Shown here piece by piece: positions 1 through 64,000 of a stretch of DNA of 64,000 nt. Location of the stretch: positions 143,672 to 207,671 of the forward strand of contig JBGQGB010000001.1 in assembly GCA_041497195.1 (NCBI GenBank). Direction: 5' to 3'. The DNA is from Candidatus Doudnabacteria bacterium (GTDB lineage Bacteria > Patescibacteriota > Doudnabacteria > UBA920 > 2-01-FULL-46-14). Position 1 is the first letter of the stretch. Each line of letters opens with the position of its first letter. The notes below the pieces were generated by a model. It made no database searches. It was not told the DNA's origin and saw only the letters and a list, made by a program, of their open reading frames with translations. The position numbers were made by a program, and so were the translations under genes.

Positions 1-961
1 GCAAAGCCATCACCTCAGCCGCCAAAATCGGCAGACCGGAAGCCATCGCTTCCATGGTCACGATGCTTTGCAGTTCTGCAATTCCGGCAATCACAAAAAT
101 GTGCGCGAGCGTATACAGCTTTGGTAAATCGTCGTCAGGAACAAATCCGGTGAAAGTCACCCTATCGCGCACACCCAAGGCTTCCGCTCGAGATTCCAGT
201 GCTTGGCGCTGGGTGCCAGAGCCGGCCAAGACTAAATGGGCTGAAGTTTTTTGCAGAATTTTCTGCAACGAGTGGAGGATGACATCGATTCGTTTCTCTT
301 TGTCCAAGCGCCCGACATACAAGAGAATCTTGCCATCCGGGATGCCATATCGTTTTTTCAGCTCCGCTCCGTCGTTGGCGGGATGAAACCTAGTGAGATC
401 GATACCGCAAGAGATGGAAATGACTTGCTTTTTCAGGCCGGCCCTTTCGGTGTGCTTCGCGGCCGTTACGGTGGGAGCGGTCACTACAGGTAACCATTTG
501 TAGACCCGTAAAAATTGGTTCCAGCCGAAACGCTTCAGTTTTTCTTCCGCCACTTTCGGGAGGTGCAAATAATGCACCAGGTTTTCCGGCATGAAATGGT
601 TGGTCCCCAAGGTCGGGATGCCTAACTCTCGGGCCACATCTGCCACTGCTTTGGCAATCATGAAATGACTCTGGAGATGGATTATCTCCGGCTTGATCCG
701 TTTGACTATTTTTCTGACCGAGCGCTTCGCCAAAAAAGATGGCGACACGCGAAAATCCGGATACACCAAAATGCTGACAGAACGAACCGCATAGACTTTC
801 ACCCCATTGTGGACAAAAGCTTCATCTCGGAAACTTCGCCCTGGACAGATGACTGACACGTCATGACCGCGGCGGGCCAAAGTAGTTGCCAACCGATAGG
901 AAAAATAAGCAGCTCCGTTGACGTCCGGGTGATAAGTGACGCAGCCTAATAGTATTTTCAT
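1..961 (-). CDS. GT4-family glycosyltransferase, partial (C-terminus beyond window start); missed by the ORF track because no stop lies inside the window
   Basis: Manual minus-strand translation from ATG at 961..959 gives MKILLGCVTYHPDVNGAAYFSYRLATTLARRGHDVSVICP... LYVGRLDKEKRIDVIL ... ELQSIVTMEAMASGLPILAAE. This is a typical GT4 N-terminal GT-B domain plus the EX7E motif. The plus-strand ORFs 54..386, 251..493 and 665..856 are its antisense shadows. Confidence 0.75.
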   Translation of the reverse strand, partial: MKILLGCVTYHPDVNGAAYFSYRLATTLARRGHDVSVICPGRSFRDEAFVHNGVKVYAVRSVSILVYPDFRVSPSFLAKRSVRKIVKRIKPEIIHLQSHFMIAKAVADVARELGIPTLGTNHFMPENLVHYLHLPKVAEEKLKRFGWNQFLRVYKWLPVVTAPTVTAAKHTERAGLKKQVISISCGIDLTRFHPANDGAELKKRYGIPDGKILLYVGRLDKEKRIDVILHSLQKILQKTSAHLVLAGSGTQRQALESRAEALGVRDRVTFTGFVPDDDLPKLYTLAHIFVIAGIAELQSIVTMEAMASGLPILAAEVMAL

Positions 962-964
962 AAA

Positions 965-1648
965 TCAGCCAAGTTCTCCATCTTCGTATTTTTTTCCAAT
1001 TTTTCTAACGACAAGATAAAGTATGATCAACAGCACAACCACGGCCACGGTCACCAAGGCTGTGTAATCGAGATATCTATTAAGCTGGGCATAAGCCTGA
1101 CCAAAATAAAACCCAATCAGCATCAGGATCAGCGCTTTCGGCAGCGTCGCTAAAAAATTATACCAAATAAACTTCCAAAAAGGAACTTTGGCCATGCCGG
1201 CCGCCACCAGAATTACTCCGCCAACCGCATGAGTGAGTTTCCCAAAAAAAAGGCTCTTGCCCCCGTGCTTTTCAAAATATGCTTCCATGAGCGCCAACCG
1301 CTCGGCAGTAATGCCGACGTAGCGACCCCAGCGTTCAATAAATCGATTTCGTCCCCAGCGTCCTATCGAATAATATAAACTATCCCCGACCAAATCGCCA
1401 AACAGCAAAACGAGATAGGCCAGAAAAAAGTTGAGATAGCCGAGGGAGACGAGAAACCCTCCGATAATCGTCACAATCGGTCCCTCCACGACGACAATGG
1501 GAAACAGCAATAAATATTTGTAGTGGATGAGCCAAGTTATTATCGTAGGCAAATCAAAATGCATATCTCGTATTATACACTTTTGCCGCAAAAAAGTAAG
1601 TAAAAACCGTCTCAGGGCAAGGGACCCAAACGTAAAAAAACTAATCAA
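965..1648 (-). CDS. DedA/TVP38 (SNARE-associated) family membrane protein
   Basis: 227 aa and polytopic. It carries the DedA core motifs (GPIVTIIGGFLVSLGYLNFFLAY..FGDLVGDSLYYSIGRWGR, FFGKLTHAVGGVILVAAGMAKVPFWKFIWYN). Confidence 0.8.
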   Translation of the reverse strand: MISFFTFGSLALRRFLLTFLRQKCIIRDMHFDLPTIITWLIHYKYLLLFPIVVVEGPIVTIIGGFLVSLGYLNFFLAYLVLLFGDLVGDSLYYSIGRWGRNRFIERWGRYVGITAERLALMEAYFEKHGGKSLFFGKLTHAVGGVILVAAGMAKVPFWKFIWYNFLATLPKALILMLIGFYFGQAYAQLNRYLDYTALVTVAVVVLLIILYLVVRKIGKKYEDGELG

Positions 1649-1651
1649 AAA

Positions 1652-2155
1652 TTAAGCATTCATGTCGTCTGTGGATACAAGCTCCCTAGATTTTCGAATG
1701 TAATAGTGGATAATAAGTGCGCTCGCAAGGAGAACGGTGCTCGAAAAAAAATTAGGAAGTGCTGTCCAGGAGCTAAGGCCACAACTCTCGACAACTCCGC
1801 TATCACCAACGGCAATGGTGCAAGGTCGAGCAAGATTGAGCACCGATATAGCATAGGCTAGGATAGAAAGGGCTATAAATACCCACGACCAAATCTTTTG
1901 GATCTTTATCCGCAGTAATGCAACCAAGCTAAACGTGATGCCTAGAAACCCAATTAAATATACAACAAATGGCAAATAGGCATTATAGAATATCATAAAA
2001 ACTGGCACAGGCAAGCCTGTAATGCGAAGGATAAGTAATGCGAAAATCCCAAAAGGGACAATTAAAAAACCGACTGGATTCGCCACTATTAATATCATGT
2101 AAAACACTGTAGCAATCCACCAGACCTTAAGAGAAGTTTTGAATAATTGCTTCAT
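1652..2155 (-). CDS. hypothetical polytopic membrane protein
   Basis: 167-aa ORF with 4-5 hydrophobic helices and no recognisable motif. It is packed tightly (3-nt gap) against the dedA-like gene. Confidence 0.45.
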   Translation of the reverse strand: MKQLFKTSLKVWWIATVFYMILIVANPVGFLIVPFGIFALLILRITGLPVPVFMIFYNAYLPFVVYLIGFLGITFSLVALLRIKIQKIWSWVFIALSILAYAISVLNLARPCTIAVGDSGVVESCGLSSWTALPNFFSSTVLLASALIIHYYIRKSRELVSTDDMNA

Positions 2156-2245
2156 CTAGAAAACTTACTTCCGATTGAATCGCATCGCACTGTTACTTTA
2201 ATATTAACATCTTATTTATTCATTGAATAGTAGCCGCGTGATGCC

Positions 2246-2272
2246 ACGAAGAAAGCGACCATCTCGGTCGCT
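2246..2272 (-). terminator. rho-independent terminator downstream of tRNA-Leu
   Basis: On the minus strand: AGCGACC-gagat-GGTCGCT (7-bp perfect stem) followed by TTTCTTCG, immediately 3' of the tRNA CCA end. Confidence 0.5.
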
Positions 2273-2278
2273 TAATAC

Positions 2279-2365
2279 TGGTGCCCGAGGAGAGACTCGA
2301 ACTCTCATGGTCTTGCGACCGCAGGATTTTGAGTCCTGTGCGTCTGCCAGTTCCGCCACTCGGGC
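2279..2365 (-). tRNA. tRNA-Leu (anticodon CAA), 87 nt, type II with long variable arm
   Basis: The reverse complement reads GCCCGAGTGGCGGAACTGGCAGACGCACAGGACTCAAAATCCTGCGGTCGCAAGACCATGAGAGTTCGAGTCTCTCCTCGGGCACCA. It has a 7-bp acceptor stem, an anticodon stem-loop CAGGA-CTCAAAA-TCCTG (anticodon CAA), a long variable arm, a T-loop GTTCGAGTC and an encoded CCA. Confidence 0.9.
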
Positions 2366-2376
2366 TAGTCTCCCAA

Positions 2377-2385
2377 AGTATATCA
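2377..2385 (-). promoter_or_regulatory. putative extended -10 promoter (TGaTATACT) for tRNA-Leu
   Basis: The minus strand reads ttTGaTATACTttgggagactaGCCCGAG. A TGnTATACT element sits about 11 nt upstream of the tRNA 5' end. Confidence 0.35.
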
Positions 2386-2399
2386 AAATTTTGACTGCA

Positions 2400-2431
2400 A
2401 AAAAAGCGCCACAGAACGAGGCGCTTTTTTC
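2400..2431. terminator. bidirectional rho-independent terminator (ends the upstream surface-protein transcript)
   Basis: AGCGCC-acagaacgag-GGCGCT stem flanked by an A-run and a T-run, 17 nt downstream of the stop of ORF 2448..3761. Confidence 0.6.
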
Positions 2432-2447
2432 AAATTCGAACCAAAAA

Positions 2448-3761
2448 TCAGGGTTGGATGGTGAACGTATTATCGCTCTGATCGCTGACAGAGCCTCCGC
2501 CACCAGGCGAGCCCTGAGAAAGAACAACGATTTTGTAGTTCGTCGCCGCAGACACATTGTCAGGCACCCAAGTGTAGCTGCTATCCAAAATATTCGTGGT
2601 GATGCTCTGATTGATACCCGCCCGGCTGAAATAGATATCGACTTTACCCTGGGATTGATCTGGATACCAGTTTCGTTTCCAGGTAATCTTGATCGGCTGT
2701 AAATGCGCAAACGTTTCTTCACCATTTGGGGTCAACACAGTGACAGCCGGTCCGAAAGCCGACGTATCATTACCAACATTGACCTGATAAGTACTACTCG
2801 AAGTGCCGCCCTTTCCGTCGCTCACGCTTACTATGATGGAATATTGGCCCAAAAAGCTCCACGCATGACTGACAGTCGAGCTTGTTCCGGACGAAGCAAG
2901 TGTGGTGTATTTAGGCGTGGCATCCCCCCAGTCGACGATATAAGTGAGTCTGTCATTGTCCGGATCAGCTGCCGTGATTGTAAAATTTTGCGTGGTTGCG
3001 GGAAACGTGGCGATCACTCCGCTGATCACGGGTGCCGAGGGTGGCTGGTTGGATGATGTGCCAGTACCGTAGCCGGGTGTTGGAGAGGGCGTCGGAGTCG
3101 GAGCAGGTTGCGGAACCTGCACGGGTGGACTACTGGGCTGCCCTTCGATTGGCAAAGCCAGGTCTGCCGTGTTTGTGGCAACGATATTTTGCAGCTGGTA
3201 CCGAGCTGCATAAAAAGCCTCAAGCGACGGGATGCCCCGCCTGCCCGCATCTGTGATCAAATAAACCGTGCCGCTGTCATTTATGAGCGTGCCGGGCAGA
3301 TGCGCGGAACTTGCCGAGTCTATAGTCGCGGTCGGCAGAAGTCTCGAAAGAGTTGTCCCTGGCTCTCGCAGGACACTGGCAAAAGAATAACCCAAACCGA
3401 GAAAAACATCGGCCGAGGAAAACGGATGTTTCGTTCCATCAGAAATCAAGTATACAGTCGGGGTATGGTCTTTGACCAAAGCGCCGTCGCGGTAGGACAT
3501 CAGCGGCCCCTCCGGCAGAGCCAAGTCTGCGGTAGTCGCCGGCGTGGCGTCACCGAACAGGTACCCGTTGGAAAAATAAATAGTCCTCGATGGAAAGCCG
3601 CGACGCTGCCCGCCGCTAATCAAAAATATGGCCCCGTTTGGAGCGCGCACCACTGCCCCTTCGTTGCCTGTTCCTAGGGCAATCGCGGGAAGCGAAAACA
3701 ATGTACCAAGTAGAGCTCCGGCTAAAACAGCAGAATCAAAAAATTGAATTTTTTTTCTCAT
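2448..3761 (-). CDS. secreted cell-surface protein with three N-terminal repeats, a Pro/Thr linker and a PKD-like domain
   Basis: 437 aa with an N-terminal signal peptide (MRKKIQFFDSAVLAGALLGTLFSLPAIALG). Three similar roughly 60-aa repeats are present (AIFLISGGQRRGFP / VYLISDGTKHPF / VYLITDAGRRGIP). A PQPAPTPTPSPTP linker follows, then a PKD-like beta domain (TYIVDWGDATP...SHAWSFLGQYSIIVSVSDGKGGTSSSTYQVNV) and a Ser/Gly-rich C-terminus. Confidence 0.65.
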   Translation of the reverse strand: MRKKIQFFDSAVLAGALLGTLFSLPAIALGTGNEGAVVRAPNGAIFLISGGQRRGFPSRTIYFSNGYLFGDATPATTADLALPEGPLMSYRDGALVKDHTPTVYLISDGTKHPFSSADVFLGLGYSFASVLREPGTTLSRLLPTATIDSASSAHLPGTLINDSGTVYLITDAGRRGIPSLEAFYAARYQLQNIVATNTADLALPIEGQPSSPPVQVPQPAPTPTPSPTPGYGTGTSSNQPPSAPVISGVIATFPATTQNFTITAADPDNDRLTYIVDWGDATPKYTTLASSGTSSTVSHAWSFLGQYSIIVSVSDGKGGTSSSTYQVNVGNDTSAFGPAVTVLTPNGEETFAHLQPIKITWKRNWYPDQSQGKVDIYFSRAGINQSITTNILDSSYTWVPDNVSAATNYKIVVLSQGSPGGGGSVSDQSDNTFTIQP

Positions 3762-3796
3762 ATGTATTTTAGATTGAAGCTTGGATTCTTTCTATA

Positions 3797-3825
3797 TTTA
3801 TATCACCTCACGGCCGATAATGCAA
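3797..3825 (-). promoter_or_regulatory. sigma70-like promoter for the surface-protein gene
   Basis: The minus strand reads TTGCAT-17 nt-TATAAA, ending about 35 nt upstream of the ATG at 3761. Confidence 0.4.
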
Positions 3826-3831
3826 GATTTT

Positions 3832-6339
3832 TCAATTCACCAGCTGCGGATCAATTTCCACCACCTGACCCCGCTTGATTTCGCCAGAAATAAGTCCTTT
3901 GGCAATGTAATTTTCAATCCGATCCTGGATGTAACGACGCAAAGGCCGGGCCCCAAATTCGGCACTATACCCTCCTCTCGCCACTGTAGCCGCCAGCTCG
4001 GGAGTGATATTGATTTTTATGTCTTTTTGAGCCAAACGCACGTTCAGTTCTCGCAGCAAAAGCATGGCTACTTGCGTCAATTCCTCTTCCGTCAAGGGGC
4101 GGAAAATGATGACCGCATCAAAACGGTTCAAAAACTCGGGCCGGAATATTCCTTGCCGCTGGATGCTATCCAAAAGCTGATCGCGCGCCTCAGCCGGATT
4201 TTGGCCGCTCTTGACCATTTGCCGAATCTCCTCGGCTCCCGCGTTTGACGTGGCAATGATCATGGTATTGACGAAACTGACGCTGCGACCCAAAAAATCC
4301 GTCAAGCGGCCTTCATCCAAAACTTGCAAAAACAAATCCAAAACCTTGGAATGGGCTTTTTCCAATTCATCAAATAAGATCAAAGAGAAAGGGTTCTGCA
4401 GCACGGCTTCGGTCAGAAGGCCGCCCGCATTTGTATCAGCATCGCCAATCAAACGGTTGATGCTGTGGACCTCCTGAAACTCGGACATATCAAACCTGAT
4501 AATCCTTTGCTCGCTACCAAAATACACAGCGGCCAAGGCCTTGGTCGTTTCCGTCTTCCCGACCCCGGTCGGACCCATGAAAAGAAAACTACCAATCGGG
4601 TGTTTTTCCGAACGAATCCCCGACCTGGCGCGGCGAAGGGCATTGGCCAGCTGTTCAATCGCTTCCTGCTGCCCGACGATGCGCTCGTGCAGAATTGTCT
4701 CCAAATTCATGAGTGTATCTTTTTCTGCAGCAGCGACCTTTTCCACCGGAACCTTCGTCCTCTGGCTAACGACTTTTCTGACGTGCTCCGCAGAAACAAT
4801 CTTTTCGCCCAATTTGGTGACCACAAAGACAGCAGTTTCTTCCAAAATTTCCAGGGATTTTTCAGGATTAGGCAAAGTTTGAATGAGCTTTTCACTCAAT
4901 GCGACTATCTCATGCAACGATTCATGGGTAAACCACAAACCAAAACGCTTCTCCGCCGGTACGGCAGCGTCTTGTAAAATGAGCAAAGTTTCGGCCGCCG
5001 ACGGCTCGCTTAGTTCCAGCTTGCTCATCAAGCGTTCAAGTTGAGGGTTTTTCCCGATTGTCGCTTGGTAACCTTGAAACGTCGTGATACCCATGACCCT
5101 CAGGCCTGACTGCAAAAACGGAAGGAGGGCTTCAGCCGCGTTGACTCGCCCCGCCTCTGGATGCGGATCAAGGAAAGCATCAAAATTGTTGATTACCAGG
5201 ATCACATTTTCTGCCGAGAGCGCCTCGCTGAACAGAGCCCGAATATGTTCCAAAACTTCATTGAGTGACTTGGTCCCGCCAATCACAGCCGCCGAGTCAA
5301 TCTGCAATAACCGCTTGTAGCGAAGCGGACCCAAAACGTCTCCACGGTTGAGTTTCGCTGCAAAAGCGCGCAGCAAAGTGTGCCGGCCGACTCCCGGGGC
5401 CCCGACTAAAACGACATTTCCGAAACCCGCCGAGCGCACCAGCGCGCGTTGCAAAATCTCCACTTGATTATTGCGTCCGTAGAGATGTTCGGGTGGTTTG
5501 TGAATCCGAACCAGGGCGGTCAAATCCGTCGCCACTCTATCCAAATTTATGGTATACCCGGCTGCCCAGTCCTTGCCGATGCCTTTGGTATCCAATAAAT
5601 TTTCTCGGGTCCAAAACTCACCACGCTGCATTTTCGAAACATCCAATCGCCGGCGCCAGTCAGCGACTTCTCGCAAATCTTTTTCCTCGATCTCAAATTC
5701 AAACATCAGTTTCTGAAAAATTTTATCCAATTCGAAAACCGCCACCAGCAGGTCCGCTTCGGTAATCTGCAGGTTGTTACCGGCCAAGACCTTTTGCCAG
5801 GCCGTCAGCAAAACTTCGCGCAGAGACAAAGCGGCCGCTGGCGGGTATTGTTCCTTTACTTTTCTGCCCAATTCCTCTGGCGGGAGGTCGAGCCGGTGCC
5901 AAACCCATAGAAAACTTTCGTGTCGCAATAGGTAATCCCAAAACTGGGCTAACAAAAAATTTTCTCCGCGCGCTCCCACGTCTATCAAACGAGCGGCTGA
6001 AAAGCTCAAAATCCGGCCATACGACTCATGCTCCCAGGATTTTTGAAGTTCCTCGAAATTGGCCGGATGCTCATTTTGTAAAAAAACTAGAAAAAGCCAA
6101 TAAAGTCCCAGTAGCAGAAAAAACCCAAAGAAAACCTCGGCTGTGCCAAAGGCAAACCATAGAATCGAAGACTTGGTGTCCCCAAGCAAAATAGTTGTAA
6201 AAAAACCAGTTAGACTGATCACTCCGGCAAGCCACAGAAAAACTCCAGTCCGTGATCTGGACAAATGTCTTTCCAGGATCAGGGCCGACCTGTAACCGGA
6301 CTGTTCAATATAGATATCTTTTCCTGATAAAATTTTCAT
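3832..6339 (-). CDS. membrane-anchored Clp/Hsp100-family double AAA+ ATPase, ClpB-like, with degenerate D1 and canonical D2
   Basis: D2 is canonical: [15 protein letters not shown] (Walker A), LILFDELEKAH (Walker B) and GARPLRRYI (sensor 2). D1 reads GAPGVGRHTLL with ILVINNFDAF, so the Walker A Lys is Arg and the Walker B DE is NN. Two N-terminal TM helices are present (VFLWLAGVISLTGFFTTILL, FGFFLLLGLYWLFLVFL). The chosen start is the ATG at 6339, which overlaps the stop of the upstream ORF (ATGA); the longest ORF would extend to 6525. No ClpB middle domain and no ClpP-binding IG[FL] loop were seen. Confidence 0.8.
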   Translation of the reverse strand: MKILSGKDIYIEQSGYRSALILERHLSRSRTGVFLWLAGVISLTGFFTTILLGDTKSSILWFAFGTAEVFFGFFLLLGLYWLFLVFLQNEHPANFEELQKSWEHESYGRILSFSAARLIDVGARGENFLLAQFWDYLLRHESFLWVWHRLDLPPEELGRKVKEQYPPAAALSLREVLLTAWQKVLAGNNLQITEADLLVAVFELDKIFQKLMFEFEIEEKDLREVADWRRRLDVSKMQRGEFWTRENLLDTKGIGKDWAAGYTINLDRVATDLTALVRIHKPPEHLYGRNNQVEILQRALVRSAGFGNVVLVGAPGVGRHTLLRAFAAKLNRGDVLGPLRYKRLLQIDSAAVIGGTKSLNEVLEHIRALFSEALSAENVILVINNFDAFLDPHPEAGRVNAAEALLPFLQSGLRVMGITTFQGYQATIGKNPQLERLMSKLELSEPSAAETLLILQDAAVPAEKRFGLWFTHESLHEIVALSEKLIQTLPNPEKSLEILEETAVFVVTKLGEKIVSAEHVRKVVSQRTKVPVEKVAAAEKDTLMNLETILHERIVGQQEAIEQLANALRRARSGIRSEKHPIGSFLFMGPTGVGKTETTKALAAVYFGSEQRIIRFDMSEFQEVHSINRLIGDADTNAGGLLTEAVLQNPFSLILFDELEKAHSKVLDLFLQVLDEGRLTDFLGRSVSFVNTMIIATSNAGAEEIRQMVKSGQNPAEARDQLLDSIQRQGIFRPEFLNRFDAVIIFRPLTEEELTQVAMLLLRELNVRLAQKDIKINITPELAATVARGGYSAEFGARPLRRYIQDRIENYIAKGLISGEIKRGQVVEIDPQLVN

Positions 6340-6728
6340 ATTCTCAAAGTCGGCGTGATGAATCCGGCAAAAAACAGCCCCACAATCAAAATCGGCAAAA
6401 CGTACCACAAAATAAAAGCGGCTAATGTCAAAAGTGTGAAAAAAATAAAAACAACCAAGCCCGCCGCCATCACTACGAGCCGCAAGACGGCCCCGATGAA
6501 ACGCGAAATAAAATTCCAGCCCCACACGTGGAGAAACCGCGCTAGGTCAAATCCTCGACCATAAGAGCTGACGTCCTTGTGCCAGGGCGCAAACAAGCGA
6601 GGCACAAAATAGCCGATGGAAAAAAATCTCCAGGTCCAAGTCAAAAAATTCCGTCCCGTCCGCAAAACCTCCACCGGGGCTTGCCAGAAAAACCAACGGA
6701 TAAACAAAAGGAAAATACTGTCGGTCAT
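6336..6728 (-). CDS. small polytopic membrane protein, translationally coupled to the Clp-like ATPase
   Basis: The ORF runs 6336..6824. The likely start is the internal Met (MTDSIFLLF) at 6728, to avoid overlapping the PAP2 gene. It has 3-4 hydrophobic helices, and its stop TGA overlaps the ATG of the Clp-like gene. Confidence 0.45.
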   Translation of the reverse strand: MTDSIFLLFIRWFFWQAPVEVLRTGRNFLTWTWRFFSIGYFVPRLFAPWHKDVSSYGRGFDLARFLHVWGWNFISRFIGAVLRLVVMAAGLVVFIFFTLLTLAAFILWYVLPILIVGLFFAGFITPTLRI

Positions 6729-6762
6729 CGATGCAAAACTTTCAAAAAGTGAAAAGCCTTTT

Positions 6763-7281
6763 TTAACTTGTTTGTTTCTTCCGCGTCCACGCCAAACGCA
6801 CCAAAAAGACCGAAAACCAGGCAACTGCTATCCCCCCGACGATATCCACCGGATAATGTACGCCGGCGTAAACTCTGATGAAACCCTCGAGTAGAGCTCC
6901 TAGTATTAAGATAACACCGAACTTTTTATCGAACAAATACACGGCAAAAGCAATGGCAAACATGTAGGAAGCATGCCCGGAAGGAAAGGCTGACTCTGCT
7001 GCGCTCTGCGCCACCAGTTGGTGCACGTTTGGCAGAACGACGAATGGGCGCAAACGATGATATGAGTAATGAATAACTTCGGCAAAAACTCCGCGGGCCA
7101 GCAACGCAGAGAGGCCTGCTATCCAAAAAATCTTTCGATTTTTGAAAAAGTAATACAGTAAAATCCCTGTGTAAACAACCAGGGAGATTTTGTTGAGAGC
7201 AAAAAACAGGCCGTCCCAAAGATGGGAATGATGGGCAAGGCCATATATAGCATAAAACCATTTTGTATCTAGACTGGACAC
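6763..7281 (-). CDS. PAP2-family phosphatase (phosphatidic acid / undecaprenyl-diphosphate phosphatase type)
   Basis: It carries PAP2 signature motifs: YHRLRPF (KX6RP-like), PSGHAS (PSGH), and RVYAGVHYPVDIVGG (SRX5HX3D). Confidence 0.8.
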   Translation of the reverse strand: MSSLDTKWFYAIYGLAHHSHLWDGLFFALNKISLVVYTGILLYYFFKNRKIFWIAGLSALLARGVFAEVIHYSYHRLRPFVVLPNVHQLVAQSAAESAFPSGHASYMFAIAFAVYLFDKKFGVILILGALLEGFIRVYAGVHYPVDIVGGIAVAWFSVFLVRLAWTRKKQTS

Positions 7282-7821
7282 TTATTTTTGTTTCAAACTC
7301 ATCGTTTTTAAAATCTTGTAAACTTGACCTTGATCGTCTTTCAACCCTACTCCGATTGTTTCCAACTTAAAAGTTGTGCTCAAAGCGGATTGATTCCGCG
7401 ACATTTGTAGCGCAAATCCGGGCTCTTTGAATCTGGTTAAAGTGACATGAGGGCTATAAGGAAGCCTCGGGGGTCTGATTTTCTTGGCGTAACGTTTTGT
7501 TTCTGTCCCTAGGCGTTTACGAAATTTTTCTAATTCTCTTCTCGGTTTTATATTTAAGACGAGGAAGCCGCCTTTGTCGCTCGAATAACCGTCTGTACGG
7601 ACGGGAAAAGCTTTCACTCCTTCCAAAAAAACAGTCAGTTTGCTCAAAACGAAATTCAATTTATTCTTATTAACCGTTGCCCCAAACAAAGTTATGTGGG
7701 GGGAAAATTTCTTGCTATCAACAATAAACCGATGGGGATGAAGTCGCGCAACTCGCTGGGCATTCTTAGCCACCTTTGAATTTATGTCTGGCGGCAACAA
7801 AATAAAAAAATTTACTTCCAT
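7282..7821 (-). CDS. 2H phosphoesterase superfamily protein (RNA 2',3'-cyclic phosphodiesterase ThpR/LigT-like)
   Basis: Two H-x-T-L motifs are present (PHITLFG and PHVTLTRF), about 90 aa apart, as in LigT/ThpR. Confidence 0.7.
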   Translation of the reverse strand: MEVNFFILLPPDINSKVAKNAQRVARLHPHRFIVDSKKFSPHITLFGATVNKNKLNFVLSKLTVFLEGVKAFPVRTDGYSSDKGGFLVLNIKPRRELEKFRKRLGTETKRYAKKIRPPRLPYSPHVTLTRFKEPGFALQMSRNQSALSTTFKLETIGVGLKDDQGQVYKILKTMSLKQK

Positions 7822-7826
7822 AACAT

Positions 7827-9143
7827 CTAATCAATCCCCGGCACGGGGTATTTACTGGCAAAGGCTTTCACCTCACGTTGAATTTTTTGAACTAACGGGT
7901 GCGCGACCAACTTTTTCGCATAATCTTTCACTGCGGCTACCCGCTTTTCCTTTTCTTCAGGCAATGCGGTTTTGGCAAACTCTTTGATAATCTCAGCAAT
8001 CCATTTCCCGATTTTTTTCATTTCTTCTTCTTTCATCCCGCGCGAAGTGAGGGCAGGCGTACCTAATCGAATCCCGGACGGGTAATACGGCGGGGACGGA
8101 TCATTGGGAATCGGGTTTTTATTGACTGTAATGTTTGCTGCCTCCAGGGCTTTTTCTACAAAAATTCCTCTCCCCGTACCGAACGGGCGCAAGTCCACCA
8201 ACAACAAATGATTATCAGTCCCGTTGGAAATAAGCTTTATTCCCTCTTCCATCAAAGTTCCAGCCAGAGTTTTGGCGTTTTTGACTATTTGCTGAGCGTA
8301 AGTGCGGAACTCCGGAGTTCCCGCTTCCGCAAGCGCCACTGCAACTCCCGCAATCGTGTGCTCGTGCGGGCCCCCCTGCATCCCGGGAAATACAGCCTTG
8401 TCTACTCTTTCTTTGTATTCCTCGCGGCAAAAAATCATGGCAGCGCGCGGACCACGCAAAGTTTTGTGCGTCGTGGTAGTAATCACATCCATAAAAGGAA
8501 ACGGCGACGGGTGGACGCCGCCAATAATCAAACCAGAAATATGCGAAATGTCAGCCATGGATAGGGCCCCGACTTCTTGAGCTATTTCGCTCATTTTTTG
8601 GAAATCAATCAAGCGCGGATAAGCCGTGAAACCGGACACGATCAATTTTGGCTGTTCCTGTTTAGCAAGCTTAAGGATCGAGTCATAATCGAGCATCTCA
8701 GTATCAGGATCGACTTCATAGTGGACGAATTTAAAAGCCCGGCCGGACAAACTCACTGGATCTCCGTGCGTGAGGTGACCGCCGTGCGCCAGGCGTAGGG
8801 ACATGATCTTATCCCCCAATTCCAGGAGCCCCAGATACACGGCAATATTGGCCGGACTGCCCGAATACGGCTGCACGTTGACGTGATACTCGCTAGCGCC
8901 GAAAACTTCTTGAGCGCGCCTTTGCGTCAACCGTTCGATTTCGTCAATGTGAACATTGCCTCCGTAATAACGCCGCCCGGGATAACCCTCAGCGTACTTG
9001 TCATTGAGGATGCTGCCCATCGCTTCGAGGACTGCAGCGGATGCGTAATTCTCGGAAGGGATCATTTCCAAGCCTTCCTTTTGCCGGATTTTTTCTTGCT
9101 CAATGATTTTGTAGACTTCCGGATCCTGTTTTTGCAGATTCAT
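7827..9143 (-). CDS. glyA: serine hydroxymethyltransferase
   Basis: 438 aa, starting MNLQKQDPEVYKIIEQEKIRQKEGLEMIPSENYASAAVLEAMGS, which matches the SHMT N-terminus. The PLP-Lys region reads TTTTHKTLRGPR. Confidence 0.95.
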   Translation of the reverse strand: MNLQKQDPEVYKIIEQEKIRQKEGLEMIPSENYASAAVLEAMGSILNDKYAEGYPGRRYYGGNVHIDEIERLTQRRAQEVFGASEYHVNVQPYSGSPANIAVYLGLLELGDKIMSLRLAHGGHLTHGDPVSLSGRAFKFVHYEVDPDTEMLDYDSILKLAKQEQPKLIVSGFTAYPRLIDFQKMSEIAQEVGALSMADISHISGLIIGGVHPSPFPFMDVITTTTHKTLRGPRAAMIFCREEYKERVDKAVFPGMQGGPHEHTIAGVAVALAEAGTPEFRTYAQQIVKNAKTLAGTLMEEGIKLISNGTDNHLLLVDLRPFGTGRGIFVEKALEAANITVNKNPIPNDPSPPYYPSGIRLGTPALTSRGMKEEEMKKIGKWIAEIIKEFAKTALPEEKEKRVAAVKDYAKKLVAHPLVQKIQREVKAFASKYPVPGID

Positions 9144-9146
9144 AGC

Positions 9147-10304
9147 TTATTTCAAAAATGCGTAAAACAAAGTCATGATGCCAACAAGGCCGAAAACCCA
9201 AAAAATGCTGCCGCCGCTGGCCAAAATTGCAATGGCCGCTAGTGCGGTGACGACTTTTCCCACGGCCAGGCTGAATTCATAAAATACACTATAGGCAATC
9301 GCGTAATCCGCGCCCTTGCTGCTGCCACGCTCATAAGTGAGCGCCAGCATCGGTACGCTCACCACGTCTTTGCCCGCCTTCGTCAGGACATCAAAAGTCA
9401 GGACTGTCGACAGAGAGGTGGCCGCAAACCGCAATAACCAAGTCACTCCGTAAAAAATCGCGCTGGGAAAAATTATACTGCGCTTATCCTTGAAATCAGC
9501 AACGCGTCCTACGTACAACATTAACATAGTCCCGATTACAGTGGCAATCGTGCTGACCAAGCCGACATTCAGAACATCAGAGATAACAACGTACATGTAG
9601 ACCGGCCACAGACACATCACCATCAAATCCTCGGCATAGCCCCAGTAGCCAAAAAAATTACTCGGGTGTTTGCGGAAAACCTGCCACAGGTTGCGCAATC
9701 TAAATTCGTGGCGCGAATATACCTCGGGGCTGGTGAACAGCGGGTAAGCTGAAAAAAGCATAATAATCGACGCGCCAATGAACAAAAACAGAAACCCAAA
9801 TTGTTCGGAAATAAACCCGCCCAAAAACGGACCGAGAATAAACGCCAACTGCACGAGGGCTTCCAAAACGCCGATTTCTCGGCCCCTTTGCATCGCCCGC
9901 GAAGACAAAGACACTTCGGCATTGTAAGCCGGCCAAAACCACGATTTCTGAAGAGCGTAGAAAAAGGGCGCCGCAAAAATGAGCGCCGGATGAGCGCGAA
10001 CTGAAAACAAAATCAGCCAGTAAATAACGTAGAAAATATTCGCGACAAAGATCGAGTGTTTGTACCCGAAACGGCTGGCAAACTTGGCGCCCAAGGTGAC
10101 GAGCAAGGCGTATAGTACGTACACTTCCACGTAAAACCACATTATCCGGATCAAGCCATACCCGAGCGTATACAGATAAATCGGCTCGAAAATAAACACC
10201 AGAGAAATAGCGAGATTGTTCAAAAACGCGTTCCAATACACTTCTTCAACCTCGCGGTTCAAGTGCTTGGAAAAATAGTGGAATCGATATTTCATCTTAA
10301 GCAT
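9147..10304 (-). CDS. MFS-type transporter (predicted)
   Basis: 385 aa with about 12 TM segments and a two-halves MFS-like organisation. No substrate can be inferred. Confidence 0.55.
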   Translation of the reverse strand: MLKMKYRFHYFSKHLNREVEEVYWNAFLNNLAISLVFIFEPIYLYTLGYGLIRIMWFYVEVYVLYALLVTLGAKFASRFGYKHSIFVANIFYVIYWLILFSVRAHPALIFAAPFFYALQKSWFWPAYNAEVSLSSRAMQRGREIGVLEALVQLAFILGPFLGGFISEQFGFLFLFIGASIIMLFSAYPLFTSPEVYSRHEFRLRNLWQVFRKHPSNFFGYWGYAEDLMVMCLWPVYMYVVISDVLNVGLVSTIATVIGTMLMLYVGRVADFKDKRSIIFPSAIFYGVTWLLRFAATSLSTVLTFDVLTKAGKDVVSVPMLALTYERGSSKGADYAIAYSVFYEFSLAVGKVVTALAAIAILASGGSIFWVFGLVGIMTLFYAFLK

Positions 10305-10929
10305 TGTGCAAGGCTTTGAGTATGAGTTTTTTACTCAGCGGCCCTTTGCGCAAAATCCTGATCTTACCATGTCGAATCTCAACGAGCGTGGATGGGCGTC
10401 TTTTGGGCAACCGGCCGGCATCCAAGTACAAATCAGGCTGCCGAATTTTGGTTTGAAATTCCTTCAGCGTTTCTGCAATCGAGTAGGGAGTACGCCCACC
10501 CGCAAAGTTCGCGCTAGTGGCCGTAATCGGCCGACCCAGCTTCCTCACCAAACTCAGGGCGATTTTGTTCTTGGGCATCCGAATGCCGAGCCTACCTGAG
10601 CCTGCCGAGAGTTTGCGGACTGAGGCTGGAATTTTTGGCTTGAGGGGCAGCACCAAACTCAAGGGACCTGGCAAAAAGTGACGAAACAAAGCCGTGGACT
10701 GCTCATCAAAAAAAACGTATTGTTTGGCCATCTGCAGTGAGGTCACGACCACGTGCACCGGTTTGGCAAAATTTCTCCCTTTCAAACGATAAAGCCTGGC
10801 CACCGCCCGCGAATTCAAAGCGTCGACCCCGAGTCCGTAAGCCGTGTCAGTGGGATATACCATACTACCTCCGGTGCGGAGGCAGCGTACCGCTTTTTCT
10901 ATTGCTTTTTGGTTTGGTTTGAGTATCAA
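10297..10929 (-). CDS. tsaC: L-threonylcarbamoyladenylate synthase (YrdC/Sua5 family, tRNA t6A pathway)
   Basis: It carries YrdC-domain motifs: VYPTDTAYGLGVDALN, RLYRLKGRNFAKPVHVVV and ATSANFAGG. Confidence 0.85.
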   Translation of the reverse strand: MILKPNQKAIEKAVRCLRTGGSMVYPTDTAYGLGVDALNSRAVARLYRLKGRNFAKPVHVVVTSLQMAKQYVFFDEQSTALFRHFLPGPLSLVLPLKPKIPASVRKLSAGSGRLGIRMPKNKIALSLVRKLGRPITATSANFAGGRTPYSIAETLKEFQTKIRQPDLYLDAGRLPKRRPSTLVEIRHGKIRILRKGPLSKKLILKALHNA

Positions 10930-10944
10930 AACGGTGGAGTCTAA

Positions 10945-11637
10945 TTAGATACTGACTTGGGAATGATTGGTTAGATCATTCGGGGAGCCGACCTTGTGCC
11001 ACCACTGCGCTTTGACCACGCTGACTTTGGCTCCCTTTTTTACCATCTGCAAAAAAGTCTGCGGCAAACCATATTCAGTGGCCGGAATCCCAGCCGAGAC
11101 CAGCGGATAGTCAAAAAAAGTTTCGTCCAGAACGTATGCCCCAGTATTTACCATCACACCTCGCTGAGCCGGTTGCCTTTCCACAATATCGATGACCTGG
11201 CCGTAGTCATCGGTTTTGATCAGGCCGTTGCGGCCATCTTTGAGCGCGTCGTCGCGCATTTCCCATATCAAAATCGCCAGAGACTTTTTGACGAGCGCTT
11301 CCAAATCTTTTTTGTAATACAAATCATCACCCATGATGACCAAAAAACGGCCGTGCAATCTCCCTTTGCACATGGACAGCGCGTGCGCCGTGCCCTTGAG
11401 ATCTTTCTGTTGAACGTAAATAATTTTTTTACCCAAAAATTCATTTCCAATGAATGTTCGGATTTGCTCCTCCAAATAGCCAACTACCAAAACTACCTCA
11501 TCAATCTCATCCGGCATGGCTGTGAGGTTGTGCTCGAGAAGCGTACGATCTTGAATTTTCAAAAGCGGCTTTGGGGTATTTTTTGTCAGCTCCCCCATCC
11601 GGGTACCCAGACCTGCCGCTAGAATAACTGCTTGCAT
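10945..11637 (-). CDS. sugar-phosphate nucleotidyltransferase (NTP_transferase family)
   Basis: The N-terminus MQAVILAAGLGTRMGELTKNTPKPLL is the canonical nucleotidyltransferase GXGXR motif. Confidence 0.8.
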   Translation of the reverse strand: MQAVILAAGLGTRMGELTKNTPKPLLKIQDRTLLEHNLTAMPDEIDEVVLVVGYLEEQIRTFIGNEFLGKKIIYVQQKDLKGTAHALSMCKGRLHGRFLVIMGDDLYYKKDLEALVKKSLAILIWEMRDDALKDGRNGLIKTDDYGQVIDIVERQPAQRGVMVNTGAYVLDETFFDYPLVSAGIPATEYGLPQTFLQMVKKGAKVSVVKAQWWHKVGSPNDLTNHSQVSI

Positions 11638-11648
11638 AAGTCGAGGGG

Positions 11649-14600
11649 CTACGTACCAACCACAAAATTAATAATCTTGCCTGGGACATAGATTACCTTG
11701 CGTACCGTCTTGCCGTCAAGGTATTTGGCCACATTCTCTTCTTTCAAAGCTTGCAGCTTTGCAGCATCTTCCCCCGCATTCACTGGAAGCTCTATCGTAG
11801 CGCGATGCTTGCCGTTGACCTGGACTGCAACAGATACCTTTTCTTCTTTGATGAGCTCCGGGTCATACTTTGGCCATTGTTCGAGTTGAATGGATTTTTT
11901 ATGGCCAAGTTCAGCCCAAAGCTCTTCAGTCAGGTGAGGTGCAAAAGGAAAAAGCAGTTTTAAAAAAATTTTCCAATCATTCTTACTTATGTCGTGGTAC
12001 TGATAATATTCCATAAAAGCAGCAACAGCAGTATTAAACTTAAACGCCTGAATATCCATTGTAATCTTCTTTATGAGCTTATGAATTTTAGGAGAATCGG
12101 GATGGCTGTTCTCCTGTGTATAAAAATTAGATACTCGACTCAAAAATCTGAATACACCTTTTATCCCATCAATATTCCACGGCTTTGCGTCCTCCAGAGG
12201 CCCCATAAACATTTCATACATCCGCATTGAGTCCGCGCCAAATTCCTCAACAATATCGTCAGGATTGATGACATTACCGCGCGATTTGCTCATCTTCTGC
12301 CCGTCAGGACCTAGAACCAGCCCTTGATTTCGCAGTTTCAAAAATGGCTCGTCAAAGTTGAGATATCCCAAATCGCGCAAAACTTTGCAGAAAAACCGGG
12401 CATACATCAGATGCAGAACCGCGTGCTCTGCCCCGCCAACATACACATCCACCGGACACCATTTGGCGATTTCTTTGGCTGACGCAAACTCTTTTGCGTT
12501 GTTCGGATCAGTGTAGCGCAGCCAATACCAGGACGAATCAACAAAAGTGTCCATGGTATCAGTCTCCCGACGAGCTGCCTTGCCGCAATTTGGACACTTC
12601 ACCTTATTGAAAGATTTTGATCGTGCTAGTGGTGACTCTCCAGTCGGCTGAAAATCCACGTCTGTTGGAAGTGTGACAGGGAGGTCTTTTTCCGGCACTG
12701 CCTGCATGCCGCAATCGTGGCAATAAATGATGGGGATGGGAGCTCCCCAATACCGCTGCCGGCTGATCAACCAATCGCGAAGTTTGAATTGAACGGCTCT
12801 ACTACCGATTTCATTTTTTTCTAACCATTCAATAACTTTATTCTTCGCCTCACGGACTGTTAGGCCATTCAAAAAATCAGAATTTATTACCTTAGCCTCC
12901 CAGTCATCATGAACAAATGGGGTATGCTCTATATATTTAAAACCCCCGGCCTTTATCTCTTTAAAGACTTTTTTCTTTGCTTCCTCGGTATTAAATTCAA
13001 ATGCATGGAACCACCTATTAAAATAGCGTGTGGCACTATACCGCGGGTAATCCTCTATGCTAACCTTTTCCTTAGTAATTATTTCTTGCAATTTGATCAT
13101 CTTCGCCTGCTGCTCTGTGCTCCCAATAAGCTCAATACTAATTCCATCATTTACTTTTCTAATATTTATTCCTTGCTGGGTAGCAAACTCCCAATCTCTA
13201 AAATCATGTGCAGGCACGGCCATGATGGCGCCAGTGCCATAATTCATCAAAACATAATCAGCTATCCAGACTGGGATTTTTTCTTTGGTTGCTGGATTGA
13301 TCGCCCACACCCCTTTGAGCTCGACTCCGATTTTGTCTTTTTCCAGAGCTGTTCTTTGGAGTTCTGTTTTACTCTTTGCCTGCTCGATATATTTTTCGAC
13401 CTCTTGAAAATTGGAAATTGAAAATTGCAAATTCTTCACCTGCGGGTTCTCTGGAGCCAAAACCATATAGGTTGCTCCAAATATTGTATCGGGTCGAGTG
13501 GTAAAAACTTTGATGGAATTTTTGACCGCATTCAAAACTTCCAGCTCCTCTTTCCCCTTCACATGAGGCTTCGAGGCTCTGAATTTTACCAAACTGCCTC
13601 CTAGTTTTTCTTTCAAGGCCAAAGAAGCTGATTCTGGCACGATCTGATCGCTTTCATCCTGCAAAATGACGATTTGCTTCGCGTTCTTCTTTATGGCTTC
13701 AAAATCAAAATTCCAGTTCAGCTCCTTTTCAAACGACCGGGCCTTGTCCAAAAATTTTGGGGTTAGAAAACTCCCAACCAAGACTAGCTTGGAAATAGGC
13801 TGTTTCAATTTTTCCAGCATTTTGAGAGCCATCACGCCACCCAGACTGTGCCCGATCAAAACCGAACCTTCATCCAGGCGGGATTTCTGCAAAAGATCGG
13901 CGATTATTTCATTTTCCGGATATTTTTCCGTTCTTTTGTATACTATTGTTTGCGCTCTGGCTCCAGTGGATTGTAAACTTTTGGTTAACCAGGGATAAAA
14001 ATTATCTTGTTCGCTACTAGTCCAGCCCGGCAGGACAATATAGTTGGATTTTATGGCAAGCGGAAACTCAATCTCCGCTCCTTCGCTTCTTCCGATCCAA
14101 TTCCGTTGCATGGTCTTAATCGGCTCCGGCCAGTCTATCTTCTCTAAGCCGTCCAGCAACTCATCCGCATAGTCAGTAATTTTATAAAACCACTGCGATA
14201 GAAGCTTCTGCACAACCTGCGTGCCGCAACGCTCGCAGCGACCAGCGATGACTTGCTCATTCGCCAAAACTGTCTGGTCTTTGGGGCACCAGTTCACATA
14301 AGCTTCTTTGCGATACGCCAGACCCTTCTCGTAAAATTTCAGGAACAGCCACTGCGTCCATTTATAATATTCCGGATCCGAAGTATTTACTTCCCGGTCC
14401 CAGTCGTAGGACAGCCCCAGGGACTGAATCTGCTGTCTGAATCTTTTGATATTGGCCGCGGTTGATTTGGCCGGGTGAATTTTTTCTTTGATCGCATAAT
14501 TCTCGGCCGGCAACCCAAAAGCATCCCAACCCATCGGGTGCAGGACGTCATAGCCGTTCATGCGCAGATACCGTGAATAGATGTCAGTCGCGGTATAACC

Positions 14601-14762
14601 TTCGGGATGGCCGACGTGCAGCCCCGCGCCCGAGGGATAAGGAAACATATCCAGGATATATTTCTTTTTCTTCCCCGGATTTTTCGGCGTGGCGTAGAGC
14701 TTCTGCTCTGCCCATTTCTTCTGCCACTTTTTTTCAATTTTGCTGTGATTGTACTTGGTCAT
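11649..14762 (-). CDS. leuS: leucyl-tRNA synthetase with an extra inserted serine-hydrolase-like domain
   Basis: 1037 aa. It carries HMGH-like (PYPSGAGLHVGHPEGY) and KMSKS (QKMSKSRGNV) motifs, a CERCGTQV zinc region and TTRPDTIFGATY at the start of the editing domain. A roughly 170-aa insertion lies between the Zn-1 region and TTRPDT (see the separate feature). Confidence 0.95.
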   Translation of the reverse strand: MTKYNHSKIEKKWQKKWAEQKLYATPKNPGKKKKYILDMFPYPSGAGLHVGHPEGYTATDIYSRYLRMNGYDVLHPMGWDAFGLPAENYAIKEKIHPAKSTAANIKRFRQQIQSLGLSYDWDREVNTSDPEYYKWTQWLFLKFYEKGLAYRKEAYVNWCPKDQTVLANEQVIAGRCERCGTQVVQKLLSQWFYKITDYADELLDGLEKIDWPEPIKTMQRNWIGRSEGAEIEFPLAIKSNYIVLPGWTSSEQDNFYPWLTKSLQSTGARAQTIVYKRTEKYPENEIIADLLQKSRLDEGSVLIGHSLGGVMALKMLEKLKQPISKLVLVGSFLTPKFLDKARSFEKELNWNFDFEAIKKNAKQIVILQDESDQIVPESASLALKEKLGGSLVKFRASKPHVKGKEELEVLNAVKNSIKVFTTRPDTIFGATYMVLAPENPQVKNLQFSISNFQEVEKYIEQAKSKTELQRTALEKDKIGVELKGVWAINPATKEKIPVWIADYVLMNYGTGAIMAVPAHDFRDWEFATQQGINIRKVNDGISIELIGSTEQQAKMIKLQEIITKEKVSIEDYPRYSATRYFNRWFHAFEFNTEEAKKKVFKEIKAGGFKYIEHTPFVHDDWEAKVINSDFLNGLTVREAKNKVIEWLEKNEIGSRAVQFKLRDWLISRQRYWGAPIPIIYCHDCGMQAVPEKDLPVTLPTDVDFQPTGESPLARSKSFNKVKCPNCGKAARRETDTMDTFVDSSWYWLRYTDPNNAKEFASAKEIAKWCPVDVYVGGAEHAVLHLMYARFFCKVLRDLGYLNFDEPFLKLRNQGLVLGPDGQKMSKSRGNVINPDDIVEEFGADSMRMYEMFMGPLEDAKPWNIDGIKGVFRFLSRVSNFYTQENSHPDSPKIHKLIKKITMDIQAFKFNTAVAAFMEYYQYHDISKNDWKIFLKLLFPFAPHLTEELWAELGHKKSIQLEQWPKYDPELIKEEKVSVAVQVNGKHRATIELPVNAGEDAAKLQALKEENVAKYLDGKTVRKVIYVPGKIINFVVGT
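13535..14045 (-). other. RBBP9/YdeN-like (PF06821-type) alpha/beta serine-hydrolase domain inserted in-frame within leuS
   Basis: LeuS residues about 240-410 read YIVLPGWTSSEQDNFYPWLTKSLQ...VLIGHSLGGVMALKML...VILQDESDQIVP...RASKPH. They contain a GxSxG nucleophile elbow (GHSLGG) and candidate Asp and His triad residues. In E. coli LeuS only about 20 residues separate the equivalent flanks (NWIGRSEG ... TTRPDT). Confidence 0.6.
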
Positions 14763-15526
14763 CGCTTTTTCAAGCTAAGTTCTTTCATAATTTTCGAATG
14801 CAAAACCGGATTGGCGGCGAAGATCGACTCCGAATTCCATTTGTAAGATTTTCCAAATATATCGGTGACTTTAGCGCCTGCTTCTCCCGCAATAAGTGCG
14901 CCCGGTGCGTAATCCCAGATTTCACCAATAGTGTTAATATCGAAATCAATCCGGCCAGCCGCCACCCAGGCCAGGGTCAAACCGCCGGAAGCGAGCGAAT
15001 TATCCCAAATGTCGAAATCTAAAATCAGTCTTTGGAGCTTTTGAGACAGCGTCGGGGATGGCCGATCACGGCCCCAGACAATGGCTGCAAGCGAGGACTC
15101 TATCTTATCTACTGAATTCACCCTGATTCGCTGATTGTTCAAAAAAGCACCTCGGCCTTTTGTTGCAAAGAAATATTCGTCGTGGATCGGGTCATAAACC
15201 GCGCCGACTTCAATCCTCCCGTGCTTCACGAAAGCAAGCATGGTACAAAAGACGGGAATTCCCCTTGCAAAATTTCTCGTCCCGTCCAAAGGATCAACTA
15301 TCCAGAATTGATTTTTATCTCCCTTGAATCCCGTTTCTTCTCCCAGTATTCCGTGGCCAGGAAAACGCTTGTGGAGCTTATCCGCCACAAATTTTTCAGC
15401 AGCCAGATCATACTGCGTGGTAATATCCCAAAATCCATTTTTTTCCTTAATTCGGAGTTTCTTGCCGAACCCCTCCCGCAAAATCGCTCCGGCGCCTTTG
15501 GCTAAATTTTTGATGAAAGTTTCCAT
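14759..15526 (-). CDS. inositol monophosphatase family protein (paralog 1)
   Basis: It carries IMPase motifs WIVDPLDGTRNFARGIPVF and a C-terminal WDYAPG. The start ATG overlaps the stop of paralog 2 (TAATG), and the stop overlaps the leuS ATG (ATGA). Confidence 0.85.
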   Translation of the reverse strand: METFIKNLAKGAGAILREGFGKKLRIKEKNGFWDITTQYDLAAEKFVADKLHKRFPGHGILGEETGFKGDKNQFWIVDPLDGTRNFARGIPVFCTMLAFVKHGRIEVGAVYDPIHDEYFFATKGRGAFLNNQRIRVNSVDKIESSLAAIVWGRDRPSPTLSQKLQRLILDFDIWDNSLASGGLTLAWVAAGRIDFDINTIGEIWDYAPGALIAGEAGAKVTDIFGKSYKWNSESIFAANPVLHSKIMKELSLKKR

Positions 15527-16281
15527 TATTTTAGCTCCCGCATTATTTTACGATGCAAAAGCGGACTTGCCGCTACGATACTTCGTGAACTCCAATCATA
15601 TTTCTCGCCATTCAACTGAGAAATTTGGCCACCTGCCGCTTTGACCATCAAACTACCTGCCACATAATCCCACGGGCTGGCGCCGCTAAAAATTGCTAAA
15701 TCGAAACGTCCGCTCGCCACGTAAGCAAGAGACAATGCAGCCGTGGAAATATAAGCATTCCACAATTTCGTCCGCAAAACAAAAGCCTGGAGCCGAGCCT
15801 GCAGTCTGCTTGTCATCACATCGGGACTTTGCTCTACAGAACCTAGCGCCGATTGCAAATGCCTTTGCTTGCTCACAAAAATCTTTTTTCCGTTCAAAAA
15901 AGCGCCGCCGTTTTTCTTGGCAAAAAAAAGCTCTTGTGCCATTGGATTATAGATTGCGGCGTATATCGGGATATTTTCTTCCAAAAAACAAATCGCAACG
16001 CAAAATATCGGTATTCCGCGGGAAAAATTGAGCGTTCCATCGAGAGGATCAATAACCCACATATACCTCCCTACTGTGCGATGCGTTTTTTCTTCTGAAT
16101 AGATGGAATGACCTGGAAATTTTTTGCGAATTGTGTCAATCAAAAACTTTTCTGACGCCAAATCATATTTAGTAACGACATCACGCGCACCTTTTTTTTG
16201 ACCGATATTAATTTTCTTGCCAAGCCCGCCCCGCAAAATGGCTCCAGCGCCTTTGGCTAAATTTTTGATGAAAGTTTCCAT
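15526..16281 (-). CDS. inositol monophosphatase family protein (paralog 2, tandem duplicate)
   Basis: It carries WVIDPLDGTLNFSRGIPIF. The first 17 aa (METFIKNLAKGAGAILR) and about 40 nt of the 5' coding sequence are identical to paralog 1; the rest is diverged. Confidence 0.85.
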   Translation of the reverse strand: METFIKNLAKGAGAILRGGLGKKINIGQKKGARDVVTKYDLASEKFLIDTIRKKFPGHSIYSEEKTHRTVGRYMWVIDPLDGTLNFSRGIPIFCVAICFLEENIPIYAAIYNPMAQELFFAKKNGGAFLNGKKIFVSKQRHLQSALGSVEQSPDVMTSRLQARLQAFVLRTKLWNAYISTAALSLAYVASGRFDLAIFSGASPWDYVAGSLMVKAAGGQISQLNGEKYDWSSRSIVAASPLLHRKIMRELK

Positions 16282-17106
16282 CTAGATTTGAAATAATTCT
16301 CTGGCATTCTTGGTCGTCGCTTCCTCTACTTCCGCGACTTCAACTTTTTTCCATTCCGCGATTTTTTGCGCCACGTATTTTACATAGGCCGGCTCATTGC
16401 GCTTGCCGCGAAACGGCACTGGCGTCAGGTAGGGTGCGTCTGTTTCCACCAAAATCCGCTCGAGCGGACAATTTTTGACCACCTCTTCGCTTCGGCCGGT
16501 CTTATCAAAAGTGATAATGCCATTGAGAGCGATGTACAATCCCAAATCAGTAAACTTTTTCGCTTGCGCCCAGGTGCCAGTAAAACTGTGGACCTCTCCC
16601 GGTCCGTCATAATGAGTTTGTAAAATCTCAAACAAATCGTCATACGCATCGCGGCAGTGGATCATCACAGGCTTGCCCGTCTCCTTGGCCAGCAACAAAT
16701 GCTGCTTCACGACTTCTTCCTGGATTTTGCGAACTGTGGCCGGATCCTCGTTTGGCGGCATCCGGTAATAGTCCAGGCCAAACTCCCCTATGGCTACGAC
16801 CTTGATACTCCGGCTGACCAAATCCTTGTAGCTATCAGCGTTGAACTCCTCCCCTCGGGTGCGAAAACTGGTTTCCTCCTCATCCACGTGATGCTCAAAC
16901 AGGTGGATGGGGTGCAAGCCCACGGCCGCATAGACTCCGTCAGAATATCCCTCAGCCATCTCGACCGCTCGGCGGCTGGTCTCAAATTGGGTACCCACGT
17001 TCACGAGCCAAATATCCTCAGCAAGGCTTCGTTCCACTGCCGCATCCGCATCTCCGCGAAACGCCTGGAAATTAACATGTGTATGAGTGTCAATCAGTCG
17101 CGGCAT
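16282..17106 (-). CDS. tatD: TatD-family metal-dependent hydrolase/DNase
   Basis: The N-terminus MPRLIDTHTHVNF and the GLHP and EIGLDY-like (GEFGLDY) motifs are typical of TatD. Confidence 0.85.
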   Translation of the reverse strand: MPRLIDTHTHVNFQAFRGDADAAVERSLAEDIWLVNVGTQFETSRRAVEMAEGYSDGVYAAVGLHPIHLFEHHVDEEETSFRTRGEEFNADSYKDLVSRSIKVVAIGEFGLDYYRMPPNEDPATVRKIQEEVVKQHLLLAKETGKPVMIHCRDAYDDLFEILQTHYDGPGEVHSFTGTWAQAKKFTDLGLYIALNGIITFDKTGRSEEVVKNCPLERILVETDAPYLTPVPFRGKRNEPAYVKYVAQKIAEWKKVEVAEVEEATTKNARELFQI

Positions 17107-17108
17107 AA

Positions 17109-18554
17109 TTATTTCTCCAAACGCGGAAACAGCGGCTCGGCTTTCGCCACTCTTTCCGCGGACAAACCGCTCCGGATCGCTTCCGCAGTTTCGGGCATGT
17201 AGGGCGCTAATTTTTTGGCAACCTCATAAAGCAGCGCCACTAGATTGGAAATGACTTCCTCAAAAAGTTTGGGATTTTTTTTCGCGCTCTCCCACGGCTT
17301 CGTCTCGTCTATGTATTTATTGGCCCAGGCCACCTCTTCCCAAATCCGCGCCAGTGCTTCGTGGAAGCGAAACTCCTGCAACATTTCATCGACTTCATCA
17401 AACGATCGCGGACTATGGACCATGTCAGGCAAATGCCCGTCCAAATTATTCGCAATCAAGGTGGTCAACCGGCTGAACAAATTCCCGAGCCCGTTGGCCA
17501 GATCCCCTTCGTAACGAGCTGCGAGTTTCTCCAGAGAAAAATCGCCATCTTGCCCAAACGGGATCTCGCGCAACAGAAAATATCGAACAGTATCGGCCCC
17601 GTATTTTGCCACCAAATCATTGGGATCAATGACATTGCCCAGAGATTTGCTGATTTTCTGACCGTTGATGGTGAAAAAACCGTGCGCAAAGACTTTTTTC
17701 GGCCAGGGTATGCCGGCAGCTTCCAAAAGCGCAGGCCAAATGATGCAATGAAAACGGGTAATGTCTTTTCCGACAATATGAACGTCGGCGGGCCAAAACT
17801 GCTTGTATTTTTCACCCTCTGGAAAGCCGAGAACGGAAATATAGTTGAACAGCGCGTCCACCCAGACATAAACAGTCTGCGACTGGTCCCACGGGACCTT
17901 AATACCCCACTTTACGTTCGGCCGGCTGATCGCCACGTCTTCCAACCCTTGTTCAATAAAAGCGATGATTTCGTTGCGACGCGACTCCGGTTCTATGATA
18001 AATTCACCAACCCTGATCCGCTCTTCCAAAATTTGCCCGTAGTCCGAAAGCTTGAAAAACCAATTTTTTTCTTTGAGCAACTCGGGTTTGGTTTTGTGGT
18101 CAGGACAGAGGCCATTCGCGTCCAAATCCCCCTCTCTGAGGAAGGCTTCGTGTCCCACGCAATACAATCCCTGATATTCGCCCTCGTAGACTTTTCCGGA
18201 CTTTTTCAAAAGTTCGAGGAACTGTATCACCGCCCGCTCGTGCCGCTTCTCAGTCGTGCGGATGAAATCGTCCGGCGCTATGCCTAGGCTATTCCAGGCG
18301 AAAGAAAATTTGGCTGACATTTCATGAGTGAACTCCTCCGGGGTTTTGCCGGCGGCTTTTGCCGCTCGCTCGATTTTCGAGCCGTGCTCGTCAGTGCCAG
18401 TCAAAAAGAAAGTCGGCGTCCCGGAAAAACGATAAAACCGCGCCAACACGTCAGCGGCAATGGTCGTGTAAGCCGTGCCAATATGCGGCTTGTCGTTGAC
18501 ATAGTATATAGGCGTGGTGATGTAGAATTTTTCTGGTTTGGTGATTTCAGGCAT
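17109..18554 (-). CDS. metG: methionyl-tRNA synthetase
   Basis: It carries YITTPIYYVNDKPHIGTAYTTIAADV (HIGH region) and KISKSLGNVIDP (KMSKS). Confidence 0.95.
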   Translation of the reverse strand: MPEITKPEKFYITTPIYYVNDKPHIGTAYTTIAADVLARFYRFSGTPTFFLTGTDEHGSKIERAAKAAGKTPEEFTHEMSAKFSFAWNSLGIAPDDFIRTTEKRHERAVIQFLELLKKSGKVYEGEYQGLYCVGHEAFLREGDLDANGLCPDHKTKPELLKEKNWFFKLSDYGQILEERIRVGEFIIEPESRRNEIIAFIEQGLEDVAISRPNVKWGIKVPWDQSQTVYVWVDALFNYISVLGFPEGEKYKQFWPADVHIVGKDITRFHCIIWPALLEAAGIPWPKKVFAHGFFTINGQKISKSLGNVIDPNDLVAKYGADTVRYFLLREIPFGQDGDFSLEKLAARYEGDLANGLGNLFSRLTTLIANNLDGHLPDMVHSPRSFDEVDEMLQEFRFHEALARIWEEVAWANKYIDETKPWESAKKNPKLFEEVISNLVALLYEVAKKLAPYMPETAEAIRSGLSAERVAKAEPLFPRLEK

Positions 18555-18556
18555 AG

Positions 18557-18667
18557 CTAATCCGACTCCTGCCCTCCGGAGCTCCGCCCCAGCGAAACGA
18601 AGGATGGGTCGTTGACATAATAGATGGGTGTGGTGATATAAAACTTTTTTGGTAATTCTTCTGACAT
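18557..18667 (-). pseudogene. 36-codon ORF that is a tandem duplicate of the metG 5' end; a gene remnant or possibly a leader peptide
   Basis: The minus-strand ORF encodes MSEELPKKFYITTPIYYVNDPSFVSLGRSSGGQESD, ending with TAG. Its first 20 aa and the 5'-UTR (gaatcgaattagcaATG versus gtcggattagctATG) are about 75-80% nucleotide-identical to the metG start region. The TAG lies 2 nt before the metG ATG. Confidence 0.5.
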
Positions 18668-18841
18668 TGCTAATTCGATTCTCGCCTCGCCCGGACCCGA
18701 GACACGGGGCTGGGGAGGGCTTTATTTATATAGATAAGGTCATCGCAATGAAAAATTTGTGAAACATTCATCCATAAAACAAAAAGGTCCTGACAGACCC
18801 CTTTATTATGCCAAAATTGGCAGTATTTCGCAATTTTTGAT

Positions 18842-19876
18842 TTATGCCGTTTGGTGATCCCGACTTTCCAAAAAGTCCGTCAAAAAAACTTGAAACGACG
18901 AGACGATCGGAACCGCCAAAAACATTCCCAAAATTCCCGCTAGTTTGAAGCCGACCAAAACCGCCACCATAATGACCACGGGATTGGCTCCGACAGTGCG
19001 CCCCATAATCTTTGGCACCAGAATGTAATTCTCAATCTGCTGGATGAGGATGTACATTGCGATTGTAAACAAGGCCAGAGGGGGCGACTGCACAAAAGCC
19101 AAAAATACGCCCGGCACAGCCGAGAGGATTGGCCCCAAATAAGGCACAATCTCGAGGAGTCCGGCCAACAGGGCAAGTGCCAGCGCAAATTTGACATGCA
19201 AGATCATCAGCCCAATGTAGGCTAGGATGAACAGGCAAGCCGAGAGAATCAGTTGTCCCAAAAGCCAACGACCGATTTTATTCTGAATCCGATCCGTCAG
19301 CGCCGCTGCATAAGCTTGGTGCTTGAAAGGGACCAAGGATTTGATAAAATTTTTCAGTCCGTTTTCTGAGGAGATGAGATAAAACGAGATGGCCAACACA
19401 GAAATGACTTGGATAAAACCGCTGAATACGCCGAGAGTCGTTTGGAAAAAATTACTGGTGAATTTGCTGAAACTAGCACCCAGAGAAGAAAACCCGTTGG
19501 TGATCCCCAGCTGATCCAAGACTTTCGCCACTGTCGCGTGCTGGGAGAGTTCGCTGCGAAAAGTCTCAAACCGGCCGGCGAGCTGATTGAATTGCCCGAC
19601 CATCGGTGGGATCAAAAAATAAAAAACCAAACCGAAAAAACTGACAAACACCAGATAAACTAAAATTACCGACAAGCCGCGCGGAAATTTGGCTTTGCGG
19701 TACATCCAGTCGACCAAAGGATCCATGGCAGAAGCTAAAACAATCGAAACAACCAAAATTAAAATGATGTCCTTCACCGTATACAGGGCGAAAAGCAACA
19801 AAGCAAAAACTACGATCTTGACTAGCGAGGCCGTAGAAATGTCGTATGAAACTTTTTGGACTTTTTCTTCAGTCAT
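18842..19876 (-). CDS. AI-2E family transporter (UPF0118/PerM-like permease)
   Basis: 344 aa with 7-8 TM segments. The N-terminal organisation is characteristic (IVVFALLLFALYTVKDIILILVVSIVLASAMDPLVDWM), and a conserved C-terminal region reads LVPYLGPILSAVP. Confidence 0.75.
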   Translation of the reverse strand: MTEEKVQKVSYDISTASLVKIVVFALLLFALYTVKDIILILVVSIVLASAMDPLVDWMYRKAKFPRGLSVILVYLVFVSFFGLVFYFLIPPMVGQFNQLAGRFETFRSELSQHATVAKVLDQLGITNGFSSLGASFSKFTSNFFQTTLGVFSGFIQVISVLAISFYLISSENGLKNFIKSLVPFKHQAYAAALTDRIQNKIGRWLLGQLILSACLFILAYIGLMILHVKFALALALLAGLLEIVPYLGPILSAVPGVFLAFVQSPPLALFTIAMYILIQQIENYILVPKIMGRTVGANPVVIMVAVLVGFKLAGILGMFLAVPIVSSFQVFLTDFLESRDHQTA

Positions 19877-19925
19877 GCGTTTAGAGTATATACCAGCTAC
19901 ATTAGTCTGTGAAGCTGGCTGGCCG

Positions 19926-21200
19926 CTACACCACCAACAACTTTTTGATTTCCTGCGTGTATTTTTCAGGCCCGACCACAGCCAAATTTAATTTGCCTGC
20001 TCGGAAAATATCACGCGCCACGCGTCTGACGTCCCCGGCCGTGACTTTGTCAATCAAACGAAACGCGTCCTCCGGTTCCAAAGTTTTTTTGCGAAATGCG
20101 ACCTGGTCTAAATACCAACCCAACAGGCTTTCACTCTCTTCTAGGGCCAGCGTCAAAGTCCCTTTGAGGTATTCTTTGGCTTTATTCAATTCGGAACTGC
20201 CGACCGGCACGGTTTTGATTTTTTTCAATTCGGCGACTATTGTTTTTACCACTTGCGGCAACGCATCCTGCCGCACGCCCGCCTGGATGACGAAATTTCC
20301 CGTATCCTGATAGTTCGAAGGCGTAGCCCGAACGTAATATGCCCAGCCTTTTCTCTCCCTTATTTCCGTAAAGAGGCGCGAGCTCATGCCGCCGCCGAGG
20401 ATAGTGGCCAAAACAATCTGCACGATGTCATCAGGATGATTGTGATCGTAAGAACGAAATCCCATGGCCAAATGATATTGTTCGGTTTTTTTCGGTTCCA
20501 GTTTGAACATGGAGTTTTTTTGCCGCTCTTTGGCGCGCTGCCAACCGGGAAACTTCTTCCGCGCGACTGCTGCCCAAAATTTTTCGACAAGCTGGTTGAG
20601 TACGGCACTGTCATAAGCGCCCACCACGGCCAAAATCATATTTTGCGGCTGGTAAAAAGTACCGACATAATCGAGGATATTTTGTCTAGTGATTTTCTGA
20701 ATGACCGGCTTGGTCCCTGCGATATTGCGGCCCAGTGGCTGCTCCGGCCACATCACCTCCTCCAGGACATCCTCGACGTGACGCATGGGCGTATCCTCGT
20801 ACATATTGATTTCCTCAATGATGACGCCTTTTTCCCGCTCGATTTCTTCGGCGGCAAAAACAGGATGTTGCAGCATGTCGGTCAGCACTTCAAAAATAAA
20901 TCTCAGGTGTTTTTTGGCAGCCTTGATGTAAAACTGCGTATGCTCTTTGCCGGTGTTGGCATTGTACTCCGCCCCGATGGCATCAAGGGCGTGGCTGAGG
21001 GCGTGCGCGGTCGGGTATTTCTGCGAACCTTTGAAAAAAAGATGTTCCAGAAAATGGGAGATGCCGTTGATGTTTTTCGTCTCCTGCCGCGAACCGGTTT
21101 TGATGAACATATCCACCAGCACGGATTTGGCTGACTTGATCGGCACAGCCAAAACAGTCAAACCATTTTTTAAAACTTTTTTCGTATACATATCGAGCAA
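19926..21200 (-). CDS. M16-family zinc peptidase (insulinase-like)
   Basis: It carries the inverted zinc-binding motif HFLEHLFFKG (HxxEH) with a downstream glutamate region. 424 aa. Confidence 0.8.
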   Translation of the reverse strand: MLDMYTKKVLKNGLTVLAVPIKSAKSVLVDMFIKTGSRQETKNINGISHFLEHLFFKGSQKYPTAHALSHALDAIGAEYNANTGKEHTQFYIKAAKKHLRFIFEVLTDMLQHPVFAAEEIEREKGVIIEEINMYEDTPMRHVEDVLEEVMWPEQPLGRNIAGTKPVIQKITRQNILDYVGTFYQPQNMILAVVGAYDSAVLNQLVEKFWAAVARKKFPGWQRAKERQKNSMFKLEPKKTEQYHLAMGFRSYDHNHPDDIVQIVLATILGGGMSSRLFTEIRERKGWAYYVRATPSNYQDTGNFVIQAGVRQDALPQVVKTIVAELKKIKTVPVGSSELNKAKEYLKGTLTLALEESESLLGWYLDQVAFRKKTLEPEDAFRLIDKVTAGDVRRVARDIFRAGKLNLAVVGPEKYTQEIKKLLVV

Positions 21201-21267
21201 TCTACAATTTTGTAATTTTCAATTTTTAATCAATTACTCAATGAAAATTCACTGGGAATTGAAAATT

Positions 21268-22308
21268 TTAATTAATAATCATCGTTTTCAAATCTCTCGG
21301 AATCTTTGAGGGAACCTTGCCGCTGCGATTGTCGACTATTACCATATCCTCGATCCTCACCCCTCCCCACTTTTCAATATATATCCCCGGCTCTACTGTG
21401 ACAACCATATTGGCTTGCAAAACGTCTTCTGATTCAGTGGAAAAATTCGGCAATTCGTGAATCTCCAAGCCGACTCCGTGTCCCGAATTGTGCGTGAAAT
21501 ATTGTCCGAATCCTTGTGAGGCGATGTAGTCGCGGGCTACAGCATCTACTCCGGATGCCTTGGCTCCCGGTCGGACCTTGCTAATTGCAAACTGCTGGGC
21601 TTCCTGCACTATCTGGTATACTCGCTCTTGCTTTTTATTGGGCTTGCCGAGAAATAGAGTCCGGGTGAAGTCAGAATGATAGCCATCCACTAAAACCCCA
21701 AAGTCTAAGAGCAAAAAATTATTTTTGCCGATTTTTGTGCTGCCGGAAAGATGATGAGGGGCCGCCGCATTTGCGCCAAACGCGACGATTGAATCAAACG
21801 CCATGCCGTCAGCGCCAAGTTTCTTGGCTATCTGAGTCATTTCCAGGGATACAGCTGCTTCAGTCATGCCCAATTTCACAAATTTTTTTATATGTTGAAA
21901 AATTTTATCCACCACGAGCTGGCCCTGACTGATGGCCGCAAGCTCTTGGGCAGTTTTGACCGCGCGCATGTTTTCCACGACATCCCTCGTCACCTGGTGC
22001 CGCCCGCCAAATTTCTTGAGCCATTTCAGCTCGCGCAAACTAATCCGGTCTTCAATGCCGATCTTGCCGGATTGTTTCAAAGCGCTCCCCAGGGATTTTA
22101 GATTTTTGACCGGCAAGCTTGACTCGCGGCGCGCCCGAATCAAGTACCGGTCATCCACAAAAAGCTCTGCCCGTTTTTTGCTCACCAGCACTGCCCCGGC
22201 CGAACCGGTAAATCCGGAAATATATTGACGATTGATCTTGGTCAATACCAAAAAAGCTCCCAGCTTTTCTGATTGCAAATATTGCCTCAAACGCGAAATC
22301 CTATTCAA
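21268..22308 (-). CDS. M24-family Xaa-Pro aminopeptidase
   Basis: It has the creatinase/prolidase N-terminal domain plus an M24 catalytic domain with HGVGLEIHE and metal-ligand residues. Confidence 0.85.
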   Translation of the reverse strand: MNRISRLRQYLQSEKLGAFLVLTKINRQYISGFTGSAGAVLVSKKRAELFVDDRYLIRARRESSLPVKNLKSLGSALKQSGKIGIEDRISLRELKWLKKFGGRHQVTRDVVENMRAVKTAQELAAISQGQLVVDKIFQHIKKFVKLGMTEAAVSLEMTQIAKKLGADGMAFDSIVAFGANAAAPHHLSGSTKIGKNNFLLLDFGVLVDGYHSDFTRTLFLGKPNKKQERVYQIVQEAQQFAISKVRPGAKASGVDAVARDYIASQGFGQYFTHNSGHGVGLEIHELPNFSTESEDVLQANMVVTVEPGIYIEKWGGVRIEDMVIVDNRSGKVPSKIPRDLKTMIIN

Positions 22309-23698
22309 GCTGTTTTTGTAAATATTCTGCCAATTCTTTGATGGCGACTCGCTCCTGCTTCATCGAGTCACGGTCCCGGACCGTAACTTTTTTGTCTTCC
22401 ACACTCTCAAAATCGACAGTCACGCAGAAAGGCGTGCCGATTTCATCCTGCCGGCGATACCTTTTCCCGATTGACGCGGTCTCGTCATACTGGCACATGA
22501 ACTTTTTCTGTAAATCATGATAAATCTCTTTCGCCGGTTTCGACAGCTCTTCTTTCCGCGAGAGAGGCAAAACGGCAACCTTGATCGGAGCCAATGCCTT
22601 TGGCAAACGCAGAACCACTTCTTCTTCTTTCACGCTCTCAGTGGTAGTGCTGCGCCCGCCTTTGATTTCTTCATAGCAAGAAAGGAGCACTGCCAGCACA
22701 GTACGCTCAACCCCGAGTGACGGCTCAATCACGTGGGGAATAAATTTTTCTCCTGTTTCGGGGTCACGGTATTCCAAATCTTTGCCAGAGAGTTTTTGGT
22801 GCGCACTCAAATCAAAATTTGTCCGATAAGCGAGGCCGTAAAGCTCTTTTTGCCCGAAAGGAGATTCAAATTCGACATCAACAGTCCGCTTGCTGTAATG
22901 GGCCCGCTCCCCGTCGGATATGTTTACATACTTTACCAGTTTCTCATCAATTCCTACGGCCTTGATCCATTTTTTCATTTCAGAAAGCCATTTTTCAAAC
23001 TGCTCTTTCCAACCCCTTTCCTTAATAAAATACTCGATTTCCATTTGCTCAAATTCTCTGGTGCGAAAAATGAAATTGCCCGGCGTGATTTCGTTTCGAA
23101 AAGCTTTACCAATCTGCGCCACGCCAAAGGGAATCTTCATTCTCGTGGTTTCTAGAATCTGCTTGAAATCTACAAATATAGCTTGCGCTGTTTCTGGACG
23201 GAGATAAACTATATTCTCTTGGGCTTCAAGTGGTCCCAAGTTAGTCTTAAACATCAAATTAAACTGTCTTTGATCACTCAGCTGGTTTTTACTTCCACAT
23301 ACCGAGCACTCTTTAGAAAATTTTTCTGCAATTTCCTCATACCTTCCTGTCGATGCGATTTTATATTTTACTGTCCAAAATGACATTAGATCTTCTCTTC
23401 GATGTCGGGTATGGCATTTCTTACACTCGATTAATGTATCATTGAAATTTTCCAAGTGCCCACTGGCTTCCCAAACTTTGGAATTCATAATAATATTCGC
23501 GTCCAGCCCGACCACATCTTCCCGCTCTTGCACGAACATCTTCCACCAAAGCTTTTTGATGTTGTTCTTTAGCTCTACTCCTAAAGGGCCAAAATCATAA
23601 GAGTTCGCCAGACCGCCATAAATTTCCGAACCTGGAAAAATGAAACCCCGGCGCTTGCTCAGGCTGATGATTTTCTCCATCAAATCGTTTTTTTGCAT
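22301..23698 (-). CDS. glyQS: glycyl-tRNA synthetase (dimeric class II, GlyQS type)
   Basis: The N-terminus GFIFPGSEIYGGLANSYDFGPLGVELKNNIKKLWWKMFV is diagnostic of eukaryote/archaeal-type GlyRS, as found in many bacteria. The motif 2/3 regions are present. Confidence 0.9.
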   Translation of the reverse strand: MQKNDLMEKIISLSKRRGFIFPGSEIYGGLANSYDFGPLGVELKNNIKKLWWKMFVQEREDVVGLDANIIMNSKVWEASGHLENFNDTLIECKKCHTRHRREDLMSFWTVKYKIASTGRYEEIAEKFSKECSVCGSKNQLSDQRQFNLMFKTNLGPLEAQENIVYLRPETAQAIFVDFKQILETTRMKIPFGVAQIGKAFRNEITPGNFIFRTREFEQMEIEYFIKERGWKEQFEKWLSEMKKWIKAVGIDEKLVKYVNISDGERAHYSKRTVDVEFESPFGQKELYGLAYRTNFDLSAHQKLSGKDLEYRDPETGEKFIPHVIEPSLGVERTVLAVLLSCYEEIKGGRSTTTESVKEEEVVLRLPKALAPIKVAVLPLSRKEELSKPAKEIYHDLQKKFMCQYDETASIGKRYRRQDEIGTPFCVTVDFESVEDKKVTVRDRDSMKQERVAIKELAEYLQKQLE

Positions 23699-23779
23699 AA
23701 ACCAAGTATACCAAATGCTTCGTGGTTTGATAAATAAATTAGGGGTAGCCGGTTTTTGACTTCGACTACCCCTGACCTC

Positions 23780-24898
23780 CTAATGCGTTCGTCTGAATAC
23801 TGCTTCCACTGCCTCAGCCAGGCGCTTGACGCCTTCGTCAATCTCCTCTGGTGTCAACGCGCAGAACGGCAAGCGCAGAAAATCTTCGCCCTGGCTCGGA
23901 TCTGCGAAAAAATCCCGTCCATCTGTGAGATTCAATTGCCTGTTTTTTGCCTCAGCCTGCACAGCATTACCAGAAACTCCTATCGGCAAACGCAGCGAGA
24001 CAAAAAACCCGCCAGTAGGATGCGTCGACTTTGCATCAGGTAAATACTTGTGCAGGGCTCCAAGGCAGGCCTCCAAGCGTGGCCGGTACAAGGTTCGCTG
24101 TTTTTCCTCCAAGTCAGCGAGCCAGGGGTCCGAATAAATTTCGCAGACCATGGCTTGCGCAAGCTGATCTGGAGCCACGTAGTAGTTGGCCGCAACTTTG
24201 GCCATGCGCTCCACAAGCTTGCCTGGGCCGATAAAATATCCCACACGTGGAGTCGGCGAAATGAGCTTGGAAAACGATCCGGTTTGCACCACGTGGCCGT
24301 TGCGCGGACACAGCTCGCGCAAGGGCGGCCATGGAGTCGAAAAACTGGAATAATAGTGAAGATGCCGATACGGGCTGTCCTCGAAAATGACCAGTCCGTG
24401 TTTTTCTGCAAGCCGGATAACCTCGTGGCGTTTTGCCTTCGAATATCGCGCGCCGCTGGGGTTTTGAAAATCCGGCTGGGTATAGAACAGTTTGAACGGA
24501 TACTCAACCAACCGCTGTTCGAGAATGTCCAGGTCTGGCCCGTCGGCGAGCATTGGCACGCCGCAAATATGCGGCTTATGACGCTCGAAAATCCGCAACG
24601 CCCGATCGTATGTCGGTTCGTCGACCAGAATGCTATCCCCTTGCAACTGATCTTGACAAAACAGCTCAATGGCCATAAGCGAACCAGGTGTAATCAGGAC
24701 TTCTTCCACCGACACGCCAAACTTCGCTGCCAGCACCTCTCGCAGCCCGCGCAGTCCGACTGCTTCGCCGTAGCCGAAAAGTTTGTCTCCATACTTCTCC
24801 AGGACCTGAGGCATTAAAGCACTGACCAGGGCCAGGGGATGTGTTTCTGGAGCCGGCACTCCGCGCATAAAATTGATCGGTTTGATTTCCGACAACAT
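23780..24898 (-). CDS. PLP-dependent aminotransferase, class I/II fold
   Basis: 372 aa. It carries the SFSKLISPTPRVGYFIGP motif (PLP lysine in SxSK) and an aminotransferase-like N-terminal region. Confidence 0.7.
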   Translation of the reverse strand: MLSEIKPINFMRGVPAPETHPLALVSALMPQVLEKYGDKLFGYGEAVGLRGLREVLAAKFGVSVEEVLITPGSLMAIELFCQDQLQGDSILVDEPTYDRALRIFERHKPHICGVPMLADGPDLDILEQRLVEYPFKLFYTQPDFQNPSGARYSKAKRHEVIRLAEKHGLVIFEDSPYRHLHYYSSFSTPWPPLRELCPRNGHVVQTGSFSKLISPTPRVGYFIGPGKLVERMAKVAANYYVAPDQLAQAMVCEIYSDPWLADLEEKQRTLYRPRLEACLGALHKYLPDAKSTHPTGGFFVSLRLPIGVSGNAVQAEAKNRQLNLTDGRDFFADPSQGEDFLRLPFCALTPEEIDEGVKRLAEAVEAVFRRTH

Positions 24899-24934
24899 GA
24901 TGTCCTCCTTATTTATTTCCGAAACTTCAGTCTA

Positions 24935-26122
24935 TCACTTGGCCTGATAAGTTTCAAGCAGTTCCCCGAAGCTTCCAAACTCTATGGCCCGCCGAACTTT
25001 GTCCATCAGATCCAGATAAAACCGCAGATTGTGCATGGTCGCCAGCCTCACCCCAAGTGGCTCTTTGGCCGCAAACAGGTGCCTGATATAAGCTCGATTG
25101 TGGTGGGTGCAGCCATAGCAGCTGCAGGTATTATCCACTGGCGTGAAATCCTCCGCATACTCTTTCCTGGCGATTTTGAGGATTTCGTATCCACCGCCTT
25201 TTTTGTTGATGAAAAATTGCCCGTGCCGGCCGTTTCTGGTCGGGATGACGCAATCAAAGGTATCAATACCCAGGCTCACGGCTTTCAAAATTTGTTCTGG
25301 AAAACCAACCCCGAGGAGGTGTCGCGGTTTTGCCGCCTCCAAATGCGGGATTGTGAATCCCAAAACTTTGTACATGGTCTCGGCATCCTCGCCAACTGCC
25401 AAGCCGCCGATGCCGTAACCGTCAAAACCGATCTTCTGCAATTCTTTTACGGATTGTTTTCGCAGATCTTCAAAATCCCCGCCCTGAACTATTCCATAAA
25501 GCCGCTGCCCCGGATTGAGACTGCTTTTGAGGATTTTTTCAAAATGCAGTTTTGCCCGCGCAGCCCATTTGCTCGTCAGCTCCAGGGATTTTTTGATTCG
25601 CTCTTTTGACGCTGGCAGACCTGGCACGTCATCGAGCACCAAAGCAATATCAGAGGCCAAATTGGACTGGATCTGTACCGATGTCTCAGGAGTCAGCAGA
25701 TGGCTGAGGCCGTCGAGTTCATTTTGAAACTCGACACCACTCTCGGAAATTTTTTTGAGAATCGGCATCGGTTCTTGACTGTCTGTCGCTTCTCGATCGT
25801 TATTTTGTCTCTTCTCCCCGAGACTGAAAACCTGAAACCCGCCCGAGTCTGTAAAAATCGGCCCGTCCCAGCCCATAAATTTATGCAAACCGCCGGCTTT
25901 GTGAATCAGCGCATCACCAGGCCGAAGCCAGAGATGATAAGTGTTGGCCAAAACCATTTCCGCGCCCCAGAATTTGAGCTCCTCCGCCGTGACGGACCGG
26001 ACGCTACCTTTGGTACCTATCGGTAAATACGCAGGGGTATGGACCTGCCCGTGCGGCGTGTAGATGACCCCTGTTCTGGCCTGGCTTTTGGGGTCCGTTT
26101 TTATAATTTGAAAAAAATCCAT
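24935..26122 (-). CDS. tgt: queuine tRNA-ribosyltransferase
   Basis: It carries LANTYHLWLRPG, FTDSGGFQVFSLG and the C-terminal zinc site CSCYGCTHHNRAYIRHL. Confidence 0.9.
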   Translation of the reverse strand: MDFFQIIKTDPKSQARTGVIYTPHGQVHTPAYLPIGTKGSVRSVTAEELKFWGAEMVLANTYHLWLRPGDALIHKAGGLHKFMGWDGPIFTDSGGFQVFSLGEKRQNNDREATDSQEPMPILKKISESGVEFQNELDGLSHLLTPETSVQIQSNLASDIALVLDDVPGLPASKERIKKSLELTSKWAARAKLHFEKILKSSLNPGQRLYGIVQGGDFEDLRKQSVKELQKIGFDGYGIGGLAVGEDAETMYKVLGFTIPHLEAAKPRHLLGVGFPEQILKAVSLGIDTFDCVIPTRNGRHGQFFINKKGGGYEILKIARKEYAEDFTPVDNTCSCYGCTHHNRAYIRHLFAAKEPLGVRLATMHNLRFYLDLMDKVRRAIEFGSFGELLETYQAK

Positions 26123-26489
26123 ATGAAAAATTGCTAAATAAAGCCGCTATCAGTATATACGCTGCATTACCGCGGTGTCTAAAAGCTTGACAAATGTAAG
26201 ATAAAGGAATAAGCTAAGGGTGCTTAAGCAATACGCCTGTAGGCTCCGCCAGACACAAAAGTACGGAGTTACGCTACATAGGAGGGCAGAAACGCAAAAG
26301 CTCTTTCACAAATACCCGAGATTAAGTTTTATAGTCTTCTCAAGGCAAAACCGCGAGCATGCAATATTCGATAGTCCTGCTGACAAGCCAGCAGAGCCAA
26401 AACCAATCGCGGGTCATACGAGAACGAACCGCCAAGCTCAAGCCTGGCAATAGAGACCACATTTTAGTAATTAAAAATACCACAGTGCA

Positions 26490-26545
26490 CAAGGAGTAAA
26501 AACCCCGACACTATGATCCCAGGGATCAATCGTGCCGGGGTTTTG
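26490..26545 (-). terminator. rho-independent terminator of pnp
   Basis: The minus strand reads CCCCGGCAC-N20 (with an inner GATCC/GGATC hairpin)-GUGUCGGGG followed by UUUUU. It starts 20 nt after the pnp stop. Confidence 0.55.
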
Positions 26546-26564
26546 TTATGCCAGCAAATACTTT

Positions 26565-28790
26565 CTAGTGGCTGAAGCGGCGGGGTGGCCGTCCAGACCC
26601 GTGATGTGGGCGATCACCGCCGTGAGGCCGCGACGGCTGATAAGGAGGCCTTTCGACATCTCCCCCTGGCAGTAGTGCTTTCATCGACAAATTGATCCGA
26701 CCCAAGTCATCAATATTCACAACTTTTACCGGAACGACATCACCCACTTTGACCACGTCCGAGACTTTTTCCACCCGATGCGGAGCCATCTCTGAAATAT
26801 GAATGAGTCCTTCCTGCCCGGGTAAAACCTCGGCAAAGGCGCCGAAATCCATGAGTCTGGTGATGCGCCCCTGAAATTCCTCGCCGACTTTGACCTCTCT
26901 GGTCAAATTGTTGATCCACTCCACGGCTTTCTTTGAAGCGTCTTGGTTGACCGAGGTCACCATGACCGTGCCGTCATCCTCAATGTCAATCTTCACGCCT
27001 GTTTCGGCGATGATAGCGTTGATGACTTTGCCGCCCGGACCGATGACCTCGCGAATCTTTTCGGGATTGATCTTGAAAGAAACGATTCTGGGCGCGAAAG
27101 GAGACATCTCTGCGCGCGCTTTCGGAATCGCCTGCAAAATCTTGTCCATGATGGTCATCCGCCCTGCTTTGGCCGTGTGCAAAGCGTCAGTGAGAATCTC
27201 GAGAGTCAGGCCTTTGACTTTGATGTCCATCTGTAGTGCGGTAATCCCTTCTTTGGTACCGGCAACTTTGAAATCCATGTGCCCGTTGCCGTCCTCGATG
27301 CCTTGGATATCAGTCAAAATTTTGTATTGTCCGCTGGAAGTATCCATGACCAAGCCCATGGCAATTCCCGCGACCGGAGATTTGATCGGCACTCCCGCGT
27401 CCATCAGAGCCAGAGTCGAACCGCAAGTCGATCCCATTGACGTTGAGCCATTGCTTGATAAAACCTCGGACACCAGACGCAGTGTATAGGGAAATGTTTC
27501 CTTCGGCGGAATCATCGGTTCCAGCGCCCGCTCCGCCAAGGCGCCATGTCCTATCTCTCTCCTGCCGGGAGAGCGCATCGGGGCGACTTCACCCACGGAA
27601 AAACCGGGCATGTTGTAGTGATGCATGTAGCGTTTCTTGCGCTCTTCTTCGGTTTCGATATCTTCCAAAATCTGCTCGTCGCCAGGACCGCCGAGCGTCA
27701 CGGTTGTCAAGACCTGGGTCTCGCCGCGCTGGAAAAGTCCGCTGCCGTGCACGCGCGGCAACAGTCCAACTTCGCAACTGATGGGTCTGATTTGATCAAG
27801 ACTTCTGCCGTCCACCCGTTTTTCCTGTTTCAGAATTGCTCTTTGAATCAACTTTTTCATGAGCTCATCAAACAAATAATTCGCCTCAACCTCGAGCTTT
27901 TCATCTTCTCCGGCCACTTCACTCACCACTTGCTCGCGCAAGACATTGAGCGCTTCATCCCGCCCAGCCTTCTCCGGCTGAAACAACGCCTCTTGAAACT
28001 TACTCTCATAAGTGGCGACCTTTGTTCTGATTTGTTCGCTCGGGGCAAACAGAGTCAATCTTCGTTTACTTGGCGAGACTTGACCGGATAAATCTTTAAT
28101 TCCTGCCAGGACATCTTTGATAGCGGCCTGCGCAAACTCAATCGCCTTGAGCATGTCGTCCTCGGTGACTTCTTTGGCGCCGGCTTCCACCATGATGATA
28201 TGGTCGGCAGTACCGGAGACGATGAGGTCTAGGTCGCTTTCATTCTCCGTTTGGGTAAAGGAAGGATTGAGCACCCACTGGTCGTCAATTTTGCCGACCC
28301 GCACACCGGCAATCGGTCCATCCCAGGGCACATTTGAAATTTCAATGGCAGCGGCCGCAGCATTGAGCCCGATGATGTCCGGATCATTCTCCCCGTCCAC
28401 TGACAAAACCGTCGCCACCACCTGGATGTCGTTTCGAATCTTGCTGTCAAACATCGGCCGCAAACTACGGTCAATGATTCGGCCAGAAAGTATCGCCTCG
28501 TCCGAAGGGCGTCCTTCCCGCTTCACCCAGCGGCTGCCTTTGATTTTACCGGCCGCGTAGAGTTTTTCCTCATAATCCACCAGAAGCGGCAGATAATCGA
28601 TGCCATCCCTGACCTTGTCGCTCATCACGACCGTGGCCATCACTACCGTATCGCCCACGCGCACCAAAACTGACCCCGAGGCTTGGGGGGCGAGTTTACC
28701 AGTGGAAAACGTCCAGGTTTTACCACCGATTTCCGCATGAGCGGAATATTCCTTTTTTTCCATGACTTGTTTTTTGTCTCGATCTGGCAA
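26565..28790 (-). CDS. pnp: polyribonucleotide nucleotidyltransferase (PNPase)
   Basis: 741 aa with two RNase PH domains, then KH and S1 domains, and an Arg/Pro/Gly/His-rich C-terminal tail. The N-terminus matches PNPase ([32 protein letters not shown]). Confidence 0.95.
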
Positions 28791-28817
28791 GGACGTTCCT
28801 GAGAAAACTTTGTCTAG

Positions 28818-28872
28818 CTTGTAGTAAGAGCTTTTAGCTTTTTAGAAAACTCTAAGAAGCTAACACTACAAC
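28818..28872 (-). promoter_or_regulatory. long imperfect stem-loop in the rpsO-pnp intergenic region (candidate RNase III / autoregulatory hairpin or rpsO attenuator)
   Basis: An outer stem CUUGUAGU pairs with ACUACAA, enclosing an internal imperfect inverted repeat (AGCUUUUAGC...CUAAGAAGCU). Its position between rpsO and pnp resembles the E. coli pnp leader. Confidence 0.3.
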
Positions 28873-28924
28873 CTACCCAGAATCCTCTCAACAACGAATC
28901 TTTCCAGGCGACAATTCACTAAAT

Positions 28925-29191
28925 TTACTTTTTAATCTTCAATTTTTCAACAATTTTTTCGTGACGTTTTTTATCTTCTTCCCGCAAATACCGCAAGAGT
29001 CGGCGACGATTGCCGACCATTTTCAGCAGTCCGCGGCGGGAGTGGTTGTCTTTCTTATGCAGTTTCAAATGCTCGGACACTTGCTCGATTTCTTCGGAAA
29101 GAATGGCAATCTGGACTTCTGGACTGCCAGTGTCGCCTTTGTGCGTCTGGAACTTCTTGATGATATTGTCTTTGTCCTTTTTATCCAACAT
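28925..29191 (-). CDS. rpsO: 30S ribosomal protein S15
   Basis: 88 aa ending [20 protein letters not shown], the conserved S15 core. It sits immediately upstream of pnp, the classic rpsO-pnp arrangement. Confidence 0.9.
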
Positions 29192-29197
29192 GAGGGA

Positions 29198-29226
29198 ATT
29201 ATAATATAAACTTTAAAATCTTGCAA
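29198..29226 (-). promoter_or_regulatory. sigma70-like promoter of rpsO; predicts a leaderless mRNA
   Basis: The minus strand reads TTGCAA-17 nt-TATAAT, and the -10 ends 6 nt before the rpsO ATG. No room is left for a Shine-Dalgarno sequence. Confidence 0.45.
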
Positions 29227-29242
29227 GTTAGAAAATGAACTA

Positions 29243-29271
29243 TTGACACCAAAAAATAATTGTGCTATTAT
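29243..29271 (+). promoter_or_regulatory. sigma70-like promoter (divergent from rpsO) for the gene at 29317
   Basis: TTGACA-17 nt-TATTAT, followed by AGGAGG 7 nt upstream of the ATG at 29317. Confidence 0.5.
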
Positions 29272-29316
29272 GATGAGCTAGTAATTCCCTGGACAAAACC
29301 AAATAGGAGGATACAG

Positions 29317-29877
29317 ATGAAACGGATTCTAGAACATCCAATTCGCACAACAACGTTTGTTCTACTGACAGCGGCCCTAAGCTTTATCTCCTACTACACC
29401 TGGCCGACCCCCGGCTCATTGCCTGAGGAAAAACAATACCCTCTTCAGCTACCGCCAAACGCTGACATACGGCCGGCCTCAGACGTGGAACCCGGCACTT
29501 TCAAGATTCATGTTTCCCTCGATGAGCTGCTGACCAAAAGCCGCTCTGGGCAATTCGGTAACCCTATCGTTGCTTACGGGAAAAACGAGCATGATGGATT
29601 CCACAGATTCCACATTCAATACTGGCTCCCGCGAAACGACGGAACTTTCTACTACGCTGATGTGCAAAAGGGGGATGAGAACTGGGGCCATGCCTGGATC
29701 AGCACCTCATGGCAAATCAAAAACGCGACATTGATCGCAACCCCGGTCGCAGCCCCGCGAGACCTCTATACAGCAAGTTTCATTTTTGCCGGCATTGCTC
29801 TCCTCACGCTCTACCTGGAGGTATCAAGCGAGCTTCCGAGGGTAAGACACAAGAGGCTATACCCATTTAAGTGCTGA
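29317..29877 (+). CDS. hypothetical membrane-anchored protein
   Basis: The start was chosen at MKRILEHP, which is preceded by AGGAGG; the longer ORF from 29260 lacks an RBS. One N-terminal TM helix (TTFVLLTAALSFISYYTW) and one C-terminal TM helix are present. No known motif was found. Confidence 0.5.
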   Translation: MKRILEHPIRTTTFVLLTAALSFISYYTWPTPGSLPEEKQYPLQLPPNADIRPASDVEPGTFKIHVSLDELLTKSRSGQFGNPIVAYGKNEHDGFHRFHIQYWLPRNDGTFYYADVQKGDENWGHAWISTSWQIKNATLIATPVAAPRDLYTASFIFAGIALLTLYLEVSSELPRVRHKRLYPFKC

Positions 29878-29899
29878 ATCTCAATCGACGCTTTGCGTG

Positions 29900-29941
29900 A
29901 AAAACCGGGCTGGTCCACCAGACAGCCCGGTGTATTTTTTT
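29900..29941 (+). terminator. rho-independent terminator
   Basis: CCGGGCTG-gtccaccaga-CAGCCCGG (8-bp perfect stem) followed by TGTATTTTTTT. Confidence 0.65.
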
Positions 29942-30010
29942 GCGGAAAAAAGTTATAATAACATTGTGCGACCCTGCTCCGCCAAGGCTGCGCAGGGCTG
30001 GTGCGAACAT

Positions 30011-30970
30011 ATGAAACCAAAAATCGAATCGGAAAAGAAAACCAAGACAGAGCTCGATGAGCTCAAGACCCAGTTTCTGGAGCATTTGGAAATCGAGAAA
30101 AACCGCTCCCGACTGACTATCCGTAATTACGACTCTTACCTGTCCCGTTTCTTGGAATTTGCCAAAACCAAAGGAGTAAAAAGCCCGGCAGACGTGGACC
30201 TCGATCTGGTCCGGAACTTTCGCCTCTGGCTCAATCGTATTAAAGACAGACAAGGCCGCGAGCTCAAGCTCATCACCCAGAACTATTACATCATCGCTTT
30301 GCGGTCGTTTCTCAAATACCTCGCGAAACGTGACATCCGCTCAATTGCCGCGGAGAAGCTGGAACTGCCGAAAACCCCGTCCCGCCAGGTCGTATTTTTG
30401 GAAATGGATGACCTGGAAAAACTCCTCGCTGCCCCACAAAAAGAAAAAAATGACACAATCCGCTTGAGAGATCAGGCGATCCTGGAACTCCTGTTCTCCA
30501 CGGGTTTGCGGGTCGCGGAACTCTCCAATCTCAAACGCGACCAAGTCAATCTCAAAAAAGACGAATTCCAAGTCAGGGGCAAGGGTGACAAAATCCGCCT
30601 CGTCTTTCTGTCTGAACGGGCCAAAGCGGCTTTGCAAAAATACCTGGCCACCAGACATGACAATTCCCCGGCTCTGTTTGTCCGGCACAACCACGAACTG
30701 TCCCTTCAAGACGACGCTCCTTTGACCGCCCGTTCTATCCAGCGCCTCATCAAAAAATACGCCAAACTCGCCGGCGTTTCCCATGCCATCACCCCCCATA
30801 CCCTGCGGCACACCATGGCCACGGACCTGCTGGCTTCTGGCGCGGACTTGCGCTCGGTCCAGGAAATCTTGGGCCATTCCTCAATAACCACGACGCAAAT
30901 CTACACCCACATTACCAATCAGCGCCTCAAGGAAACCTACAAAAAATACCACGCCCGCAACCGGAAATAA
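30011..30970 (+). CDS. tyrosine site-specific recombinase, XerC/XerD family
   Basis: It has an N-terminal SAM-like core-binding domain (LEHLEIEKNRSRLTIRNYDSYLSRFLEF). The catalytic motifs are RVAEL, HTLRHTMATDLL (HxxR), and LGHSSITTTQIYTHI (tyrosine nucleophile). The start is set at 30011, because the longer ORF from 29897 would span the terminator. Confidence 0.85.
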   Translation: MKPKIESEKKTKTELDELKTQFLEHLEIEKNRSRLTIRNYDSYLSRFLEFAKTKGVKSPADVDLDLVRNFRLWLNRIKDRQGRELKLITQNYYIIALRSFLKYLAKRDIRSIAAEKLELPKTPSRQVVFLEMDDLEKLLAAPQKEKNDTIRLRDQAILELLFSTGLRVAELSNLKRDQVNLKKDEFQVRGKGDKIRLVFLSERAKAALQKYLATRHDNSPALFVRHNHELSLQDDAPLTARSIQRLIKKYAKLAGVSHAITPHTLRHTMATDLLASGADLRSVQEILGHSSITTTQIYTHITNQRLKETYKKYHARNRK

Positions 30971-31113
30971 TTAGCACGCCAGGTAGTGAAAGTGTGCTTG
31001 GCCGTGTGAAAGGGCCTTCCGATACCTGCCAAACTAAACGACGTGTCGAACAGCTGACATAAGGATGACTTTTCGAATTAAAGCAACCAAACTAGCAAAC
31101 TTCTACTACCTGG

Positions 31114-31143
31114 TTGACAAATTAGCACTTAGGATGCTAGAGT
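31114..31143 (+). promoter_or_regulatory. putative clpB promoter (TTGACA -35; weak -10 TAGAGT inside CIRCE)
   Basis: TTGACA lies at 31114-31119, and the best -10 at 18-nt spacing is TAGAGT (31138-31143). A stronger TATACT at 31153 is too far from the -35. Confidence 0.35.
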
Positions 31144-31148
31144 GCTAA
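31122..31148 (+). promoter_or_regulatory. CIRCE operator (HrcA binding site) upstream of clpB
   Basis: TTAGCACTT-AGGATGCTA-GAGTGCTAA has 9-9-9 architecture with one mismatch to the consensus TTAGCACTC-N9-GAGTGCTAA. It lies about 45 nt upstream of the clpB ATG. Confidence 0.8.
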
Positions 31149-31191
31149 TATATATACTACAAGCTATTATCTAATTCCTAAAAGCTAAACC

Positions 31192-33846
31192 ATGATTCCT
31201 CTCGATAAATTCACCCAAAAAGCTCAGGAGGCCATCGCGGCTTCCCAGACGATTGCGTCCGAGCACGAGCATCAGCAAGTCGACACCATCCACCTTCTCT
31301 ACGCCCTCATCCAGCAAGAAGGTGGCGTCGTGGGGTCGCTTTTGGAAAAAATGAAAATTGATTCGCGGCTCCTGGAAATGCAGATCGAAAAAATCCTGCA
31401 GGCGCTGCCGCAGACATCCGTTTTTCCCTCAGGCTTGGGGCAAATTTACGTCACCCGTAATCTCAATGAAGTGCTCTCACAATCAATGAAAGAAGCGGTA
31501 AAGCTGAAGGACGAGTACGTTTCCACTGAGCATTTGTTTCTCGCGATCCTGGAACGGGGCGGACAGACCAAGCGCCTCCTCGAACAATTCGGGCTCGGTA
31601 CGGTTGACGTGCTGGAGAGCCTCAAGGATATCCGCGGCTCCGAAAGGGTCACCAACCCTGAGCCGGAACAAACATATCAAGCTCTGGAGAAATATACTCT
31701 CAACCTCACTGATCTGGCGCGCAAAAACAAACTTGACCCAGTGATCGGCAGGGACCAGGAAATCCGACGCGTCATGCAAGTCCTCTCCCGCCGCACCAAG
31801 AACAACCCCGTGCTCATAGGCGAACCAGGCGTGGGCAAAACCGCGATCGCTGAAGGACTGGCCCAGCGGATAGTGGCGGGCGACGTGCCGGAGAGTCTCA
31901 AAAATAAAGTCCTGCTGGCCCTGGATTTGGGTTCGCTATTGGCTGGCGCAAAATTTAGAGGCGAATTTGAGCAGCGCATGAAAAGCGTTTTGCGGGAAAT
32001 CGAGCGATCGAGCGGCAAAATCATTTTATTTGTCGACGAACTTCATACCGTGGTCGGCGCAGGTGCGGCCGAAGGGGGCCTGGATGCGTCCAACATGCTC
32101 AAACCAATGCTGGCGCGAGGCCAACTGCATGCCATCGGGGCCACGACCCTGAAAGAGTATCAAAAATATATTGAAAAAGACGCGGCTCTCGAGCGGCGCT
32201 TCCAGCCGGTCATGGTCACCGAGCCGACAATCGAAGACACTATCGCGATTTTGCGTGGGATCAAAGAAAAATACGAGGTCCATCACGGCGTCAAAATCAC
32301 GGATGAGGCCATAGTGTCCGCGGCTGAACTATCCGCCCGCTATATCACTGACCGATTTTTACCCGACAAAGCCATTGACCTCATCGATGAAGCGGGTTCC
32401 AATTTGCGTCTGGAGATTGACAGTATGCCTGAGGATCTTGATCTTTTGAACCGGCGCATCCGCAAACTGGAAATTGAAAAACAAGCGCTGAAACAGGACG
32501 ACTCCGAGCGAGCTTCGGAAAACCTTCCCAAAATTGAAAAAGAACTGGCCGAGTCCCAGGAACAAGCTCGCACGCTGCGCCTGCATTGGGAAGCGGAAAA
32601 AGACATCATTACCAAAATCCGGGAGAACAAAAGCCGCATTGATGAGCTGAAGATGCAGGCCGAATCCGCGGAACGGGAAGGAGACCTCAACAAAGTTGCG
32701 GAAATCCGCTACGGCGAATTGCCGCGCCTGACCAAAGAAATTGCCGAAAAAGAACAGCGCCTGATCAAAATCCAGAGCAAGCACAAAATCCTGCGCGAAA
32801 AAGTCACCGAGGAAGACATCGCTCAGGTCGTGGCGCGCTGGACCGGCGTACCGGTGTTTAAAATGCTCGAGTCGGAATCACAAAAATTGAGCCACATGGA
32901 AACAGAACTCAAGAAACGCATCGTCGGCCAGGACGAAGCCATCACGGCCATCAGCAACGCCATCCGCCGCTCCCGCGCGGGGATTGCCGAAGAGCGCCGT
33001 CCAATCGGGTCTTTCATTTTCCTGGGCCCGACAGGCGTCGGTAAAACGGAAACAGCCAAAGCTTTGGCCGAGTTTCTGTTCAACGACGAAAAGGCACTGG
33101 TGCAGATGGACATGTCCGAATACAGCGAGCGCCATTCGATTGCCAAATTCATCGGCTCCCCGCCCGGCTATGTCGGCTACGAAGAGGGTGGCCAACTGAC
33201 GGAAATCATCAGGCGGCGCCCCTACAGCGTCGTGCTGTTTGACGAGATTGAAAAAGCGCATCCGGAAATATTCAATATTCTCTTGCAAATCCTCGACGAA
33301 GGTCAGCTCACGGACTCAAAAGGACGAACAGTAAATTTCAAAAACGCGATCATCATCATGACTTCGAACTTGGGCTCCGAGATGATCCGCAGCCAAGCCA
33401 TCGGTTTTGAGGCCGAACAAAAAAATCAAAAAACCGAAGTATCCGAAAACGAAATGCGGGACCACGTGCTAGAGATTTTGAACAAGCACTTCCGGCCGGA
33501 GTTCCTCAACCGCGTCGATGAAATTATTATTTTCCACCCTTTGGCCAAAAGACAGCTGGAAAAAATCGTAGAACTGCAGCTGGAGCTAATTCAAAAGCGA
33601 GTGGCAGAACGAGGAGTGGTACTCAAATTCAAACCCGCCGCCAAAAAACTTCTCGCTGACAAAGGGTTTGATCCCGTATACGGCGCCCGGCCCCTCAAAC
33701 GCGCTCTGCAAAGAGAAATCCTGGACAAGCTAGCACTGCTGATGATCAAAGGCGAAATTGAAAAAGGCCAGAGTCTGGAAATCGATACGAAAAAAGATGA
33801 AATAGTTCTGCATCCTGTCCACGAGGCAGAACCGGCGAAAAAGTAA
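31192..33846 (+). CDS. clpB: ATP-dependent chaperone ClpB (canonical)
   Basis: 884 aa with Clp_N repeats. D1 reads [18 protein letters not shown] and [10 protein letters not shown] long coiled-coil middle domain is present. D2 reads [26 protein letters not shown] and GARPLKR. Confidence 0.95.
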
Positions 33847-33852
33847 ACTTTC

Positions 33853-33883
33853 AAAAAAACCGCCCCATTGGGGTGGTTTTTTT
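33853..33883. terminator. bidirectional rho-independent terminator shared by clpB (+) and hup (-)
   Basis: AAAAAAA-CCGCCC-cattg-GGGTGG-TTTTTTT. Confidence 0.6.
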
Positions 33884-33909
33884 GCAACCAACTCTTAAGC
33901 CAACCTTCC

Positions 33910-34182
33910 CTAGAGAATGGCCTCTTTGGCAGCTTTTGCCACGCGAAACTTCAAAACCGTCTTGGCAGGGATCTTGATTTGCTGCCCGGTAGCAGGGTTG
34001 CGGCCCATTCGGGCGAGACGGTCTTTTTTGACCAGCTTCCCCACTCCTGCCAAAGCGAATTCTCCAGACCGCTTGGTCTCCTCGTAGATGAGTGCGACCA
34101 GCACATCCAGGAACTCACTGACTTCTTTGCGAGTCTTGCCGGTTTTTTCCGCCAAGGCATTGAGCATTTCGGACTTTGTCAC
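33910..34182 (-). CDS. hup: DNA-binding protein HU
   Basis: 90 aa reading MTKSEMLNALAEKTGKTRKEVSEFLDVL...GRNPATGQQIKIPAKTVLKFRVAKAAKEAI. It apparently uses a GTG start. Confidence 0.9.
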   Translation of the reverse strand: MTKSEMLNALAEKTGKTRKEVSEFLDVLVALIYEETKRSGEFALAGVGKLVKKDRLARMGRNPATGQQIKIPAKTVLKFRVAKAAKEAIL

Positions 34183-34347
34183 GGAATTTTTTGATTAATA
34201 ATAAGGTTGCCACTATTATAGCAGCTTTTGAAAAAAAGGGAAATAGTTCTACTTCCCGTCCCCGGGACACCACCGGGAAACAAACAAGTCCGCAAAGCAA
34301 AAATCCCCCTCCTCAAAAACGGGACTTGTGAATTGGAGTTACCCGAA

Positions 34348-34653
34348 TCAATCCGTTTTTTTCATGAAGCTTCGCAACATCTCATACTCGCGTGCCACAG
34401 CTGCCTCAATCTCTTGTGCTAGTCCCGGCACGCCTGCGGCTATTTCGGCCACAAACTCTTCCAGGCCCGGATCGTCAGCATCAAATTTTTCCTGCAGCTC
34501 TGAAAGTTTCTCTTCCGGTACCCGGCGCAACAGCACTTCCAAAATGACACTGCTGAACTGCCCCTCGAGGCGCTCCACCAGGGCTGGCTCCGGATTGGCA
34601 ATGCCCAATTCGGCCATTAATTTTTGCGTCATCTTCTCTGTATCTGCTGACAT
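34348..34653 (-). CDS. hypothetical small acidic alpha-helical protein, last gene of the uncharacterised four-gene cluster
   Basis: 101-aa ORF. It has no TM segment, no signal peptide and no recognisable motif. Confidence 0.4.
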   Translation of the reverse strand: MSADTEKMTQKLMAELGIANPEPALVERLEGQFSSVILEVLLRRVPEEKLSELQEKFDADDPGLEEFVAEIAAGVPGLAQEIEAAVAREYEMLRSFMKKTD

Positions 34654-34665
34654 AAACTGTCTTTC

Positions 34666-36354
34666 CTACTTATGTTCTGATAAATATTTCTCAACAAGCT
34701 CATGCATCTCCATAGGCTTGGCATTGAACTGTATCGCTAACGTCCCTTCTGGTACTATTTCCCCAGGCTCGATAAACCACAACTCCTTGTCTCCTAATTG
34801 TTTCTTTATTTCCTCAGACAAATCTCCTAACGATTCTTCAAAAGACTGTAGGCCTTGAAACAGTTTATGGCCATGCAAAGTGCTCTTTACTTCTATGCCC
34901 TTCTTCTCAAACTCATTGACCAGATGTCTAGCTTTCAAATCGATTTCTCTGGTTTCTGCAGCCTCCAGCAGTCCGTTCTCGAGATATTTGACCAGGTCTT
35001 TTTCAGATTGGCCTCGGTCGACAACAATCGTTCCGTCTTCCCTGACTCCATTCTCCGCACCCAATCTAAACGAATGCCCTTGCAACTGATATTGATCAGG
35101 AGGTAACTTTGCCAAAGCGCTTTTTAACTTACTTAATGACTCATAGTCACTGTCCGGATCAGAATCCGAAGCAGGATTAAGCTCAATAACGATAAGATTC
35201 TCTTCCCGAAGTTGCCCTTCCAATTCATCAACCTGGTCCTTGGTCTTGGGTTCAGCTTTGAGCTCTTCTTTAGCGATTGTTTCTTCGGTTTTCTTTTCTT
35301 GTAAAACTGTCTTCAGCCTGTCTCTGGCAGAACTATACCAGCTGGAAATTGATTTGCCATATTTACGCTCGAGAACCGCGCCTGTCCCCACACCTACCCC
35401 CAAAATTCCGTAGATAATGGATCGCGTCGCGGCTTCAGACTTTGCATTCACACTAATCTCATGAACGGCTCCTTCGAGGGCTTTTCTCACCCCTTCCTTT
35501 ACCACGGTCGCAGCTGGTGCAGGTACGTGATCCAAATTCTTGACTGCGTGTAAAGCCTCCTCATGGACCGTTTCGGCGAAATTGTTTTCCGGATTGATGC
35601 TATGGCTATAATCGAGCATTTTTTGCCAAGTTTTTTCCACAATCTTACCAACCCATTTCTCCTTGAGGTTGGCGCTCTGTCCGGAGCCCAAAAGCTTCGC
35701 TTTTTCCAGAGCGTCTTGAATGGCCGCTCCCTTGACTTGATAGATGTCACCCGGCTGAATGTGATCCTCCAGATGGCGACGCAAAAAATCTTCCGCATAC
35801 ACCAGTTGTTCCCGAGTCCAATGCACCCCCTGGTCTTGCAAGAGTTGATGCTGCTGTGCCAAATAATCGTGGATGAAATCCCGCGCCACATTGGTCAATC
35901 CCTCGCCAGCCTGGGCGTGGATTTTGAAAACTTGCCCGGGTATCTTCCCCAAGCCTTGCTTGAGCACTTTTTCCATGGCCCGCTTTTTGGCCTCGACCAA
36001 TTGTTCTTGAGTCATTTGCGCAACCTTCTCTGCTGTTTTTCCATCCCCACCCGCAGCATGATCCCACCCGAAATAACTATTAATATGCTCCCCAGCCCAT
36101 TCGCCAAGCGCGCCCGCTCCCGCGCCGATCGTGGCTCCGATGATAGCTCCTCTGGCGACTTTCCAGCCGACTTTTTTTCGCCTGCTACTGAGCATGGATT
36201 TATAAAGTTTCTCCCTCTCCCCAGTCAAATCCGTGACTCCTGCTTGAACTCTTTCTCTGACTCCCAAAATCTCGTTCAATTGCCTGGCAGGTTGTTCAAT
36301 GGCGACTGAAACGCCCGAAACATAAAGTTTGGTCTCAATGTCGCGCAGTTTCAT
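34666..36354 (-). CDS. hypothetical protein with two glycine-zipper hydrophobic segments
   Basis: 562 aa. It carries GAIIGATIGAGAGALGEWAG and IIYGILGVGVGTGAVL segments and an Asp/Ser-rich acidic stretch (NPASDSDPDSDYESL). It overlaps the upstream gene by 4 nt. Confidence 0.45.
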   Translation of the reverse strand: MKLRDIETKLYVSGVSVAIEQPARQLNEILGVRERVQAGVTDLTGEREKLYKSMLSSRRKKVGWKVARGAIIGATIGAGAGALGEWAGEHINSYFGWDHAAGGDGKTAEKVAQMTQEQLVEAKKRAMEKVLKQGLGKIPGQVFKIHAQAGEGLTNVARDFIHDYLAQQHQLLQDQGVHWTREQLVYAEDFLRRHLEDHIQPGDIYQVKGAAIQDALEKAKLLGSGQSANLKEKWVGKIVEKTWQKMLDYSHSINPENNFAETVHEEALHAVKNLDHVPAPAATVVKEGVRKALEGAVHEISVNAKSEAATRSIIYGILGVGVGTGAVLERKYGKSISSWYSSARDRLKTVLQEKKTEETIAKEELKAEPKTKDQVDELEGQLREENLIVIELNPASDSDPDSDYESLSKLKSALAKLPPDQYQLQGHSFRLGAENGVREDGTIVVDRGQSEKDLVKYLENGLLEAAETREIDLKARHLVNEFEKKGIEVKSTLHGHKLFQGLQSFEESLGDLSEEIKKQLGDKELWFIEPGEIVPEGTLAIQFNAKPMEMHELVEKYLSEHK

Positions 36355-37643
36355 GACCAGAGCAAGGGCTTCTTCTTTTTGGCCTCTTTAATCGCCAGGG
36401 TCAGGGCCTGGTGAGCCTTCGCCAGCTCCAGCCCATCCTTGCCCTCTAGTTCCTTGGCCCAGCTGGTGGCAGAGTATTGTTCCTTGACTCCCTGCCGCCA
36501 TTCCCGCAGCCCCCGAAACGTCCCGCCAATGACAGCGCCCATTTGCCAACCACTCAGACTCAAAACGCTTTTGATGGACTGGCGCATGGCCATGCGCGCA
36601 GCGGAAGTGCCCAAAAACGATACAGCAAAATCCAAAGGCACGCCCCAGAGTTTTTGTCCCTGAAGCTTTTGCAGGGCAAATTCTCCTGCTTTGTCTAGGA
36701 AATTTCTATTGTTCACGATCGCGTCGAACTGAGCCCGTTTCTCGGAAGACAATTCCGCCAGCTGTTCTTCCAGAGTCTTTTTGACCTCTTCTGCCACGGC
36801 TGCCTTCACATCATCCGGAGTCGCTCCATGAGATTCTACCGGTTGTTCGTCTTTAGCCCCGTAGCGCTCACTATCTCGAAGTTTGGCCTCATGACGCGCT
36901 TTCGCTACCATCAATCGCTCTGGCGTCGGAAGCTCCAAATGATTTTCTGATACAGGATTCGGTTCTCCCTCCAAAAAATACTTCCGCAAATCTCCTTCTT
37001 TATCTATTCTGGTAATCAAGACTGGCTCACGCAATTCTAAATCCCCATTATCATCCACCAGCATGACAAAATCACCCACCTTATAGCCTCCGACGTCAAC
37101 TCTCTCAACCTCCGCCATATCTCCGACCGGCTCTGCGGCCGCTGGTGTTGGCTGCACTGGTTCCGGTTCTTTTGACTCTTGGGATTTTTGATACCTAGAT
37201 CGTAAAGCGACTTGAAGTTGCTCCCGCGTTGGACTGGATAATTCTAAATTTTCTTCGGGAATGGGCCCGCCAAAACCCTCAAGTAAATACTCAAAAGTAG
37301 CGCCATTTGTTTGCACATCCAAAATCACCACCGGGCGTCCCGTAACAAAATCGCCACCTCTTTTACCAACCACATTTACCATTTGCCCAGCTTGAAATAG
37401 AGGTTTTTTCTCGCCTCTAGCTTCCAAAGCATCACTAACAAGAGTTTCCCTGGGCGGTAGTGCCTCCTGCTCTGTCGCCTGATCAGGTGCGGCTTGCGTT
37501 TCCGCCAGCGCTGCTGAATCAGCTGCACCGGATTGGGGCACGCCAGAATCAGCGGGCTTCGCAGTCGCTTCAAATTCGGCCCGGGGCTTACGCGGGCGGA
37601 AATTGTTAAATATGTTGGGGTTGGCTTTGCCAAAATCGACCAT
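36351..37643 (-). CDS. hypothetical protein with two tandem roughly 60-aa beta-rich repeats
   Basis: 430 aa. The repeats GQMVNVVGKRGGDFVTGRPVVILDVQTNGATFEYLLEGFGGPIPEENLELSSPTREQL and GDFVMLVDDNGDLELREPVLITRIDKEGDLRKYFLEGEPNPVSENHLELPTPERL share an xLEG..P..EnLEL..PtRE.L signature. The N-terminus is low-complexity. The start overlaps the upstream stop. Confidence 0.45.
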   Translation of the reverse strand: MVDFGKANPNIFNNFRPRKPRAEFEATAKPADSGVPQSGAADSAALAETQAAPDQATEQEALPPRETLVSDALEARGEKKPLFQAGQMVNVVGKRGGDFVTGRPVVILDVQTNGATFEYLLEGFGGPIPEENLELSSPTREQLQVALRSRYQKSQESKEPEPVQPTPAAAEPVGDMAEVERVDVGGYKVGDFVMLVDDNGDLELREPVLITRIDKEGDLRKYFLEGEPNPVSENHLELPTPERLMVAKARHEAKLRDSERYGAKDEQPVESHGATPDDVKAAVAEEVKKTLEEQLAELSSEKRAQFDAIVNNRNFLDKAGEFALQKLQGQKLWGVPLDFAVSFLGTSAARMAMRQSIKSVLSLSGWQMGAVIGGTFRGLREWRQGVKEQYSATSWAKELEGKDGLELAKAHQALTLAIKEAKKKKPLLWS

Positions 37644-40540
37644 CAGCTTTTTCCTTTCTGTGCGGGCAGTTTGCGCCTCAGCCCCAAAGTATAATATGCT
37701 TGCCCCAGAACCTCTTTCAATTTTTCTTCAGGAAATTTCTCCAGTAACATTCGTTTCAAATGGGGAACAACGTTGTTGCTGATAATTTCTCTGCGAACCA
37801 CTTCATTGCCCTTCTTGATTTTTTTATCGCCCTCATTTTCCAAGCTCTGGATGTATCCGTCAACATTTCCGGAAATAAGCATATAGAAACGATCCCCGAC
37901 TCCGCGGCGCAGCATGTCTTCATCTAACTCATACGCCCGCAAGAGCCACTCTTTGAAACTAGCCAGATAGTCTTTGGCGATTTGCTCCAAAATCTTCCTC
38001 TCTCCGGAAAATTCCTGATTGATCTCCATTGTAAATTTGCCTTCGGCTTCGAGCTCCAGGACTTCCTCAATTTTTCCCTTCGGCCGGAAACCGCGCTCAT
38101 CGGTAATAGCAGTGAGGATGTCGCGAAGCTTGATGCCGTCCTTGCGGGCTGGGTCATCATTGATAAAAATCGCCCCGCGCACAAACACGCCTTGGTGGAA
38201 TTTTTTCTCCAGAGCGCGCAATTCCGGAATTTTACTCAGATCCACGTCCCGTTTGAGTGTATTGATCATAAAAAAACCTTCAGCCGTATAAATAAGATAC
38301 CCGGACAACCGGCCTTCGCCATAGGCTTGCACCGCCTCGTGATTGACAGACTGTTTTTCCCGGCCAATCAAATCGACAAAATAAGTTCCCAAGTTCTTCG
38401 TGTAGATTGCCTTACCCTCGGCCACCAATTCTGCCAGAGGTCTGGTCAAGATTTCTTTCGCTTTACCAACTCTATATTTGATTTTTTCCTGTGGGGAATA
38501 GGTTTGACCTTGCTCCGGTTTGTCCAAACCATACGCAGTCACCTCCTGAGGAGTCAAATTACGATAGAGCGCGCGCTCGTAGGCTTCGTATGATTTGCCT
38601 CCCTGGCCATTGATTCGAAAGTACTCATATAGTTGTTCAGCGCTCATTTGTCGGCCCAACCCTCGCACAGTCTGGTAGCTGTTTTCAAAATCCGCCACCC
38701 GGCCCGCTTTGGTGATTGGAAAAGATGAATTGTCCTCATCAACCGTATATTGAATCATGTGTTCGATCCCTCGTTTTTTCTCTGCTCCGAGTTCAGTGAA
38801 AAACTCGGCATGCTTCAAAAGCTCGTAAACAATTTTGGCACTGGAAGTTTCAAATTCCCTCGCCCGCGCGTGATTGTCAATGATGACCGAGAGTTTTCCT
38901 TCCAAGGTTTTTTTTGCCACAATTCCCGATTCGCCGCCGATGTCAATGGAAAACGTCCGCTCTCTTTGATCTCGATGACGGACCCCTGCCGCGGTCCGGG
39001 CGCCTCGAATTCCAGCCTTGCCCAACAGCCACATCGAAACTTTGGCATCACTGTCAGTCCGGCCACTGGCCTTTCGCTCAAACACAAAATCCCGCCAGGT
39101 TTCGCGTACCACCTCTTTGAATCTTGTCTCTGATTCTTCGAGCGAACCAGCATTAAGCTTCCGTAGGTCATCAACCAATTCTATGGTAATCTCACCGGCA
39201 ATTCGCCCGAGCGGATCATATCCAGCCGCGATATCAGCCTCAAATTGCGACAAAGCTTTTCGCAAATTATCTCTGTTAATCGCTTCCGGGACGTACGCCG
39301 GGGGATTTTGCTCGTTCAATAGCGCTCTCGCGTCAGACAAGGTCATGCCCAACAACGACTTCCGCTCCAAAAATTTATAAGCCGGAGAACGTCTGAGTGC
39401 CTCGGCCGCTTGCTCTGTTTTTGCCGGCTGCTTTGGATTTCTGTCTGGCTTTTGAGCAGATGCTTGTACGGGCTCCTTTTCCTTAGTTTTGCGCCTTAGG
39501 ATTTTCGGAATTACTGATAATGCTTCCTTGCCTTCATTCGGACCATTTCCTTGGCCAGCCACAACTTTAAATTCAGGTTTGTTTTTCGGTTCACGCTGCT
39601 GTCCTAAAGCTAGTTTTTCTTGCGGGGCTGAAACTGGAGGAGGGATTTTGCTCTCAGGTTCTTCCGGACGAGCGACAACGACTGGGGCTTTCGCACTGAC
39701 TGGAACTGAGGAAACCCCAACAGGATTCTGTTCCGAGCTCTTCTGAGCCTTGTCACCCAAAGCTTTCCGTAAAGCCGTTTCCATTGTCGTAGGGGCCCTT
39801 GTTACTGCGCTTCCACCGTTTGGTTTAGCTAAGGGCGGGTCCTTTGACTGAGTAGAAACGATTGAAGTTGCCTCACTTACATCAGGCGCCAAACCTGCAG
39901 CAATTAGTTCCTCTGAGTTTGATTGTCCATTCCCTTTTCTAGGCTTTGGGGTGATAGCAGCAATTCTCTCAGTCTCAGCCTGGACGAGGGCATTAGCCTG
40001 CTGCTCTTGGGGTTTTTCGTCAGTTTTTTCTTTTTCAGGCCCTGCAAAAGTTGCGCCGGCAGATTCAGGATGCACAGGCTCTTGAGGTTTTTTTACTTGT
40101 TCCGTCTCTGCCTTCGGCTGAAGGGCTTCTTTTGGAAAAGAAGGCGCGATATCCTCAAGCTTCGGCAAGTTCAAATCCGGAGCCAGACCCAGGTTTTTAT
40201 ATACTTCTTCCAGGCGAGCGGTAAAGTCTTTTGAAAACTCCTCAATTTGATTCCATACATCCATTCCTTCATTGTCAACGGTCAGTTCTGTATTTTTTGC
40301 CTTATCGTCCTGAACAATAGCCTGCTCGACAGTCCCAAAGAGGTGCTGGGCTTCTTGGAAAACCTGTGCGGCCTTCTGCTTCGCTATATCCAGGCTTTCT
40401 TTAGTTTTTGCCAGCCGGACAATATGAATGAGGCCGTAGAGTCTTTTTTCAAGATTGTTTTTAAAAACTTCACGTGCCTTCGGGACGCCCTCAACTAGCT
40501 TTTCGAAATTTTGTTTCGGTTCTTCTCGAACTTTTGGCAT
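37643..40540 (-). CDS. large hypothetical protein (965 aa); low-complexity Lys/Glu/Pro-rich N-terminal half and a globular C-terminal half
   Basis: It has no signal peptide and no canonical Walker A. The central segment RTFSIDIGGESGIVAKKTLEGKLSVIIDNH resembles the phosphate-1 motif of ASKHA/actin-fold ATPases and Ppx/GppA (hhhDhGsxs); this is weak evidence. It is the first gene after a strong promoter. Confidence 0.45.
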   Translation of the reverse strand: MPKVREEPKQNFEKLVEGVPKAREVFKNNLEKRLYGLIHIVRLAKTKESLDIAKQKAAQVFQEAQHLFGTVEQAIVQDDKAKNTELTVDNEGMDVWNQIEEFSKDFTARLEEVYKNLGLAPDLNLPKLEDIAPSFPKEALQPKAETEQVKKPQEPVHPESAGATFAGPEKEKTDEKPQEQQANALVQAETERIAAITPKPRKGNGQSNSEELIAAGLAPDVSEATSIVSTQSKDPPLAKPNGGSAVTRAPTTMETALRKALGDKAQKSSEQNPVGVSSVPVSAKAPVVVARPEEPESKIPPPVSAPQEKLALGQQREPKNKPEFKVVAGQGNGPNEGKEALSVIPKILRRKTKEKEPVQASAQKPDRNPKQPAKTEQAAEALRRSPAYKFLERKSLLGMTLSDARALLNEQNPPAYVPEAINRDNLRKALSQFEADIAAGYDPLGRIAGEITIELVDDLRKLNAGSLEESETRFKEVVRETWRDFVFERKASGRTDSDAKVSMWLLGKAGIRGARTAAGVRHRDQRERTFSIDIGGESGIVAKKTLEGKLSVIIDNHARAREFETSSAKIVYELLKHAEFFTELGAEKKRGIEHMIQYTVDEDNSSFPITKAGRVADFENSYQTVRGLGRQMSAEQLYEYFRINGQGGKSYEAYERALYRNLTPQEVTAYGLDKPEQGQTYSPQEKIKYRVGKAKEILTRPLAELVAEGKAIYTKNLGTYFVDLIGREKQSVNHEAVQAYGEGRLSGYLIYTAEGFFMINTLKRDVDLSKIPELRALEKKFHQGVFVRGAIFINDDPARKDGIKLRDILTAITDERGFRPKGKIEEVLELEAEGKFTMEINQEFSGERKILEQIAKDYLASFKEWLLRAYELDEDMLRRGVGDRFYMLISGNVDGYIQSLENEGDKKIKKGNEVVRREIISNNVVPHLKRMLLEKFPEEKLKEVLGQAYYTLGLRRKLPAQKGKS

Positions 40541-40562
40541 AATTTATTCTAAATTCACATTA

Positions 40563-40591
40563 ATTATATCATTTTTTAGCCGATTTGTAAA
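40563..40591 (-). promoter_or_regulatory. strong sigma70-like promoter driving the four-gene hypothetical cluster
   Basis: The minus strand reads TTTACA-17 nt-TATAAT, about 20 nt upstream of the ATG at 40540. It is preceded by an imperfect hairpin plus U-run (40600-40640) that could terminate the ABC-transporter operon. Confidence 0.5.
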
Positions 40592-40644
40592 GCAAAAATC
40601 CGAGCGTTTGCCCCGATTTTATAGGCCTGCCAGTGTAAAAAGGT

Positions 40645-41901
40645 TCACTCGTAGCGCATGGCCTCAACAGGATCGAGTTTCGAAGCGCTGCGGGCTGGTA
40701 ATACGCCAAATAAAATACCAATGGTCGCTGACACACCAAATCCCAATCCAACAGCATACAGTGGTACGCTAAAAGCCCAAACAAGACCTAATACGCCCGC
40801 TATGATTGATACCAACCAGCCTAAAAACCCCCCCACCAAAATGCCAAGAATTCCACCCAAGACAGTCACTAAAATTGACTCAATAAGAAATTCGCCCAAG
40901 ATGTCAGAATTTTTCGCACCCAAGGCTTTTTTCAGTCCGATCTCTGCAGTCCGCTCTGTCACGGCTACGTACATAATATTCATAATCCCAACTCCCCCAA
41001 CAATGAGTGATATGGCAGCAATAGCGACCAACAAATAAGTGATTCCGTTGAAAATCACATTTATCGTACCGAGTACGTCTGCTTGCGTCGCCACAGTAAA
41101 ATCATCTCTGGCCAGATCATGGATACCGTGATTTTCTCGCAAAACGACACGGATGTCTTCGGCGGTAGCGTCCGCCTGATTGATATCTTGCAGTGCCACT
41201 ACAGCACGAGCCATATAGTCGATACCAAGCATTTTTTTCTGAACTGTCTGCAGAGGAATGAAGATGGCATCGTCACTGCCAGGTCCCAGCCCACCGCGCT
41301 CATTGTAAACTCCGATGATCTGAAAGTTCAAGTTGCCGATTCGAATGTACTTGCCCACTGCAGAGTCAGTGCCAAAAAAATTATTGGCAGTGGCCGAACC
41401 CAGTATCGCGACCTGAGCTTCCCCATTGTCCTCGCCCTCGGTATAAAAACGTCCTTCGCGCAAAGTTCCGTGATCTATGTCAAAGCGCTCCGCTCCCGCG
41501 CCAATGTACATCTCGCTCTTTTTCGTATCGAGATAACTAACCGTCCCTTGCCCAACAGCGATACCATAAGCGCCAGAAACGTTGGGCAATCGCTTGATAT
41601 CATCGAGGTCTCGCTTTTTAAAAGACGTGACAGCTACGGTAGTGTTAAGGTTGTCGAGACCGGGTCCTGCCGCAGCTGACGCCGCCCGGTTTTTGGTGGT
41701 AGGAGGTACCTTCGTTGCGATGACTAGTGTATTGGTACCGAGTGAGGCGATTTGCGAATTGACTAATCCGCGAAACCCCGCGCCGGCAGCAAGGACCAAA
41801 ATAACGGTAGAAATACCGATTACAATTCCAAGCGTTGTCAGCATAGTCCGCCCGGGATTGGCTCTTAGTGACTTTATAGATTGGCGAAACGCAGTAAACA
41901 T
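40645..41901 (-). CDS. ABC transporter permease, MacB/FtsX family (paralog B)
   Basis: 418 aa with one N-terminal TM helix, a roughly 230-aa extracytoplasmic MacB_PCD-like domain and a C-terminal 3-TM FtsX domain (LGAKNSDILGEFLIESILVTVLGGILGI). Confidence 0.8.
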   Translation of the reverse strand: MFTAFRQSIKSLRANPGRTMLTTLGIVIGISTVILVLAAGAGFRGLVNSQIASLGTNTLVIATKVPPTTKNRAASAAAGPGLDNLNTTVAVTSFKKRDLDDIKRLPNVSGAYGIAVGQGTVSYLDTKKSEMYIGAGAERFDIDHGTLREGRFYTEGEDNGEAQVAILGSATANNFFGTDSAVGKYIRIGNLNFQIIGVYNERGGLGPGSDDAIFIPLQTVQKKMLGIDYMARAVVALQDINQADATAEDIRVVLRENHGIHDLARDDFTVATQADVLGTINVIFNGITYLLVAIAAISLIVGGVGIMNIMYVAVTERTAEIGLKKALGAKNSDILGEFLIESILVTVLGGILGILVGGFLGWLVSIIAGVLGLVWAFSVPLYAVGLGFGVSATIGILFGVLPARSASKLDPVEAMRYE

Positions 41902-41911
41902 AGTGTAAAAA

Positions 41912-43183
41912 TTATTCGTAGCGGAGGGCGTCGATGGGACTCAACTTTGCCGCTTTCAAGGCCGGGTACAGGCCAAATATGACACCGGTCAAAATCGAAA
42001 CGCCAACTGAGAGCACTATTGATAGTGGTGAAATAACAAAAGCCCAATCATAGCCGAGTTTGCGCATCAATAAGGCAGCCAAAAATGATACGACCACACC
42101 GCCGACTATACCGAGCAATCCCCCAAGCAAAGTCAGGGTACCGGCCTCAAACAAAAATTGATTGCGAATCGCGGCATTACTCGCTCCGACAGCTTTACGT
42201 AATCCGATCTCACGGGTCCGCTCCGCAACCGTGACCAGCATAATATTCAAAATTCCAACGCCAGCCACAATGAGGGCGATGCCCGCCATGGACACCAAAA
42301 ACAATTTTAGCGCGTTGGTGACCGTGCTCAAAATATTAACGGCATCTGCTTGATTGCGAACCACAAAATCGAGGTCAACCTTTTCTGCGATGTGGTGGCG
42401 CTCTTTCAGCACTTGCGTGATATCTGCCGCGGTTGACGAAACATTATCGGCTGCATCCACTTTGATGCCAATACCTTGCAAATACCGAATGCCCAAAAGT
42501 TCTTTTTGTCCTATGTCGAGGGGCATAAATACCATATCGTCCTGGTCCTGAAAAAAGGAACTGCCTCTTGACGCAATCACCCCTTCCACCCGTAAGGGTA
42601 TCCCACCCGATTTTGCTTGCGAGGCTGTCTTCACTTTCACCACCTGGCCTACTGGGTCCACACCAGTACCGCTAAATAATTCGTCAGCGACTGTACTGCC
42701 GAGTACGATGACGCCAGCCCCACCCTGGTCCTCTTGTTCTGAAAAAAATTGCCCGTCCTGCATCGTAAAATTGATGCCCTTAGGATAATTGAAGTCTGTG
42801 CCGGTGAAATTGGTGTCAATACTTTGGGTTCCCCATGATACGGTCACAATACCCTCTACAGAGGGATTGACTGCCAGGGCGTGAGGAACGCGTCCAGTAT
42901 CGCGCAAAGCAGCAGCATCTTCATTGGTGAGCGTGGTTATGACCACCCCAAACACGGTGGATGGCGGCCCATTCTCATTCCCAACCCATGGCTGTATGTA
43001 GAGCAAATTCGAACCAAATTTTGTGACTTGAGCTAAAATCAAACTCTGAGCGCCTGCCCCAAGGGCGATGATGATGATCACACCAGAAACCCCGATAACT
43101 ATGCCCAGAATCGTCAAAAACGATCGCCCTTTCCGAGCGCGTAAAGTGCCAAATACCAATTTGAAACTGCCGAAAAAATTCAC
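41912..43183 (-). CDS. ABC transporter permease, MacB/FtsX family (paralog A)
   Basis: 423 aa with the same architecture, reading VGASNAAIRNQFLFEAGTLTLLGGLLGI. The two permeases are about 40% identical to each other, which suggests a heterodimeric LolC/LolE-like pair. Confidence 0.8.
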   Translation of the reverse strand: MNFFGSFKLVFGTLRARKGRSFLTILGIVIGVSGVIIIIALGAGAQSLILAQVTKFGSNLLYIQPWVGNENGPPSTVFGVVITTLTNEDAAALRDTGRVPHALAVNPSVEGIVTVSWGTQSIDTNFTGTDFNYPKGINFTMQDGQFFSEQEDQGGAGVIVLGSTVADELFSGTGVDPVGQVVKVKTASQAKSGGIPLRVEGVIASRGSSFFQDQDDMVFMPLDIGQKELLGIRYLQGIGIKVDAADNVSSTAADITQVLKERHHIAEKVDLDFVVRNQADAVNILSTVTNALKLFLVSMAGIALIVAGVGILNIMLVTVAERTREIGLRKAVGASNAAIRNQFLFEAGTLTLLGGLLGIVGGVVVSFLAALLMRKLGYDWAFVISPLSIVLSVGVSILTGVIFGLYPALKAAKLSPIDALRYE

Positions 43184-43202
43184 AAAATTGCCAAAACCAA
43201 TT

Positions 43203-43919
43203 TTACTTCAAAAGGTCCTTGTCAACAGCCGCGATGGTTCGATGCGTGACCCGGGCGTCCTCCACAATTTTTCCATCCTTGATTTTGATAATCCTCTTTG
43301 CGTGATTTGCTGTGTCAGTTTCATGCGTCACCAGAATGATCGTATGACCCTGCTCATTCAGGTTCTGCAAAATATACATAATGCTATTGCCAGATTTTGA
43401 GTCGAGGTTACCTGTCGGCTCATCGGCAAAAATGACCGCCGGATCACACACCAACGCTCGAGCAATCGCTACCCGCTGTTTTTCTCCTCCAGAAATTTGA
43501 TTCGTGTAATAGTCCAACCTGTGCGACAGCCCAACTGACTCCAAGGCCTTTTTCGCAAGCGAATCGTGATTCTTTTTACTGCTATAAATGAGGGGCAGTT
43601 TGACGTTGTCTAGGACCGTGGTCCGCGGAAGCAAATTAAAAGACTGAAAAACAAAGCCAACTCTGTCATTCCTGAGTGTCGCCAAATATTCGTCAGAAAA
43701 AACACTCGTGTCTTTGCCCTCAAATTCATAAAGACCGCTCGTGGGACGGTCCAGAAAACTGAGAATATGCATCAGCGTGGATTTGCCGCTTCCCGACGGG
43801 CCCATAATTGCCACGAACTCCCCGGCCTCGACCGACAAAGTGATACCTTGCAAAACTTTGGTGACCACGTCCTCGTTAATGTAGTCCTTTATTAGATTTT
43901 CGGCCCGGATTATGCTCAT
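43203..43919 (-). CDS. ABC transporter ATP-binding protein (MacB/LolD-type NBD)
   Basis: It carries GPSGSGKST (Walker A), [15 protein letters not shown] (signature), [12 protein letters not shown] (Walker B) and an H-loop. Confidence 0.9.
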
Positions 43920-43926
43920 GATTTTC

Positions 43927-45492
43927 TTAGCTCTTCAAAAAAGTCACGATTTCCTGGCCCTCTCGAAGCCCAGAAGTAACCTCTACCAATCCCCCATCGG
44001 CATTGAGCCCCGTCTGAATTTGAACTTGGTGGTAGATTTTTTTCTGGGGATCATCAATCACACGCACAAAATGTTCGCTATCCCGATTGACCACCGCACG
44101 CTGGGGAACGGCCAAAACGCCCCGTTTTTCTGCAGCCAAAATTGTCATATTTGCGGTCATGCCGGGTTTGATCTGTGAGGCATCCTCAAGACTGGCTTTG
44201 ATTTTGTAATTCACAACACCAGAGATCACTGTCGATGCGGGATCCACAGTCTGGACTGCGGCTTTGAAATGTTCATCCGGGCCTAAGGCATCAAAAGTGA
44301 CATCCACACTTTGTCCTGATTTGATGATGGCGATATTTGCTTCACTCACATTTGCCTCAAGATACAAATTGTCGACATCCTGCAAAATTACCGCCTCTTT
44401 GAGCGCGGTTGCCAACTCTCCAACCTTGATATCTACACTTGTAATAGTGCCAGATGCTGGGGCTCGAATAACAGTATTCTCAAAATTCGATTGTGCAGTT
44501 TGAACCTGGCCTTGGGCAGAAAGTACCTGGGCTTGCGCGACGGCTACATCCGCCGGTCGGGCCTGAGCTTTTTTGAGATTGAGCTGCGCGACCGCTTGAT
44601 CGAGACTCGCTTGCGCTGTGGCGATTTGTGCCTGCGCTGTGGTAATCGCGACGTTTTGAGTTTGTAACGCGGCTAAATAAGCATTGTTGTTGGTCGTGTA
44701 AGCTGAGGAGTTCGTATTCGGAATAGAAACTGCCCAGGTGTCGTTGTTGACTTGAATATAACTAGTAGGAAATTGAATCGACAAACCCCGGCTGCCCAAA
44801 CTCACGGGAGATATCGCGCTAATATAGAACGGGCCGCCCACCTCCAGACCGTCGAAACTGAATTGATTTCCGGTTTGTCGAATCGAATACGCCCCCTGCT
44901 GCGTACCAACATAGGCTCCGGAAATGGTCGGATTGCTCGTATTCAGGTTGCTGGTCGCGGGAATCGCGGCCAAGCCCGAATTCAACAGAGTCCGGAGCGC
45001 ATTGTTGACCAAGACCTGCTGCTGCGCTACCGTGTCATTCAAATTTTTCTTGGCATTATCCAAAGCGACTTGTGCCGCGTCCACTGCGGATTGGGCCACG
45101 GAAACTTCCTCGGTACTCGCCCCAGACAGAACTTTCTGATAGTTAGCCTGGGCTTGGGCCAGGGACCCTTGTGCAGTAGTCAGACCAGCGACGGCATCTT
45201 TTTGATCAAGAGTAGCCAGGACATCTCCTACGTTGACTTTGTCACCAACCGCGACATTGACTCTGGTGACGATGCCGCTGGTTCTAAAACTCAAATCCAA
45301 ATCTGTGCCACTCGTGACTTGACCGGTGGCCAGAACTGTCTGTTTCAAATCCTGTCTTTTCACGATATCTGTCAAAGTGCCACTTGTGGAATTGCCGGGT
45401 TTGATGATCCGGTAGACGATACCTCCGACGACGACCACGATGACGATCGTCCAAATGATGACTTTTTTGCGGAAAAAAGATTTGATTGTCAT
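43927..45492 (-). CDS. HlyD/MacA-family membrane-fusion (periplasmic adaptor) protein with an insertion at the coiled-coil hairpin tip
   Basis: 521 aa. It has an N-terminal TM anchor, a lipoyl/beta-barrel signature (TGQVTSGTDLDLSFRTSGIVTRVNVAVGDKVNVGDVLATLD ... VIRAPASGTITSVDIKVGE) and long Ala/Gln-rich coiled coils. An extra roughly 105-aa Ser/Thr/Asn-rich segment (residues about 170-275) interrupts them. Confidence 0.75.
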   Translation of the reverse strand: MTIKSFFRKKVIIWTIVIVVVVGGIVYRIIKPGNSTSGTLTDIVKRQDLKQTVLATGQVTSGTDLDLSFRTSGIVTRVNVAVGDKVNVGDVLATLDQKDAVAGLTTAQGSLAQAQANYQKVLSGASTEEVSVAQSAVDAAQVALDNAKKNLNDTVAQQQVLVNNALRTLLNSGLAAIPATSNLNTSNPTISGAYVGTQQGAYSIRQTGNQFSFDGLEVGGPFYISAISPVSLGSRGLSIQFPTSYIQVNNDTWAVSIPNTNSSAYTTNNNAYLAALQTQNVAITTAQAQIATAQASLDQAVAQLNLKKAQARPADVAVAQAQVLSAQGQVQTAQSNFENTVIRAPASGTITSVDIKVGELATALKEAVILQDVDNLYLEANVSEANIAIIKSGQSVDVTFDALGPDEHFKAAVQTVDPASTVISGVVNYKIKASLEDASQIKPGMTANMTILAAEKRGVLAVPQRAVVNRDSEHFVRVIDDPQKKIYHQVQIQTGLNADGGLVEVTSGLREGQEIVTFLKS

Positions 45493-45496
45493 GGAA

Positions 45497-45799
45497 TTAC
45501 TTCTTAGTGACTGAGCTTAAAATCTCTGACGCGTATTTCTTGAATTTTCTTTTGAGCGCAGCATTACCGAAATTTTCCACATTTTTCATGATCAATTCGA
45601 CGAGATCGCTGAGGGCCTCAGCCTTGATCAGTCCCAGAGCACGGCCCATTTTCCCCACCACGACCAAGGAATCGCCAGGGATAATTTTGAGATCTTTGCG
45701 TGCTTGAACCGGAATCACCACCTGGCCTTTGGCGCCAACCACAGTAGTGCCGTACATTTTGTCCTGTTTAAATAGTTTCTCATGAAATAACTGTTTCAT
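45497..45799 (-). CDS. AbrB/MazE/SpoVT-type (swapped-hairpin) DNA-binding protein, first gene of the transporter operon
   Basis: 100 aa. The N-terminal motif TTVVGAKGQVVIPVQARKDLKIIPGDSLVVV is typical of SpoVT_AbrB domains. Confidence 0.6.
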   Translation of the reverse strand: MKQLFHEKLFKQDKMYGTTVVGAKGQVVIPVQARKDLKIIPGDSLVVVGKMGRALGLIKAEALSDLVELIMKNVENFGNAALKRKFKKYASEILSSVTKK

Positions 45800-45834
45800 A
45801 TATTAAAATCCTTTAAGTATAACAATTCCTACTA

Positions 45835-45863
45835 ATCATACTGCTGTTTTGAAACACTGTCAA
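45835..45863 (-). promoter_or_regulatory. sigma70-like promoter for the abrB-like/adaptor/ABC operon
   Basis: The minus strand reads TTGACA-17 nt-TATGAT, about 35 nt upstream of the ATG at 45799. Confidence 0.5.
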
Positions 45864-45865
45864 TG

Positions 45866-45894
45866 GGAAATAAAAACGGGCCGTTGACCCGTTC
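45866..45894 (-). terminator. rho-independent terminator of the membrane-protein gene 45899..46378
   Basis: The minus strand reads AACGGG-ucaacgg-CCCGUU followed by UUUUAUUU. Confidence 0.5.
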
Positions 45895-45898
45895 TCCT

Positions 45899-46378
45899 CT
45901 AAAAATCAGGTGGTTGGTTTTGTTCCGCTTCCTCTCGCTTGTGTTTTTGCTTGGCGTAGAGAACCCACAACATGATCATGGTCACCACAACAACCGCGCT
46001 GAAATTGATGGTATTGAACACCTGCAAGGGGTCTGCTGAGAGATAGCGGATCGCCCCTGACCACAGGGCGAATTCATCAATGACCAAGCCCAAACCGATC
46101 CCATAGATGAAAGCGCCGAGACGGCGCGGAATGTTCTTCCCCAAGACGATTTGGAGAAAACCCATAATCAGAATAATAAAATTCCCGTACACAAAATGGT
46201 GGAGCCGGAAGCCGTCAATACTGATGAAAAGGCTGCGCGGGAGCTCGTCAGTTTTGATCACGAAAAAAGCGATCAAGCGGGCAATCAAGACGACTGTCAA
46301 AAAAGTGAACAAAGTAATCGCCAGGGGTTCCTGGAGACTGAAAAGTCTGATATTTTTTTTTGCGACTGTCTCAGACAC
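45899..46378 (-). CDS. hypothetical membrane protein (4 TM)
   Basis: 159 aa and hydrophobic. It is transcribed divergently from the multi-HTH gene. No motif was recognised. Confidence 0.45.
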   Translation of the reverse strand: MSETVAKKNIRLFSLQEPLAITLFTFLTVVLIARLIAFFVIKTDELPRSLFISIDGFRLHHFVYGNFIILIMGFLQIVLGKNIPRRLGAFIYGIGLGLVIDEFALWSGAIRYLSADPLQVFNTINFSAVVVVTMIMLWVLYAKQKHKREEAEQNQPPDF

Positions 46379-46527
46379 AGCGATTATCTCTTGTGTTTGG
46401 AAAATACCTCTGGCAGAGCAACCTTAGCACAAATTACGCTTTTGAAAAAGCCCTGGGCCTGGCTTATTTACAAAACCGAAGGAGTAATGATAGACTGACC
46501 AGTCAGATCAAAGGAGGAAAATTCACT

Positions 46528-47547
46528 ATGCGCTTAGGGACTGAACTGAGAAATATCAGACAGGGGCAGGGATGGAGTCTGAGAGCTGCGGCAGACAAAA
46601 TCCGCAGGGTCGGCTGGACAGGAATCACCCCTCAATATCTCGGCCATATCGAGCGCGGCGACACGTTGCGTCCGGCTTTGGAAAAATTGGCCTGGCTCGC
46701 TCGGGCCTATGGCTTACGGCGTCAACTTCTGGAAAGTTGGCTACCACCAGAACCGCCGCTTGCGATAAAACCGAGGACAGAACTTGGCCAAGCACTGCTG
46801 GCCGAACTCGCTACAAGAAATCTTTCGGTTGCCAACTTCGCCAAGCTGCTGGACGAAACCACCAAGTATCTCCGAGAGTTGCTCCGCGGCGACTTCAAAA
46901 GCCTATCTGCCCACCGCGCGCCAAAATTTGTCAAAGTTCTGAAATGGCCTCCACAGAAAGTCTTCCGCTTTGCCCAGCGGATCCAAAACGAAGCGTGCGA
47001 CACAGCCATCGGCCAGTGGGCCTTGAAGCGAAGAATTGAGCTGGGCAAAACCCAAAAACAAATCGGGCTAGAGGCAGGGGGAGTGCACCAGCGCGTCATC
47101 AGCGCTCTGGAACGAGGCAGAATCAATCTCCGCAGGCTCGCTTGGGCCAAACATGCTCTATGGGCTGCAGCCTATGCGGTGACAACTCAGGAGTTTAGAC
47201 AGCGGATTCTAGGACTGTCACATGTAGCAGTAGCCGAACGGCAGCCACCCAAACCCACGCGCGCTCTTCCCCGGCAGTTACCACCGCTAGCAAAGCCGAA
47301 ACCTAACGTCGAGAAAAAGGTCAAGTTGCCAGAGACTCCTCTCAAAAAACCTCAGCCAACACTGGAAACCTCACCCAAACCTCTGCCGAGCCCGCAGCAA
47401 GCATCTCCGGCAGTTCTGCCCAAATACGTTATACCCAGAGCAGCAGTTCGGACCGGACTCCCGCTCTCGCGCGAAACTCTGCACGAATGGTTGGAAAAAA
47501 GAGTAGCGCTGGAAACAACTCTCCACAGACAAGCCCGCGGATCGTAA
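46528..47547 (+). CDS. multi-HTH (XRE/Cro-C1-type) DNA-binding protein with Pro-rich C-terminal tail
   Basis: The start was chosen at the ATG preceded by AGGAGG (46528); the longer ORF from 46360 lacks an RBS. Three XRE-like helix-turn-helix units are present (LRNIRQGQGWSLRAAADKI...YLGHIERGD, LSVANFAKLLDETTKYL, KRRIELGKTQKQIGLEAGGVHQRVISALERGR). The tail reads PPKPTRALPRQLPPLAKPKPN. GC is noticeably higher than in neighbouring genes. Confidence 0.6.
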   Translation: MRLGTELRNIRQGQGWSLRAAADKIRRVGWTGITPQYLGHIERGDTLRPALEKLAWLARAYGLRRQLLESWLPPEPPLAIKPRTELGQALLAELATRNLSVANFAKLLDETTKYLRELLRGDFKSLSAHRAPKFVKVLKWPPQKVFRFAQRIQNEACDTAIGQWALKRRIELGKTQKQIGLEAGGVHQRVISALERGRINLRRLAWAKHALWAAAYAVTTQEFRQRILGLSHVAVAERQPPKPTRALPRQLPPLAKPKPNVEKKVKLPETPLKKPQPTLETSPKPLPSPQQASPAVLPKYVIPRAAVRTGLPLSRETLHEWLEKRVALETTLHRQARGS

Positions 47548-47577
47548 GATCAGATCCGCGAGCAATTTTTTTCCATG
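47534..47577 (+). terminator. rho-independent terminator of the multi-HTH gene
   Basis: CGCGGATC-gtaagatca-GATCCGCG (8-bp stem) followed by agcaaTTTTTTT. A second hairpin plus T-run lies at about 47655-47690. Confidence 0.5.
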
Positions 47578-47689
47578 AAGTTGAGATAAAATCCTTACGT
47601 CAAATTTTCATGTAAAAAATGGGGGTATGCTTTTAATCTCCCTCTCTTGACCGCAGTTTCAACTAGACGCGACTAGCTCGTCTTTTTAT

Positions 47690-48190
47690 TTAGCTCACGT
47701 TTTGTTTGTATTGTTTCATCAAGCCGTACTCATGCCAGGTCAGAGCCACGATGACTGCATCGAACACCGTCAGCAGAACCAAGCTGATGGCATGAGTAAA
47801 AGTGTAGCGGTAGACTTGATAGAAAATGAAAGCGGTAAGAACCGCAATGGAGGCCGGATAGGCCCAAAGTTTATTCCGCAATAATCCCCAGACCAAAAAA
47901 AATTTTATCAAACCGTGCGAAATCAAATATAGCTCGGGAAATAATCTAGCCCCGGCTATAAAATGCGCAAAAAAACTCACGACATGAGTGGCGAGTAAGT
48001 CTTGCGGGTCTTCGGACAGCTCGTGCTGCGTGAGCAACACGACCAGACTGTTTAGTCTGGCAGTACTAATAAAAAATAGGAGCACACCGCCGATCGTCTC
48101 CAAGGCTCCATCTAGACCTTTGATGATAACTCCGATTTCGAAAATTCTTCTGAGGTACCGCTCTGGCAATGAAAATTTGGCTGCGATCAT
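47690..48190 (-). CDS. hypothetical membrane protein
   Basis: 166 aa with 4 predicted TM helices. No diagnostic motif was found. Confidence 0.4.
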   Translation of the reverse strand: MIAAKFSLPERYLRRIFEIGVIIKGLDGALETIGGVLLFFISTARLNSLVVLLTQHELSEDPQDLLATHVVSFFAHFIAGARLFPELYLISHGLIKFFLVWGLLRNKLWAYPASIAVLTAFIFYQVYRYTFTHAISLVLLTVFDAVIVALTWHEYGLMKQYKQNVS

Positions 48191-48288
48191 ATTGTAAAAA
48201 ACCTAAAGGTGAAGGTCCTGTCGCTGTTCTGCCATCGCTTTGGCAAAAAACAGGCTCCTTGGGCCAGGCTGCGCCTGGAAGCGTGCAG

Positions 48289-48648
48289 TCATTTGTAGGT
48301 GGAAAAATGATGCCAAACAGTTAGCAGCCCGATCACCAACGCGCCCGAAGAACCGACCAATACGGCCGCAGCCATCATGTCCTTGATCTTTCCCACCAAG
48401 TTGTCCTGACCGGGTTTTAGGGCATCGAGAATTTTCTCGACAATGGTATTGACAGTTTCAAGCACAAGCACCAAAATAATCGCCAAAATAATCGCGGCGT
48501 CTTCGACGTACGAAAAATTGAGCACCAAAAGTGCAAAAATAAGGACGAGTGCAACCAGCGCTTGAATTCGAAAACTCTGCTCTGTTTGCCAAATGTACCG
48601 CAACCCGCGAAGCGCGTAACGGAAACTATTTTTGAGCCGCTGGAACAT
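48289..48648 (-). CDS. dgkA: diacylglycerol kinase / undecaprenol kinase family protein
   Basis: 119 aa. It reads ...LVLETVNTIVEKILDALKPGQDNLVGKIKDMMAAAVLVGSSGALVIGLLTVW, matching the prokaryotic DgkA core. Confidence 0.85.
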   Translation of the reverse strand: MFQRLKNSFRYALRGLRYIWQTEQSFRIQALVALVLIFALLVLNFSYVEDAAIILAIILVLVLETVNTIVEKILDALKPGQDNLVGKIKDMMAAAVLVGSSGALVIGLLTVWHHFSTYK

Positions 48649-48718
48649 GTCTCAATTATACCATCAAGCTGAAAAACAGCCTATGGACCACACGTCGGCT
48701 CTTTTTATTGCACAAATT

Positions 48719-49711
48719 TTAAGCGAATGATTGGGATTTTTCCAGTTTCATCATGAGGGGCGTCAACAAACCTTCAGCTTCATCGGCATTTTTGACGAGC
48801 ATCAGATTTGCGCGCAGTTCCCGCGCCCCGGGAAAATCGGAAATATAAGCTTTGTAATGCTTCTTCATGACATCGAAACTTTTGCGCCCGGCAAAGAGTT
48901 TCTCAAAAAGCCGCGTGTGCTCCTGCATCACCCGAAACCGCTGCTGCAAGGAAACTCCCTCTGGCGAAGGGTTACGATCGAAAAACCATGGGTTACCGAA
49001 AATTCCCCTACCGACCATGATGCCCGCGGCACCGCTCTCGGTGACTTTCTGCAAGGCCTCCGGGATGCTGCTGAGGTCGCCGTTTCCCAGAATCAAAGTC
49101 TCGGATTGCGACTCCCTGGCAATCTGGACGGCCTCGCGGACCGCGTCCCAATGCGCGGGTACGGCGGACATTTCTTTTCTGGTGCGGGCATGAATCGTAA
49201 TCGCAGCCGGCTCGGATTCCAGAAGATACTTGATCCACTCAGACAGGGTGTTTTGATTGTAACCGATCCTGGTCTTGACCGAGACGGGCAGGTTCCCGGC
49301 CCCTCTTTTGGTGGCGGCAATGATCTCCTGGGCCAGTCTGGGGGTCTTCACCAGGGCGGCTCCCGCTCCCTGCTTTTCGACAGCCCGGTCCGGACAGCCC
49401 ATATTGATGTCGATCCCGTCAAAACCGAGCTGCTGCAAAAGCCGGGCCACCTCATAAAAATGTTCGGGTTTGCTGCCAAAAATTTGGCCCACAATCGGCC
49501 GCTGCAACTCGCTGTATTGCAAATCCAAAAGCAGGTGCTCTCGACCCGGTGAGAGCAATCCATCACAGGAGACAAACTCAGTCCACATCACGTCTGGCTT
49601 GCCGTATTTGGCGATGATCTCGCGAAAAGCCGCGTCCGTCACATTCGCCATCGGAGCCAGGGCCAGGATTGGTCTATTTAACTTTTCCCAAAAGCCCTTT
49701 ATCATGGTCAT
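48719..49711 (-). CDS. dus: tRNA-dihydrouridine synthase
   Basis: It carries LAPMANVTDAAFREI, IDINMGCP and a conserved Cys/Lys region, giving a Dus-family TIM barrel. Confidence 0.9.
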   Translation of the reverse strand: MTMIKGFWEKLNRPILALAPMANVTDAAFREIIAKYGKPDVMWTEFVSCDGLLSPGREHLLLDLQYSELQRPIVGQIFGSKPEHFYEVARLLQQLGFDGIDINMGCPDRAVEKQGAGAALVKTPRLAQEIIAATKRGAGNLPVSVKTRIGYNQNTLSEWIKYLLESEPAAITIHARTRKEMSAVPAHWDAVREAVQIARESQSETLILGNGDLSSIPEALQKVTESGAAGIMVGRGIFGNPWFFDRNPSPEGVSLQQRFRVMQEHTRLFEKLFAGRKSFDVMKKHYKAYISDFPGARELRANLMLVKNADEAEGLLTPLMMKLEKSQSFA

Positions 49712-49737
49712 AGAGTCATTAGTATATCATTTTCCTT

Positions 49738-50454
49738 ATGGCTGAACTCACCTATCCAGTCCGCATCAACCACTACCTGGCCCTGGAAAAAATCTGCTCG
49801 CGCCGCATGGCTGATATTTTGATTGGTCAGGGCAAGGTCAAAATCAACGGGCGTCCCGCTGTCCTCGGCCAAAAAGTCGAAAGAGGTGACAGTGTCACGG
49901 TTGATCGCGAAATCCAAGACAATCTCCGACAAAACCGCGTGTTTCTGGCCTACAACAAACCAGTTGGAGTCATCACCCACGGGCCGCAACACAATGAAAA
50001 AAGCATTGCTGACGTTTTAGCGTTCAAAAGCAAGCTCTTCCCCATCGGGCGACTCGACAAAGACTCCCATGGACTCATCATCCTCACCAATGATGGCCGT
50101 ATCACAGACCGCCTGCTTAATCCGAAATATGAACACGACAAGGAATATGTGGTCAAAGTCAACAAAACAGTCCGTCCCGGATTTCTGCGGCACTTGCAAG
50201 AAGGAATTACTCTCGAGAATTATCAGACCAAACCAGCTGCAGCGGAAAAATTGAGCGATACTTCGTTTCGCATCGTCCTGACCGAGGGCAAAAACCGGCA
50301 AATACGCAAAATGTGCGCGGCTTTCAATTATCAGGTCCTCGACCTCAAACGCGTGCGCATCATGAACATCCGCTTGGATAATCTAAAACAAAACCAATAT
50401 CGTACCCTCAAAGGCCAGGAGCTGCAAAAATTTTTGACAAGCCTTGGTCTCTGA
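49738..50454 (+). CDS. pseudouridine synthase, RsuA/RluB family
   Basis: An N-terminal S4 domain (VRINHYLALEKICSRRMADILIGQGKVKINGR) precedes the catalytic motif GRLDKDSHGLIILTNDG. Confidence 0.85.
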   Translation: MAELTYPVRINHYLALEKICSRRMADILIGQGKVKINGRPAVLGQKVERGDSVTVDREIQDNLRQNRVFLAYNKPVGVITHGPQHNEKSIADVLAFKSKLFPIGRLDKDSHGLIILTNDGRITDRLLNPKYEHDKEYVVKVNKTVRPGFLRHLQEGITLENYQTKPAAAEKLSDTSFRIVLTEGKNRQIRKMCAAFNYQVLDLKRVRIMNIRLDNLKQNQYRTLKGQELQKFLTSLGL

Positions 50455-50594
50455 AAAAAGACCGGATATGAACTCTACGCTAAAGGCTGCGACCCCCGCT
50501 CCAAAACCGCGTAAGATTTGCCCCTAGGCTTAGTCAAATATAGGGTAGAAAAAGCCTAGAAAACAATTAATAAACAAGAGAAAGGGCAAATTTT

Positions 50595-51224
50595 ATGAAC
50601 AAATTCACTCGTTTGGCGCCCGCACTTGGGTTGCTTTTTATCCTGGTTCCAGCCGCAGCTCTGGCCAAGGGTGATGGGAATGACCGGGACGGGGGGCACG
50701 GGATCAGAGGGTTCTTCAACCTCGGCGGCAAAATCCATTGGGATTTCAAAAACCGCTTCCATACCGGAACAGTGACAGCTGTCGGCACAAGTAGCTTTGA
50801 CATAAAGACCTCTGACGGCACCATTTTGACAGTGAATACCGGGACGGCGAAATTGCAGCATCCTTTCGGAGCGACTATCCAATTGTCTGACATAAAAGTG
50901 AACGACAAGGTCCAAGTCAAAGGTACCACCAATGGCAATCAGATTGACGCGGCCATCGTCGTTGATTCTCCCGAGAATACGCACCCTGCCAAGGCGCACG
51001 GCACAGTCACTGCAGTCAATGGGAATAGCTTCACCCTGCAAAGCAACCATCAAGGAGTCGTCTTTACCGTCAATGTGAATACGAACAGCACCACGACCTT
51101 CAAAAGCTCTAGCACCTCGACAACCACGATTGCTAACGTCCAGGTCGGCAGCAAAGTCACAGTCAAAGGCTTGTGGGACGAAATCCTCAATATCCTAAAC
51201 GCCATTAAAGTGCACATCAGGTAA
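50595..51224 (+). CDS. secreted protein with two internal roughly 70-aa repeats (DUF5666-like)
   Basis: It has a signal peptide (MNKFTRLAPALGLLFILVPAAALA). The repeats are TGTVTAVGTSSFDIKTSDGTILTVNTGTAKLQ...VQVKGT and HGTVTAVNGNSFTLQSNHQGVVFTVNVNTNSTTTFK...VTVKG. Confidence 0.5.
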   Translation: MNKFTRLAPALGLLFILVPAAALAKGDGNDRDGGHGIRGFFNLGGKIHWDFKNRFHTGTVTAVGTSSFDIKTSDGTILTVNTGTAKLQHPFGATIQLSDIKVNDKVQVKGTTNGNQIDAAIVVDSPENTHPAKAHGTVTAVNGNSFTLQSNHQGVVFTVNVNTNSTTTFKSSSTSTTTIANVQVGSKVTVKGLWDEILNILNAIKVHIR

Positions 51225-51247
51225 CCAAACCAAAAAACTTCCACCAA

Positions 51248-51280
51248 CAAAAAAATACGGCTTGAGGCCGTATTTTTTGT
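51248..51280. terminator. bidirectional rho-independent terminator
   Basis: AAAAAAA-ATACGGC-ttgag-GCCGTAT-TTTTTTG, positioned between convergent genes. Confidence 0.65.
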
Positions 51281-51332
51281 GTGAATCGAGTGTTTTTTTT
51301 ACTCCACGTTGAAGGATCTTAAGAACCAAAAA

Positions 51333-51965
51333 TCAGGCTAGTTTTTGGAGATTCGGCCCGCTGGTCGGTATTCTAAAAACGATGAATTTATAGCCCAAAA
51401 AATCTACCAAAAAACCTATCAGAGTAGCCAAAGCTTTCCCTATATTCAGCCAGGCCACGTTGCTCAATCCCAATGCTGGGTGCAGATAACTGGTAAACAG
51501 CACGATAATCAGGCTGTTGACTATGAGCCCGAAGAACGTGACTATGGCAAATTTTGGAATATCGTTGAAAAAACCTTTGTTGTCTATTTTTTTAAAGACC
51601 CATTGTTTGTTCCAAATATAACTATTGGAGGCAGCCAGGAGCGTTCCCGGAATATTGAAGCCACCCACTGCCAGGCCAGCTGTAACCCCAGTGGCCAGAC
51701 TGGCCAGGTTTAAAAAACCAAAATTAATCGCTGTATTCAAAACGCCGACCTCGGCGAACTTGCTCAACTGAAGCATGACAGGGATCATTCTCGATAAAGC
51801 CTGACCTACCCAAAAACCGACCGCCCAGAGCAAGGCCAAAGCAAACGGCAAGACAATGAGGGTTAATGTGTTTTGGTAATGAAGGTTCAACAGCGTGGGG
51901 ATCGCGCACAATCCTGTCAAAAATCCTGCCAGCGCTGCCACTGAGTAGTCCTTGGATAGTTTCAT
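51333..51965 (-). CDS. GtrA-like family membrane protein (polysaccharide/lipid-linked sugar flippase-associated)
   Basis: 210 aa with 4-5 TM helices. It carries the GtrA-like motifs AEVGVLNTAINFGFLNL and YIWNKQWVF. Confidence 0.5.
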   Translation of the reverse strand: MKLSKDYSVAALAGFLTGLCAIPTLLNLHYQNTLTLIVLPFALALLWAVGFWVGQALSRMIPVMLQLSKFAEVGVLNTAINFGFLNLASLATGVTAGLAVGGFNIPGTLLAASNSYIWNKQWVFKKIDNKGFFNDIPKFAIVTFFGLIVNSLIIVLFTSYLHPALGLSNVAWLNIGKALATLIGFLVDFLGYKFIVFRIPTSGPNLQKLA

Positions 51966-52038
51966 TTTTGTTTCTGCTTAGTTATTTATTTCATCTAAAG
52001 GATATCATGAAATCTGCAACTAATCAATCCGCGAGGGG

Positions 52039-52617
52039 TCACTCCACCGGATTAGTCTGCTCGCGCCCGCTCTTGAGCTTGCTCACTGAACACTGACCAT
52101 CCCACAATCCCAATTGATTGGTCCGCGCATAAGTTTCGGTATCGTGAAACTCTTGCGTCTTGGAAATATCCGGAGGATACCGATAAGCAAAGGCATAGCC
52201 CTGCTTCACCAGTTCCAAATTGACAAAAGTCCCGTCCTCGAGATACACAAACCCGAGCCAGCGGCCGTATTGGTCCTTCTCGCTCACGTCTTTGTAAAAC
52301 TTGATGGTTTTCCCCTCGACCAGTTCTTTATTCTTTTCCGCTGCCTCGCGGGCAAAACATTGCACTGGCTTGCGCTTGTCCACCTCTTCGGGCGTATCAA
52401 TACCAATGTATCTGAGGCGCTCACCATTGGCCAAGGTGATGGTATCTCCGTCGACCACCTCTGCGACCTTGATCGGTTGGCCGTATCCGACTTTGATGGT
52501 CCGGTCATAGGTGACCCCGGCCACGCGCGGCTCCGAGCCAACGATATGGTCTTGGTAATAAATCCCAAAAACCACTATCGCAAGCCCCGCCGCCAAAACT
52601 ACAAATTTAGTTTTCAT
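52039..52617 (-). CDS. membrane-anchored thermonuclease (staphylococcal nuclease-like, SNase domain)
   Basis: It carries VVDGDTITLANGERLRYIGIDTPE and the Ca-binding/catalytic motifs of SNase, with an N-terminal TM anchor. Confidence 0.8.
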   Translation of the reverse strand: MKTKFVVLAAGLAIVVFGIYYQDHIVGSEPRVAGVTYDRTIKVGYGQPIKVAEVVDGDTITLANGERLRYIGIDTPEEVDKRKPVQCFAREAAEKNKELVEGKTIKFYKDVSEKDQYGRWLGFVYLEDGTFVNLELVKQGYAFAYRYPPDISKTQEFHDTETYARTNQLGLWDGQCSVSKLKSGREQTNPVE

Positions 52618-52668
52618 GTTTTGAAACAGGAAAGGTGACCTGGCCCTGGCGCGACCGAAAGGTTGAAG

Positions 52669-53067
52669 CTAGGATTCTGACGTGTGACCAGCAAAGTGCT
52701 CATCATCAGCCTGGGCCTGGTCTTTCGTTTCGTGGGTGACGCCGTCGCGATGATGCGGCGGGCAATAAAGAGTATACAATTTTAGGGAGTCGGTTGCCGA
52801 GGAATTGATGACATTGTGCTTCGCCCCAGCCGGAACGATCACGGCGGATCCGGCTGAGATGTCATGTTTGACTTTGTCGATCACCACAATCCCCTTTCCC
52901 TTTTCAAAACGAAAAAACTGATCCACATCGTGAACTTCTTCGCCAATCTCTTCCTGGGGCCGCAAGCTCATCAGAACCAATTGGCTGAATTTCGCCGTGT
53001 ACAAGACTCTGCGAAAATAGGTATTCTCCAAGGTTAATTTTTCAATATTGTCTGTGTATCCTTGCAT
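52669..53067 (-). CDS. cupin-domain protein
   Basis: 132 aa. Its two cupin motifs are suggested by EEVHDVDQFFRFEKGKGIVVI and AGSAVIVPAGAKHNVIN. Confidence 0.65.
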   Translation of the reverse strand: MQGYTDNIEKLTLENTYFRRVLYTAKFSQLVLMSLRPQEEIGEEVHDVDQFFRFEKGKGIVVIDKVKHDISAGSAVIVPAGAKHNVINSSATDSLKLYTLYCPPHHRDGVTHETKDQAQADDEHFAGHTSES

Positions 53068-53088
53068 AAATTTTATTATATTAAGTAT

Positions 53089-53511
53089 TTATTTTAGCAA
53101 AACCGTTACCAAGACGCCGGCCGTCACCAACATTCCGCCCAGAACATTGCCGAACGTGGGCTGCTCGCCCAAAAAGATAAACGCCAGAATGATAGTCAGA
53201 GCCACGCTCAACTTGTCCACTGGCGCGACTCTGGCCGCCTCGCCCAACTGCAAGGCTTTGTAATAAAACAGCCAGGACAAACCAGTCGCAATTGCCGAGA
53301 GAATAATAAAAAAATAGGAGTATCTGGAAATTTTGAAAAGCTCACTGGCGTTGCCCTGCAGCCACACTATACTCCAGGCAAAAACCACGATGATCACGGT
53401 CCTGATGGCCACTGCCAGATTGCTGTCCACCCCTCTGATGCCGATTTTTCCAAAAATGGCCACCAGAGAAGCAAAAAAAGCCGAGAGGATCGCATAAAAT
53501 ATCCAGTTCAT
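53089..53511 (-). CDS. EamA-like/DMT-superfamily small membrane transporter (4 TM)
   Basis: 140 aa, reading ILSAFFASLVAIFGKIG ... LGEQPTFGNVLGGMLVTAGVLV, typical of a single EamA domain. Confidence 0.6.
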   Translation of the reverse strand: MNWIFYAILSAFFASLVAIFGKIGIRGVDSNLAVAIRTVIIVVFAWSIVWLQGNASELFKISRYSYFFIILSAIATGLSWLFYYKALQLGEAARVAPVDKLSVALTIILAFIFLGEQPTFGNVLGGMLVTAGVLVTVLLK

Positions 53512-53604
53512 ATGAGCAAGGATGCCCTTTCTTCTCCATCATAGCAAAAAACCGCACTTGAGGCGATTTTTTTGCGGATCGGATTCGATTTGGTGCGGAG
53601 AAAA

Positions 53605-54054
53605 TTAAAAAACTTTTCGCCCAGACTCCATCCACCTCTTGTACAAATAGCCAGCAGAGGCGAGATAGAGCAGGCCCACGATTATCAAAACGAAGCGGTT
53701 CGAAGAAATCGACATCCCGATATTGGTTCTGAGGATGCCTGCGAGCCCCAGATTGAGACCAGAGATCGCCAGCACAAAAAAAGCCACAGTGTCCATGGTC
53801 TCTTTTTTGCCAAAGAGCATTTTTTGTCCATACCATCGATACAGCAAGTAGCCTGACGCCACACCTGATATTACCCAAGCTAAGGTCAAAAGTAGGCTGA
53901 TGAGTCCGTACAGCGAGGGGACGCGGAAAAGGAACAATACCGGCGGGATACCCCCGAGAAAGAGAGCTATCGCGGCAATGAGCAACCGCACTTCTGACCA
54001 GAAAAAACTATATCTCTCAAGCTGACCTGGTTGGGTATGTTCTTGTAGATTCAT
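53605..54054 (-). CDS. hypothetical membrane protein
   Basis: 149 aa with 4 hydrophobic helices and no motif. Confidence 0.4.
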   Translation of the reverse strand: MNLQEHTQPGQLERYSFFWSEVRLLIAAIALFLGGIPPVLFLFRVPSLYGLISLLLTLAWVISGVASGYLLYRWYGQKMLFGKKETMDTVAFFVLAISGLNLGLAGILRTNIGMSISSNRFVLIIVGLLYLASAGYLYKRWMESGRKVF

Positions 54055-54202
54055 ATGCTTATTTTTTTGCTTATTCCTTTATTAATATTTCCTGACCGCA
54101 GTATAGCACGTATGGGATGACTCGTCTGCCGTGACCTATCTGGAAAGTGTAATTTTACTTTTGAACTAACCATGGTAAAATAAAAGCATCCGTGTAAAAA
54201 AG

Positions 54203-54808
54203 GTGGCCAACTATAAAGAACAACGGGGTCATTTGATAAAATCAAACAAGGTTATCTGGTTTATTGTTTTATTACTAGTTATTGTTGCGGGCGTAATTAT
54301 TCTGGCAAACAGAAATCGTGCGGGTAGCAAGGGCGCCCCAAACAGCGACATACCGATACATATGGATCTCACCAGTTCGGCATTTCAATTCAATCAGCCA
54401 ATCCCATTAAAATATAGTTGCGAGGGGCAAGGCATTAACCCACCCTTGGATATTTCGGGCACGCCGCGTTTCGCAAAATCTCTGGCTTTGATAGTGCATG
54501 ATCCGGACGCCCCGGCGAAAGGCGGATTTACGCATTGGGTGATATTCAATATTGCTCCGACGACGACTTACGTTGCAGAAAATTCTGTCCCACAGGGAGC
54601 GATCCAAGGAATGAATGACGCTGGGAAAAACATTTATATTGGTCCGTGCCCGCCGAGCGGTACGCATCATTATCATTTCATGCTCTACGCTCTTGATACC
54701 GTCTTGGGTTTGACCCCCAGCACTGCAAAAGACACTTTGATCCATGCAATGCAGGGCCATATTATCGGCCAAACTGATTTGATCGGGACCTACCAAAAAT
54801 CCAAATAA
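54203..54808 (+). CDS. YbhB/YbcL-family phosphatidylethanolamine-binding protein (PEBP), membrane-anchored
   Basis: The PEBP signature reads LALIVHDPDAPAKGGFTHWVIFNI...GPCPPSGTHHYHFMLYALD. An N-terminal TM helix is present. Confidence 0.85.
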   Translation: MANYKEQRGHLIKSNKVIWFIVLLLVIVAGVIILANRNRAGSKGAPNSDIPIHMDLTSSAFQFNQPIPLKYSCEGQGINPPLDISGTPRFAKSLALIVHDPDAPAKGGFTHWVIFNIAPTTTYVAENSVPQGAIQGMNDAGKNIYIGPCPPSGTHHYHFMLYALDTVLGLTPSTAKDTLIHAMQGHIIGQTDLIGTYQKSK

Positions 54809-54867
54809 TTTTTCGGCTGAAATAAAACAATCGCAAAAAATCGCCTCGGGAGCGATTTTTTTAGGTG

Positions 54868-55236
54868 CTATTTTTCTTTTCTCATCCGATAGAAATAATA
54901 CAAAGCCAGAGGCGCTCCCCAATTAGCGGAGCGCTCGATAAAATCCAGCCAGCCCACGCCAACTATCGGTCTCAGTAAGGCTGTCCAAAATCCCCAGAAA
55001 GTGGCCCAGAGCAACACCCAGTTTAGCGGTTTGATAAGTACGATCGCCGCGACGATCAAATCGCTGATGCCTATCAAAAGCAGCAGGGTATGGGCGGTTG
55101 GATTGCCAACGTGAATTAGCTTCACGATCCAGCTAATCCAGTCTGCTTTACCCCCAATACCCAAAAAGCCGTGGCCAATAAATTCACCGGCGACACCTAT
55201 TCGCAAGGCCCATTCCATTTTTTGTGTAGTTGTCAT
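54868..55236 (-). CDS. DoxX-family membrane protein
   Basis: 122 aa with 4 TM helices and a DoxX-like arrangement (LRIGVAGEFIGHGFLGI...). Confidence 0.5.
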   Translation of the reverse strand: MTTTQKMEWALRIGVAGEFIGHGFLGIGGKADWISWIVKLIHVGNPTAHTLLLLIGISDLIVAAIVLIKPLNWVLLWATFWGFWTALLRPIVGVGWLDFIERSANWGAPLALYYFYRMRKEK

Positions 55237-55356
55237 ATTTTTGTTTCTTAAGGATTGCTACGGGAATTAGCATACACCCGGCCAATTTAACTGTAAACCC
55301 ATACCACAAAAACCATCTCTTTAGCTGACTTCACTCCTGGTACGGAGCCGCGAGAT

Positions 55357-57336
55357 TTAATTTAGTAATTTCAGATTTCTTAATAATTGGGCGTTCAATG
55401 CCACGATAATAGTACTGACAGACATCAGCAAGGCCCCAATTGCTGCAGGCAAGATGATCCCAAACAAACCCGCGGCCAGAGGAATAGCAACAACATTATA
55501 TCCGGTGGCCCAGACAAGATTTTGCACCATCTTTGCGTAAGTGGCTTTTGAAAGTTTGATAATTTTTACAATATCCCGCGGATCACTTTTAGCTAGAATG
55601 ATCCCCGCGCTTTCAATGGCTACGTCTGTACCAGCGCCCATAGCAATGCCAATATCTGCTTGGGCCAAGGCTGGCGCGTCATTTACGCCATCGCCAACCA
55701 TGGCAACCTGACTCCTATCTGTTTGCAGCTCTTTGACCTTATCGGCTTTGTGTTCAGGCAAAACTTGGGCAAAATATTCAGTGATCCCAAGTTCCCTCGC
55801 TACATATTTGGCTACAGCCTCACTGTCTCCCGTGAGCATTGCCACTCTGACTCCGGACTTCTTAAGTTCATCAATAGCCTGTTTTGATTGTTCACGGATC
55901 AAATCAGCCGTCGTTATTACCCCTATGAGTTTATTTTGCTCCAACAAATAAACTACTGTTTTGCCTTCATTGCCAGCCTGTTCAACTTTTTGGGATAAAC
56001 CGTCAAGAGTGATATTCTTTTCTTCTAGTAATTTCGGGCTGCCGACAAAAAATTCTTTCCCGTCAACCATCGCCTTCGCTCCTTGACCTGGAATTGCCAA
56101 AAAATTTTGCCCTGGCGAAAAATCGACACCAAGCTCTTGGGCTTTCTTTACAATAGCCCGGGCAATCGAGTGTTCGGAACTAGCTTCCACTGCGGCCGCC
56201 GTTTTTAAGACATAGTCCCTGCTTGACCCCTCGCTTGGCCAAATATCTACTACCCCATGTTCGCCTTTGGTAAGAGTTCCGGTTTTATCAAACAATACCA
56301 CGTCAATATTACGGGCTGATTCCAAAGCAATCCTTTTCTTTATGAGTAACCCGTTTTTTGCCGCCAAACTTGTGGAGATCGAAGTCACCAAAGGTATTGC
56401 CAGACCCAGGGCGTGCGGGCAAGCAATTACCAGGACAGTGACCATTCTTTCAAAGGCAAAAGTGGCACCTTTGTCGAGAATGAGCCAAGCAACCAAAGTC
56501 AAAATACCTGAAACGGTCGCCACAATGGTCAGATAAAACGCCGCCCGGTCCGCCAGGACCTGAGCCTTGGAACGAGACGCCTGTGCTTCGGCGACTAATC
56601 TCATTATCCCGGCTAGCGCCGTGTCTTCACCAGTCTTTGTGACTTTGATTTTCAGCGACCCATCGCCGTTGACGGTCCCTGCGATTACCTGACTGCCTTT
56701 TGTCTTTCGGACTGGCTCACTTTCTCCGGTAATCATTGCTTCATTTACAGAGGATGATCCTTCTACAATTACTCCATCAGCCGGGACTTTTGCCCCGGGC
56801 CGAGCTAATACCACATCCCCAACTTTCAATTGGGAAGTCGGGACTTTTTGACCATTTTCAAGCTCGGCTGTGTCAGGTAATAACTTGGCCAATTCCTGCA
56901 AAGCTCTCTGCGCGTTCGTCACCGATCGCATCTCCATCCAATGGCCAAAGATCATGATGGTAATCAGGGTCGCAAGCTCCCAAAAAAATTCTGCTCCTGT
57001 ATGCGAAAAAATAGAGAATAAACTGTACGCAAAAGCAACCAATATGGCCTGACTTATCAGCGTCATCATGCCAGGCTGTCTGGACCTGAGTTCTGCGATT
57101 GCACCTTTGATAAATACTGTGCCTGAATAGAAAAACAAGATCGTGCCAAAGATTGCGGGAATATATTCCGAGCCAAAAAACTTCGGCATCGAGAAATGCA
57201 GCCAATTCTGGATCGAATCGGAATATACCAGAACGGGCAGAGTCAAAATCAAACTCCACCAAAACTTGTCCCGGAACATTGCCGGCGAATGGCCTTCATG
57301 TTTGTCGTGAGTATGTTGAGAGTGATGATCGTGCAT
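55357..57336 (-). CDS. copB: copper-transporting P1B-type ATPase, CopB-like (CPH motif, His-rich N-terminus)
   Basis: The His-rich N-terminus reads MHDHHSQHTHDKHEGH. A TM CPH motif (IACPHALGLAIP), DKTGTLT phosphorylation site, TGDSEAVA, and GDGVNDAPAL are present. It lacks HMA domains, as is typical for CopB/P1B-3. Confidence 0.9.
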   Translation of the reverse strand: MHDHHSQHTHDKHEGHSPAMFRDKFWWSLILTLPVLVYSDSIQNWLHFSMPKFFGSEYIPAIFGTILFFYSGTVFIKGAIAELRSRQPGMMTLISQAILVAFAYSLFSIFSHTGAEFFWELATLITIMIFGHWMEMRSVTNAQRALQELAKLLPDTAELENGQKVPTSQLKVGDVVLARPGAKVPADGVIVEGSSSVNEAMITGESEPVRKTKGSQVIAGTVNGDGSLKIKVTKTGEDTALAGIMRLVAEAQASRSKAQVLADRAAFYLTIVATVSGILTLVAWLILDKGATFAFERMVTVLVIACPHALGLAIPLVTSISTSLAAKNGLLIKKRIALESARNIDVVLFDKTGTLTKGEHGVVDIWPSEGSSRDYVLKTAAAVEASSEHSIARAIVKKAQELGVDFSPGQNFLAIPGQGAKAMVDGKEFFVGSPKLLEEKNITLDGLSQKVEQAGNEGKTVVYLLEQNKLIGVITTADLIREQSKQAIDELKKSGVRVAMLTGDSEAVAKYVARELGITEYFAQVLPEHKADKVKELQTDRSQVAMVGDGVNDAPALAQADIGIAMGAGTDVAIESAGIILAKSDPRDIVKIIKLSKATYAKMVQNLVWATGYNVVAIPLAAGLFGIILPAAIGALLMSVSTIIVALNAQLLRNLKLLN

Positions 57337-57532
57337 GCGTGAAGCATAACAAAAAACCGCCTCAAGGGCGACTTTCGTATGGGTCCCTAGCCGAACAAAT
57401 GCTCGGACAGTTTTACGATCAGTTAGCTAGATTTATTCCTTGGGTCCTAGCCAAGTCATAAAAACTATTTTTATTTTAGCCAGATCAAAATTTTTCTAAC
57501 TTTTAAAAACATCCCGCATGAGAGATGTTTTT

Positions 57533-57787
57533 TTATTTATTGATGCTTATGGCCAACCTACGCCGAGCCCCCACAAACTCCAATGCGACCACTGCCAGAT
57601 AGATTAGGCCTGTGATACACGTTTGCGTAATATGGGCTGGAATAGTCCAAGCTAAATAAAATCCGCTCGCCAAGGTCACCGCAACTAAACCGTAAGCTAT
57701 CTGTAATCTGGGCTTGGAAGGAAAAAACAAGACAAAGCCCGAGTAAATCAGGCTGAAAGATGCGACAATTACGTGAAAGATTATCAT
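57533..57787 (-). CDS. small hypothetical membrane protein (2-3 TM) between copB and cyoE
   Basis: 84-aa hydrophobic ORF with no motif. Confidence 0.35.
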   Translation of the reverse strand: MIIFHVIVASFSLIYSGFVLFFPSKPRLQIAYGLVAVTLASGFYLAWTIPAHITQTCITGLIYLAVVALEFVGARRRLAISINK

Positions 57788-57794
57788 AAATCTA

Positions 57795-58661
57795 TTATAC
57801 TTTATTTCTTATCAGGGAATCAATGACAATGGCCACGCTCAGCATCGTGATCACGATCAACGAAAACTGGAACATCTGCCGCGCCCAGAGTTTGTCGTTG
57901 ATATTCTTCCTAAATCCTTGGAGGCACAAACCCACCCAAACACAGCCAAACACAAGAGCGACTACGAAATATATCAGCCCAGCGAACTTAAACGTGAACA
58001 GCAACGTCGTCGCAATGATAAAACCGAGAAGATATCCAAGCATGTTAACTTTGGTCAGCCAAATCCCCGACTTTGCGGGCAACACCGGAATCCCAGCGGT
58101 CCGATAATCATCGAGTCGGCGAATTGCAATGGCATAGAAGTGGGGCATTTGCCAAAACACCAGGATCAGAAATAGTAATAAAGCTCTGAGGTCGAACTGA
58201 TTGGTCACGGCCGTGTAGCCGACCACAGGCGGAACCGCGCCGGAAATCGCACCTACCAGCGTGCCATGAGGCGAGCGACGCTTGAGAAACGTGTAGATGG
58301 GCACATAAAAAATAAACCCGCCGAGCGCGGTCGTGAGAGCCAAGAGGTTGGTCCAAAAACCCAAAACCGCACAGCCAACCAGTAGCAGAACGGCTCCAAA
58401 AATTACCGCACTGTGAGGCGAAACTGCGCCTCGGGTGAGGGCGCGGTTTTTGGTTCGGTCCATTTTGCCGTCAATATCGCGATCCATCAAATTATTAAAC
58501 ACGCACGCGGATGCGATGACGAACGAGATGCCCAGTAACGTAGCCATAAGCGACAACCAGTTGATGTGACCCTGGGCTGCCAAGAAAAAACCGGCAACCG
58601 TGGTTACGGCATTACCGTAAATGATTCCCGGCTTGGTAAGTTGGTAATAAATTTTCATCAT
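57795..58661 (-). CDS. cyoE: protoheme IX farnesyltransferase (heme O synthase)
   Basis: It carries the UbiA-family motifs NNLMDRDIDGKMDRTKNR and a second Asp-rich motif. It is adjacent to the cyoD stop. Confidence 0.9.
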   Translation of the reverse strand: MMKIYYQLTKPGIIYGNAVTTVAGFFLAAQGHINWLSLMATLLGISFVIASACVFNNLMDRDIDGKMDRTKNRALTRGAVSPHSAVIFGAVLLLVGCAVLGFWTNLLALTTALGGFIFYVPIYTFLKRRSPHGTLVGAISGAVPPVVGYTAVTNQFDLRALLLFLILVFWQMPHFYAIAIRRLDDYRTAGIPVLPAKSGIWLTKVNMLGYLLGFIIATTLLFTFKFAGLIYFVVALVFGCVWVGLCLQGFRKNINDKLWARQMFQFSLIVITMLSVAIVIDSLIRNKV

Positions 58662-59006
58662 TTAAAAGCCGCCGTTCTGCTCCATTAGGTAGTTGTTCAC
58701 GTCCTGCGGGGTCATGTTGTAATTCAGATTACTCATAATCCAGAGTGAGCCGCCGACTACGACCGCAATGGCTAACACAGTGAAGAGAAAAACCCAAAGC
58801 TTCGATTTGGCCCCAAGACCTTGCCCCAAATGCAAGAAGAAAATCAACTGAACATACAACTGGATTATGGCCATTGTCACGATAGTGAAAATCAAACCCG
58901 AACCCACGAGCAAATGTTTGACCGCGAACAGATACGCGGCAATGGTCAGCAGCAGGGACAAAATAAATCCAACCACGTATGAAATGAGGGCCTTGAAATT
59001 TTTCAT
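58662..59006 (-). CDS. cyoD: quinol oxidase subunit IV
   Basis: The start was chosen at MKNFKALISY (115 aa), which overlaps the cyoC stop (ATGA). The C-terminal motif SLWIMSNLNYNM matches E. coli CyoD SIWIMWNLNYNM. The 164-aa ORF-track version overlaps cyoC and was rejected. Confidence 0.8.
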   Translation of the reverse strand: MKNFKALISYVVGFILSLLLTIAAYLFAVKHLLVGSGLIFTIVTMAIIQLYVQLIFFLHLGQGLGAKSKLWVFLFTVLAIAVVVGGSLWIMSNLNYNMTPQDVNNYLMEQNGGF

Positions 59007-59564
59007 CTTGCCGCTCCTAGCAGATACACAATAGTAAAGATAAAAATCCATACAATATCCAAAAAGTGCCAAAATAAACTCAAACTGGTCAGTTTCCGAA
59101 TATTCCCCGGCGTCAAACCTCGACTGTTCACCCGAATTAGCAAAATAATCATCCACACCAGGCCGAACACGATATGCAAACCGTGCGTGCCAACCAGAGT
59201 AAAGAATGAGGAAAGAAAGGCGCTGCGCTGAAAACTATTGCCCTCTACTATCAGATGCCAAAACTCGCTGATTTCCAAGACGAGGAATGATAAACCCAAG
59301 ATAAAGGTCGTGCCAAACCACATGACCACTTTATTTTTGTCCTGGCGCGCGAGCGCTAGCATGCCTAAGCCCGTCGTAAAACTGCTGGTGAGCAAAATAA
59401 TGGTTTCCGCCAAAACCAGGAGTCCGTTAAAGATATCGCGCTGAGCCGGACCGCCGAACGTGTTGCTCCGCAACACCGCGTACGTGGCGAAAAGCGCGGC
59501 AAACATTAACAGGTCAGTCATCAGATAGACCCAAAATCCGAAAATAGTTTTCTCGTTCGAATCG
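59003..59564 (-). CDS. cyoC: quinol oxidase subunit III
   Basis: TIFGFWVYLMTDLLMFAALFATYAVL matches the CyoC N-terminal region. The proposed start is the GTG at 59564, preceded by AGGAG and lying just after the cyoB stop at 59568; the ATG-start ORF would overlap cyoB by 59-89 nt. Confidence 0.75.
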
Positions 59565-59567
59565 TGC

Positions 59568-61538
59568 TTATCCACGGTGATTTCTCCTGGCTTCAATTTT
59601 GGCAACTTCCGCCGCCGGTATGACATATTCGGTATCTTCATCAAATGACCTGACAATCAGGCAGACGACGGCGCCGATAATACTCGCCAGAATCAGCCAG
59701 AGGATGTGCCAGACCATGGCAAACCCAAACAGAAGGGCAAACCCCGACAGATATATTCCCGCGGCCGTATTTTTGGGCATCACAATATCTTCGTATTTGG
59801 CCGCGGGTTGCTCCTGGGATTGTTTCATCTCCCAAAACGCATCGCGCGAGGTAATTTTTGGGATCACGGCGAAATTATAAACGGGTGGCGGTGATGAGAT
59901 TGACCATTCCAGCGTCCGGCCGTTCCACGGATCCCCGGTCGCGTCCACATTTTCTTTGCGCTGCTTGATACTGACAATAATTTGCAATATTTGGAGAGCC
60001 GCGCCGAAGCCAATAATGACGATGCCGCATGCCGCCACTATAAACAAACCTTGCCAGCCCGTAGACGCATCATAGTGGTCCAGGCGGCGGGTAGCACCCA
60101 TAAATCCCAAAATATAGAGTGGCAAGAAAGAGACAAAAAATCCGATAATCCAGGACCAAAACGCGTATTTACCCAAGCGTTCATTGAGCCGAAACCCCGT
60201 TACCTTCGGAAACCAATAAGTGATACCCGCAAAAATCCCGAAGAGTGCGCCTCCGATGACCATTGTGTGAAAATGCGCGACCAAAAACAACGTGTTATGC
60301 ACCTCAAAATCGACTCCCGGAATTCCCATTAATACTCCCGCCATGCCGCCCAAGGTAAAGGTAAAAACAAAGCCGATGAACCAATGCATGACTGATCCGA
60401 ATATGATTCGTCCCCGATACATGGTCGCCAGCCAATTGAAGACCTGGACACCAGTGGGGATCGCGATCACCATGGTCATAATCCCGAAAAAGGCATTGAC
60501 GTCCGCCCCGGCGCCCATCGTGAAGAAATGGTGAAGCCACACCAAACCGGACAGCAACGTGATGCCAACTGCCGCGCCTATCATGGATTTATAGCCAAAC
60601 AATCGCTTCTGGCTGAACGTCGCAACGATTTCTGAATAGATCCCAAATGACGGGAGCATGAGAATGTATACCTCCGGATGGCCCCACGTCCAGATGAGAC
60701 TGACATAGAGCATGGGGTTCCCGCCGCCGCCGGCGGTAAAGAAATGCATGCCGAACATCCGGTCCAAAGACAAGAGCAAAAGGGCGATAGCGAGAATGGG
60801 GAAAGCGGAGAGTACGAGGACCATGCTGCACAGGGATGTCCACACGAACATAGGCATTTTCATCAGAGTCATTCCCGGTGCGCGCATCTTCAAAATGGTC
60901 ACCAGAAAATTAATACCCGAGAGCAAACTCCCGAGCCCTGAGATCTGCAAACTCCATATCCAATAATCCACTCCCACGCCCGGACTGTAGGCGAGCTCTG
61001 AAAGGGGCGGGATGGCCAACCAGCCGGTCGCGGCAAATTGCCCGCCAAATACAAAAAATAAATTAATGAGCGCGGCACCGGCCACATAGAGCCAGAAACT
61101 CAAAGTGTTCAAGAGCGGAAAGGCCACGTCGCGTGCTCCAATTTGGATCGGCATTATATAATTCATCAGCCCAAACAAAAACCCCATAGTCACGAAAAAA
61201 ATCATGATGGAGCCGTGAGCCGTAAAAATCTGCTGAAAATGATTGGGGCTCAAATACCCGTGGGAGTTTCCGACTGAAAGAGACTGTTGCAGCCAGATCA
61301 TGAGGGCATCGAGCCCGCCGCGGAAGAGCATCAGCGAAGCGACGACTATGTACATTATCCCGATTTTTTTCGGGTCAGTTGAAGTCAGCCAATCCCGCCA
61401 AAGCCAGCGCCAGCGTTTGTAGTAAGTAACCAATGCGACCGCGGACAAACCGCCCAGAAACAACGCAGCGGTTCCTGCGATTGTGAACCACTCGTGTGGC
61501 AGCGCGTCCAAAGTTAGTTTTCCAAAAAACCAGCTCAT
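59568..61538 (-). CDS. cyoB: heme-copper quinol oxidase subunit I
   Basis: 656 aa. It carries [35 protein letters not shown], His ligands in helices II, VI, VII and X, and an extra C-terminal TM region, as in CyoB/QoxB. Confidence 0.95.
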
Positions 61539-62425
61539 GGCGTTCCTCCCATTTCCATATCGGGCACCATAAATTTCATCATAACTGAACGATACAAACC
61601 GAATTGCGCTGAAGAATAGTACGCAACCGGGTTGTCAGTACTCGGGGCGGCAAGCATCTCGTATTGAGCCATATCTAGTGTGGCTGGTGTTTGTTTGACC
61701 GTAGAAACCCAATGCTCAAAATCAGCTTGGGTCGAAGCGACAGCCATAAACTTCATCCCGGAAAATCCCAGGCCGTTTATCTCCGCGGCCGAGCCGTTGA
61801 ATTCCCCGGGGGCGTTAGCCTCGAGGTGAAGCCGTGTCGACATCCCGGGCATTGCATACATCTGGCCACCGAGTTGGGGTATCCAAAATGAATTCATCGG
61901 GGCATCAGCCGTTAATTGAAAATTGACGGGCGTGCCGCTCGGGAACTGGACAAAGTTAACAGTCGCGATATTTTGTTCCGGGTAAATAAACAACCATTTC
62001 CACCGCAGTGCCACAACTTGAATCGTGATCGGTTTGACGCTGGAATTAAGTGGTTTCAACGGGTCTAATTCGTGAGTACTTTTCCAATTGATTATTGCCA
62101 GCACGAAAATTAGGGACATCAGGATTCCCCAAAACGTAAGTTGGGTTCCAATATTATCATCCAAGTTGGGTGTATACCTGGCTTTTTTGTTGCTGGCTCG
62201 ATACTTCCAGGCTATATAAACCAACGAGGCAAATACTGGTACGACCACTAGGAGCATCAAAAGAGTTGCCGTCACGAGTAGGTTGCGTTCAGACCCCGAA
62301 ATCGGGCCCTTCGGGTTAAGGACCGCGAAATTGTGCCCGCGCACGAGGAGAAACAGCAAGAAAGCCAAACCGGCCAAGACCAGAAAAATTACTAGGAATT
62401 TGTACTTTTGGTATCTGGAACTCAT
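61535..62425 (-). CDS. cyoA: quinol oxidase subunit II (no CuA ligands)
   Basis: The start was chosen at [10 protein letters not shown], directly downstream of the promoter. Two TM helices are followed by a cupredoxin-like domain ([19 protein letters not shown]) lacking the CuA Cys/His ligands, which marks a quinol- rather than cytochrome c-oxidising enzyme. The stop overlaps the cyoB ATG (ATGA). Confidence 0.8.
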
Positions 62426-62443
62426 CTGATTTATCTCTGATAA

Positions 62444-62452
62444 ATTATACCA
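62444..62452 (-). promoter_or_regulatory. extended -10 promoter (TGgTATAAT) of the cyo operon
   Basis: The minus strand reads aaTGgTATAATttatcagagataaatcagATG, with the -10 19 nt before the cyoA ATG. This implies a very short leader and a weak or absent SD. Confidence 0.4.
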
Positions 62453-62686
62453 TTTTCTCAATTTTTTTGATATTAAAAAATCGTAGTCATCATATTTGAA
62501 AAATTTAGCCGCGCCAGGTCGCATACGCAGAGTTGGCAGTCAATCATCGCAAAAAAAACACCTCTTAGACAATTTCCTTGTTTGGGTCACCTGGGAACGG
62601 TGTTTGGACCTTTTTACAATCAGCTGACTAAATTTGCTGCTCCAGGGTCCAATTGTGAAGGTTGTCGGAAAAATGTTTAGCTTAAT

Positions 62687-63949
62687 CTAAAGGATTGGCT
62701 CAGGCGGTTTGGAAAGTTCCAAATGGTTCAAATTTTGATTACTGCTTTGTAAACCCCCTGACACAAACTGGCCTTCTAAAATATATTTTTGGCTATATTG
62801 AACGCTGTCAATTCCGCTACCAATGACTGGCAAATCATAGCTAGTTATGATTCCTGAGGATTCATCAGAAAAAATTGCGTAGCCGTTCACTCTTTTTAAC
62901 ATGTAGCCCTGTACCTTAACAGTCTGATTAAGAAAATTACTAGGGTGATGCGTCACGCTGCCGATTGTATTAAGAGGTAATGTTGCCGCACTCGTATCAC
63001 TAGTAGATTGTAAACGCTTGATAATATCCAATCCATCCGGAATGTTCAGCTGGCCAAGACTGTTACCAGGCTTCCCAGTCACTCCATACTGCCAGACAAT
63101 CTGTTTAGTTTGTTTATCAATTACAATCACGCGATGATTAAAGTCATCGTTGGCAAGAATGTTGCCGTTGGGAAGTTCGATGGCCAGAGAGGGCTTATTG
63201 AGTTTTACAGTATCCCCTCCATCATACTGCCAGACAATCTGGCCTAGTTTTGAAACTTCTACCACTTGACCGGGTTTACTGTAATCAGAAATCAAAATAT
63301 TTCCGGCCTTCGTCGGCTGTGGATCTGAAGGATACGCAACCGGCAGAGTCATAGAAAATACGGGCCTCCAATGCTCATCGAGTTCAATCAGATTGCGGCT
63401 GACAATGTTGCTGACATAAATATGTCCATTTGAAAGCGGGGTGTCGCCGTTGGGTTTATTTAAATCACCTAGCTTATCGTCGCAAACCTTGGTGTGCCCA
63501 TATTGGCGCACGATTTGTTTCTCTGGAGAAATTTCTATGACTCGGCAGTTTTTGATGTCCGCCACTATGATATCACCATTTGATAACTGATAAGCGTCAT
63601 CCGGCGTATTCAAAAATCCCGCTAGGTGTCCAGGCTTACCAGGAGTACCATAGCTCCATTTCACTTTTTTTGTTTGATAATCAATTAGTTCTATAATATG
63701 ATATTCTTCAAGATTAACGGTTACAGTCTGACCATTGTCAGTAAAAAAAGCATCGTCCGCGCCAAATCCTAGTTTAGGCAAATGAAAATCATACTCCCAA
63801 ACTATTTGTTTACCTGGCGTTACTTCTATGAGTCTGTTATTACCTCGGTCGGCAATCAGGACATTATAGCCACCCAAGGCTGAAAGATCCTTAGGCTGCA
63901 AATTTATTTCTTGGGGCGTTACCTTCACTGCTTGTGGTGGAGCGGACAT
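62687..63949 (-). CDS. beta-propeller repeat protein (NHL/arylsulfotransferase-like repeats)
   Basis: 420 aa with at least 5 repeats of the pattern N.R(V/L)IE(I/V)...KQIVWQYG..G (e.g. NHRVIVIDKQTKQIVWQYGVTGKPG, NCRVIEISPEKQIVRQYG). No signal peptide was found from this start. Confidence 0.5.
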   Translation of the reverse strand: MSAPPQAVKVTPQEINLQPKDLSALGGYNVLIADRGNNRLIEVTPGKQIVWEYDFHLPKLGFGADDAFFTDNGQTVTVNLEEYHIIELIDYQTKKVKWSYGTPGKPGHLAGFLNTPDDAYQLSNGDIIVADIKNCRVIEISPEKQIVRQYGHTKVCDDKLGDLNKPNGDTPLSNGHIYVSNIVSRNLIELDEHWRPVFSMTLPVAYPSDPQPTKAGNILISDYSKPGQVVEVSKLGQIVWQYDGGDTVKLNKPSLAIELPNGNILANDDFNHRVIVIDKQTKQIVWQYGVTGKPGNSLGQLNIPDGLDIIKRLQSTSDTSAATLPLNTIGSVTHHPSNFLNQTVKVQGYMLKRVNGYAIFSDESSGIITSYDLPVIGSGIDSVQYSQKYILEGQFVSGGLQSSNQNLNHLELSKPPEPIL

Positions 63950-64000
63950 TTCGTCAGTATCTGGGGAGGTATCAATATCTTCGGATTTATTATACAGAAT

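Follow-up and report, generated by a model that had tools for sequence, protein, structure and literature searches.

A membrane-anchored Hsp100 ATPase with a degenerate D1 ring, encoded next to a small membrane protein in Patescibacteria

The class-I Hsp100 proteins ClpA and ClpC are unfoldases docking on ClpP; together with ClpX, they carry a ClpP-docking [ILV]G[FL] loop after sensor-1. ClpB possesses a middle (M-) domain, which represents its DnaK-coupling element. Other AAA+ proteins show that one of two rings can be catalytically silent: in NSF (D2) and in Pex1/Pex6 (D1) the silent ring persists as a scaffold for assembly, and the other one works. Bcs1 is anchored through its N-terminus and moves its cargo without classical threading. 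Lastly, Torsin is a Clp/Hsp100-related, membrane-associated ATPase whose pore loops have no aromatic residue and which needs cofactors in the membrane (PMC5425593), and PTEX places a ClpB-like Hsp100 (HSP101) on the membrane pore EXP2 (mentioned in PMC8896661).

The window (the whole stretch of 64,000 nucleotides analyzed in this work) harbors two Hsp100 genes. One of them, as the preliminary description had indicated, is a canonical clpB: its product passes the ClpB equivalog and has two Walker A/B pairs, an aromatic residue in each pore loop, and an M-domain. The other codes for the 835-aa protein studied here, which is, on sequence grounds, a membrane-anchored paralogue of the class-I (two-tier) Clp/Hsp100 ATPases. 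It matches Pfam AAA_2 (163.6 bits) and ClpB_D2-small; its best sequence matches in the PDB are ClpC and ClpB at E about 1e-112 (HMMER; 4e-112 for ClpC), and ClpC and ClpB are also the best Foldseek hits of its AF2 model (pLDDT 89.1). It fails every NCBIfam Hsp100 equivalog, scoring 451 against a cut-off of 1232 for ClpB and 427 against 993 for ClpA. With ClpA and ClpC it shares the order N-domain, D1, D2, and D2-small without the long ClpB M-domain, and the NCBIfam ClpA model aligns to it in a single stretch (aa 162-830); it differs from them in having a membrane hairpin and a degenerate D1, and in lacking both the ClpP-docking loop and the pore-loop aromatics. Similarly, its D2 is 42% identical to that of the window ClpB over 357 residues, and the D2-small domain is common to both; unlike ClpB/Hsp104, however, it is membrane anchored, with a dead D1 and neither M-domain nor pore tyrosines. 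The coordinates of all these features are reported in Table 1.

Table 1. Features of the membrane-anchored Hsp100 locus and of the ClpB used for comparison (positions are those of the window).
Feature	Position	Strand	Evidence or remark
Membrane-anchored Hsp100 gene	3832..6339 (stop codon included)	-	835 aa, ATG at 6339; ORF and translation
Cytoplasmic N-terminal motif YIEQSGY (family consensus YLEQSGY), before TM1	6292..6312	-	S14 nearly invariant in alignment
TM helix 1, aa 32-52	6184..6246	-	Kyte-Doolittle 2.01; AF2 helix 28-51, pLDDT above 90
TM helix 2, aa 59-87	6079..6165	-	Kyte-Doolittle up to 2.57; AF2 helix 58-88, pLDDT above 90
Divergent Clp_N-like N-domain, aa about 95-232	5644..6057	-	hhalign probability 94.9%, E 4.5e-8
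Family motif FWxRENLLxTKGIGKDWxGGYTxNLD, N-domain/D1 junction, aa 242-267	5539..5616	-	Alignment
D1 Walker A, degenerate GAPGVGRHT (Lys to Arg, Thr to His)	5377..5403	-	Opposite GEPGVGKTA of ClpB/ClpC
D1 pore-1 loop position GGTKSLNEVL, no aromatic	5251..5280	-	Alignment and motif table
D1 Walker B, degenerate VILVINNFDA (Asp-Glu to Asn-Asn)	5176..5205	-	Aligned to canonical Walker B
D1 Arg-finger position QLERLMS vs ALERRFQ	5023..5043	-	Motif table
M-domain junction EETAVFV, aa 500-506	4822..4842	-	ClpB coiled-coil M-domain absent here
D2 Walker A, canonical GPTGVGKTE	4549..4575	-	Invariant in 40/40 family sequences
D2 pore-1 loop, shortened, no aromatic: RLIGDADTNAGGLLTE	4408..4455	-	Alignment vs canonical loop
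D2 Walker B, canonical LILFDELEKAH	4351..4383	-	D657, E658 invariant
Segment after sensor-1 (TSN), site of the ClpP-docking loop	4171..4242	-	Shortened; no [ILV]G[FL] tripeptide
D2 Arg finger FLNRFD	4117..4134	-	N738, R739, D741 invariant
D2 sensor-2 GARPLRR	3934..3954	-	G796, A797, R798, R802 invariant
ClpB_D2-small C-terminal domain, aa 749-829	3853..4095	-	Pfam PF10431, 77.6 bits
ATGA stop/start overlap (A6339-T-G-A6336)	6336..6339	-	Hsp100 ATG over the partner stop; translational coupling
130-aa partner membrane protein gene	6336..6728	-	Translation; AF2 pLDDT 94.3
Most conserved partner segment PRLFAPWHKDVSSYGRGFD, aa 43-61	6546..6602	-	78-sequence comparison
Partner hydrophobic C-terminal stretch, aa 84-127	6348..6479	-	One long or two membrane segments; Kyte-Doolittle up to 2.76
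PAP2-type (undecaprenyl-diphosphatase-like) gene, upstream neighbor	6763..7281	-	Pfam PAP2 63.9 bits
Canonical ClpB of the same genome	31192..33846	+	NCBIfam TIGR03346, 1276.9 vs cut-off 1232.1

The longest ORF of the Hsp100 gene (3832..6525, minus strand) begins with GTG and would encode 897 residues. The alignment of the homologues revealed that they begin at the same Met, corresponding to the ATG at 6339, and share the motif YLEQSGY; in seven of 14 homologous loci, an in-frame stop lies only 2-9 codons upstream of this ATG. The conserved start is thus the shorter one, and the hydrophobic N-terminus is coding, since the homologues align along it. In the public record GCA_041492065.1, the protein is annotated in its 897-aa, GTG-start form and the small ORF is left out.

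The first 31 residues of the protein include six Lys/Arg and are followed by two hydrophobic helices (the score of the first computed over a 19-residue window) split by the six-residue loop GDTKSS. Hydrophobic segments for both helices are found in the first ~90 residues of nearly every full-length family member; a hydropathy scan of the window ClpB did not retrieve any such N-terminal segment. The adjacent N-domain has no direct match to Clp_N in a Pfam search, and its kinship emerged from an hhalign comparison of the family N-domain profile with the Clp_N region of canonical Hsp100s. Hydropathy, AF2, and hhalign therefore agree with the two N-terminal TM helices ahead of a Clp_N-like region reported by the preliminary description. 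The FWxRENLL motif at the N-domain/D1 junction falls in a low-pLDDT loop of the AF2 model (51-66); its residues 242-261 represent an insertion with respect to ClpB, and its end (YTxNLD) aligns to the ClpB N-D1 linker. W258, T263, L266, and D267 show little or no variation, even in distant members and fusions.

The D1 motifs were placed by BLASTP against the window's own ClpB and by HMMER against ClpC in the PDB; both alignments confirm the degenerate Walker A and Walker B, and no canonical D1 motif appears in either. Throughout the family, Walker A follows the pattern G.PG.G[RK]HT, with GSSRRS, GVGMKN, and GSGRKS in distant members, and at Walker B, N, S, E, T, Q, K, or D occupies the first acidic position, with either D or N at the next. 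The second Arg of the Arg-finger position is lost and the first varies across the family. With the Lys and Thr of Walker A, the two acidic residues of Walker B, and the Arg fingers all lost, D1 is therefore predicted not to hydrolyze ATP. The earlier prediction that it can neither bind nor hydrolyze ATP is acceptable for hydrolysis but overstated for binding: the R-H pair of the P-loop is kept among core members (R in 31/35, H in 34/35), which suggests that the pocket retains some role. D1 is, moreover, still constrained (mean pairwise identity 0.61, 26 of 164 columns invariant).

In D2, none of the 40 family sequences departs from the Walker A, Walker B, sensor-1 (an intact TSN), Arg-finger, or sensor-2 motifs, and D2 is the most conserved region of the protein, with a mean pairwise identity of 0.74 and 65 invariant columns out of 202; this implies selection for ATP hydrolysis. 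The preliminary description of D2 as fully canonical holds for these ATPase motifs but not for the pore loop, where GDADTNAGG replaces the canonical GYVG loop and a four-residue deletion removes the Tyr. The pattern G[YFW][VIT]G was found in 0/36 family members, compared to 82/83 canonical Hsp100s. The sequence of this loop is acidic in the core clade and variable in distant members and fusions. The D1 pore loop reads KSLNEVL in the place of the canonical KFRGEFE, and K[YFW]RG[ED] is likewise absent from all 36 family members. Leu residues are still present near both positions (SLNEV in D1, GGLLT in D2).

Two further elements are missing, in agreement with what had been noted earlier. About 136 alignment columns are gapped in the protein opposite the M-domain of the window ClpB; hence, the DnaK-coupling element is lacking. 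A seven-residue gap faces the VGF loop of ClpC, and among 42 family sequences scanned by regular expression none had an [ILVM]G[FL] loop in the stretch from TSN to FRPEF. These absences imply that the protein should not act as a disaggregase of the ClpB type or work with ClpP.

The gene upstream encodes the 130-aa partner, for which Pfam, NCBIfam, and PADLOC searches gave no match and a fold search returned generic helical hairpins alone. Its orthologues, 49-56% identical and occupying the same position, often encode conserved residues by different synonymous codons. A profile of the partner matches 1453 clusters at E<=1e-3, and the family can be put at about 1000-1450 clusters; all the named ones belong to Patescibacteria (CPR). 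In the comparison of 78 sequences, W49 is invariant and Y56, G57, R58, G59, and F60 are nearly so; AF2 models the segment to which they belong as a loop without helical structure and, after it, a single continuous helix (62-129).

The partner gene lies directly upstream of such an Hsp100 in 16/16 loci examined; the pairing was seen in the window as well as in loci L003-L006, L008, L009/L010, L011, L012-L016, L018, L019, and L020. The ATGA overlap described for the window is indeed present, and in most loci the two genes likewise overlap or directly abut (L003-L006, L008, L009, L011, L013, L014, L016, L019, and L020); in L012, L015, and L018 a gap or an intervening ORF separates the two genes. 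Furthermore, at least six natural fusions from independent assemblies join the partner to the Hsp100 N-terminus: L017 (Portnoybacteria, 824 aa), P0259, P0365, P0372, P0268/P0386, and P0357/P0389. In two of them the hydrophobic tail of the partner runs straight into the cytoplasmic domain, and four have one extra hydrophobic segment. The family alignments and the 16 loci thus bear out a clade of membrane-anchored, D1-degenerate Hsp100s always located beside a small membrane protein. According to these sequence data, the two-gene unit is real and conserved, and so far found only in Patescibacteria (CPR); no description of it was found in the literature searched.

The genes flanking the unit change between lineages. 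The Doudnabacteria-like loci share a long gene order, from LeuRS to SHMT to the two-gene unit. The PAP2-type gene, which also has weak NCBIfam matches to undecaprenyl-diphosphatases, below the cut-offs, does lie immediately upstream, as had been observed; however, PAP2 and/or BacA occur in L003-L006, L008, and L015 and are absent from the distant L009, L011, and L017-L020. This neighbor is specific to the Doudnabacteria-like lineage and stands outside the conserved unit. A DedA/VTT protein and a glycosyltransferase are also encoded near the unit in the window.

Taken with moderate confidence, these features point to a stoichiometric complex in the membrane, with D1 as a putative non-catalytic scaffold and D2 as the sole motor, acting more probably as a non-threading remodeler or gate than as a classical unfoldase or extractase. 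The two-helix hairpin, with both ends in the cytoplasm (N-in/C-in), would tether the Hsp100 to the membrane on its cytoplasmic side. Conservation of the D2-small domain, of the D2 Arg finger, and of sensor-2 makes a hexamer the most likely form of the protein. D1 would serve assembly or regulation, possibly with a statically occupied pocket, and D2, with every catalytic residue, would be the only motor. Processive polypeptide threading appears unlikely, both pore-1 aromatics being lost and the D2 loop being short and variable; this loss would not strictly exclude translocation, and some AAA+ proteins translocate substrates with unconventional loops. The small membrane protein, presumably bound roughly 1:1 to the ATPase (a 6:6 stoichiometry is assumed), may receive the ATP-driven movements of the D2 ring by way of the N-domain and the hairpin, so that a membrane assembly would be remodeled or gated, with the small protein as the element acted upon. 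With a dead D1 and no gripping pore loops, the function is probably other than the protein unfolding known for Hsp100s.

By analogy, this logic would be nearer to that of Torsin with its membrane cofactors, or of Bcs1, than to that of ClpB, FtsH, or Msp1. Torsin with LAP1/LULL1 shares with the protein an N-terminal hydrophobic membrane association, the lack of aromatic pore loops, and a dedicated membrane-protein partner (PMC5425593). It differs in being a single ring, lumenal (eukaryotic ER and nuclear envelope), with the Arg finger supplied by the cofactor, whereas the Hsp100 studied here has two tiers, is cytoplasmic, and possesses its own D2 Arg finger, so that its small helical partner, without an AAA-like fold, should not be needed to complete the active site. 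The likeness is best seen as an analogy, demonstrated homology reaching only as far as the shared superfamily. FtsH and Msp1/ATAD1 also have an N-terminal anchor and an AAA+ ring at the membrane surface; they belong, however, to the classical AAA clade, are single rings, and keep aromatic pore loops, and FtsH adds a protease domain. Bcs1 and PTEX both couple an AAA+ ring to a membrane conduit, which would liken them to the present system, but their sequence kinship with it ends at AAA+, and HSP101 is soluble with canonical loops. NSF and Pex1/Pex6 share the two-tier architecture with one silent ring; they come from other clades, however, and substrate threading is retained in the active ring.

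The preliminary description had proposed a membrane-associated unfoldase or extractase and not the usual disaggregase; the membrane association and the departure from disaggregases stand, and the remaining part is weakened because the grip-and-thread elements are missing. An anchored hexamer might still pull membrane or membrane-proximal proteins through its channel, in the style of FtsH and Msp1, with the small protein as an adaptor or substrate-delivery subunit. The membrane anchor, the intact D2 motor, the Clp_N-like domain (a substrate- or adaptor-binding module), and the hydrophobic Leu residues near both pore-loop positions would fit this picture and, to our knowledge, all the characterized bacterial class-I Hsp100s are threading machines. 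Nevertheless, the D2 loop, which is shortened by four residues, is acidic within the core clade, and has no conserved sequence outside it, shows a pattern unexpected of a substrate-gripping element, and neither a protease partner loop nor a fused protease domain is present, which makes this explanation possible but rather unlikely. Still more doubtful is a machine for lipid carriers or envelope lipids, working with the adjacent PAP2 or BacA or on lipid-linked precursors or scavenged lipids. One or both of these two non-homologous enzymes of the same function, which alternate at the upstream position, are directly upstream in every Doudnabacteria-like locus; L011 adjoins a CDP-alcohol phosphatidyltransferase and the dcw cluster, L007 adjoins MreCD-PBP2, and the DedA/VTT and glycosyltransferase genes of the window would agree with such a role, as would the partner loop, rich in Arg, His, and aromatics as membrane-interface phosphate-binding sites often are. 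However, PAP2/BacA sit inside a long conserved gene order and are gone in distant lineages that keep the unit, and envelope genes are common neighbors in small genomes.

A non-enzymatic scaffold, i.e., a pseudo-ATPase with both rings functionally inert, could account for the degenerate D1 and the lost pore loops, and plant SMAX1/D53-type Clp relatives act without threading; the invariance of all D2 ATPase motifs in the most conserved region of the protein makes it very improbable. We give even less credit to a mobile anti-phage or conflict system built on a ClpB-like ATPase: the partial PADLOC matches of D2 to DolB and PDC-M37B (E 2e-32 to 8e-31) are confined to the generic AAA_2 module, the partner has none, and the locus lies in conserved housekeeping synteny without mobile-element features. 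Lastly, an annotation artefact, either an untranslated N-terminus or small ORF or a decaying ClpB duplicate, might be suspected from the gene model of GCA_041492065.1, and is ruled out by the comparative data: the reading frame is unbroken, both the N-terminus and the small ORF show protein-level conservation with many synonymous changes, in-frame stops lie close upstream in the seven loci mentioned above, the family counts about 1000 or more clusters, and the exact 130-aa partner is annotated in other records (P0122).

The ORFs and the Pfam and NCBIfam searches agree with the preliminary description of the locus, i.e., a small membrane-protein gene overlapping the start of the gene for the membrane-anchored Hsp100, a PAP2 gene upstream, and ClpB as the second Hsp100 of the window (see the table). 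In the alignment of homologues, the same methionine starts the Hsp100 proteins and a YLEQSGY motif is conserved; this comparison, which had been proposed as a check of the start codon, places the hydrophobic N-terminus within the coding sequence. The 62-residue extension from an upstream GTG is not conserved, since an in-frame stop codon lies two to nine codons upstream of the ATG in 7 out of 14 loci. Orthologues of the small ORF are 49–56% identical, with about half of the conserved residues using different codons, and gene calls in other public records include the exact 130-residue protein. Both the start codon assigned to the Hsp100 and the small ORF are genuine. In GCA_041492065.1 (contig JBGPWG010000007.1), an assembly to which the window matches, the Hsp100 is annotated as an 897-residue protein starting from the GTG and the small ORF is uncalled; the conserved gene was missed there because the Hsp100 had been called from the upstream GTG. 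The PAP2 protein is called in this assembly with 113 residues, compared to 168–172 in its orthologues. The public labels "ClpC" and "Clp protease ATP-binding subunit" are misleading, whether the Hsp100 threads its substrates or not, and some annotations overlook the small gene entirely.

Features of the window discussed in the text, with positions in the window
Feature	Position	Strand	Details
DedA/VTT-domain membrane protein	965..1648	minus	Pfam 63.7 bits
Multi-span membrane protein	1652..2155	minus	167 aa; no family match
tRNA-Leu(CAA)	2279..2365		Separates the two preceding genes from the PKD gene
PKD/Big_9 protein	2448..3761	minus	437 aa; N-terminal hydrophobic segment; directly downstream of the Hsp100 gene
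Hsp100, longest ORF	3832..6525	minus	897 aa from GTG
Hsp100, conserved start	ATG at 6339	minus	835 aa
Small membrane protein	6336..6728	minus	130 aa; stop overlaps the Hsp100 ATG as ATGA
PAP2 protein	6763..7281	minus	172 aa; 34 nt further upstream; Pfam 63.9 bits
Leucyl-tRNA synthetase	11649..14762	minus	1037 aa; serine-hydrolase/alpha-beta-hydrolase domain inserted at aa 242-396, GHSLGG nucleophile elbow
ClpB	31192..33846	plus	Passes the NCBIfam ClpB equivalog TIGR03346 (1276.9 bits, cut-off 1232.1)

By its two AAA+ modules (D1 and D2), its D2-small domain and its Clp_N domain, the Hsp100 is a member of the class I Clp/Hsp100 superfamily. The class I D2 is represented by a Pfam AAA_2 match at residues 581–742 (163.6 bits, cut-off 27), followed by ClpB_D2-small at residues 749–829 (77.6 bits, cut-off 21.9). 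In Pfam, D1 gave only weak generic AAA matches; it is homologous to D1 of the window ClpB (28% identity over 240 residues, E 1e-19, BLASTP) and to that of ClpC (88.8 bits, HMMER against ClpC and ClpB structures). The AF2 model (pLDDT 89.1) has a D1+D2 fold that matches both ClpC and ClpB with a TM-score of about 0.75–0.8. The N-terminal domain has no direct Pfam Clp_N match; profile-profile comparison identified it as a divergent Clp_N (hhalign probability 94.9%, E 4.5e-8). According to hydropathy and the AF2 model, this helical domain is preceded by two hydrophobic helices (TM1, residues 32–52, and TM2, residues 59–87). Six Lys/Arg residues before TM1 and a connecting loop of six residues point to a hairpin of N-in/C-in orientation; the ATPase domains, being located after TM2, must be in the cytoplasm.

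By the criteria that define ClpB and ClpA/ClpC, the protein falls outside both. It passes none of the NCBIfam Hsp100 equivalogs, scoring 451.5 bits with the ClpB model (TIGR03346, cut-off 1232.1) and 427.4 bits with the ClpA model (TIGR02639, cut-off 993.15). The coiled-coil M-domain of the D1 small subdomain is absent, about 136 alignment columns being gapped compared to the window ClpB. Moreover, the HMMER alignment has a gap of seven residues after the D2 sensor-1, opposite the ClpP-docking VGF loop of ClpC, and 42 family sequences lack an [ILVM]G[FL] tripeptide at this site. The absence of both the middle domain and the docking loop had already been read from the sequence.

The same BLASTP and HMMER alignments place D1 unambiguously, and no canonical motif is recovered, in agreement with the degenerate Walker A and B initially reported. 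Walker A, GAPGVGRHT, lies opposite GEPGVGKTA, the Walker B segment VILVINNFDA lies opposite its ten-residue counterpart, and QLERLMS occupies the place of the Arg-finger pair ALERRFQ, so the Arg fingers are lost. Hence, the protein lacks the two competent nucleotide-binding domains of ClpB/Hsp104, D1 having GVGRHT, INN and no Arg fingers. The D2, which had been considered fully canonical, retains Walker A, Walker B, sensor-1, Arg finger and sensor-2, but its GYVG pore loop is deleted: GDADTNAGG replaces a segment of 13 residues, and the four-residue deletion takes out the tyrosine. In the D1 pore-1 loop, KSLNEVL is found in place of KFRGEFE. Neither aromatic pore-1 loop, i.e., K[YF]RG in D1 or GYVG in D2, was found in any of 36 family members; as a control, G[YFW][VIT]G was recovered from 82 out of 83 ordinary Hsp100s. 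The loss of the D2 pore loop is the sole point on which the first observation was wrong, and it matters for interpreting how the Hsp100 acts.

A protein search retrieved about 35 full-length relatives that form a clade (47–69% identity), together with more distant ones, so the predicted clade of membrane-anchored, D1-degenerate Hsp100s does exist; the few named relatives are Doudnabacteria or 'Saccharibacteria' MAGs. In the core clade, the D1 Walker A reads G.PG.G[RK]HT, with Arg in 31 and His in 34 of 35 sequences, and distant members have GSSRRS, GVGMKN or GSGRKS. A motif table of 40 family sequences revealed that the first acidic position of the D1 Walker B (N, S, E, T, Q, K or D) and the D1 Arg-finger position are variable, that all the D2 catalytic motifs, including the Arg finger FLNRFD, are invariant, and that the D2 pore loop is short and without an aromatic residue in every member. 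The mean pairwise identity is highest in D2 (0.74), followed by D1 (0.61) and the membrane hairpin (0.31); at these values D1 is still under constraint, and the hairpin is conserved in character only. Two hydrophobic segments occur within the first 90 residues of nearly all full-length members, and a family-specific motif, FW..ENLL..GIGKDW.GGYT.NLD, is located between the N-domain and D1. The unit of the window harbors all five family features: the membrane hairpin, the degenerate D1 P-loop, a D2 without GYVG, the GIGKDW..GYT.NLD motif and the upstream small gene.

A distant membrane-anchored relative, P0037 (872 aa, positions 6001..8619 of locus L007), has canonical D1 Walker motifs (GAPGSGKTS and IEEIH) and a shortened D2 loop that carries a Phe (GSFDNPG); its gene adjoins those for MreC, MreD, PBP2 and DprA. 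Judging from these motifs, P0037 may represent a form of the lineage that keeps an active D1. Its N-terminus was considered as a fused small protein, a reading that was not accepted, the BLASTP match being weak and limited to the hydrophobic region (E 5e-4, one comparison) and the hhalign probability 17%; a later multiple alignment again set this N-terminus beside the small protein.

The small protein did not match any entry of Pfam, NCBIfam or PADLOC, and a Pfam scan of 78 members of its family at E ≤ 1 did not reveal any recurring family. Its orthologues share the motif FFSIGYF.PR.FAPWHRD.SSYGRGFD...WN.ISR.IGA.LR. The AF2 model (pLDDT 94.3) comprises a helix (residues 5–35), a short helix, the conserved loop (45–61) and a long helix (62–129), whose last 45 residues or so are hydrophobic; the structural neighbours are generic helical hairpins, which are uninformative, and no AAA-like fold is present. 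A profile search of 1.84 billion representatives retrieved 1453 clusters with an E-value of 1e-3 or lower, or 1008 with the threshold set to 1e-10, and all the named members are Patescibacteria (Doudnabacteria, Portnoybacteria, Colwellbacteria, 'Parcubacteria group' and 'Patescibacteria group'). In the family alignment, most members have a Glu within the hydrophobic stretch (consensus GL..E) at the column of window residue 94, where the window protein has a Phe; such a membrane-embedded acidic residue could matter for function.

In the window, the small gene immediately precedes a gene for an Hsp100 of this kind (794–849 residues), as it does in the homologous loci L003–L006, L008, L009/L010, L011, L012–L016 and L018–L020, usually with overlapping stop and start codons. 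This is the adjacency to a D1-degenerate Hsp100 that had been anticipated, and the only exception to direct adjacency among the loci examined is L018, from one Patescibacteria genome. There, a 158-residue hydrophobic ORF without a family match (7383..7859) lies between the two genes. A scan of a genome collection with a five-sequence alignment and narrow search patterns returned six loci. Furthermore, at least six natural fusions, with the small protein N-terminal to the Hsp100, are known from independent assemblies (L017 from Portnoybacteria, 824 aa; P0259; P0365; P0372; P0268/P0386; and P0357/P0389), and in all of them D1 is degenerate and the D2 loop lacks an aromatic residue. The two genes form one unit, and their pairing is obligate in the loci examined. 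The other neighbours differ by lineage and include ribosomal L10/L12, a toxin-antitoxin pair, BipA, PBP1 and the dcw cluster. PAP2 and/or BacA were considered as a third core component and discarded: they are found upstream only in the Doudnabacteria-like clade, within a long conserved gene order, and being absent from distant lineages they represent neighbourhood and not a component. The PKD/Big_9 gene is also downstream in L001–L003 and does not occupy this place in more distant loci, and a GT4 glycosyltransferase gene, beyond the start of the window, was seen only in L001.

On these motifs, the Hsp100 would assemble as a hexamer tethered to the membrane, with D1 serving as a non-catalytic scaffold and D2 as the sole motor. 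Conservation of the Arg finger, of sensor-2 and of the D2-small domain suggests hexamer formation, the AF2 model being that of a monomer; for D1, the conserved Arg-His pair of the pocket may indicate that it keeps a role other than hydrolysis. Having no M-domain, no ClpP-docking loop and no aromatic residue in either pore loop, the complex is neither a ClpB-type disaggregase nor a ClpP partner, and it is unlikely to thread processively. Of the two parts of the original proposal, "not the usual disaggregase" is in line with these losses, and a membrane-associated unfoldase or extractase is not favoured, both pore aromatics being absent. We favour, with about even chances of its being correct, an ATP-driven remodelling or gating of the membrane assembly that the Hsp100 would form with its small partner.

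Its main rival, an extractase working with unconventional loops, would suit the membrane anchor and the intact D2 motor, and we consider it possible and rather doubtful. A link to lipid-carrier metabolism is possible though improbable: the DedA/VTT and 167-residue proteins, PAP2 and GT4 give the local region an envelope theme, and PAP2 and BacA do not follow the pair into distant lineages. A pure scaffold, to which the silent D1 might point, is unlikely alongside the invariant catalytic motifs of D2, and an annotation artefact, conceivable from the conflicting public gene calls, is unlikely alongside the shared start codon and the conserved small ORF. The reading as a defence system came from PADLOC DolB matches, which cover only the generic D2 module, and is also unlikely. 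More speculatively, the remodelling or gating reading could be extended to a Patescibacteria-wide, ATP-driven membrane machine built from an Hsp100 without threading, in which the ring formed by D2 would power a second ring, made of membrane helices (hairpin and partner), gating a conduit or handling lipids or lipid-linked precursors; we regard this extension as tentative and unlikely. Patescibacteria, whose genomes are tiny, obtain lipids and further building blocks from their hosts. If true, the extension would give bacteria an equivalent of the Torsin, Bcs1 or PTEX logic and add a new functional class to the Clp ATPases.

In function, Torsin acting with membrane cofactors offers the closest analogy, and Bcs1 or PTEX a looser one; the Hsp100 belongs to none of these families. 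Torsin shares with it the lack of an aromatic pore loop, the membrane association and a dedicated membrane partner, as a functional analogy only; however, Torsin lacks an Arg finger, which its cofactor supplies, whereas the D2 Arg finger of the Hsp100 is intact and the partner has no AAA-like fold. Our literature searches, which covered subscription journals incompletely, did not turn up any account of a bacterial Hsp100 anchored in the membrane or of its partner's family. In textbooks, Clp/Hsp100 proteins are soluble machines that thread their substrates, either as disaggregases or as protease partners. The present branch is unusual in being membrane-anchored, with one permanently silent ring and without the pore-loop aromatics that define threading, and it is tied to a previously undescribed small membrane protein, how tightly being shown by the repeated fusions. 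The partner family alone comprises about 1000–1450 sequence clusters, all the named ones from Patescibacteria, a very large radiation in which much of the conserved membrane proteome is uncharacterised. If the Hsp100 does not thread, Torsin-like, non-threading behaviour within the superfamily would extend to bacteria, with a simpler study system; if it does, this would be a new system for membrane-protein extraction with unconventional pore loops. To specialists on AAA+ proteins such a protein comes as a surprise, and it is widespread in a major radiation that is still poorly understood.

Two other genes of the window deserve mention. The domain inserted in the leucyl-tRNA synthetase matches Pfam Ser_hydrolase (32.5 bits, cut-off 22) and Abhydrolase_1 (32.7 bits) and lies just ahead of the editing domain (residues 410–538); the same architecture is annotated in L001 and L002. 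The window ClpB, otherwise canonical and with a full M-domain, has an IGF tripeptide in a stretch at about residues 730–745, at the position of the ClpP-docking loop of ClpA/ClpC, presumably in an insertion of about 11 residues relative to E. coli ClpB. Through this tripeptide, the window ClpB might naturally dock on ClpP, or the match could be a coincidence.

What the first reader, a model, noticed from the sequence alone, without database searches (positions are those of the whole stretch)
13535..14045. Leucyl-tRNA synthetase carrying an inserted RBBP9/YdeN-type serine-hydrolase domain
leuS contains an in-frame roughly 170-aa segment between the Zn-1 region (CERCGTQV) and the conserved TTRPDT start of the CP1 editing domain. 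It has a complete alpha/beta-hydrolase hallmark set. The N-terminal stretch FYPWLTKSLQ resembles the start of PF06821 Ser_hydrolase proteins. A GHSLGG nucleophile elbow is present. An acidic residue lies in QDESDQIVP, and a C-terminal His is in SKPH. In E. coli LeuS only about 20 residues separate the equivalent flanks. I know of no described aminoacyl-tRNA synthetase with an esterase-type domain fused at this position. It could add a second hydrolytic activity to the enzyme, such as aminoacyl-ester or thioester proofreading, deacylation of mischarged tRNA or aminoacyl-adenylate, or an unrelated moonlighting esterase. This is the most unusual protein architecture in the window.
Basis: partly seen in the sequence, partly recalled or inferred. 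Interest (0 to 1): 0.8.

Follow-up and report, generated by a model that had tools for sequence, protein, structure and literature searches.

The report
LeuRS carrying a nested serine hydrolase
This candidate-phyla-radiation bacterium's leucyl-tRNA synthetase really does have a complete RBBP9/YdeN-type serine hydrolase inserted in its editing domain, and related genomes keep this hydrolase inside or beside the LeuRS gene, so it is probably an undescribed partner enzyme of LeuRS.

Summary
leuS (window 11649-14762, minus strand, 1037 aa) is a complete bacterial LeuRS. It has a 183-aa module (aa 234-416, window 13515-14063) in the first beta-hairpin of the CP1 editing domain.

- **Identity of the module.** It passes the Pfam PF06821 threshold and models at pLDDT 94. 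Its best structural matches are RBBP9 and YdeN (TM about 0.8). Ser306, Asp372 and His400 align with the RBBP9 triad.
- **Not an artefact.** The identical protein occurs in contigs from three sources.
- **Not unique.** 67 of the 120 nearest LeuRS clusters, all from Patescibacteria where labelled, carry this hydrolase in one of four different LeuRS loops. The triad is almost invariant.
- **Gene neighbourhood.** All 7 informative free-standing relatives lie within two genes of a LeuRS gene. One sits with an archaeal-type LeuRS, a YbaK-like protein and Ham1.
- **Cassette history.** The window's cassette has a different history from its host gene, with switch points at the module borders.
- **Complication.** The same module is also inserted in ValRS, AlaRS, TsaD, Der and SecA.

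I found no paper describing this. The most likely role is an accessory hydrolase acting on aminoacyl-type by-products of LeuRS; this is inferred, not shown. I rate it a new variant of a known kind, interest about 0.7.

The parts
11649..14762 (-). leuS coding sequence, 1037 aa plus stop: a complete bacterial-type LeuRS that hosts the module.
   Evidence: ORF. TIGR00396 scores 1028.8 bits against a 548.4 cutoff. The full-length AF2 model has pLDDT 86.4 and pTM 0.79. It matches T. thermophilus, E. coli and N. gonorrhoeae LeuRS structures with TM 0.72-0.83 normalised to the target.
14607..14618 (-). HIGH motif (HVGH, aa 49-52) of the synthetic site.
14064..14099 (-). N-terminal flank WIGRSEGAEIEF (aa 222-233). 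This is the first strand of the CP1 hairpin that is split by the insertion.
   Evidence: Conserved in the site-1 insert-bearing relatives aligned (W222, G224, S226, G228 and F233 in 65/65). Predicted strand 225-235.
13515..14063 (-). Inserted RBBP9/YdeN-type alpha/beta serine hydrolase module (aa 234-416).
   Evidence: PF06821 scores 32.5 bits against 22, and PF00561 32.7 against 25.8. AF2 pLDDT is 94.4 alone and 79-96 per 10-residue block in context. Foldseek top hits are RBBP9 and YdeN. The similarity switch relative to host-like and insert-like relatives falls at aa ~233 and ~416.
13845..13847 (-). Codon of Ser306, the nucleophile in the GHSLGG elbow.
   Evidence: Aligns with RBBP9 Ser75. 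Ser in 69 of 69 LeuRS-embedded modules.
13647..13649 (-). Codon of Asp372, the catalytic acid.
   Evidence: Aligns with RBBP9 Asp138. Asp in 65 and Glu in 3 of 69 modules.
13563..13565 (-). Codon of His400, the catalytic base.
   Evidence: Aligns with RBBP9 His165. His in 69 of 69 modules.
13485..13514 (-). C-terminal flank IKVFTTRPDT (aa 417-426). It comprises the second hairpin strand and the intact threonine-rich editing motif of CP1.
   Evidence: F, T, T, R, D and T are invariant in 65/65 relatives. Predicted strand 416-421.
13194..13238 (-). CP1 editing motif GTGAIMAVPAHDFRD (aa 509-523), intact.
   Evidence: H519, D520, R522 and D523 are invariant in the 60-sequence alignment A3.
12897..13151 (-). 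A second, lineage-specific extra segment in the CP1 'site 2' loop (aa 538-622). It is not a recognisable domain.
   Evidence: The AVPAHD-to-LRDW distance is 144 here against 41-70 in most relatives lacking a NUDIX insert. There is no Pfam hit. There is no similarity to the NUDIX inserts of relatives. pLDDT is 39-58.
12282..12296 (-). KMSKS motif (aa 823-827).

Best explanation
**What it is (shown).** This is a complete, apparently functional bacterial LeuRS. The first beta-hairpin of its CP1 editing domain has been opened to hold an autonomously folding RBBP9/YdeN-family serine hydrolase of about 183 aa. The module's two ends meet, and the two LeuRS strands (aa 225-235 and 416-421) still pair in the model. 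The synthetase fold and its own editing motifs are therefore untouched.

**Catalytic competence (shown by sequence and fold).** The module keeps a Ser306-His400-Asp372 triad. It should therefore attack an acyl carbonyl, form an acyl-enzyme and release the acyl group with water.

**A conserved partnership (shown).** In Patescibacteria the hydrolase sits in one of four LeuRS loops. When it is free-standing it is encoded next to leuS, on either side. The window's cassette was exchanged independently of its host gene.

**What it does (inferred).** It most likely acts as an accessory hydrolase working on aminoacyl-type compounds that LeuRS makes or leaks. Candidates are released non-cognate aminoacyl-adenylates, aminoacyl esters including mischarged tRNA-Leu, and aminoacyl adducts on proteins. 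This would add a second clean-up activity beside the CP1 editing site. Its C-terminal helix is tethered one beta-strand away from the editing threonines Thr421 and Thr422.

**Confidence by layer.** That it is a real, intact hydrolase domain: about 0.95. That it is functionally linked to LeuRS: about 0.7. That it acts specifically in aminoacyl quality control: about 0.35-0.4.
For: **Identity and integrity.**
- The Pfam gathering score is passed.
- pLDDT is 94 for the module alone and about 90 in context.
- RBBP9 and YdeN are the top fold matches.
- The triad aligns with RBBP9 and is near-invariant in 69 LeuRS-embedded copies.
- The LeuRS motifs are intact.

**Real sequence.**
- The identical protein is on six contigs from three sources.
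- GC and GC3 of the insert equal those of the host.

**Linkage to LeuRS.**
- The hydrolase is present in 67 of the 120 nearest LeuRS clusters. It occupies four different loops: the CP1 hairpin, the FKITG..YPERLL loop, CP1 site 2 and the ZN2 knuckle.
- P0054 and P0040 are close host relatives whose hydrolases are 67% identical but sit in different loops.
- 47 of the 150 best 50%-identity cluster representatives are LeuRS or LeuRS fragments.
- 13 of 15 loci recovered from a scan of GTDB species-representative genomes are inside LeuRS.
- 7 of 7 informative free-standing relatives lie within two genes of a LeuRS gene, and 5 are immediately adjacent.
- One of them lies in a gene cluster of hydrolase, hydrolase, YbaK-like tRNA_edit, Ham1 and archaeal-type LeuRS.
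- As a control, 0 of 79 other metagenomic leuS loci hold the hydrolase within 4 kb.

**Substrate class.**
- The family member RBBP9 forms acyl-enzymes with single hydrophobic amino acids, including Leu/Ile. It requires a free alpha-amine, and the authors allow amide, ester or thioester substrates (PMC8866121).
- The domains co-inserted in CP1 in relatives, NUDIX and Ham1, are also small-molecule clean-up hydrolases.
Against: - No activity has been measured.
- The CP1 editing site of the host is intact, so there is no obvious gap to fill.
- To my knowledge, no alpha/beta-hydrolase is known to deacylate tRNA or hydrolyse aminoacyl-adenylates.
- The same module is nested in or fused to proteins unrelated to aminoacylation, namely Der, SecA, Adk, a cytidylate-kinase-like protein and a methyltransferase. 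It is also fused to peptidases. This fits a generic passenger or a peptidase role.
- RBBP9's alpha-amine anchor Glu108 is not conserved at the aligned position. The embedded copies instead have a conserved Asp339 and Arg342 in that loop.
- The tools returned no model coordinates, so I could not tell whether the hydrolase pocket faces the editing site, the synthetic site or the tRNA path.
- The free-standing neighbours could be fission products, in which case their adjacency would be partly historical.
Confidence: 0.45

Rival explanations
1. **Passenger module.** The hydrolase is a general housekeeping enzyme, for example an esterase or aminopeptidase used in scavenging. It tolerates being nested in surface loops and has been captured by several essential, constitutively expressed genes in streamlined genomes. 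LeuRS is only its commonest carrier and gains nothing mechanistically.
For: - The same module is nested in ValRS (P0170), AlaRS (P0188), TsaD (P0179), Der (P0251) and SecA (P0162). It is fused to Adk (P0249) and Ham1 (P0250).
- It is also fused to Peptidase_S51, S33/S9 hydrolases, a kinase and a methyltransferase.
- NUDIX, Ham1 and even an IS200-like Y1 transposase domain occupy the same CP1 loops in relatives, which marks those loops as permissive sites.
- The cassette is exchanged independently of its host.
- The host's own editing site is intact.
Against: - LeuRS is by far the dominant host, with 47 of the 150 top representatives against one each for the others. This count is biased, because the profile was built from LeuRS inserts.
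- The module has been placed in four different LeuRS loops.
- When detached it stays beside leuS, on either side, including beside a non-orthologous archaeal-type LeuRS together with a YbaK-like editing protein.
- That persistence through many rearrangements argues for selection on the linkage itself.
Confidence: 0.3
2. **Substrate supply.** The module is an RBBP9-like aminopeptidase or amino-acid esterase. It releases leucine or other hydrophobic residues from peptides beside the enzyme that consumes most of it, in organisms that cannot make amino acids.
For: - RBBP9 is an aminopeptidase that traps Leu/Ile, Phe, Tyr and Trp.
- Family members are fused to peptidases of families S51, S33 and S9.
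- Linkage to LeuRS, ValRS and AlaRS fits a link to amino-acid use.
Against: - Free amino acids diffuse quickly, so tethering gives little kinetic gain.
- This idea does not explain the NUDIX, Ham1 and YbaK-like company, or the Der, SecA and Adk hosts.
- RBBP9's Glu108 is not conserved at the aligned position.
Confidence: 0.12
3. **Non-catalytic CP1 extension.** The hydrolase fold serves only as a structural, docking or regulatory appendage.
For: - The window copy has Pro245 where most copies have the His of the HG motif. It also lacks four prolines or glutamines that are conserved in most other copies.
- One relative, L032, has lost both Asp residues of the acid loop.
Against: - Ser306 and His400 are conserved in 69 of 69 copies. 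Asp372 is Asp or Glu in 68 of 69.
- RBBP9 itself has Pro-Gly at the HG position and is active.
- The domain is retained as an intact free-standing ORF next to leuS.
Confidence: 0.05
4. **Selfish in-frame element.** The module is an intein-like or intron-like element that is removed from the mature LeuRS. Alternatively, the whole architecture is an assembly or gene-calling artefact.
For: - It inserts in essential genes, moves between sites and is exchanged between lineages.
- A transposase domain sits at the same site in P0096.
- One public assembly, L002, shows the gene in pieces.
Against: - The fold is an alpha/beta hydrolase, not a Hint fold.
- The junction residues are variable, with no Cys/Ser/Thr nucleophile and no His-Asn pair.
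- The reading frame is continuous in the 60 or more diverged copies aligned, which an intron would not require.
- The identical protein occurs in contigs from three sources.
- The composition equals that of the host.
- The L002 break is a single frameshift in an A7 run, in an assembly that also splits tatD.
Confidence: 0.03

Closest known systems
RBBP9 / YdeN serine hydrolases (Pfam PF06821; PDB 2QS9, 7OEX, 9FCR, 1UXO)
   Same: Both are minimal alpha/beta-hydrolase folds of about 180-190 aa. The window module superposes at TM 0.76-0.83 and rmsd 2.4-2.8 A. The Ser-Asp-His triad is in the same positions. The FxPWL and GHSxG motifs are shared. The window and RBBP9 both have Pro-Gly at the HG position.
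   Different: The known members are free-standing proteins, whereas this one is nested inside another enzyme. Identity is only 21-23%. RBBP9's alpha-amine anchor Glu108 is not conserved at the aligned position. The embedded copies instead share an FxD(K/R)xR motif in that loop. The substrate is unknown.
Bacterial LeuRS with a canonical CP1 editing domain (E. coli 4AQ7/4ARC, T. thermophilus 2BTE)
   Same: The HIGH and KMSKS motifs, the ZN1 and ZN2 knuckles, the CP1 Thr-rich and Asp motifs, and the anticodon-binding and C-terminal domains are all present. TM is 0.72-0.83 normalised to the target.
   Different: The solved LeuRS chains matched are at most 876 residues long, too short to hold an extra domain of this size. 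Here 183 aa are inserted in the hairpin that precedes the Thr-rich motif. A further disordered segment of about 85 aa sits at site 2.
Free-standing trans-editing and clean-up factors of aminoacylation (YbaK/ProXp, AlaXp, DTD; HINT for aminoacyl-adenylates)
   Same: The proposed role is the same: hydrolysis of wrongly made or leaked aminoacyl compounds alongside a synthetase. One relative of the hydrolase lies in the same gene cluster as a YbaK-like protein and LeuRS.
   Different: The fold and the catalytic chemistry are entirely different, since this is a Ser-His-Asp alpha/beta hydrolase. No deacylase or adenylate-hydrolase activity has been shown for this family.
Other synthetases with an embedded accessory enzyme domain (for example NCBIfam NF040702, 'isoleucine--tRNA ligase, N-acetyltransferase domain-containing')
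   Same: Both are class I synthetases of the Ile/Leu/Val group that carry an extra catalytic domain and are annotated simply as the ligase (one search lists the model).
   Different: The guest domain differs (GNAT against alpha/beta hydrolase), and so does the host. The window protein scores only 71 bits on that model, against a cutoff of 1999.
Inteins
   Same: Both are in-frame insertions in essential, conserved genes, with signs of lateral movement between hosts and sites.
   Different: There is no Hint fold, no conserved splice-junction residues and no homing endonuclease. The insertion sites are variable surface loops, not active-site motifs. The triad and fold point to an ordinary hydrolase that stays in the protein.

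Membership tests
Bacterial leucyl-tRNA synthetase (TIGR00396) | Whole-protein score above the curated cutoff | tested here: met
   1028.8 bits against 548.4.
Bacterial leucyl-tRNA synthetase (TIGR00396) | Class I signature motifs HIGH and KMSKS | tested here: met
   HVGH at aa 49-52 and KMSKS at aa 823-827.
Bacterial leucyl-tRNA synthetase (TIGR00396) | CP1 editing domain with the Thr-rich motif and the conserved Asp | tested here: met
   PF13603 scores 176.5 bits. TTRPDT is at 421-426 and AHDFRD at 518-523. These are invariant across relatives.
Bacterial leucyl-tRNA synthetase (TIGR00396) | Overall fold of solved LeuRS structures | tested here: met
   Foldseek matches 2BTE, 4AQ7, 7NU3 and others with E down to 3e-79 and TM 0.72-0.83 normalised to the target.
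Bacterial leucyl-tRNA synthetase (TIGR00396) | Leucylation of tRNA-Leu | not testable with these tools
   This needs an enzyme assay.
RBBP9/YdeN serine hydrolase (Pfam PF06821) | Profile score above the Pfam gathering threshold | tested here: met
   32.5 bits against 22, covering profile positions 2-150 of 172.
RBBP9/YdeN serine hydrolase (Pfam PF06821) | Minimal alpha/beta-hydrolase fold of about 190 aa superposable on RBBP9 and YdeN | tested here: met
   pLDDT 94.4. The top seven Foldseek hits are RBBP9 and YdeN chains, at TM 0.76-0.83. The next-best families score E about 1e-7.
RBBP9/YdeN serine hydrolase (Pfam PF06821) | Ser-Asp-His triad at the family's positions | tested here: met
   S306, D372 and H400 align with RBBP9 S75, D138 and H165.
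RBBP9/YdeN serine hydrolase (Pfam PF06821) | RBBP9-type recognition of a free alpha-amine (Glu108, Ser76, Tyr99) | tested here: inconclusive
   The aligned residues are Ala341, Leu307 and Phe332. A conserved Asp339 lies three residues upstream in the same loop. The alignment of this loop is uncertain.
RBBP9/YdeN serine hydrolase (Pfam PF06821) | Hydrolase activity | not testable with these tools
   This needs a probe-labelling or substrate assay.
Aminoacyl-tRNA trans-editing factors (YbaK/ProXp, AlaXp, DTD) | Homology to one of the known editing folds | tested here: not met
   No PF04073 or related hit in the window protein. The fold is an alpha/beta hydrolase. It may work like such a factor, but it is not a member.
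Aminoacyl-tRNA trans-editing factors (YbaK/ProXp, AlaXp, DTD) | Deacylation of mischarged tRNA | not testable with these tools
   This needs an assay.
Intein | Hint fold and conserved splice-junction residues (N-terminal Cys/Ser, C-terminal His-Asn followed by Cys/Ser/Thr) | tested here: not met
   The junctions are F233|P234 and S416|I417 and vary among homologues. The fold is an alpha/beta hydrolase.

The most novel reading that the evidence does not exclude
The RBBP9/YdeN-type hydrolase would be a dedicated LeuRS partner shared by ultra-small symbiotic prokaryotes. These are the Patescibacteria and, through the archaeal-type LeuRS gene cluster, possibly DPANN archaea. It would be the first alpha/beta-hydrolase-fold proofreading or damage-control factor of aminoacylation. 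It would hydrolyse leaked or non-cognate aminoacyl-adenylates, mischarged tRNA-Leu or aminoacyl adducts. It would be deliverable either as a domain nested in any of four LeuRS loops or as an operon partner, and it would be exchanged between lineages as a cassette.
Probability: 0.3. Interest if true: 0.85.

Novelty: new variant of a known kind. Interest (0 to 1): 0.7.

Why it matters
**For synthetase biology.** Aminoacyl-tRNA synthetases are among the best-studied enzymes. Their known fidelity devices are the CP1, INS and N2 editing domains and a few free-standing deacylases. A serine hydrolase of a completely different fold that stays with LeuRS through repeated fusion, relocation, fission and cassette exchange across a large part of bacterial diversity would be a new component of that system. 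At the least it would be a new, testable functional link.

**For the hydrolase family.** PF06821 is poorly understood. Human RBBP9 was assigned an aminopeptidase activity only in 2022. The LeuRS link offers a concrete physiological context.

**For protein evolution.** The case shows enzyme domains nesting in surface loops of essential proteins in streamlined genomes. The hydrolase does this in LeuRS, ValRS, AlaRS, TsaD, Der and SecA, and NUDIX and Ham1 do so in LeuRS. This is relevant to domain-insertion evolution and to protein engineering.

**For annotation.** These proteins are labelled only 'leucine--tRNA ligase'. When they are frameshifted, a fragment is labelled 'alpha/beta hydrolase'.

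Tried and rejected
- **Chimeric assembly: rejected.** The identical protein is on six contigs from JGI, NCBI and Logan. The composition of the insert matches the host. More than 60 diverged homologues share the architecture.
- **Ordinary CP1 length variation: rejected.** The segment has a significant family hit and fold match. Canonical relatives have 24 residues at this position.
- **Intein or intron: rejected.** The fold, the junction residues and the frame continuity all argue against it.
- **Hydrolase replaces a dead editing site: rejected for the window.** TTRPDT and AHD..RD are intact. A small clade with a degenerate 'YDSVPQT' motif does exist (L001, L031, L032). With only three members it proves nothing.
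- **The window's second extra segment (aa 538-622) is a decayed NUDIX: rejected.** A profile of 26 NUDIX inserts scores -0.5 bits against it.
- **Assigning the NUDIX inserts of relatives to an Ap4A or other subfamily: uninformative.** All NCBIfam hits fall far below their cutoffs.
- **A search with the insert alone missed the embedded homologues.** It found only 7 proteins, because the word index is insensitive at 35-40% identity. The full-length search recovered them.
- **The search for related loci with the 35-sequence alignment failed.** There was no sufficiently conserved stretch, so I repeated it with four close sequences.
- **The AFDB50 fold library was unavailable**.
- **A literature search on PF06821/YdeN returned only word-prefix noise**.
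- **Active-site geometry relative to the LeuRS sites could not be measured.** No model coordinates are exposed.


Full report
**1. What is in the window.**
- The finding lies in one ORF, 11649-14762 on the minus strand, of 1037 aa. NCBIfam identifies it as bacterial LeuRS: TIGR00396 scores 1028.8 bits against a cutoff of 548.4.
- HVGH, KMSKS, both zinc knuckles and the CP1 motifs TTRPDT and GTG..AHDFRD are all present.
- An extra 183 aa (aa 234-416, window 13515-14063) sit between the strand GAEIEF (aa 228-233) and the strand IKVF that leads into TTRPDT (aa 417-426).
- In canonical relatives the WIGRSxG-to-TTRPDT distance is 24 residues. Here it is 199.
- The insertion therefore lies inside the first hairpin of CP1, not between the Zn-1 region and CP1.

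**2. What the inserted segment is.**
- Pfam PF06821 (Ser_hydrolase) and PF00561 both pass their gathering scores (32.5/22 and 32.7/25.8).
- By sequence, the nearest solved proteins are B. subtilis YdeN (1UXO, E 8e-12) and human RBBP9 (E 4e-5).
- AlphaFold2 on the segment with 35 homologues gives pLDDT 94.4 and pTM 0.91.
- The seven best Foldseek hits in the PDB are RBBP9 and YdeN chains, at TM 0.76-0.83 and rmsd 2.4-2.8 A. The next families score about five orders of magnitude worse in E-value.
- Ser306, Asp372 and His400 align with RBBP9 Ser75, Asp138 and His165.
- In the full-length model (pLDDT 86.4, pTM 0.79) the module keeps pLDDT 79-96 per block. The two flanking LeuRS strands (225-235 and 416-421) are both predicted. 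The rest of the model superposes on solved bacterial LeuRS structures.

**3. It is not an artefact.**
- Exactly the same 1037-aa protein is encoded on six contigs. These include a 364-kb JGI contig, an NCBI MAG (GCA_041492065.1) and a Logan contig from SRR29604911.
- GC and GC3 of the insert (0.43 and 0.487) match the host gene (0.45 and 0.495).

**4. It is not unique.**
- A search with the whole protein returned LeuRS clusters that are all from Patescibacteria where labelled. The labels include Doudna-, Sung-, Komeili-, Campbell-, Vogel-, Kerfeld-, Woese- and Falkowbacteria.
- Of the best 120, 65 carry about 175-205 extra residues at this same site. 63 of those are this hydrolase. One (P0123) has a Ham1 domain there and one (P0096) has an IS200-like Y1 transposase domain.
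- Four more carry the hydrolase in other LeuRS loops:
  - P0054 in the FKITG..YPERLL loop about 45 residues upstream.
  - P0123 in CP1 site 2.
  - P0061 and P0070 right after the first CxxC of the ZN2 knuckle.
- Twenty-six carry a NUDIX-sized insert (NUDIX by Pfam in those checked) in CP1 site 2.
- Across 69 LeuRS-embedded hydrolases the nucleophile Ser and the His are invariant. The acid is Asp in 65 and Glu in 3.
- The CP1 editing motifs of the hosts are invariant as well.

**5. The module moves.**
- P0054 and P0040 are close host relatives whose hydrolases are 67% identical, against a median of 43%. They sit in different loops, and the vacated loop looks canonical.
- For the window itself, host and insert histories disagree.
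  - LeuRS proteins 83-86% (N-terminal part) and 65-80% (C-terminal part) identical to the window's have inserts only 33-38% identical.
  - The three most similar embedded inserts (58%, 56% and 51%) sit in distant hosts (61% and 46-55%).
  - Host and insert identity to the window are negatively correlated (r = -0.43).
- The switch in similarity falls at about aa 233 and 416, the module borders. I read this as a cassette exchange through the nearly invariant flanks. Unequal evolutionary rates cannot be fully excluded without likelihood-based tests.

**6. Linkage to LeuRS when the hydrolase is free-standing.**
- The closest free-standing relative of the window's insert (P0001, 55% identical) lies 3 nt downstream of a canonical-length leuS. 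The block is otherwise syntenic: metG, tatD, further genes, leuS, hydrolase, sua5, an MFS transporter gene, then an SHMT gene.
- An exhaustive profile search returned 8094 family members, 430 of them with E below 1e-30. Among the top 150 representatives:
  - 47 are LeuRS or LeuRS fragments.
  - 1 is a ValRS.
  - 81 are 260 aa or shorter.
  - 20 have other architectures.
- I looked up nine free-standing ones.
  - Five are immediately adjacent to leuS: P0001 downstream, and P0132, P0144, P0150 and P0163 upstream.
  - P0159 is two genes from leuS.
  - P0148 lies in a cluster of hydrolase, hydrolase, YbaK-like tRNA_edit and Ham1 followed by an archaeal-type LeuRS (TIGR00395, 750.7 bits).
  - Two contigs were too short to judge.
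- In a scan of GTDB species-representative genomes, 13 of 15 matching loci were inside LeuRS.
- As a control, none of 79 other metagenomic leuS loci had the hydrolase within 4 kb.

**7. The complication.**
- The same module, still among the top 150 hits, is nested in ValRS, AlaRS, TsaD, Der and SecA. It is fused to adenylate kinase and Ham1.
- Lower-ranked members are fused to NUDIX, Peptidase_S51, S33/S9 hydrolases, a cytidylate-kinase-like protein and a methyltransferase.
- The domain is therefore a generally insertion-competent module. LeuRS is its main host, not its only one.

**8. How it most likely works.**
- Shown: there is an intact, independently folding Ser-His-Asp hydrolase. It is anchored by short ordered connections at the tip of a CP1 hairpin. 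Its C-terminal strand runs straight into the editing threonines. It is held in or beside LeuRS genes through many rearrangements.
- From the literature: the family member RBBP9 forms acyl-enzymes with single hydrophobic amino acids, including Leu/Ile. It requires a free alpha-amine and may cleave amide, ester or thioester bonds (PMC8866121).
- Inferred: the module hydrolyses aminoacyl-type compounds connected with LeuRS. Candidates are released aminoacyl-adenylates, aminoacyl esters including mischarged tRNA, and aminoacyl adducts.
  - The company it keeps in relatives (YbaK-like protein, NUDIX, Ham1) fits a clean-up role better than a supply role.
  - The peptidase fusions keep the aminopeptidase idea alive.
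- Weak points:
  - The host's CP1 site is intact.
  - RBBP9's amine anchor Glu108 is not conserved at the aligned position.
  - Several hosts are unrelated to aminoacylation.
  - The orientation of the pocket could not be measured.

**9. Comparison with what is known.**
- The insert is a member of PF06821 on every feature I could test. The one exception is the RBBP9-specific amine-binding residues, which are inconclusive.
- The host is a member of bacterial LeuRS.
- The combination is not a member of any known editing-factor family.
- Five literature searches aimed at such an enzyme found no description of a LeuRS with this domain. A sixth search, on PF06821/YdeN, returned only word-prefix noise. 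The nearest item was a general survey that lists CP1 as an insertion-only domain (PMC13114784).
- The searchable library covers open-access papers and bioRxiv only, so a description elsewhere cannot be excluded.
- The sequences themselves are public. Database names found for them are only 'leucine--tRNA ligase' or 'hypothetical protein', although precomputed Pfam hits exist.

**10. Verdict.**
- This is a new variant of a known kind: a synthetase with an accessory catalytic domain.
- It is interesting chiefly because comparative genomics points to a conserved and so far undescribed LeuRS-hydrolase partnership, and simple enzyme assays could test that.

Noticed in passing
window 12897-13151 (-), LeuS aa 538-622: A second lineage-specific extra segment sits in the CP1 'site 2' loop. 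The AVPAHD-to-LRDW distance is 144 here against 41-70 in most relatives lacking a NUDIX insert. The segment is Lys/Glu-rich with predicted helices and pLDDT 39-58. It has no Pfam hit and no similarity to the NUDIX domains that fill this loop in 26 of 120 relatives.
   Followed up: partly
window 14759-15526 (-) and 15526-16281 (-): Two tandem inositol-monophosphatase-like genes lie directly upstream of leuS. They are 45% identical over 250 aa and share the same first 17 residues (METFIKNLAKGAGAILR). The first overlaps the leuS start by 4 nt.
   Followed up: partly
window 2279-2365 (-): The only tRNA gene in the window is tRNA-Leu(CAA). It is on the same strand as leuS, about 9.3 kb downstream.
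   Followed up: no
P0096 (Falkowbacteria LeuRS, 974 aa), aa 273-387: An IS200-like Y1 transposase domain (PF01797, 59 bits) is inserted in frame in the same CP1 hairpin that holds the hydrolase in the window.
   Followed up: no
L001 5578-7998, L031 2831-4558, L032 3398-6436: A small LeuRS clade has lost the threonine-rich editing motif (YDSVPQT instead of TTRPDT). Each member keeps the hydrolase differently: as the downstream gene, as the upstream gene, or nested in the ZN2 knuckle. The nested L032 copy lacks both Asp residues of the acid loop.
   Followed up: partly
L002 3399-6384 (GCA_023487095.1, JAMDEL010000063.1): A homologous leuS with the same insert is split by one frameshift in an A7 run inside the hydrolase. 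The public annotation calls the middle fragment 'alpha/beta hydrolase'. tatD on the same contig is also split, which suggests sequencing errors.
   Followed up: yes
P0170, P0188, P0179, P0251, P0162, P0249: The same hydrolase module is nested in ValRS, AlaRS, TsaD, Der/EngA and SecA and is fused to adenylate kinase. Enzyme domains nesting inside essential proteins therefore appears to be a wider habit of these small genomes.
   Followed up: partly
L025 4001-8549 (GCA_020049755.1, JAHZTO010004402.1): This gene cluster holds two tandem Ser_hydrolase genes, a YbaK-like tRNA_edit gene, a Ham1-like gene and an archaeal-type LeuRS. It links the hydrolase to a non-orthologous LeuRS. The organism was not identified.
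   Followed up: partly

Follow-up and report, generated by a model that had tools for sequence, protein, structure and literature searches.

Rickettsia palindromic elements are multi-copy sequences whose in-frame insertion adds residues to the translated protein, and they are not known to re-create a start codon or repeat an N-terminus. In bacterial translational coupling by termination-reinitiation, an upstream ORF stops within a few nucleotides of the main start. The Rickettsia elements are mentioned in PMC1779305. The insertion sequences IS1634 and IS1549 are flanked by direct repeats of 8-514 bp (PMC2266710), and phage T4 gene 60 carries a mobile 50-nt coding gap that is crossed by translational bypassing (bioRxiv 10.1101/2022.08.31.505936, PMC7026636). 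The kink-turn (K-turn) is composed of a Watson-Crick C helix, a 3-nt bulge, and G.A/A.G pairs on the 3′ side, and its non-bulged strand has a GA abutting the C helix (PMC5061560).

In this study, we analysed the 5′ end of metG in a 64-kb stretch of Doudnabacteria DNA (the window, meaning that whole stretch). Our data suggest that the locus holds a double copy of a site-specific small structured insert, which splits the 5′ end of metG and re-creates the gene start. We put the probability of this reading at about one half. An earlier note on this DNA had described a duplication of the metG 5′ end whose upstream copy keeps an ATG and a reading frame and whose stop adjoins the metG start, and our comparison agrees with each of these points. 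A 116-nt unit, spanning the metG start and its first 20 codons together with ~55 nt ahead of each ATG, is repeated directly upstream (18608-18723 vs 18492-18607; 82 of 104 aligned positions, 79%; column identity 81%), and a 46-nt core is 83% identical. Tandem Repeats Finder called no repeat in this region. Five independent assemblies (two NCBI MAGs, one JGI metagenome, and two Logan runs) agree here at 100% identity, and therefore the repeat is not an assembly artefact. The upstream copy forms a 36-aa ORF with its TAG 2 nt ahead of the metG ATG (Table 1).

Table 1. Parts of the metG locus in the window, from the upstream end
Feature	Positions	Strand	Basis or remark
Promoter-like site, TTGCGA / 17 nt / CATAAT	18805..18833	-	upstream of the whole array
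Short GC hairpin and T-run, between the -10 box and the ancestral metG start	18776..18804	-	read in the sequence
A0, probable decayed oldest metG-start copy, ATGGATGAATG...AAATAAAG	18720..18775	-	positional homology with the L006 upstream copy
E0, older insert copy, CCCTCCCCAG-CCCCGTGTCTCGGG-..GGCGAGG-CGA-GA	18680..18719	-	5′ GA lost, now AG
Arm of E0, ATCGAATTAGCA, running into the upstream ORF ATG	18668..18679	-	matches the arm before metG, p = 0.002
A1, 36-aa upstream ORF, MSEELPKKFYITTPIYYVNDPSFVSLGRSSGGQESD; repeated part ATG..GA = 18609-18667	18557..18667	-	
E1, younger insert copy, CCCATCC..hairpin..GGAGGG-CAG-GA	18567..18608	-	comparative support
Arm of E1, GTCGGATTAGCT, carrying the upstream ORF stop and adjoining the metG ATG	18555..18566	-	
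metG, 481 aa, MetRS	17109..18554	-	Pfam tRNA-synt_1g
Repeated segment inside metG, first 62 nt	18493-18554	-	ends at GA of Asp21

The array in the window consists of two rounds of the insert, with the distal copy decayed. Past its repeated part, A1 reads into the younger insert E1 and stops at the TAG at 18557-18559, and the repeated segment inside metG ends just ahead of KPHIG, the HIGH motif. E1 together with the GA of codon Asp20 carries a K-turn-type signature. E1 alone folds as a hairpin, but with z = -0.55. The CCCG-ugucu-CGGG hairpin that had been reported further upstream exists and belongs to the older insert E0. The 5′ GA of E0 is lost and now reads AG, and its 12-mer GGCGAGGCGAGA is common, among 85 loci, only to L081. 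Upstream of E0, segment A0 probably represents a metG start copied a third time and since decayed, an argument from position: it lies where relatives have their metG start, and its similarity to the metG 5′ end is marginal (shuffle p = 0.03-0.6). In parallel, the decayed copy of locus L088 still begins MAKRFY, as in its relatives. Within 18300-19100, the minus strand has a sole promoter-like site, which lies upstream of the array, and the upstream ORF is thus expected on the predicted metG mRNA. The position of this site is conserved with L006 and other Doudnabacteria, and the TTGCGA..TATAAT layout is also found in relatives. The GC hairpin and T-run that follow it were not flagged by the terminator scan; L007, L011, L020, L022, L023, and others have the same hairpin and T-run with the metG ATG directly after.

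The same architecture occurs at 11 other Patescibacteria metG loci and on tatD of two more. From 5′ to 3′, it opens with the native start and N-terminal codons, the last of them an Asp codon of which the GA is included (metG ..YYVND, tatD MLID). A GC-rich stem-loop follows, with the foot GA-CCCC ... GGGG-CNN-GA and an upper stem that varies in length and sequence, and after it comes a 71-74-nt block that ends in a new ATG and the same N-terminal codons to the same GA, where the intact gene continues. From the motif to the second GA there are 71-74 nt in 14 of 14 elements. Despite this fixed block, the repeated coding part ranges from 11 to 62 nt (on tatD, four codons only), and the hairpin with its 5-nt CNN-GA bulge motif measures 23-135 nt. 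The spacing is not kept to the start codon, since the position of the ATG varies within the block, and the spacer is non-coding, since it is read in different frames among loci. Distant Patescibacteria, and tatD as well, share the break point (between D and P of ..YYVNDP in metG), the spacing, and a GC-rich spacer that is homologous.

The arrangement is present in two of 80 species-representative metG loci (L006 and L081). A degenerate TTPIYYVNDP scan of metagenomes yielded nine distinct contigs that carry it (10 of 14 matches; L092 and L098 are the same sequence), and the tatD cases, L058 and L064, were found via the spacer motif alone. Because most examples were found by a peptide-based pattern, this census is biased to intact upstream copies. 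L088, like the window, has two rounds with a decayed distal copy. The two copies in one genome can differ in their N-termini (MSEELPK vs MPEITKPE in the window, MVENLK vs MLD in L006). In the MetRS N-termini of 64 close homologues, only P0001, from the L006 species, is called from inside the insert. The insert matched no described element or RNA family, with no match at the insert in Rfam 15 (E≤10 for the window region, E≤5 for nine loci), and our literature search found no description of such an arrangement.

The distribution of the arrangement is patchy. All nearest relatives but one are without the duplication: it is absent in L007-L011, L100, L101, L104, and L107, at 72-80% MetRS identity, and the upstream copy occupies the position of the metG start of relatives. 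Since close relatives lack it, the duplication is not a conserved regulator of the lineage, and the regulatory idea of the earlier note fails by the criterion that the note itself had set. There is a single insert per locus, with empty sites in close relatives, and scans of the 64-kb window and of ~685 kb of related loci found the motif nowhere else. In this respect the insert is unlike ordinary multi-copy MITEs. No transposase or integrase was identified for it.

We propose that the stem-loop would be a low-copy, site-selective insertion element, and that it would arrive together with a long direct duplication taking in the start codon. Such a duplicated start would be the sole way for an insertion in the first ~20 codons of an essential gene to survive. 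The insert would be gained sporadically and might be lost via recombination between the repeats. The mRNA would start from the promoter upstream of the array, and ribosomes that begin at the old ATG would synthesise the N-terminal peptide and open the stem-loop on their way, ending translation 2 nt short of the metG AUG. metG would then be mostly translated by reinitiation, in a genome poor in Shine-Dalgarno motifs. In addition, the hairpin may double as a protein-binding operator, because its invariant foot fits the K-turn consensus. In all cases, the coding part (ATG..GA) stands once before and once after the insert. Outside this coding part, the 71-74-nt block does not significantly resemble the sequence ahead of the upstream ATG, except in the second round of the window; therefore, a target duplication of fixed length would need rapid decay of the non-coding part and gene conversion of the coding part. 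A model of 'scar plus restart' alone would not predict the amino-acid constraint on the upstream copy that is described below. A diversity-generating retroelement was considered and rejected, as the differences between copies are not adenine-specific.

We know of no bacterial mRNA operator of this K-turn form. The foot raises a first alternative, which we regard as unlikely: the module would be a domesticated cis-regulatory operator, a K-turn bound by an L7Ae/YlxQ-type or other protein that controls metG and tatD translation, with the upstream ORF opening the hairpin or being blocked by it and the 71-74 nt serving as functional spacing. The foot is nearly invariant (5′ GA in 14 of 14 apart from the decayed E0, bulge C in 14 of 14, 3′ GA in 13 of 14), and GA-CCCC..GGGG-CNN-GA fits the standard K-turn, with its C helix, 3-nt bulge, and G.A/A.G on the 3′ side, in 13 of 14 elements (L095 has GG); consensus and strand polarity were checked against PMC5061560. 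The variable upper stems differ by compensatory changes: paired cells make up 80% of the alignment vs 72.6% in shuffles (0 of 500 shuffles), and the covariation score is 0.187 vs 0.117 (9 of 500). The spacing is strictly kept even where the filler is unrecognisable, the proximal upstream copy is constrained while the distal one is free, and the older L088 hairpin keeps the motif though its upstream copy decayed. L7Ae-K-turn translational control is known in archaea (PMC5539422). Against an operator stand the patchy distribution, with sister species that have no insert, the variable position of the start codon in the fixed block, and the helix beside the G.A pairs, which by eye is weakly complementary (7 of 12 pairs at one position, chance level). 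The operator reading is compatible with an insertion origin.

The energy of single-sequence folding was no better for the hairpins than for shuffles (z = -0.55 to -1.4). A loose hairpin scan of all loci (GA + 7 bp + GGCNNGA) was uninformative, with 218 matches vs 100-130 in shuffles, and a stricter scan found short hairpins only at metG sites. In viral contigs, a scan for GACCCCG..CGGGGCGAGA gave 120+ matches; all of them were due to chance in high-GC sequence or to coding DNA, and none had a repeat where the spacing would place it. Also rejected were HDV-like and other self-cleaving ribozymes, integron attC sites, CRISPR repeats, and a T7-type promoter: the 18-nt short hairpins are too small for the cores, or the conserved letters differ.

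Comparison of the upstream copies with their genes reveals amino-acid constraint. Gene-adjacent upstream copies differ from the gene by 19 synonymous and 0 nonsynonymous changes (P~6e-9, counted on codons not used in finding the copies), and in the window A1 differs from metG in KFYITTPIYYVN by 7 synonymous and 0 nonsynonymous changes at ~20% divergence. The constraint lies on the proximal upstream copy; the distal copy shows none. Such synonymous-only divergence would mean that the short peptide or its translation matters. Alternatively, the arrangement could have originated rarely and spread as an allele between related organisms by homologous recombination, the recipient's start recombining with the donor's upstream copy so that the two copies are diverged orthologues. 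This would explain the synonymous-only differences without a function for the upstream peptide, and it fits the patchy distribution, the decay of distal copies, and the lineage-specific N-termini that the two copies of a genome share, often inexactly. However, recombination cannot move the element between classes at 46% MetRS identity, nor from metG to tatD. In addition, the upstream copy of L006 is intact though its spacer looks orthologous to the older spacer of the window, where the copy decayed, and L058 and L064 have each kept the tatD MLID unchanged, even though their third positions are saturated. We regard spread by recombination as improbable.

The position of the upstream stop is compatible with translational coupling: its offset from the real ATG is -4 to +13 nt in 8 of 12 loci and 36-135 nt in the other four, and in L088 the upstream stop and the main start overlap as ATGA. 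The upstream ORF thus probably hands ribosomes to metG by termination-reinitiation, as judged from this layout. The AGGAG that had been taken for the metG ribosome-binding site is indeed present 10 nt before the ATG. However, Shine-Dalgarno-like motifs are no commoner before the long ORFs of the window (10 of 77) than in the background (11%), and this AGGAG falls on the GGG-CAG-GA-G motif that is conserved in the insert. Frame offsets of 0, 1, and 2 rule out a frameshift that would fuse the upstream ORF to the downstream one.

The earlier suggestion that the upstream peptide senses charging status finds no support, and a leader peptide or attenuator of metG that responds to amino acids or charging is in our judgement very improbable. 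As expected of such a leader, the predicted transcript carries an intact upstream ORF whose stop adjoins the start and whose peptide is constrained. However, the sole Met codon is the initiator in all 12 upstream ORFs, the region between the upstream ORF and metG in the window holds no terminator-like hairpin with a T-run and no terminator/antiterminator pair, and the insert hairpin is followed by CNNGA with no U-run. Moreover, no T-box or other Rfam family was matched, the module is absent from all closest relatives but one, and on tatD it has a repeat of four codons.

A recoding event, in which a ribosome hop or RNA processing joins the first GA to the nucleotide after the second GA, is just as improbable. 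The upstream copy would then be the real MetRS N-terminus, and the fixed distance would measure the gap that is skipped. Take-off and landing codons match (GAC vs GAC/GAT), the stable hairpin begins at the third base of the take-off codon and keeps a constant distance from the second GA, the amino-acid sequence of the upstream copy is constrained, and the mobile 50-nt bypass insert of T4 gene 60 is a precedent (bioRxiv 10.1101/2022.08.31.505936). A bypassed gap, however, needs no start, frame, or amino-acid sequence, and the downstream copy keeps its own in all cases. Furthermore, no stop follows the take-off codon, the next codon being CCC/CCA (Pro), the nascent peptide on tatD would be only 4 residues long, and the identity of the junction is not kept in L064. 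Least probable of all is a one-off local tandem duplication decaying neutrally, or an assembly artefact: the second round in the window is a plain tandem repeat of the 116-nt unit and the oldest copy has decayed, but this fossil reading of the earlier note is refuted as a complete explanation because the arrangement recurs with the same junction, motif, and spacing at at least 13 other loci, and the synonymous-only divergence of A1 and the five identical assemblies also speak against it.

Returning to the start-splitting insert, we tentatively extend it to a new class of Patescibacteria element, a step that we hold with clearly less confidence than the insertion itself. A tiny K-turn hairpin may land after a GA near the starts of essential genes and copy the start region by a ~72-nt ruler, splitting the gene into a conserved N-terminal micro-ORF and a restarted full-length ORF, and the enzyme may be controlled by the micro-peptide, which corresponds to its first beta-strand, or by the hairpin once bound. 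If the insertion reading is true, an insert that interrupts an essential gene in its first 20 codons is tolerated in small-genome bacteria, and perhaps even useful to them, the start being re-created at once. This would be a new survival route for mobile DNA in genomes nearly without intergenic space, and a new evolutionary origin for upstream ORFs with peptides that repeat the N-terminus of the protein encoded next. Testable handles come from the fixed 71-74-nt geometry, as a ruler, and from the K-turn-type foot, with its possible protein partner. For annotation, metG and tatD starts in Patescibacteria MAGs can follow intact pseudo-starts, where gene callers extend or misplace N-termini, as in P0001.

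In comparison with known systems, the insert resembles the Rickettsia palindromic elements in being a small, ORF-less hairpin element that is tolerated inside essential genes of small-genome bacteria. Unlike them, it is single per locus, interrupts the ORF, and brings a repeated start and N-terminal codons. As with IS1634 and IS1549, unusually long duplications, here putatively of target DNA, would flank the insert; those elements are 1.5-2 kb long, with a transposase and variable repeats, whereas here the insert has 23-135 nt, no ORF, and a fixed 71-74-nt block. With L7Ae-family K-turn sites (PMC5061560, PMC5539422), it shares a helix, a 3-nt bulge, G.A/A.G, and an opposite-strand GA, recognised here by their sequence signature. 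As in T4 gene 60, a short and here presumably mobile insert lies in an essential gene, a hairpin marks the point of interruption, and the codons flanking it match. T4 gene 60, in contrast, has one start, a stop directly after the take-off codon, and no repeated N-terminus. Since the downstream copy here has its own conserved start, restart is a simpler reading than hopping. The distance between stop and start, 2 nt in the window and an overlap in L088, is that of termination-reinitiation systems. Unlike the usual coupled ORFs, however, the upstream ORF copies the N-terminus of its gene, a conserved structured insert lies between the two, and the arrangement occurs sporadically.

The duplication at the start of metG, the gene for methionyl-tRNA synthetase (MetRS), is real. 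A direct-repeat search finds a period of 116 with a 46-nt core at 83% identity, and alignment of the whole 116-nt units (18608-18723 against 18492-18607) gives 82 identical positions of 104 (79%). Each unit includes ~55 nt 5' of its ATG, and the repeat region is base-for-base identical in five independent assemblies with the same MetRS. These values bear out the earlier note in its claim that the metG 5' end is duplicated together with the region before the ATG. Some ~220 nt separate the retained promoter and hairpin from metG, and the array between them is two rounds of an insert that splits the gene start. The probable oldest copy of that start, A0, has lost recognisable similarity to it (p = 0.03-0.6).

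Features of the metG array in the window and of the tatD inserts in two other Patescibacteria (arm, the 12-nt segment between insert motif and next ATG)
Feature	Position	Strand	Remark
Promoter	18833-18805	minus	only promoter-like site on this strand within 18300-19100
Short GC hairpin with T-run	18804-18776	minus	
A0	18775-18720	minus	at ancestral metG start position
E0, older insert copy	18719-18680	minus	arm 18679-18668
A1, upstream ORF, 36 aa	18557-18667	minus	MSEELPKKFYITTPIYYVNDPSFVSLGRSSGGQESD; TAG stop 2 nt before metG ATG
E1, younger insert copy	18608-18567	minus	arm 18566-18555
metG, 481 aa	17109-18554	minus	
tatD insert	L058:4946-5060 and L064:4936-5050		ATG-Leu-Ile-GA, CCCC..GGGG-CGA-GA, ~62-nt AT-rich filler, ATG-Leu-Ile-GAY-THCH

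By its closest metG loci, the source organism is a relative of Candidatus Doudnabacteria (Patescibacteria). In relatives, the usual layout is an AI-2E transporter gene, a promoter (TTG..-17-TATAAT), a short GC hairpin with a T-run and directly the metG ATG; most have neither an upstream ORF nor a Shine-Dalgarno (SD) sequence. In Doudnabacteria (window 18776-18804, minus; L006, L007, L011, L020, L022, L023), the terminator-like hairpin and T-run lie between the metG -10 box and the start, probably as the terminator of the AI-2E gene within the metG 5' UTR. The metG starts of L058, L060, L061, L064 and L088 have a -10 box (TATAAT/TATACT) exactly 9 nt before the start codon, which points to metG mRNAs without a leader in this clade of Patescibacteria. 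Long leaders dense with TACGAA/TTCGTA repeats in both direct and inverted orientation (e.g. ctacgaactacgaaa..tacgaaaatacgaaaag...ttcgtaattttgtag), a different element at the same position, lie ~100 nt upstream of metG in L014, L016 and L022, and a tandem ~48-nt repeat (tttcgagcaaagcgagaaacaaagttctgagcaaagcaaaggtttttat) flanks a masked run of N ~230 nt upstream in L080, directly 5' of the metG start.

A search of 80 species-representative metG loci for another FYITTPIYY motif added two cases: L006, the closest relative (83% MetRS identity), and L081, a MAG of Komeilibacteria at just 46%. Both have the upstream copy at the position of the ancestral start, broken at the same codon as in the window (after ND in ..YYVNDP); a GC-rich spacer comes next, then a further ATG and the same N-terminal codons again. 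When metagenomes were scanned with a fully degenerate TTPIYYVNDP pattern, 14 matches resulted: ten (nine distinct) have the same architecture, ordinary MetRS carrying NDPPHIG account for three, and one is of ambiguous type. The spacer motif GGGGCRRGA alone, searched in the loci, led to the same element at the 5' end of tatD. The element is absent from close relatives of the window (L007-L011, L100, L101, L104, L107), so the idea of a conserved leader does not hold, and also from close relatives of other bearers: L082 (for L081), L076 (for L097) and L061 (sister of L064). Because of the element, the called start of P0001, the 494-aa MetRS of the L006 species, is an annotation artefact, falling inside the insert (MSTTPSSDGARIGSFRFVIM-LDKFY..). 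In L030 (minus strand, ~2880-2910), GTAAACGACCACGCTCCACAGGGGGCGAGACG-ATG before a gene divergent from metG may be what is left of such an insert, oppositely oriented and flanked by a YVND-like stretch.

All copies share one form: NGA, then CCC(C/A), a variable stem-loop, (C/U)GGGG, CNN, GA, ~12 loosely conserved nt, AT-rich filler and ATG. With the 5-nt CNN-GA bulge motif counted in, the stem-loop measures between 23 nt, in L006 and L097, whose hairpin is 18 nt long, and 135 nt, in L092; the longer forms have an apical TCGCT-like motif in common. The insert follows GA within the first 4-21 codons of metG or tatD, invariably with a repeat of the start codon and N-terminal codons. The reading frame of the spacer differs between loci; conservation of the spacer as coding sequence is thus excluded. 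Upper stems show compensatory differences. In a trimmed alignment of 13 elements tested against 500 shuffles, 80% of cells are paired versus 72.6% (0/500), and covariation scores 0.187 against 0.117 (9/500), with every slid register worse. Folded one at a time, the sequences do not outdo their shuffled versions (z = -0.55 to -1.4); support for the stem-loop is comparative only. Rfam has no family matching the insert in the window region or in nine loci. Its invariant letters match the signature of a standard kink-turn, in which a Watson-Crick helix is followed by a three-nucleotide bulge with G.A and A.G pairs 3' of it, and the opposite strand carries GA immediately next to the helix (PMC5061560). 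A regulatory operator is a fairly unlikely alternative, compatible with an insertion element.

L088 (reverse strand) carries a second two-round array, clearer than that of the window, ~410-640 nt upstream of the end of the contig-oriented metG start. A decayed copy (MAKRFYPAPVPPSA and stop) at the native start retains the MAKRFY beginning seen in metG of relatives; after it come the hairpin belonging to it (GA, TCCTGTAC..GTACAGGG, CTAGA), the intact copy MSKKFY.., another hairpin and metG (MKKFY..). E0 and the single spacer of L006 have GGCGAGAATCG in common, and among 85 loci E0 shares the 12-mer GGCGAGGCGAGA with L081 only. Copies that diverged as orthologues could have been joined by recombination with a relative's DNA. 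Such spread, also compatible with an insertion element, is improbable, leaving the jump between classes and to tatD unexplained.

The repeated segment closes with the second GA. Measured to that point from where GGGG-CNN-GA ends, the distance is 71-74 nt in 14 of 14 measurable elements, although the coding part that is repeated varies between 11 nt in tatD and 62 nt in the window, and the hairpin plus bulge motif between 23 and 135 nt. The filler between motif and new ATG therefore varies from 12 to 63 nt; it does not significantly resemble the sequence 5' of the upstream ATG, the second round in the window being the exception. This leaves two readings: either a target duplication of fixed length has kept its coding part and lost the non-coding part to decay, or the spacing is functional. 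Counting only codons outside every search pattern, upstream and downstream copies differ by 19 synonymous and 0 nonsynonymous changes (P ~6e-9 under neutral upstream copies; ~6e-6 without the window). The window alone contributes 7 and 0 in KFYITTPIYYVN, at a divergence close to that of the non-coding spacer. Synonymous-only differences indicate that constraint on the amino-acid sequence has preserved the gene-adjacent copy, whereas distal copies decay; in some cases the joining of diverged orthologues considered above may be the cause instead.

Modulo 3, the offset between the two ATGs takes the values 0, 1 and 2, and a frameshift fusion of the two ORFs is thereby ruled out. In 8 of 12 loci the end of the upstream ORF falls -4 to +13 nt from the real ATG, and in the window, in line with one option of the earlier note, this ORF is probably translated and coupled to metG. 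AGGAG is indeed present before metG, but it overlaps the conserved motif of the insert and is poor evidence for a ribosome-binding site, since SD-like motifs precede 10 of 77 long ORFs in the window (13%) against an 11% background, without enrichment. Initiation in this genome seems largely SD-independent. A leader peptide sensing tRNA charging is unsupported and quite improbable; recoding by hopping or RNA excision is equally improbable. Elsewhere in the window (11649-14762, minus), downstream of inositol-phosphatase genes, a 1037-aa LeuRS-like product has weak Ser_hydrolase/Abhydrolase Pfam matches within the synthetase and may contain an inserted domain.

The insert is recurrent, sporadically distributed and structured, with an invariant foot and fixed spacing. 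We favour a combined reading, at a probability of about 0.5 as a whole, that begins with a low-copy, site-selective insertion element. In an essential gene, only insertions whose accompanying duplication spans the start would be survivable. Within the same reading, the mRNA would begin at the old promoter; ribosomes using the old start would unwind the hairpin and stop beside the new start, and metG would be translated mainly by reinitiation. The hairpin may additionally serve as a protein-binding (kink-turn) operator. A one-off fossil or artefact is very improbable, and a simple duplication fossil gives way to the recurrence of the architecture in other metG loci and tatD. The duplication gains in interest over its first description, as it belongs to a whole family of inserts that split gene starts under a strict geometry.

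We found no description of this arrangement in the literature, and one or more defining features are missing from the insert in each comparison with Rickettsia palindromic elements, IS1634/IS1549, the T4 gene 60 bypass and attenuation leaders. Like the insert, Rickettsia palindromic elements are located in coding genes, but they are multi-copy, lie in frame and make no restart. IS1634/IS1549, with long direct repeats of 8-514 bp (PMC2266710), differ in being large and transposase-bearing, with repeats of variable length. T4 gene 60, with its mobile 50-nt bypass insert, has only one start, and its stop lies at take-off. With kink-turn operators, the insert shares the sequence signature only, and ordinary upstream-ORF coupling is among the nearest known arrangements.
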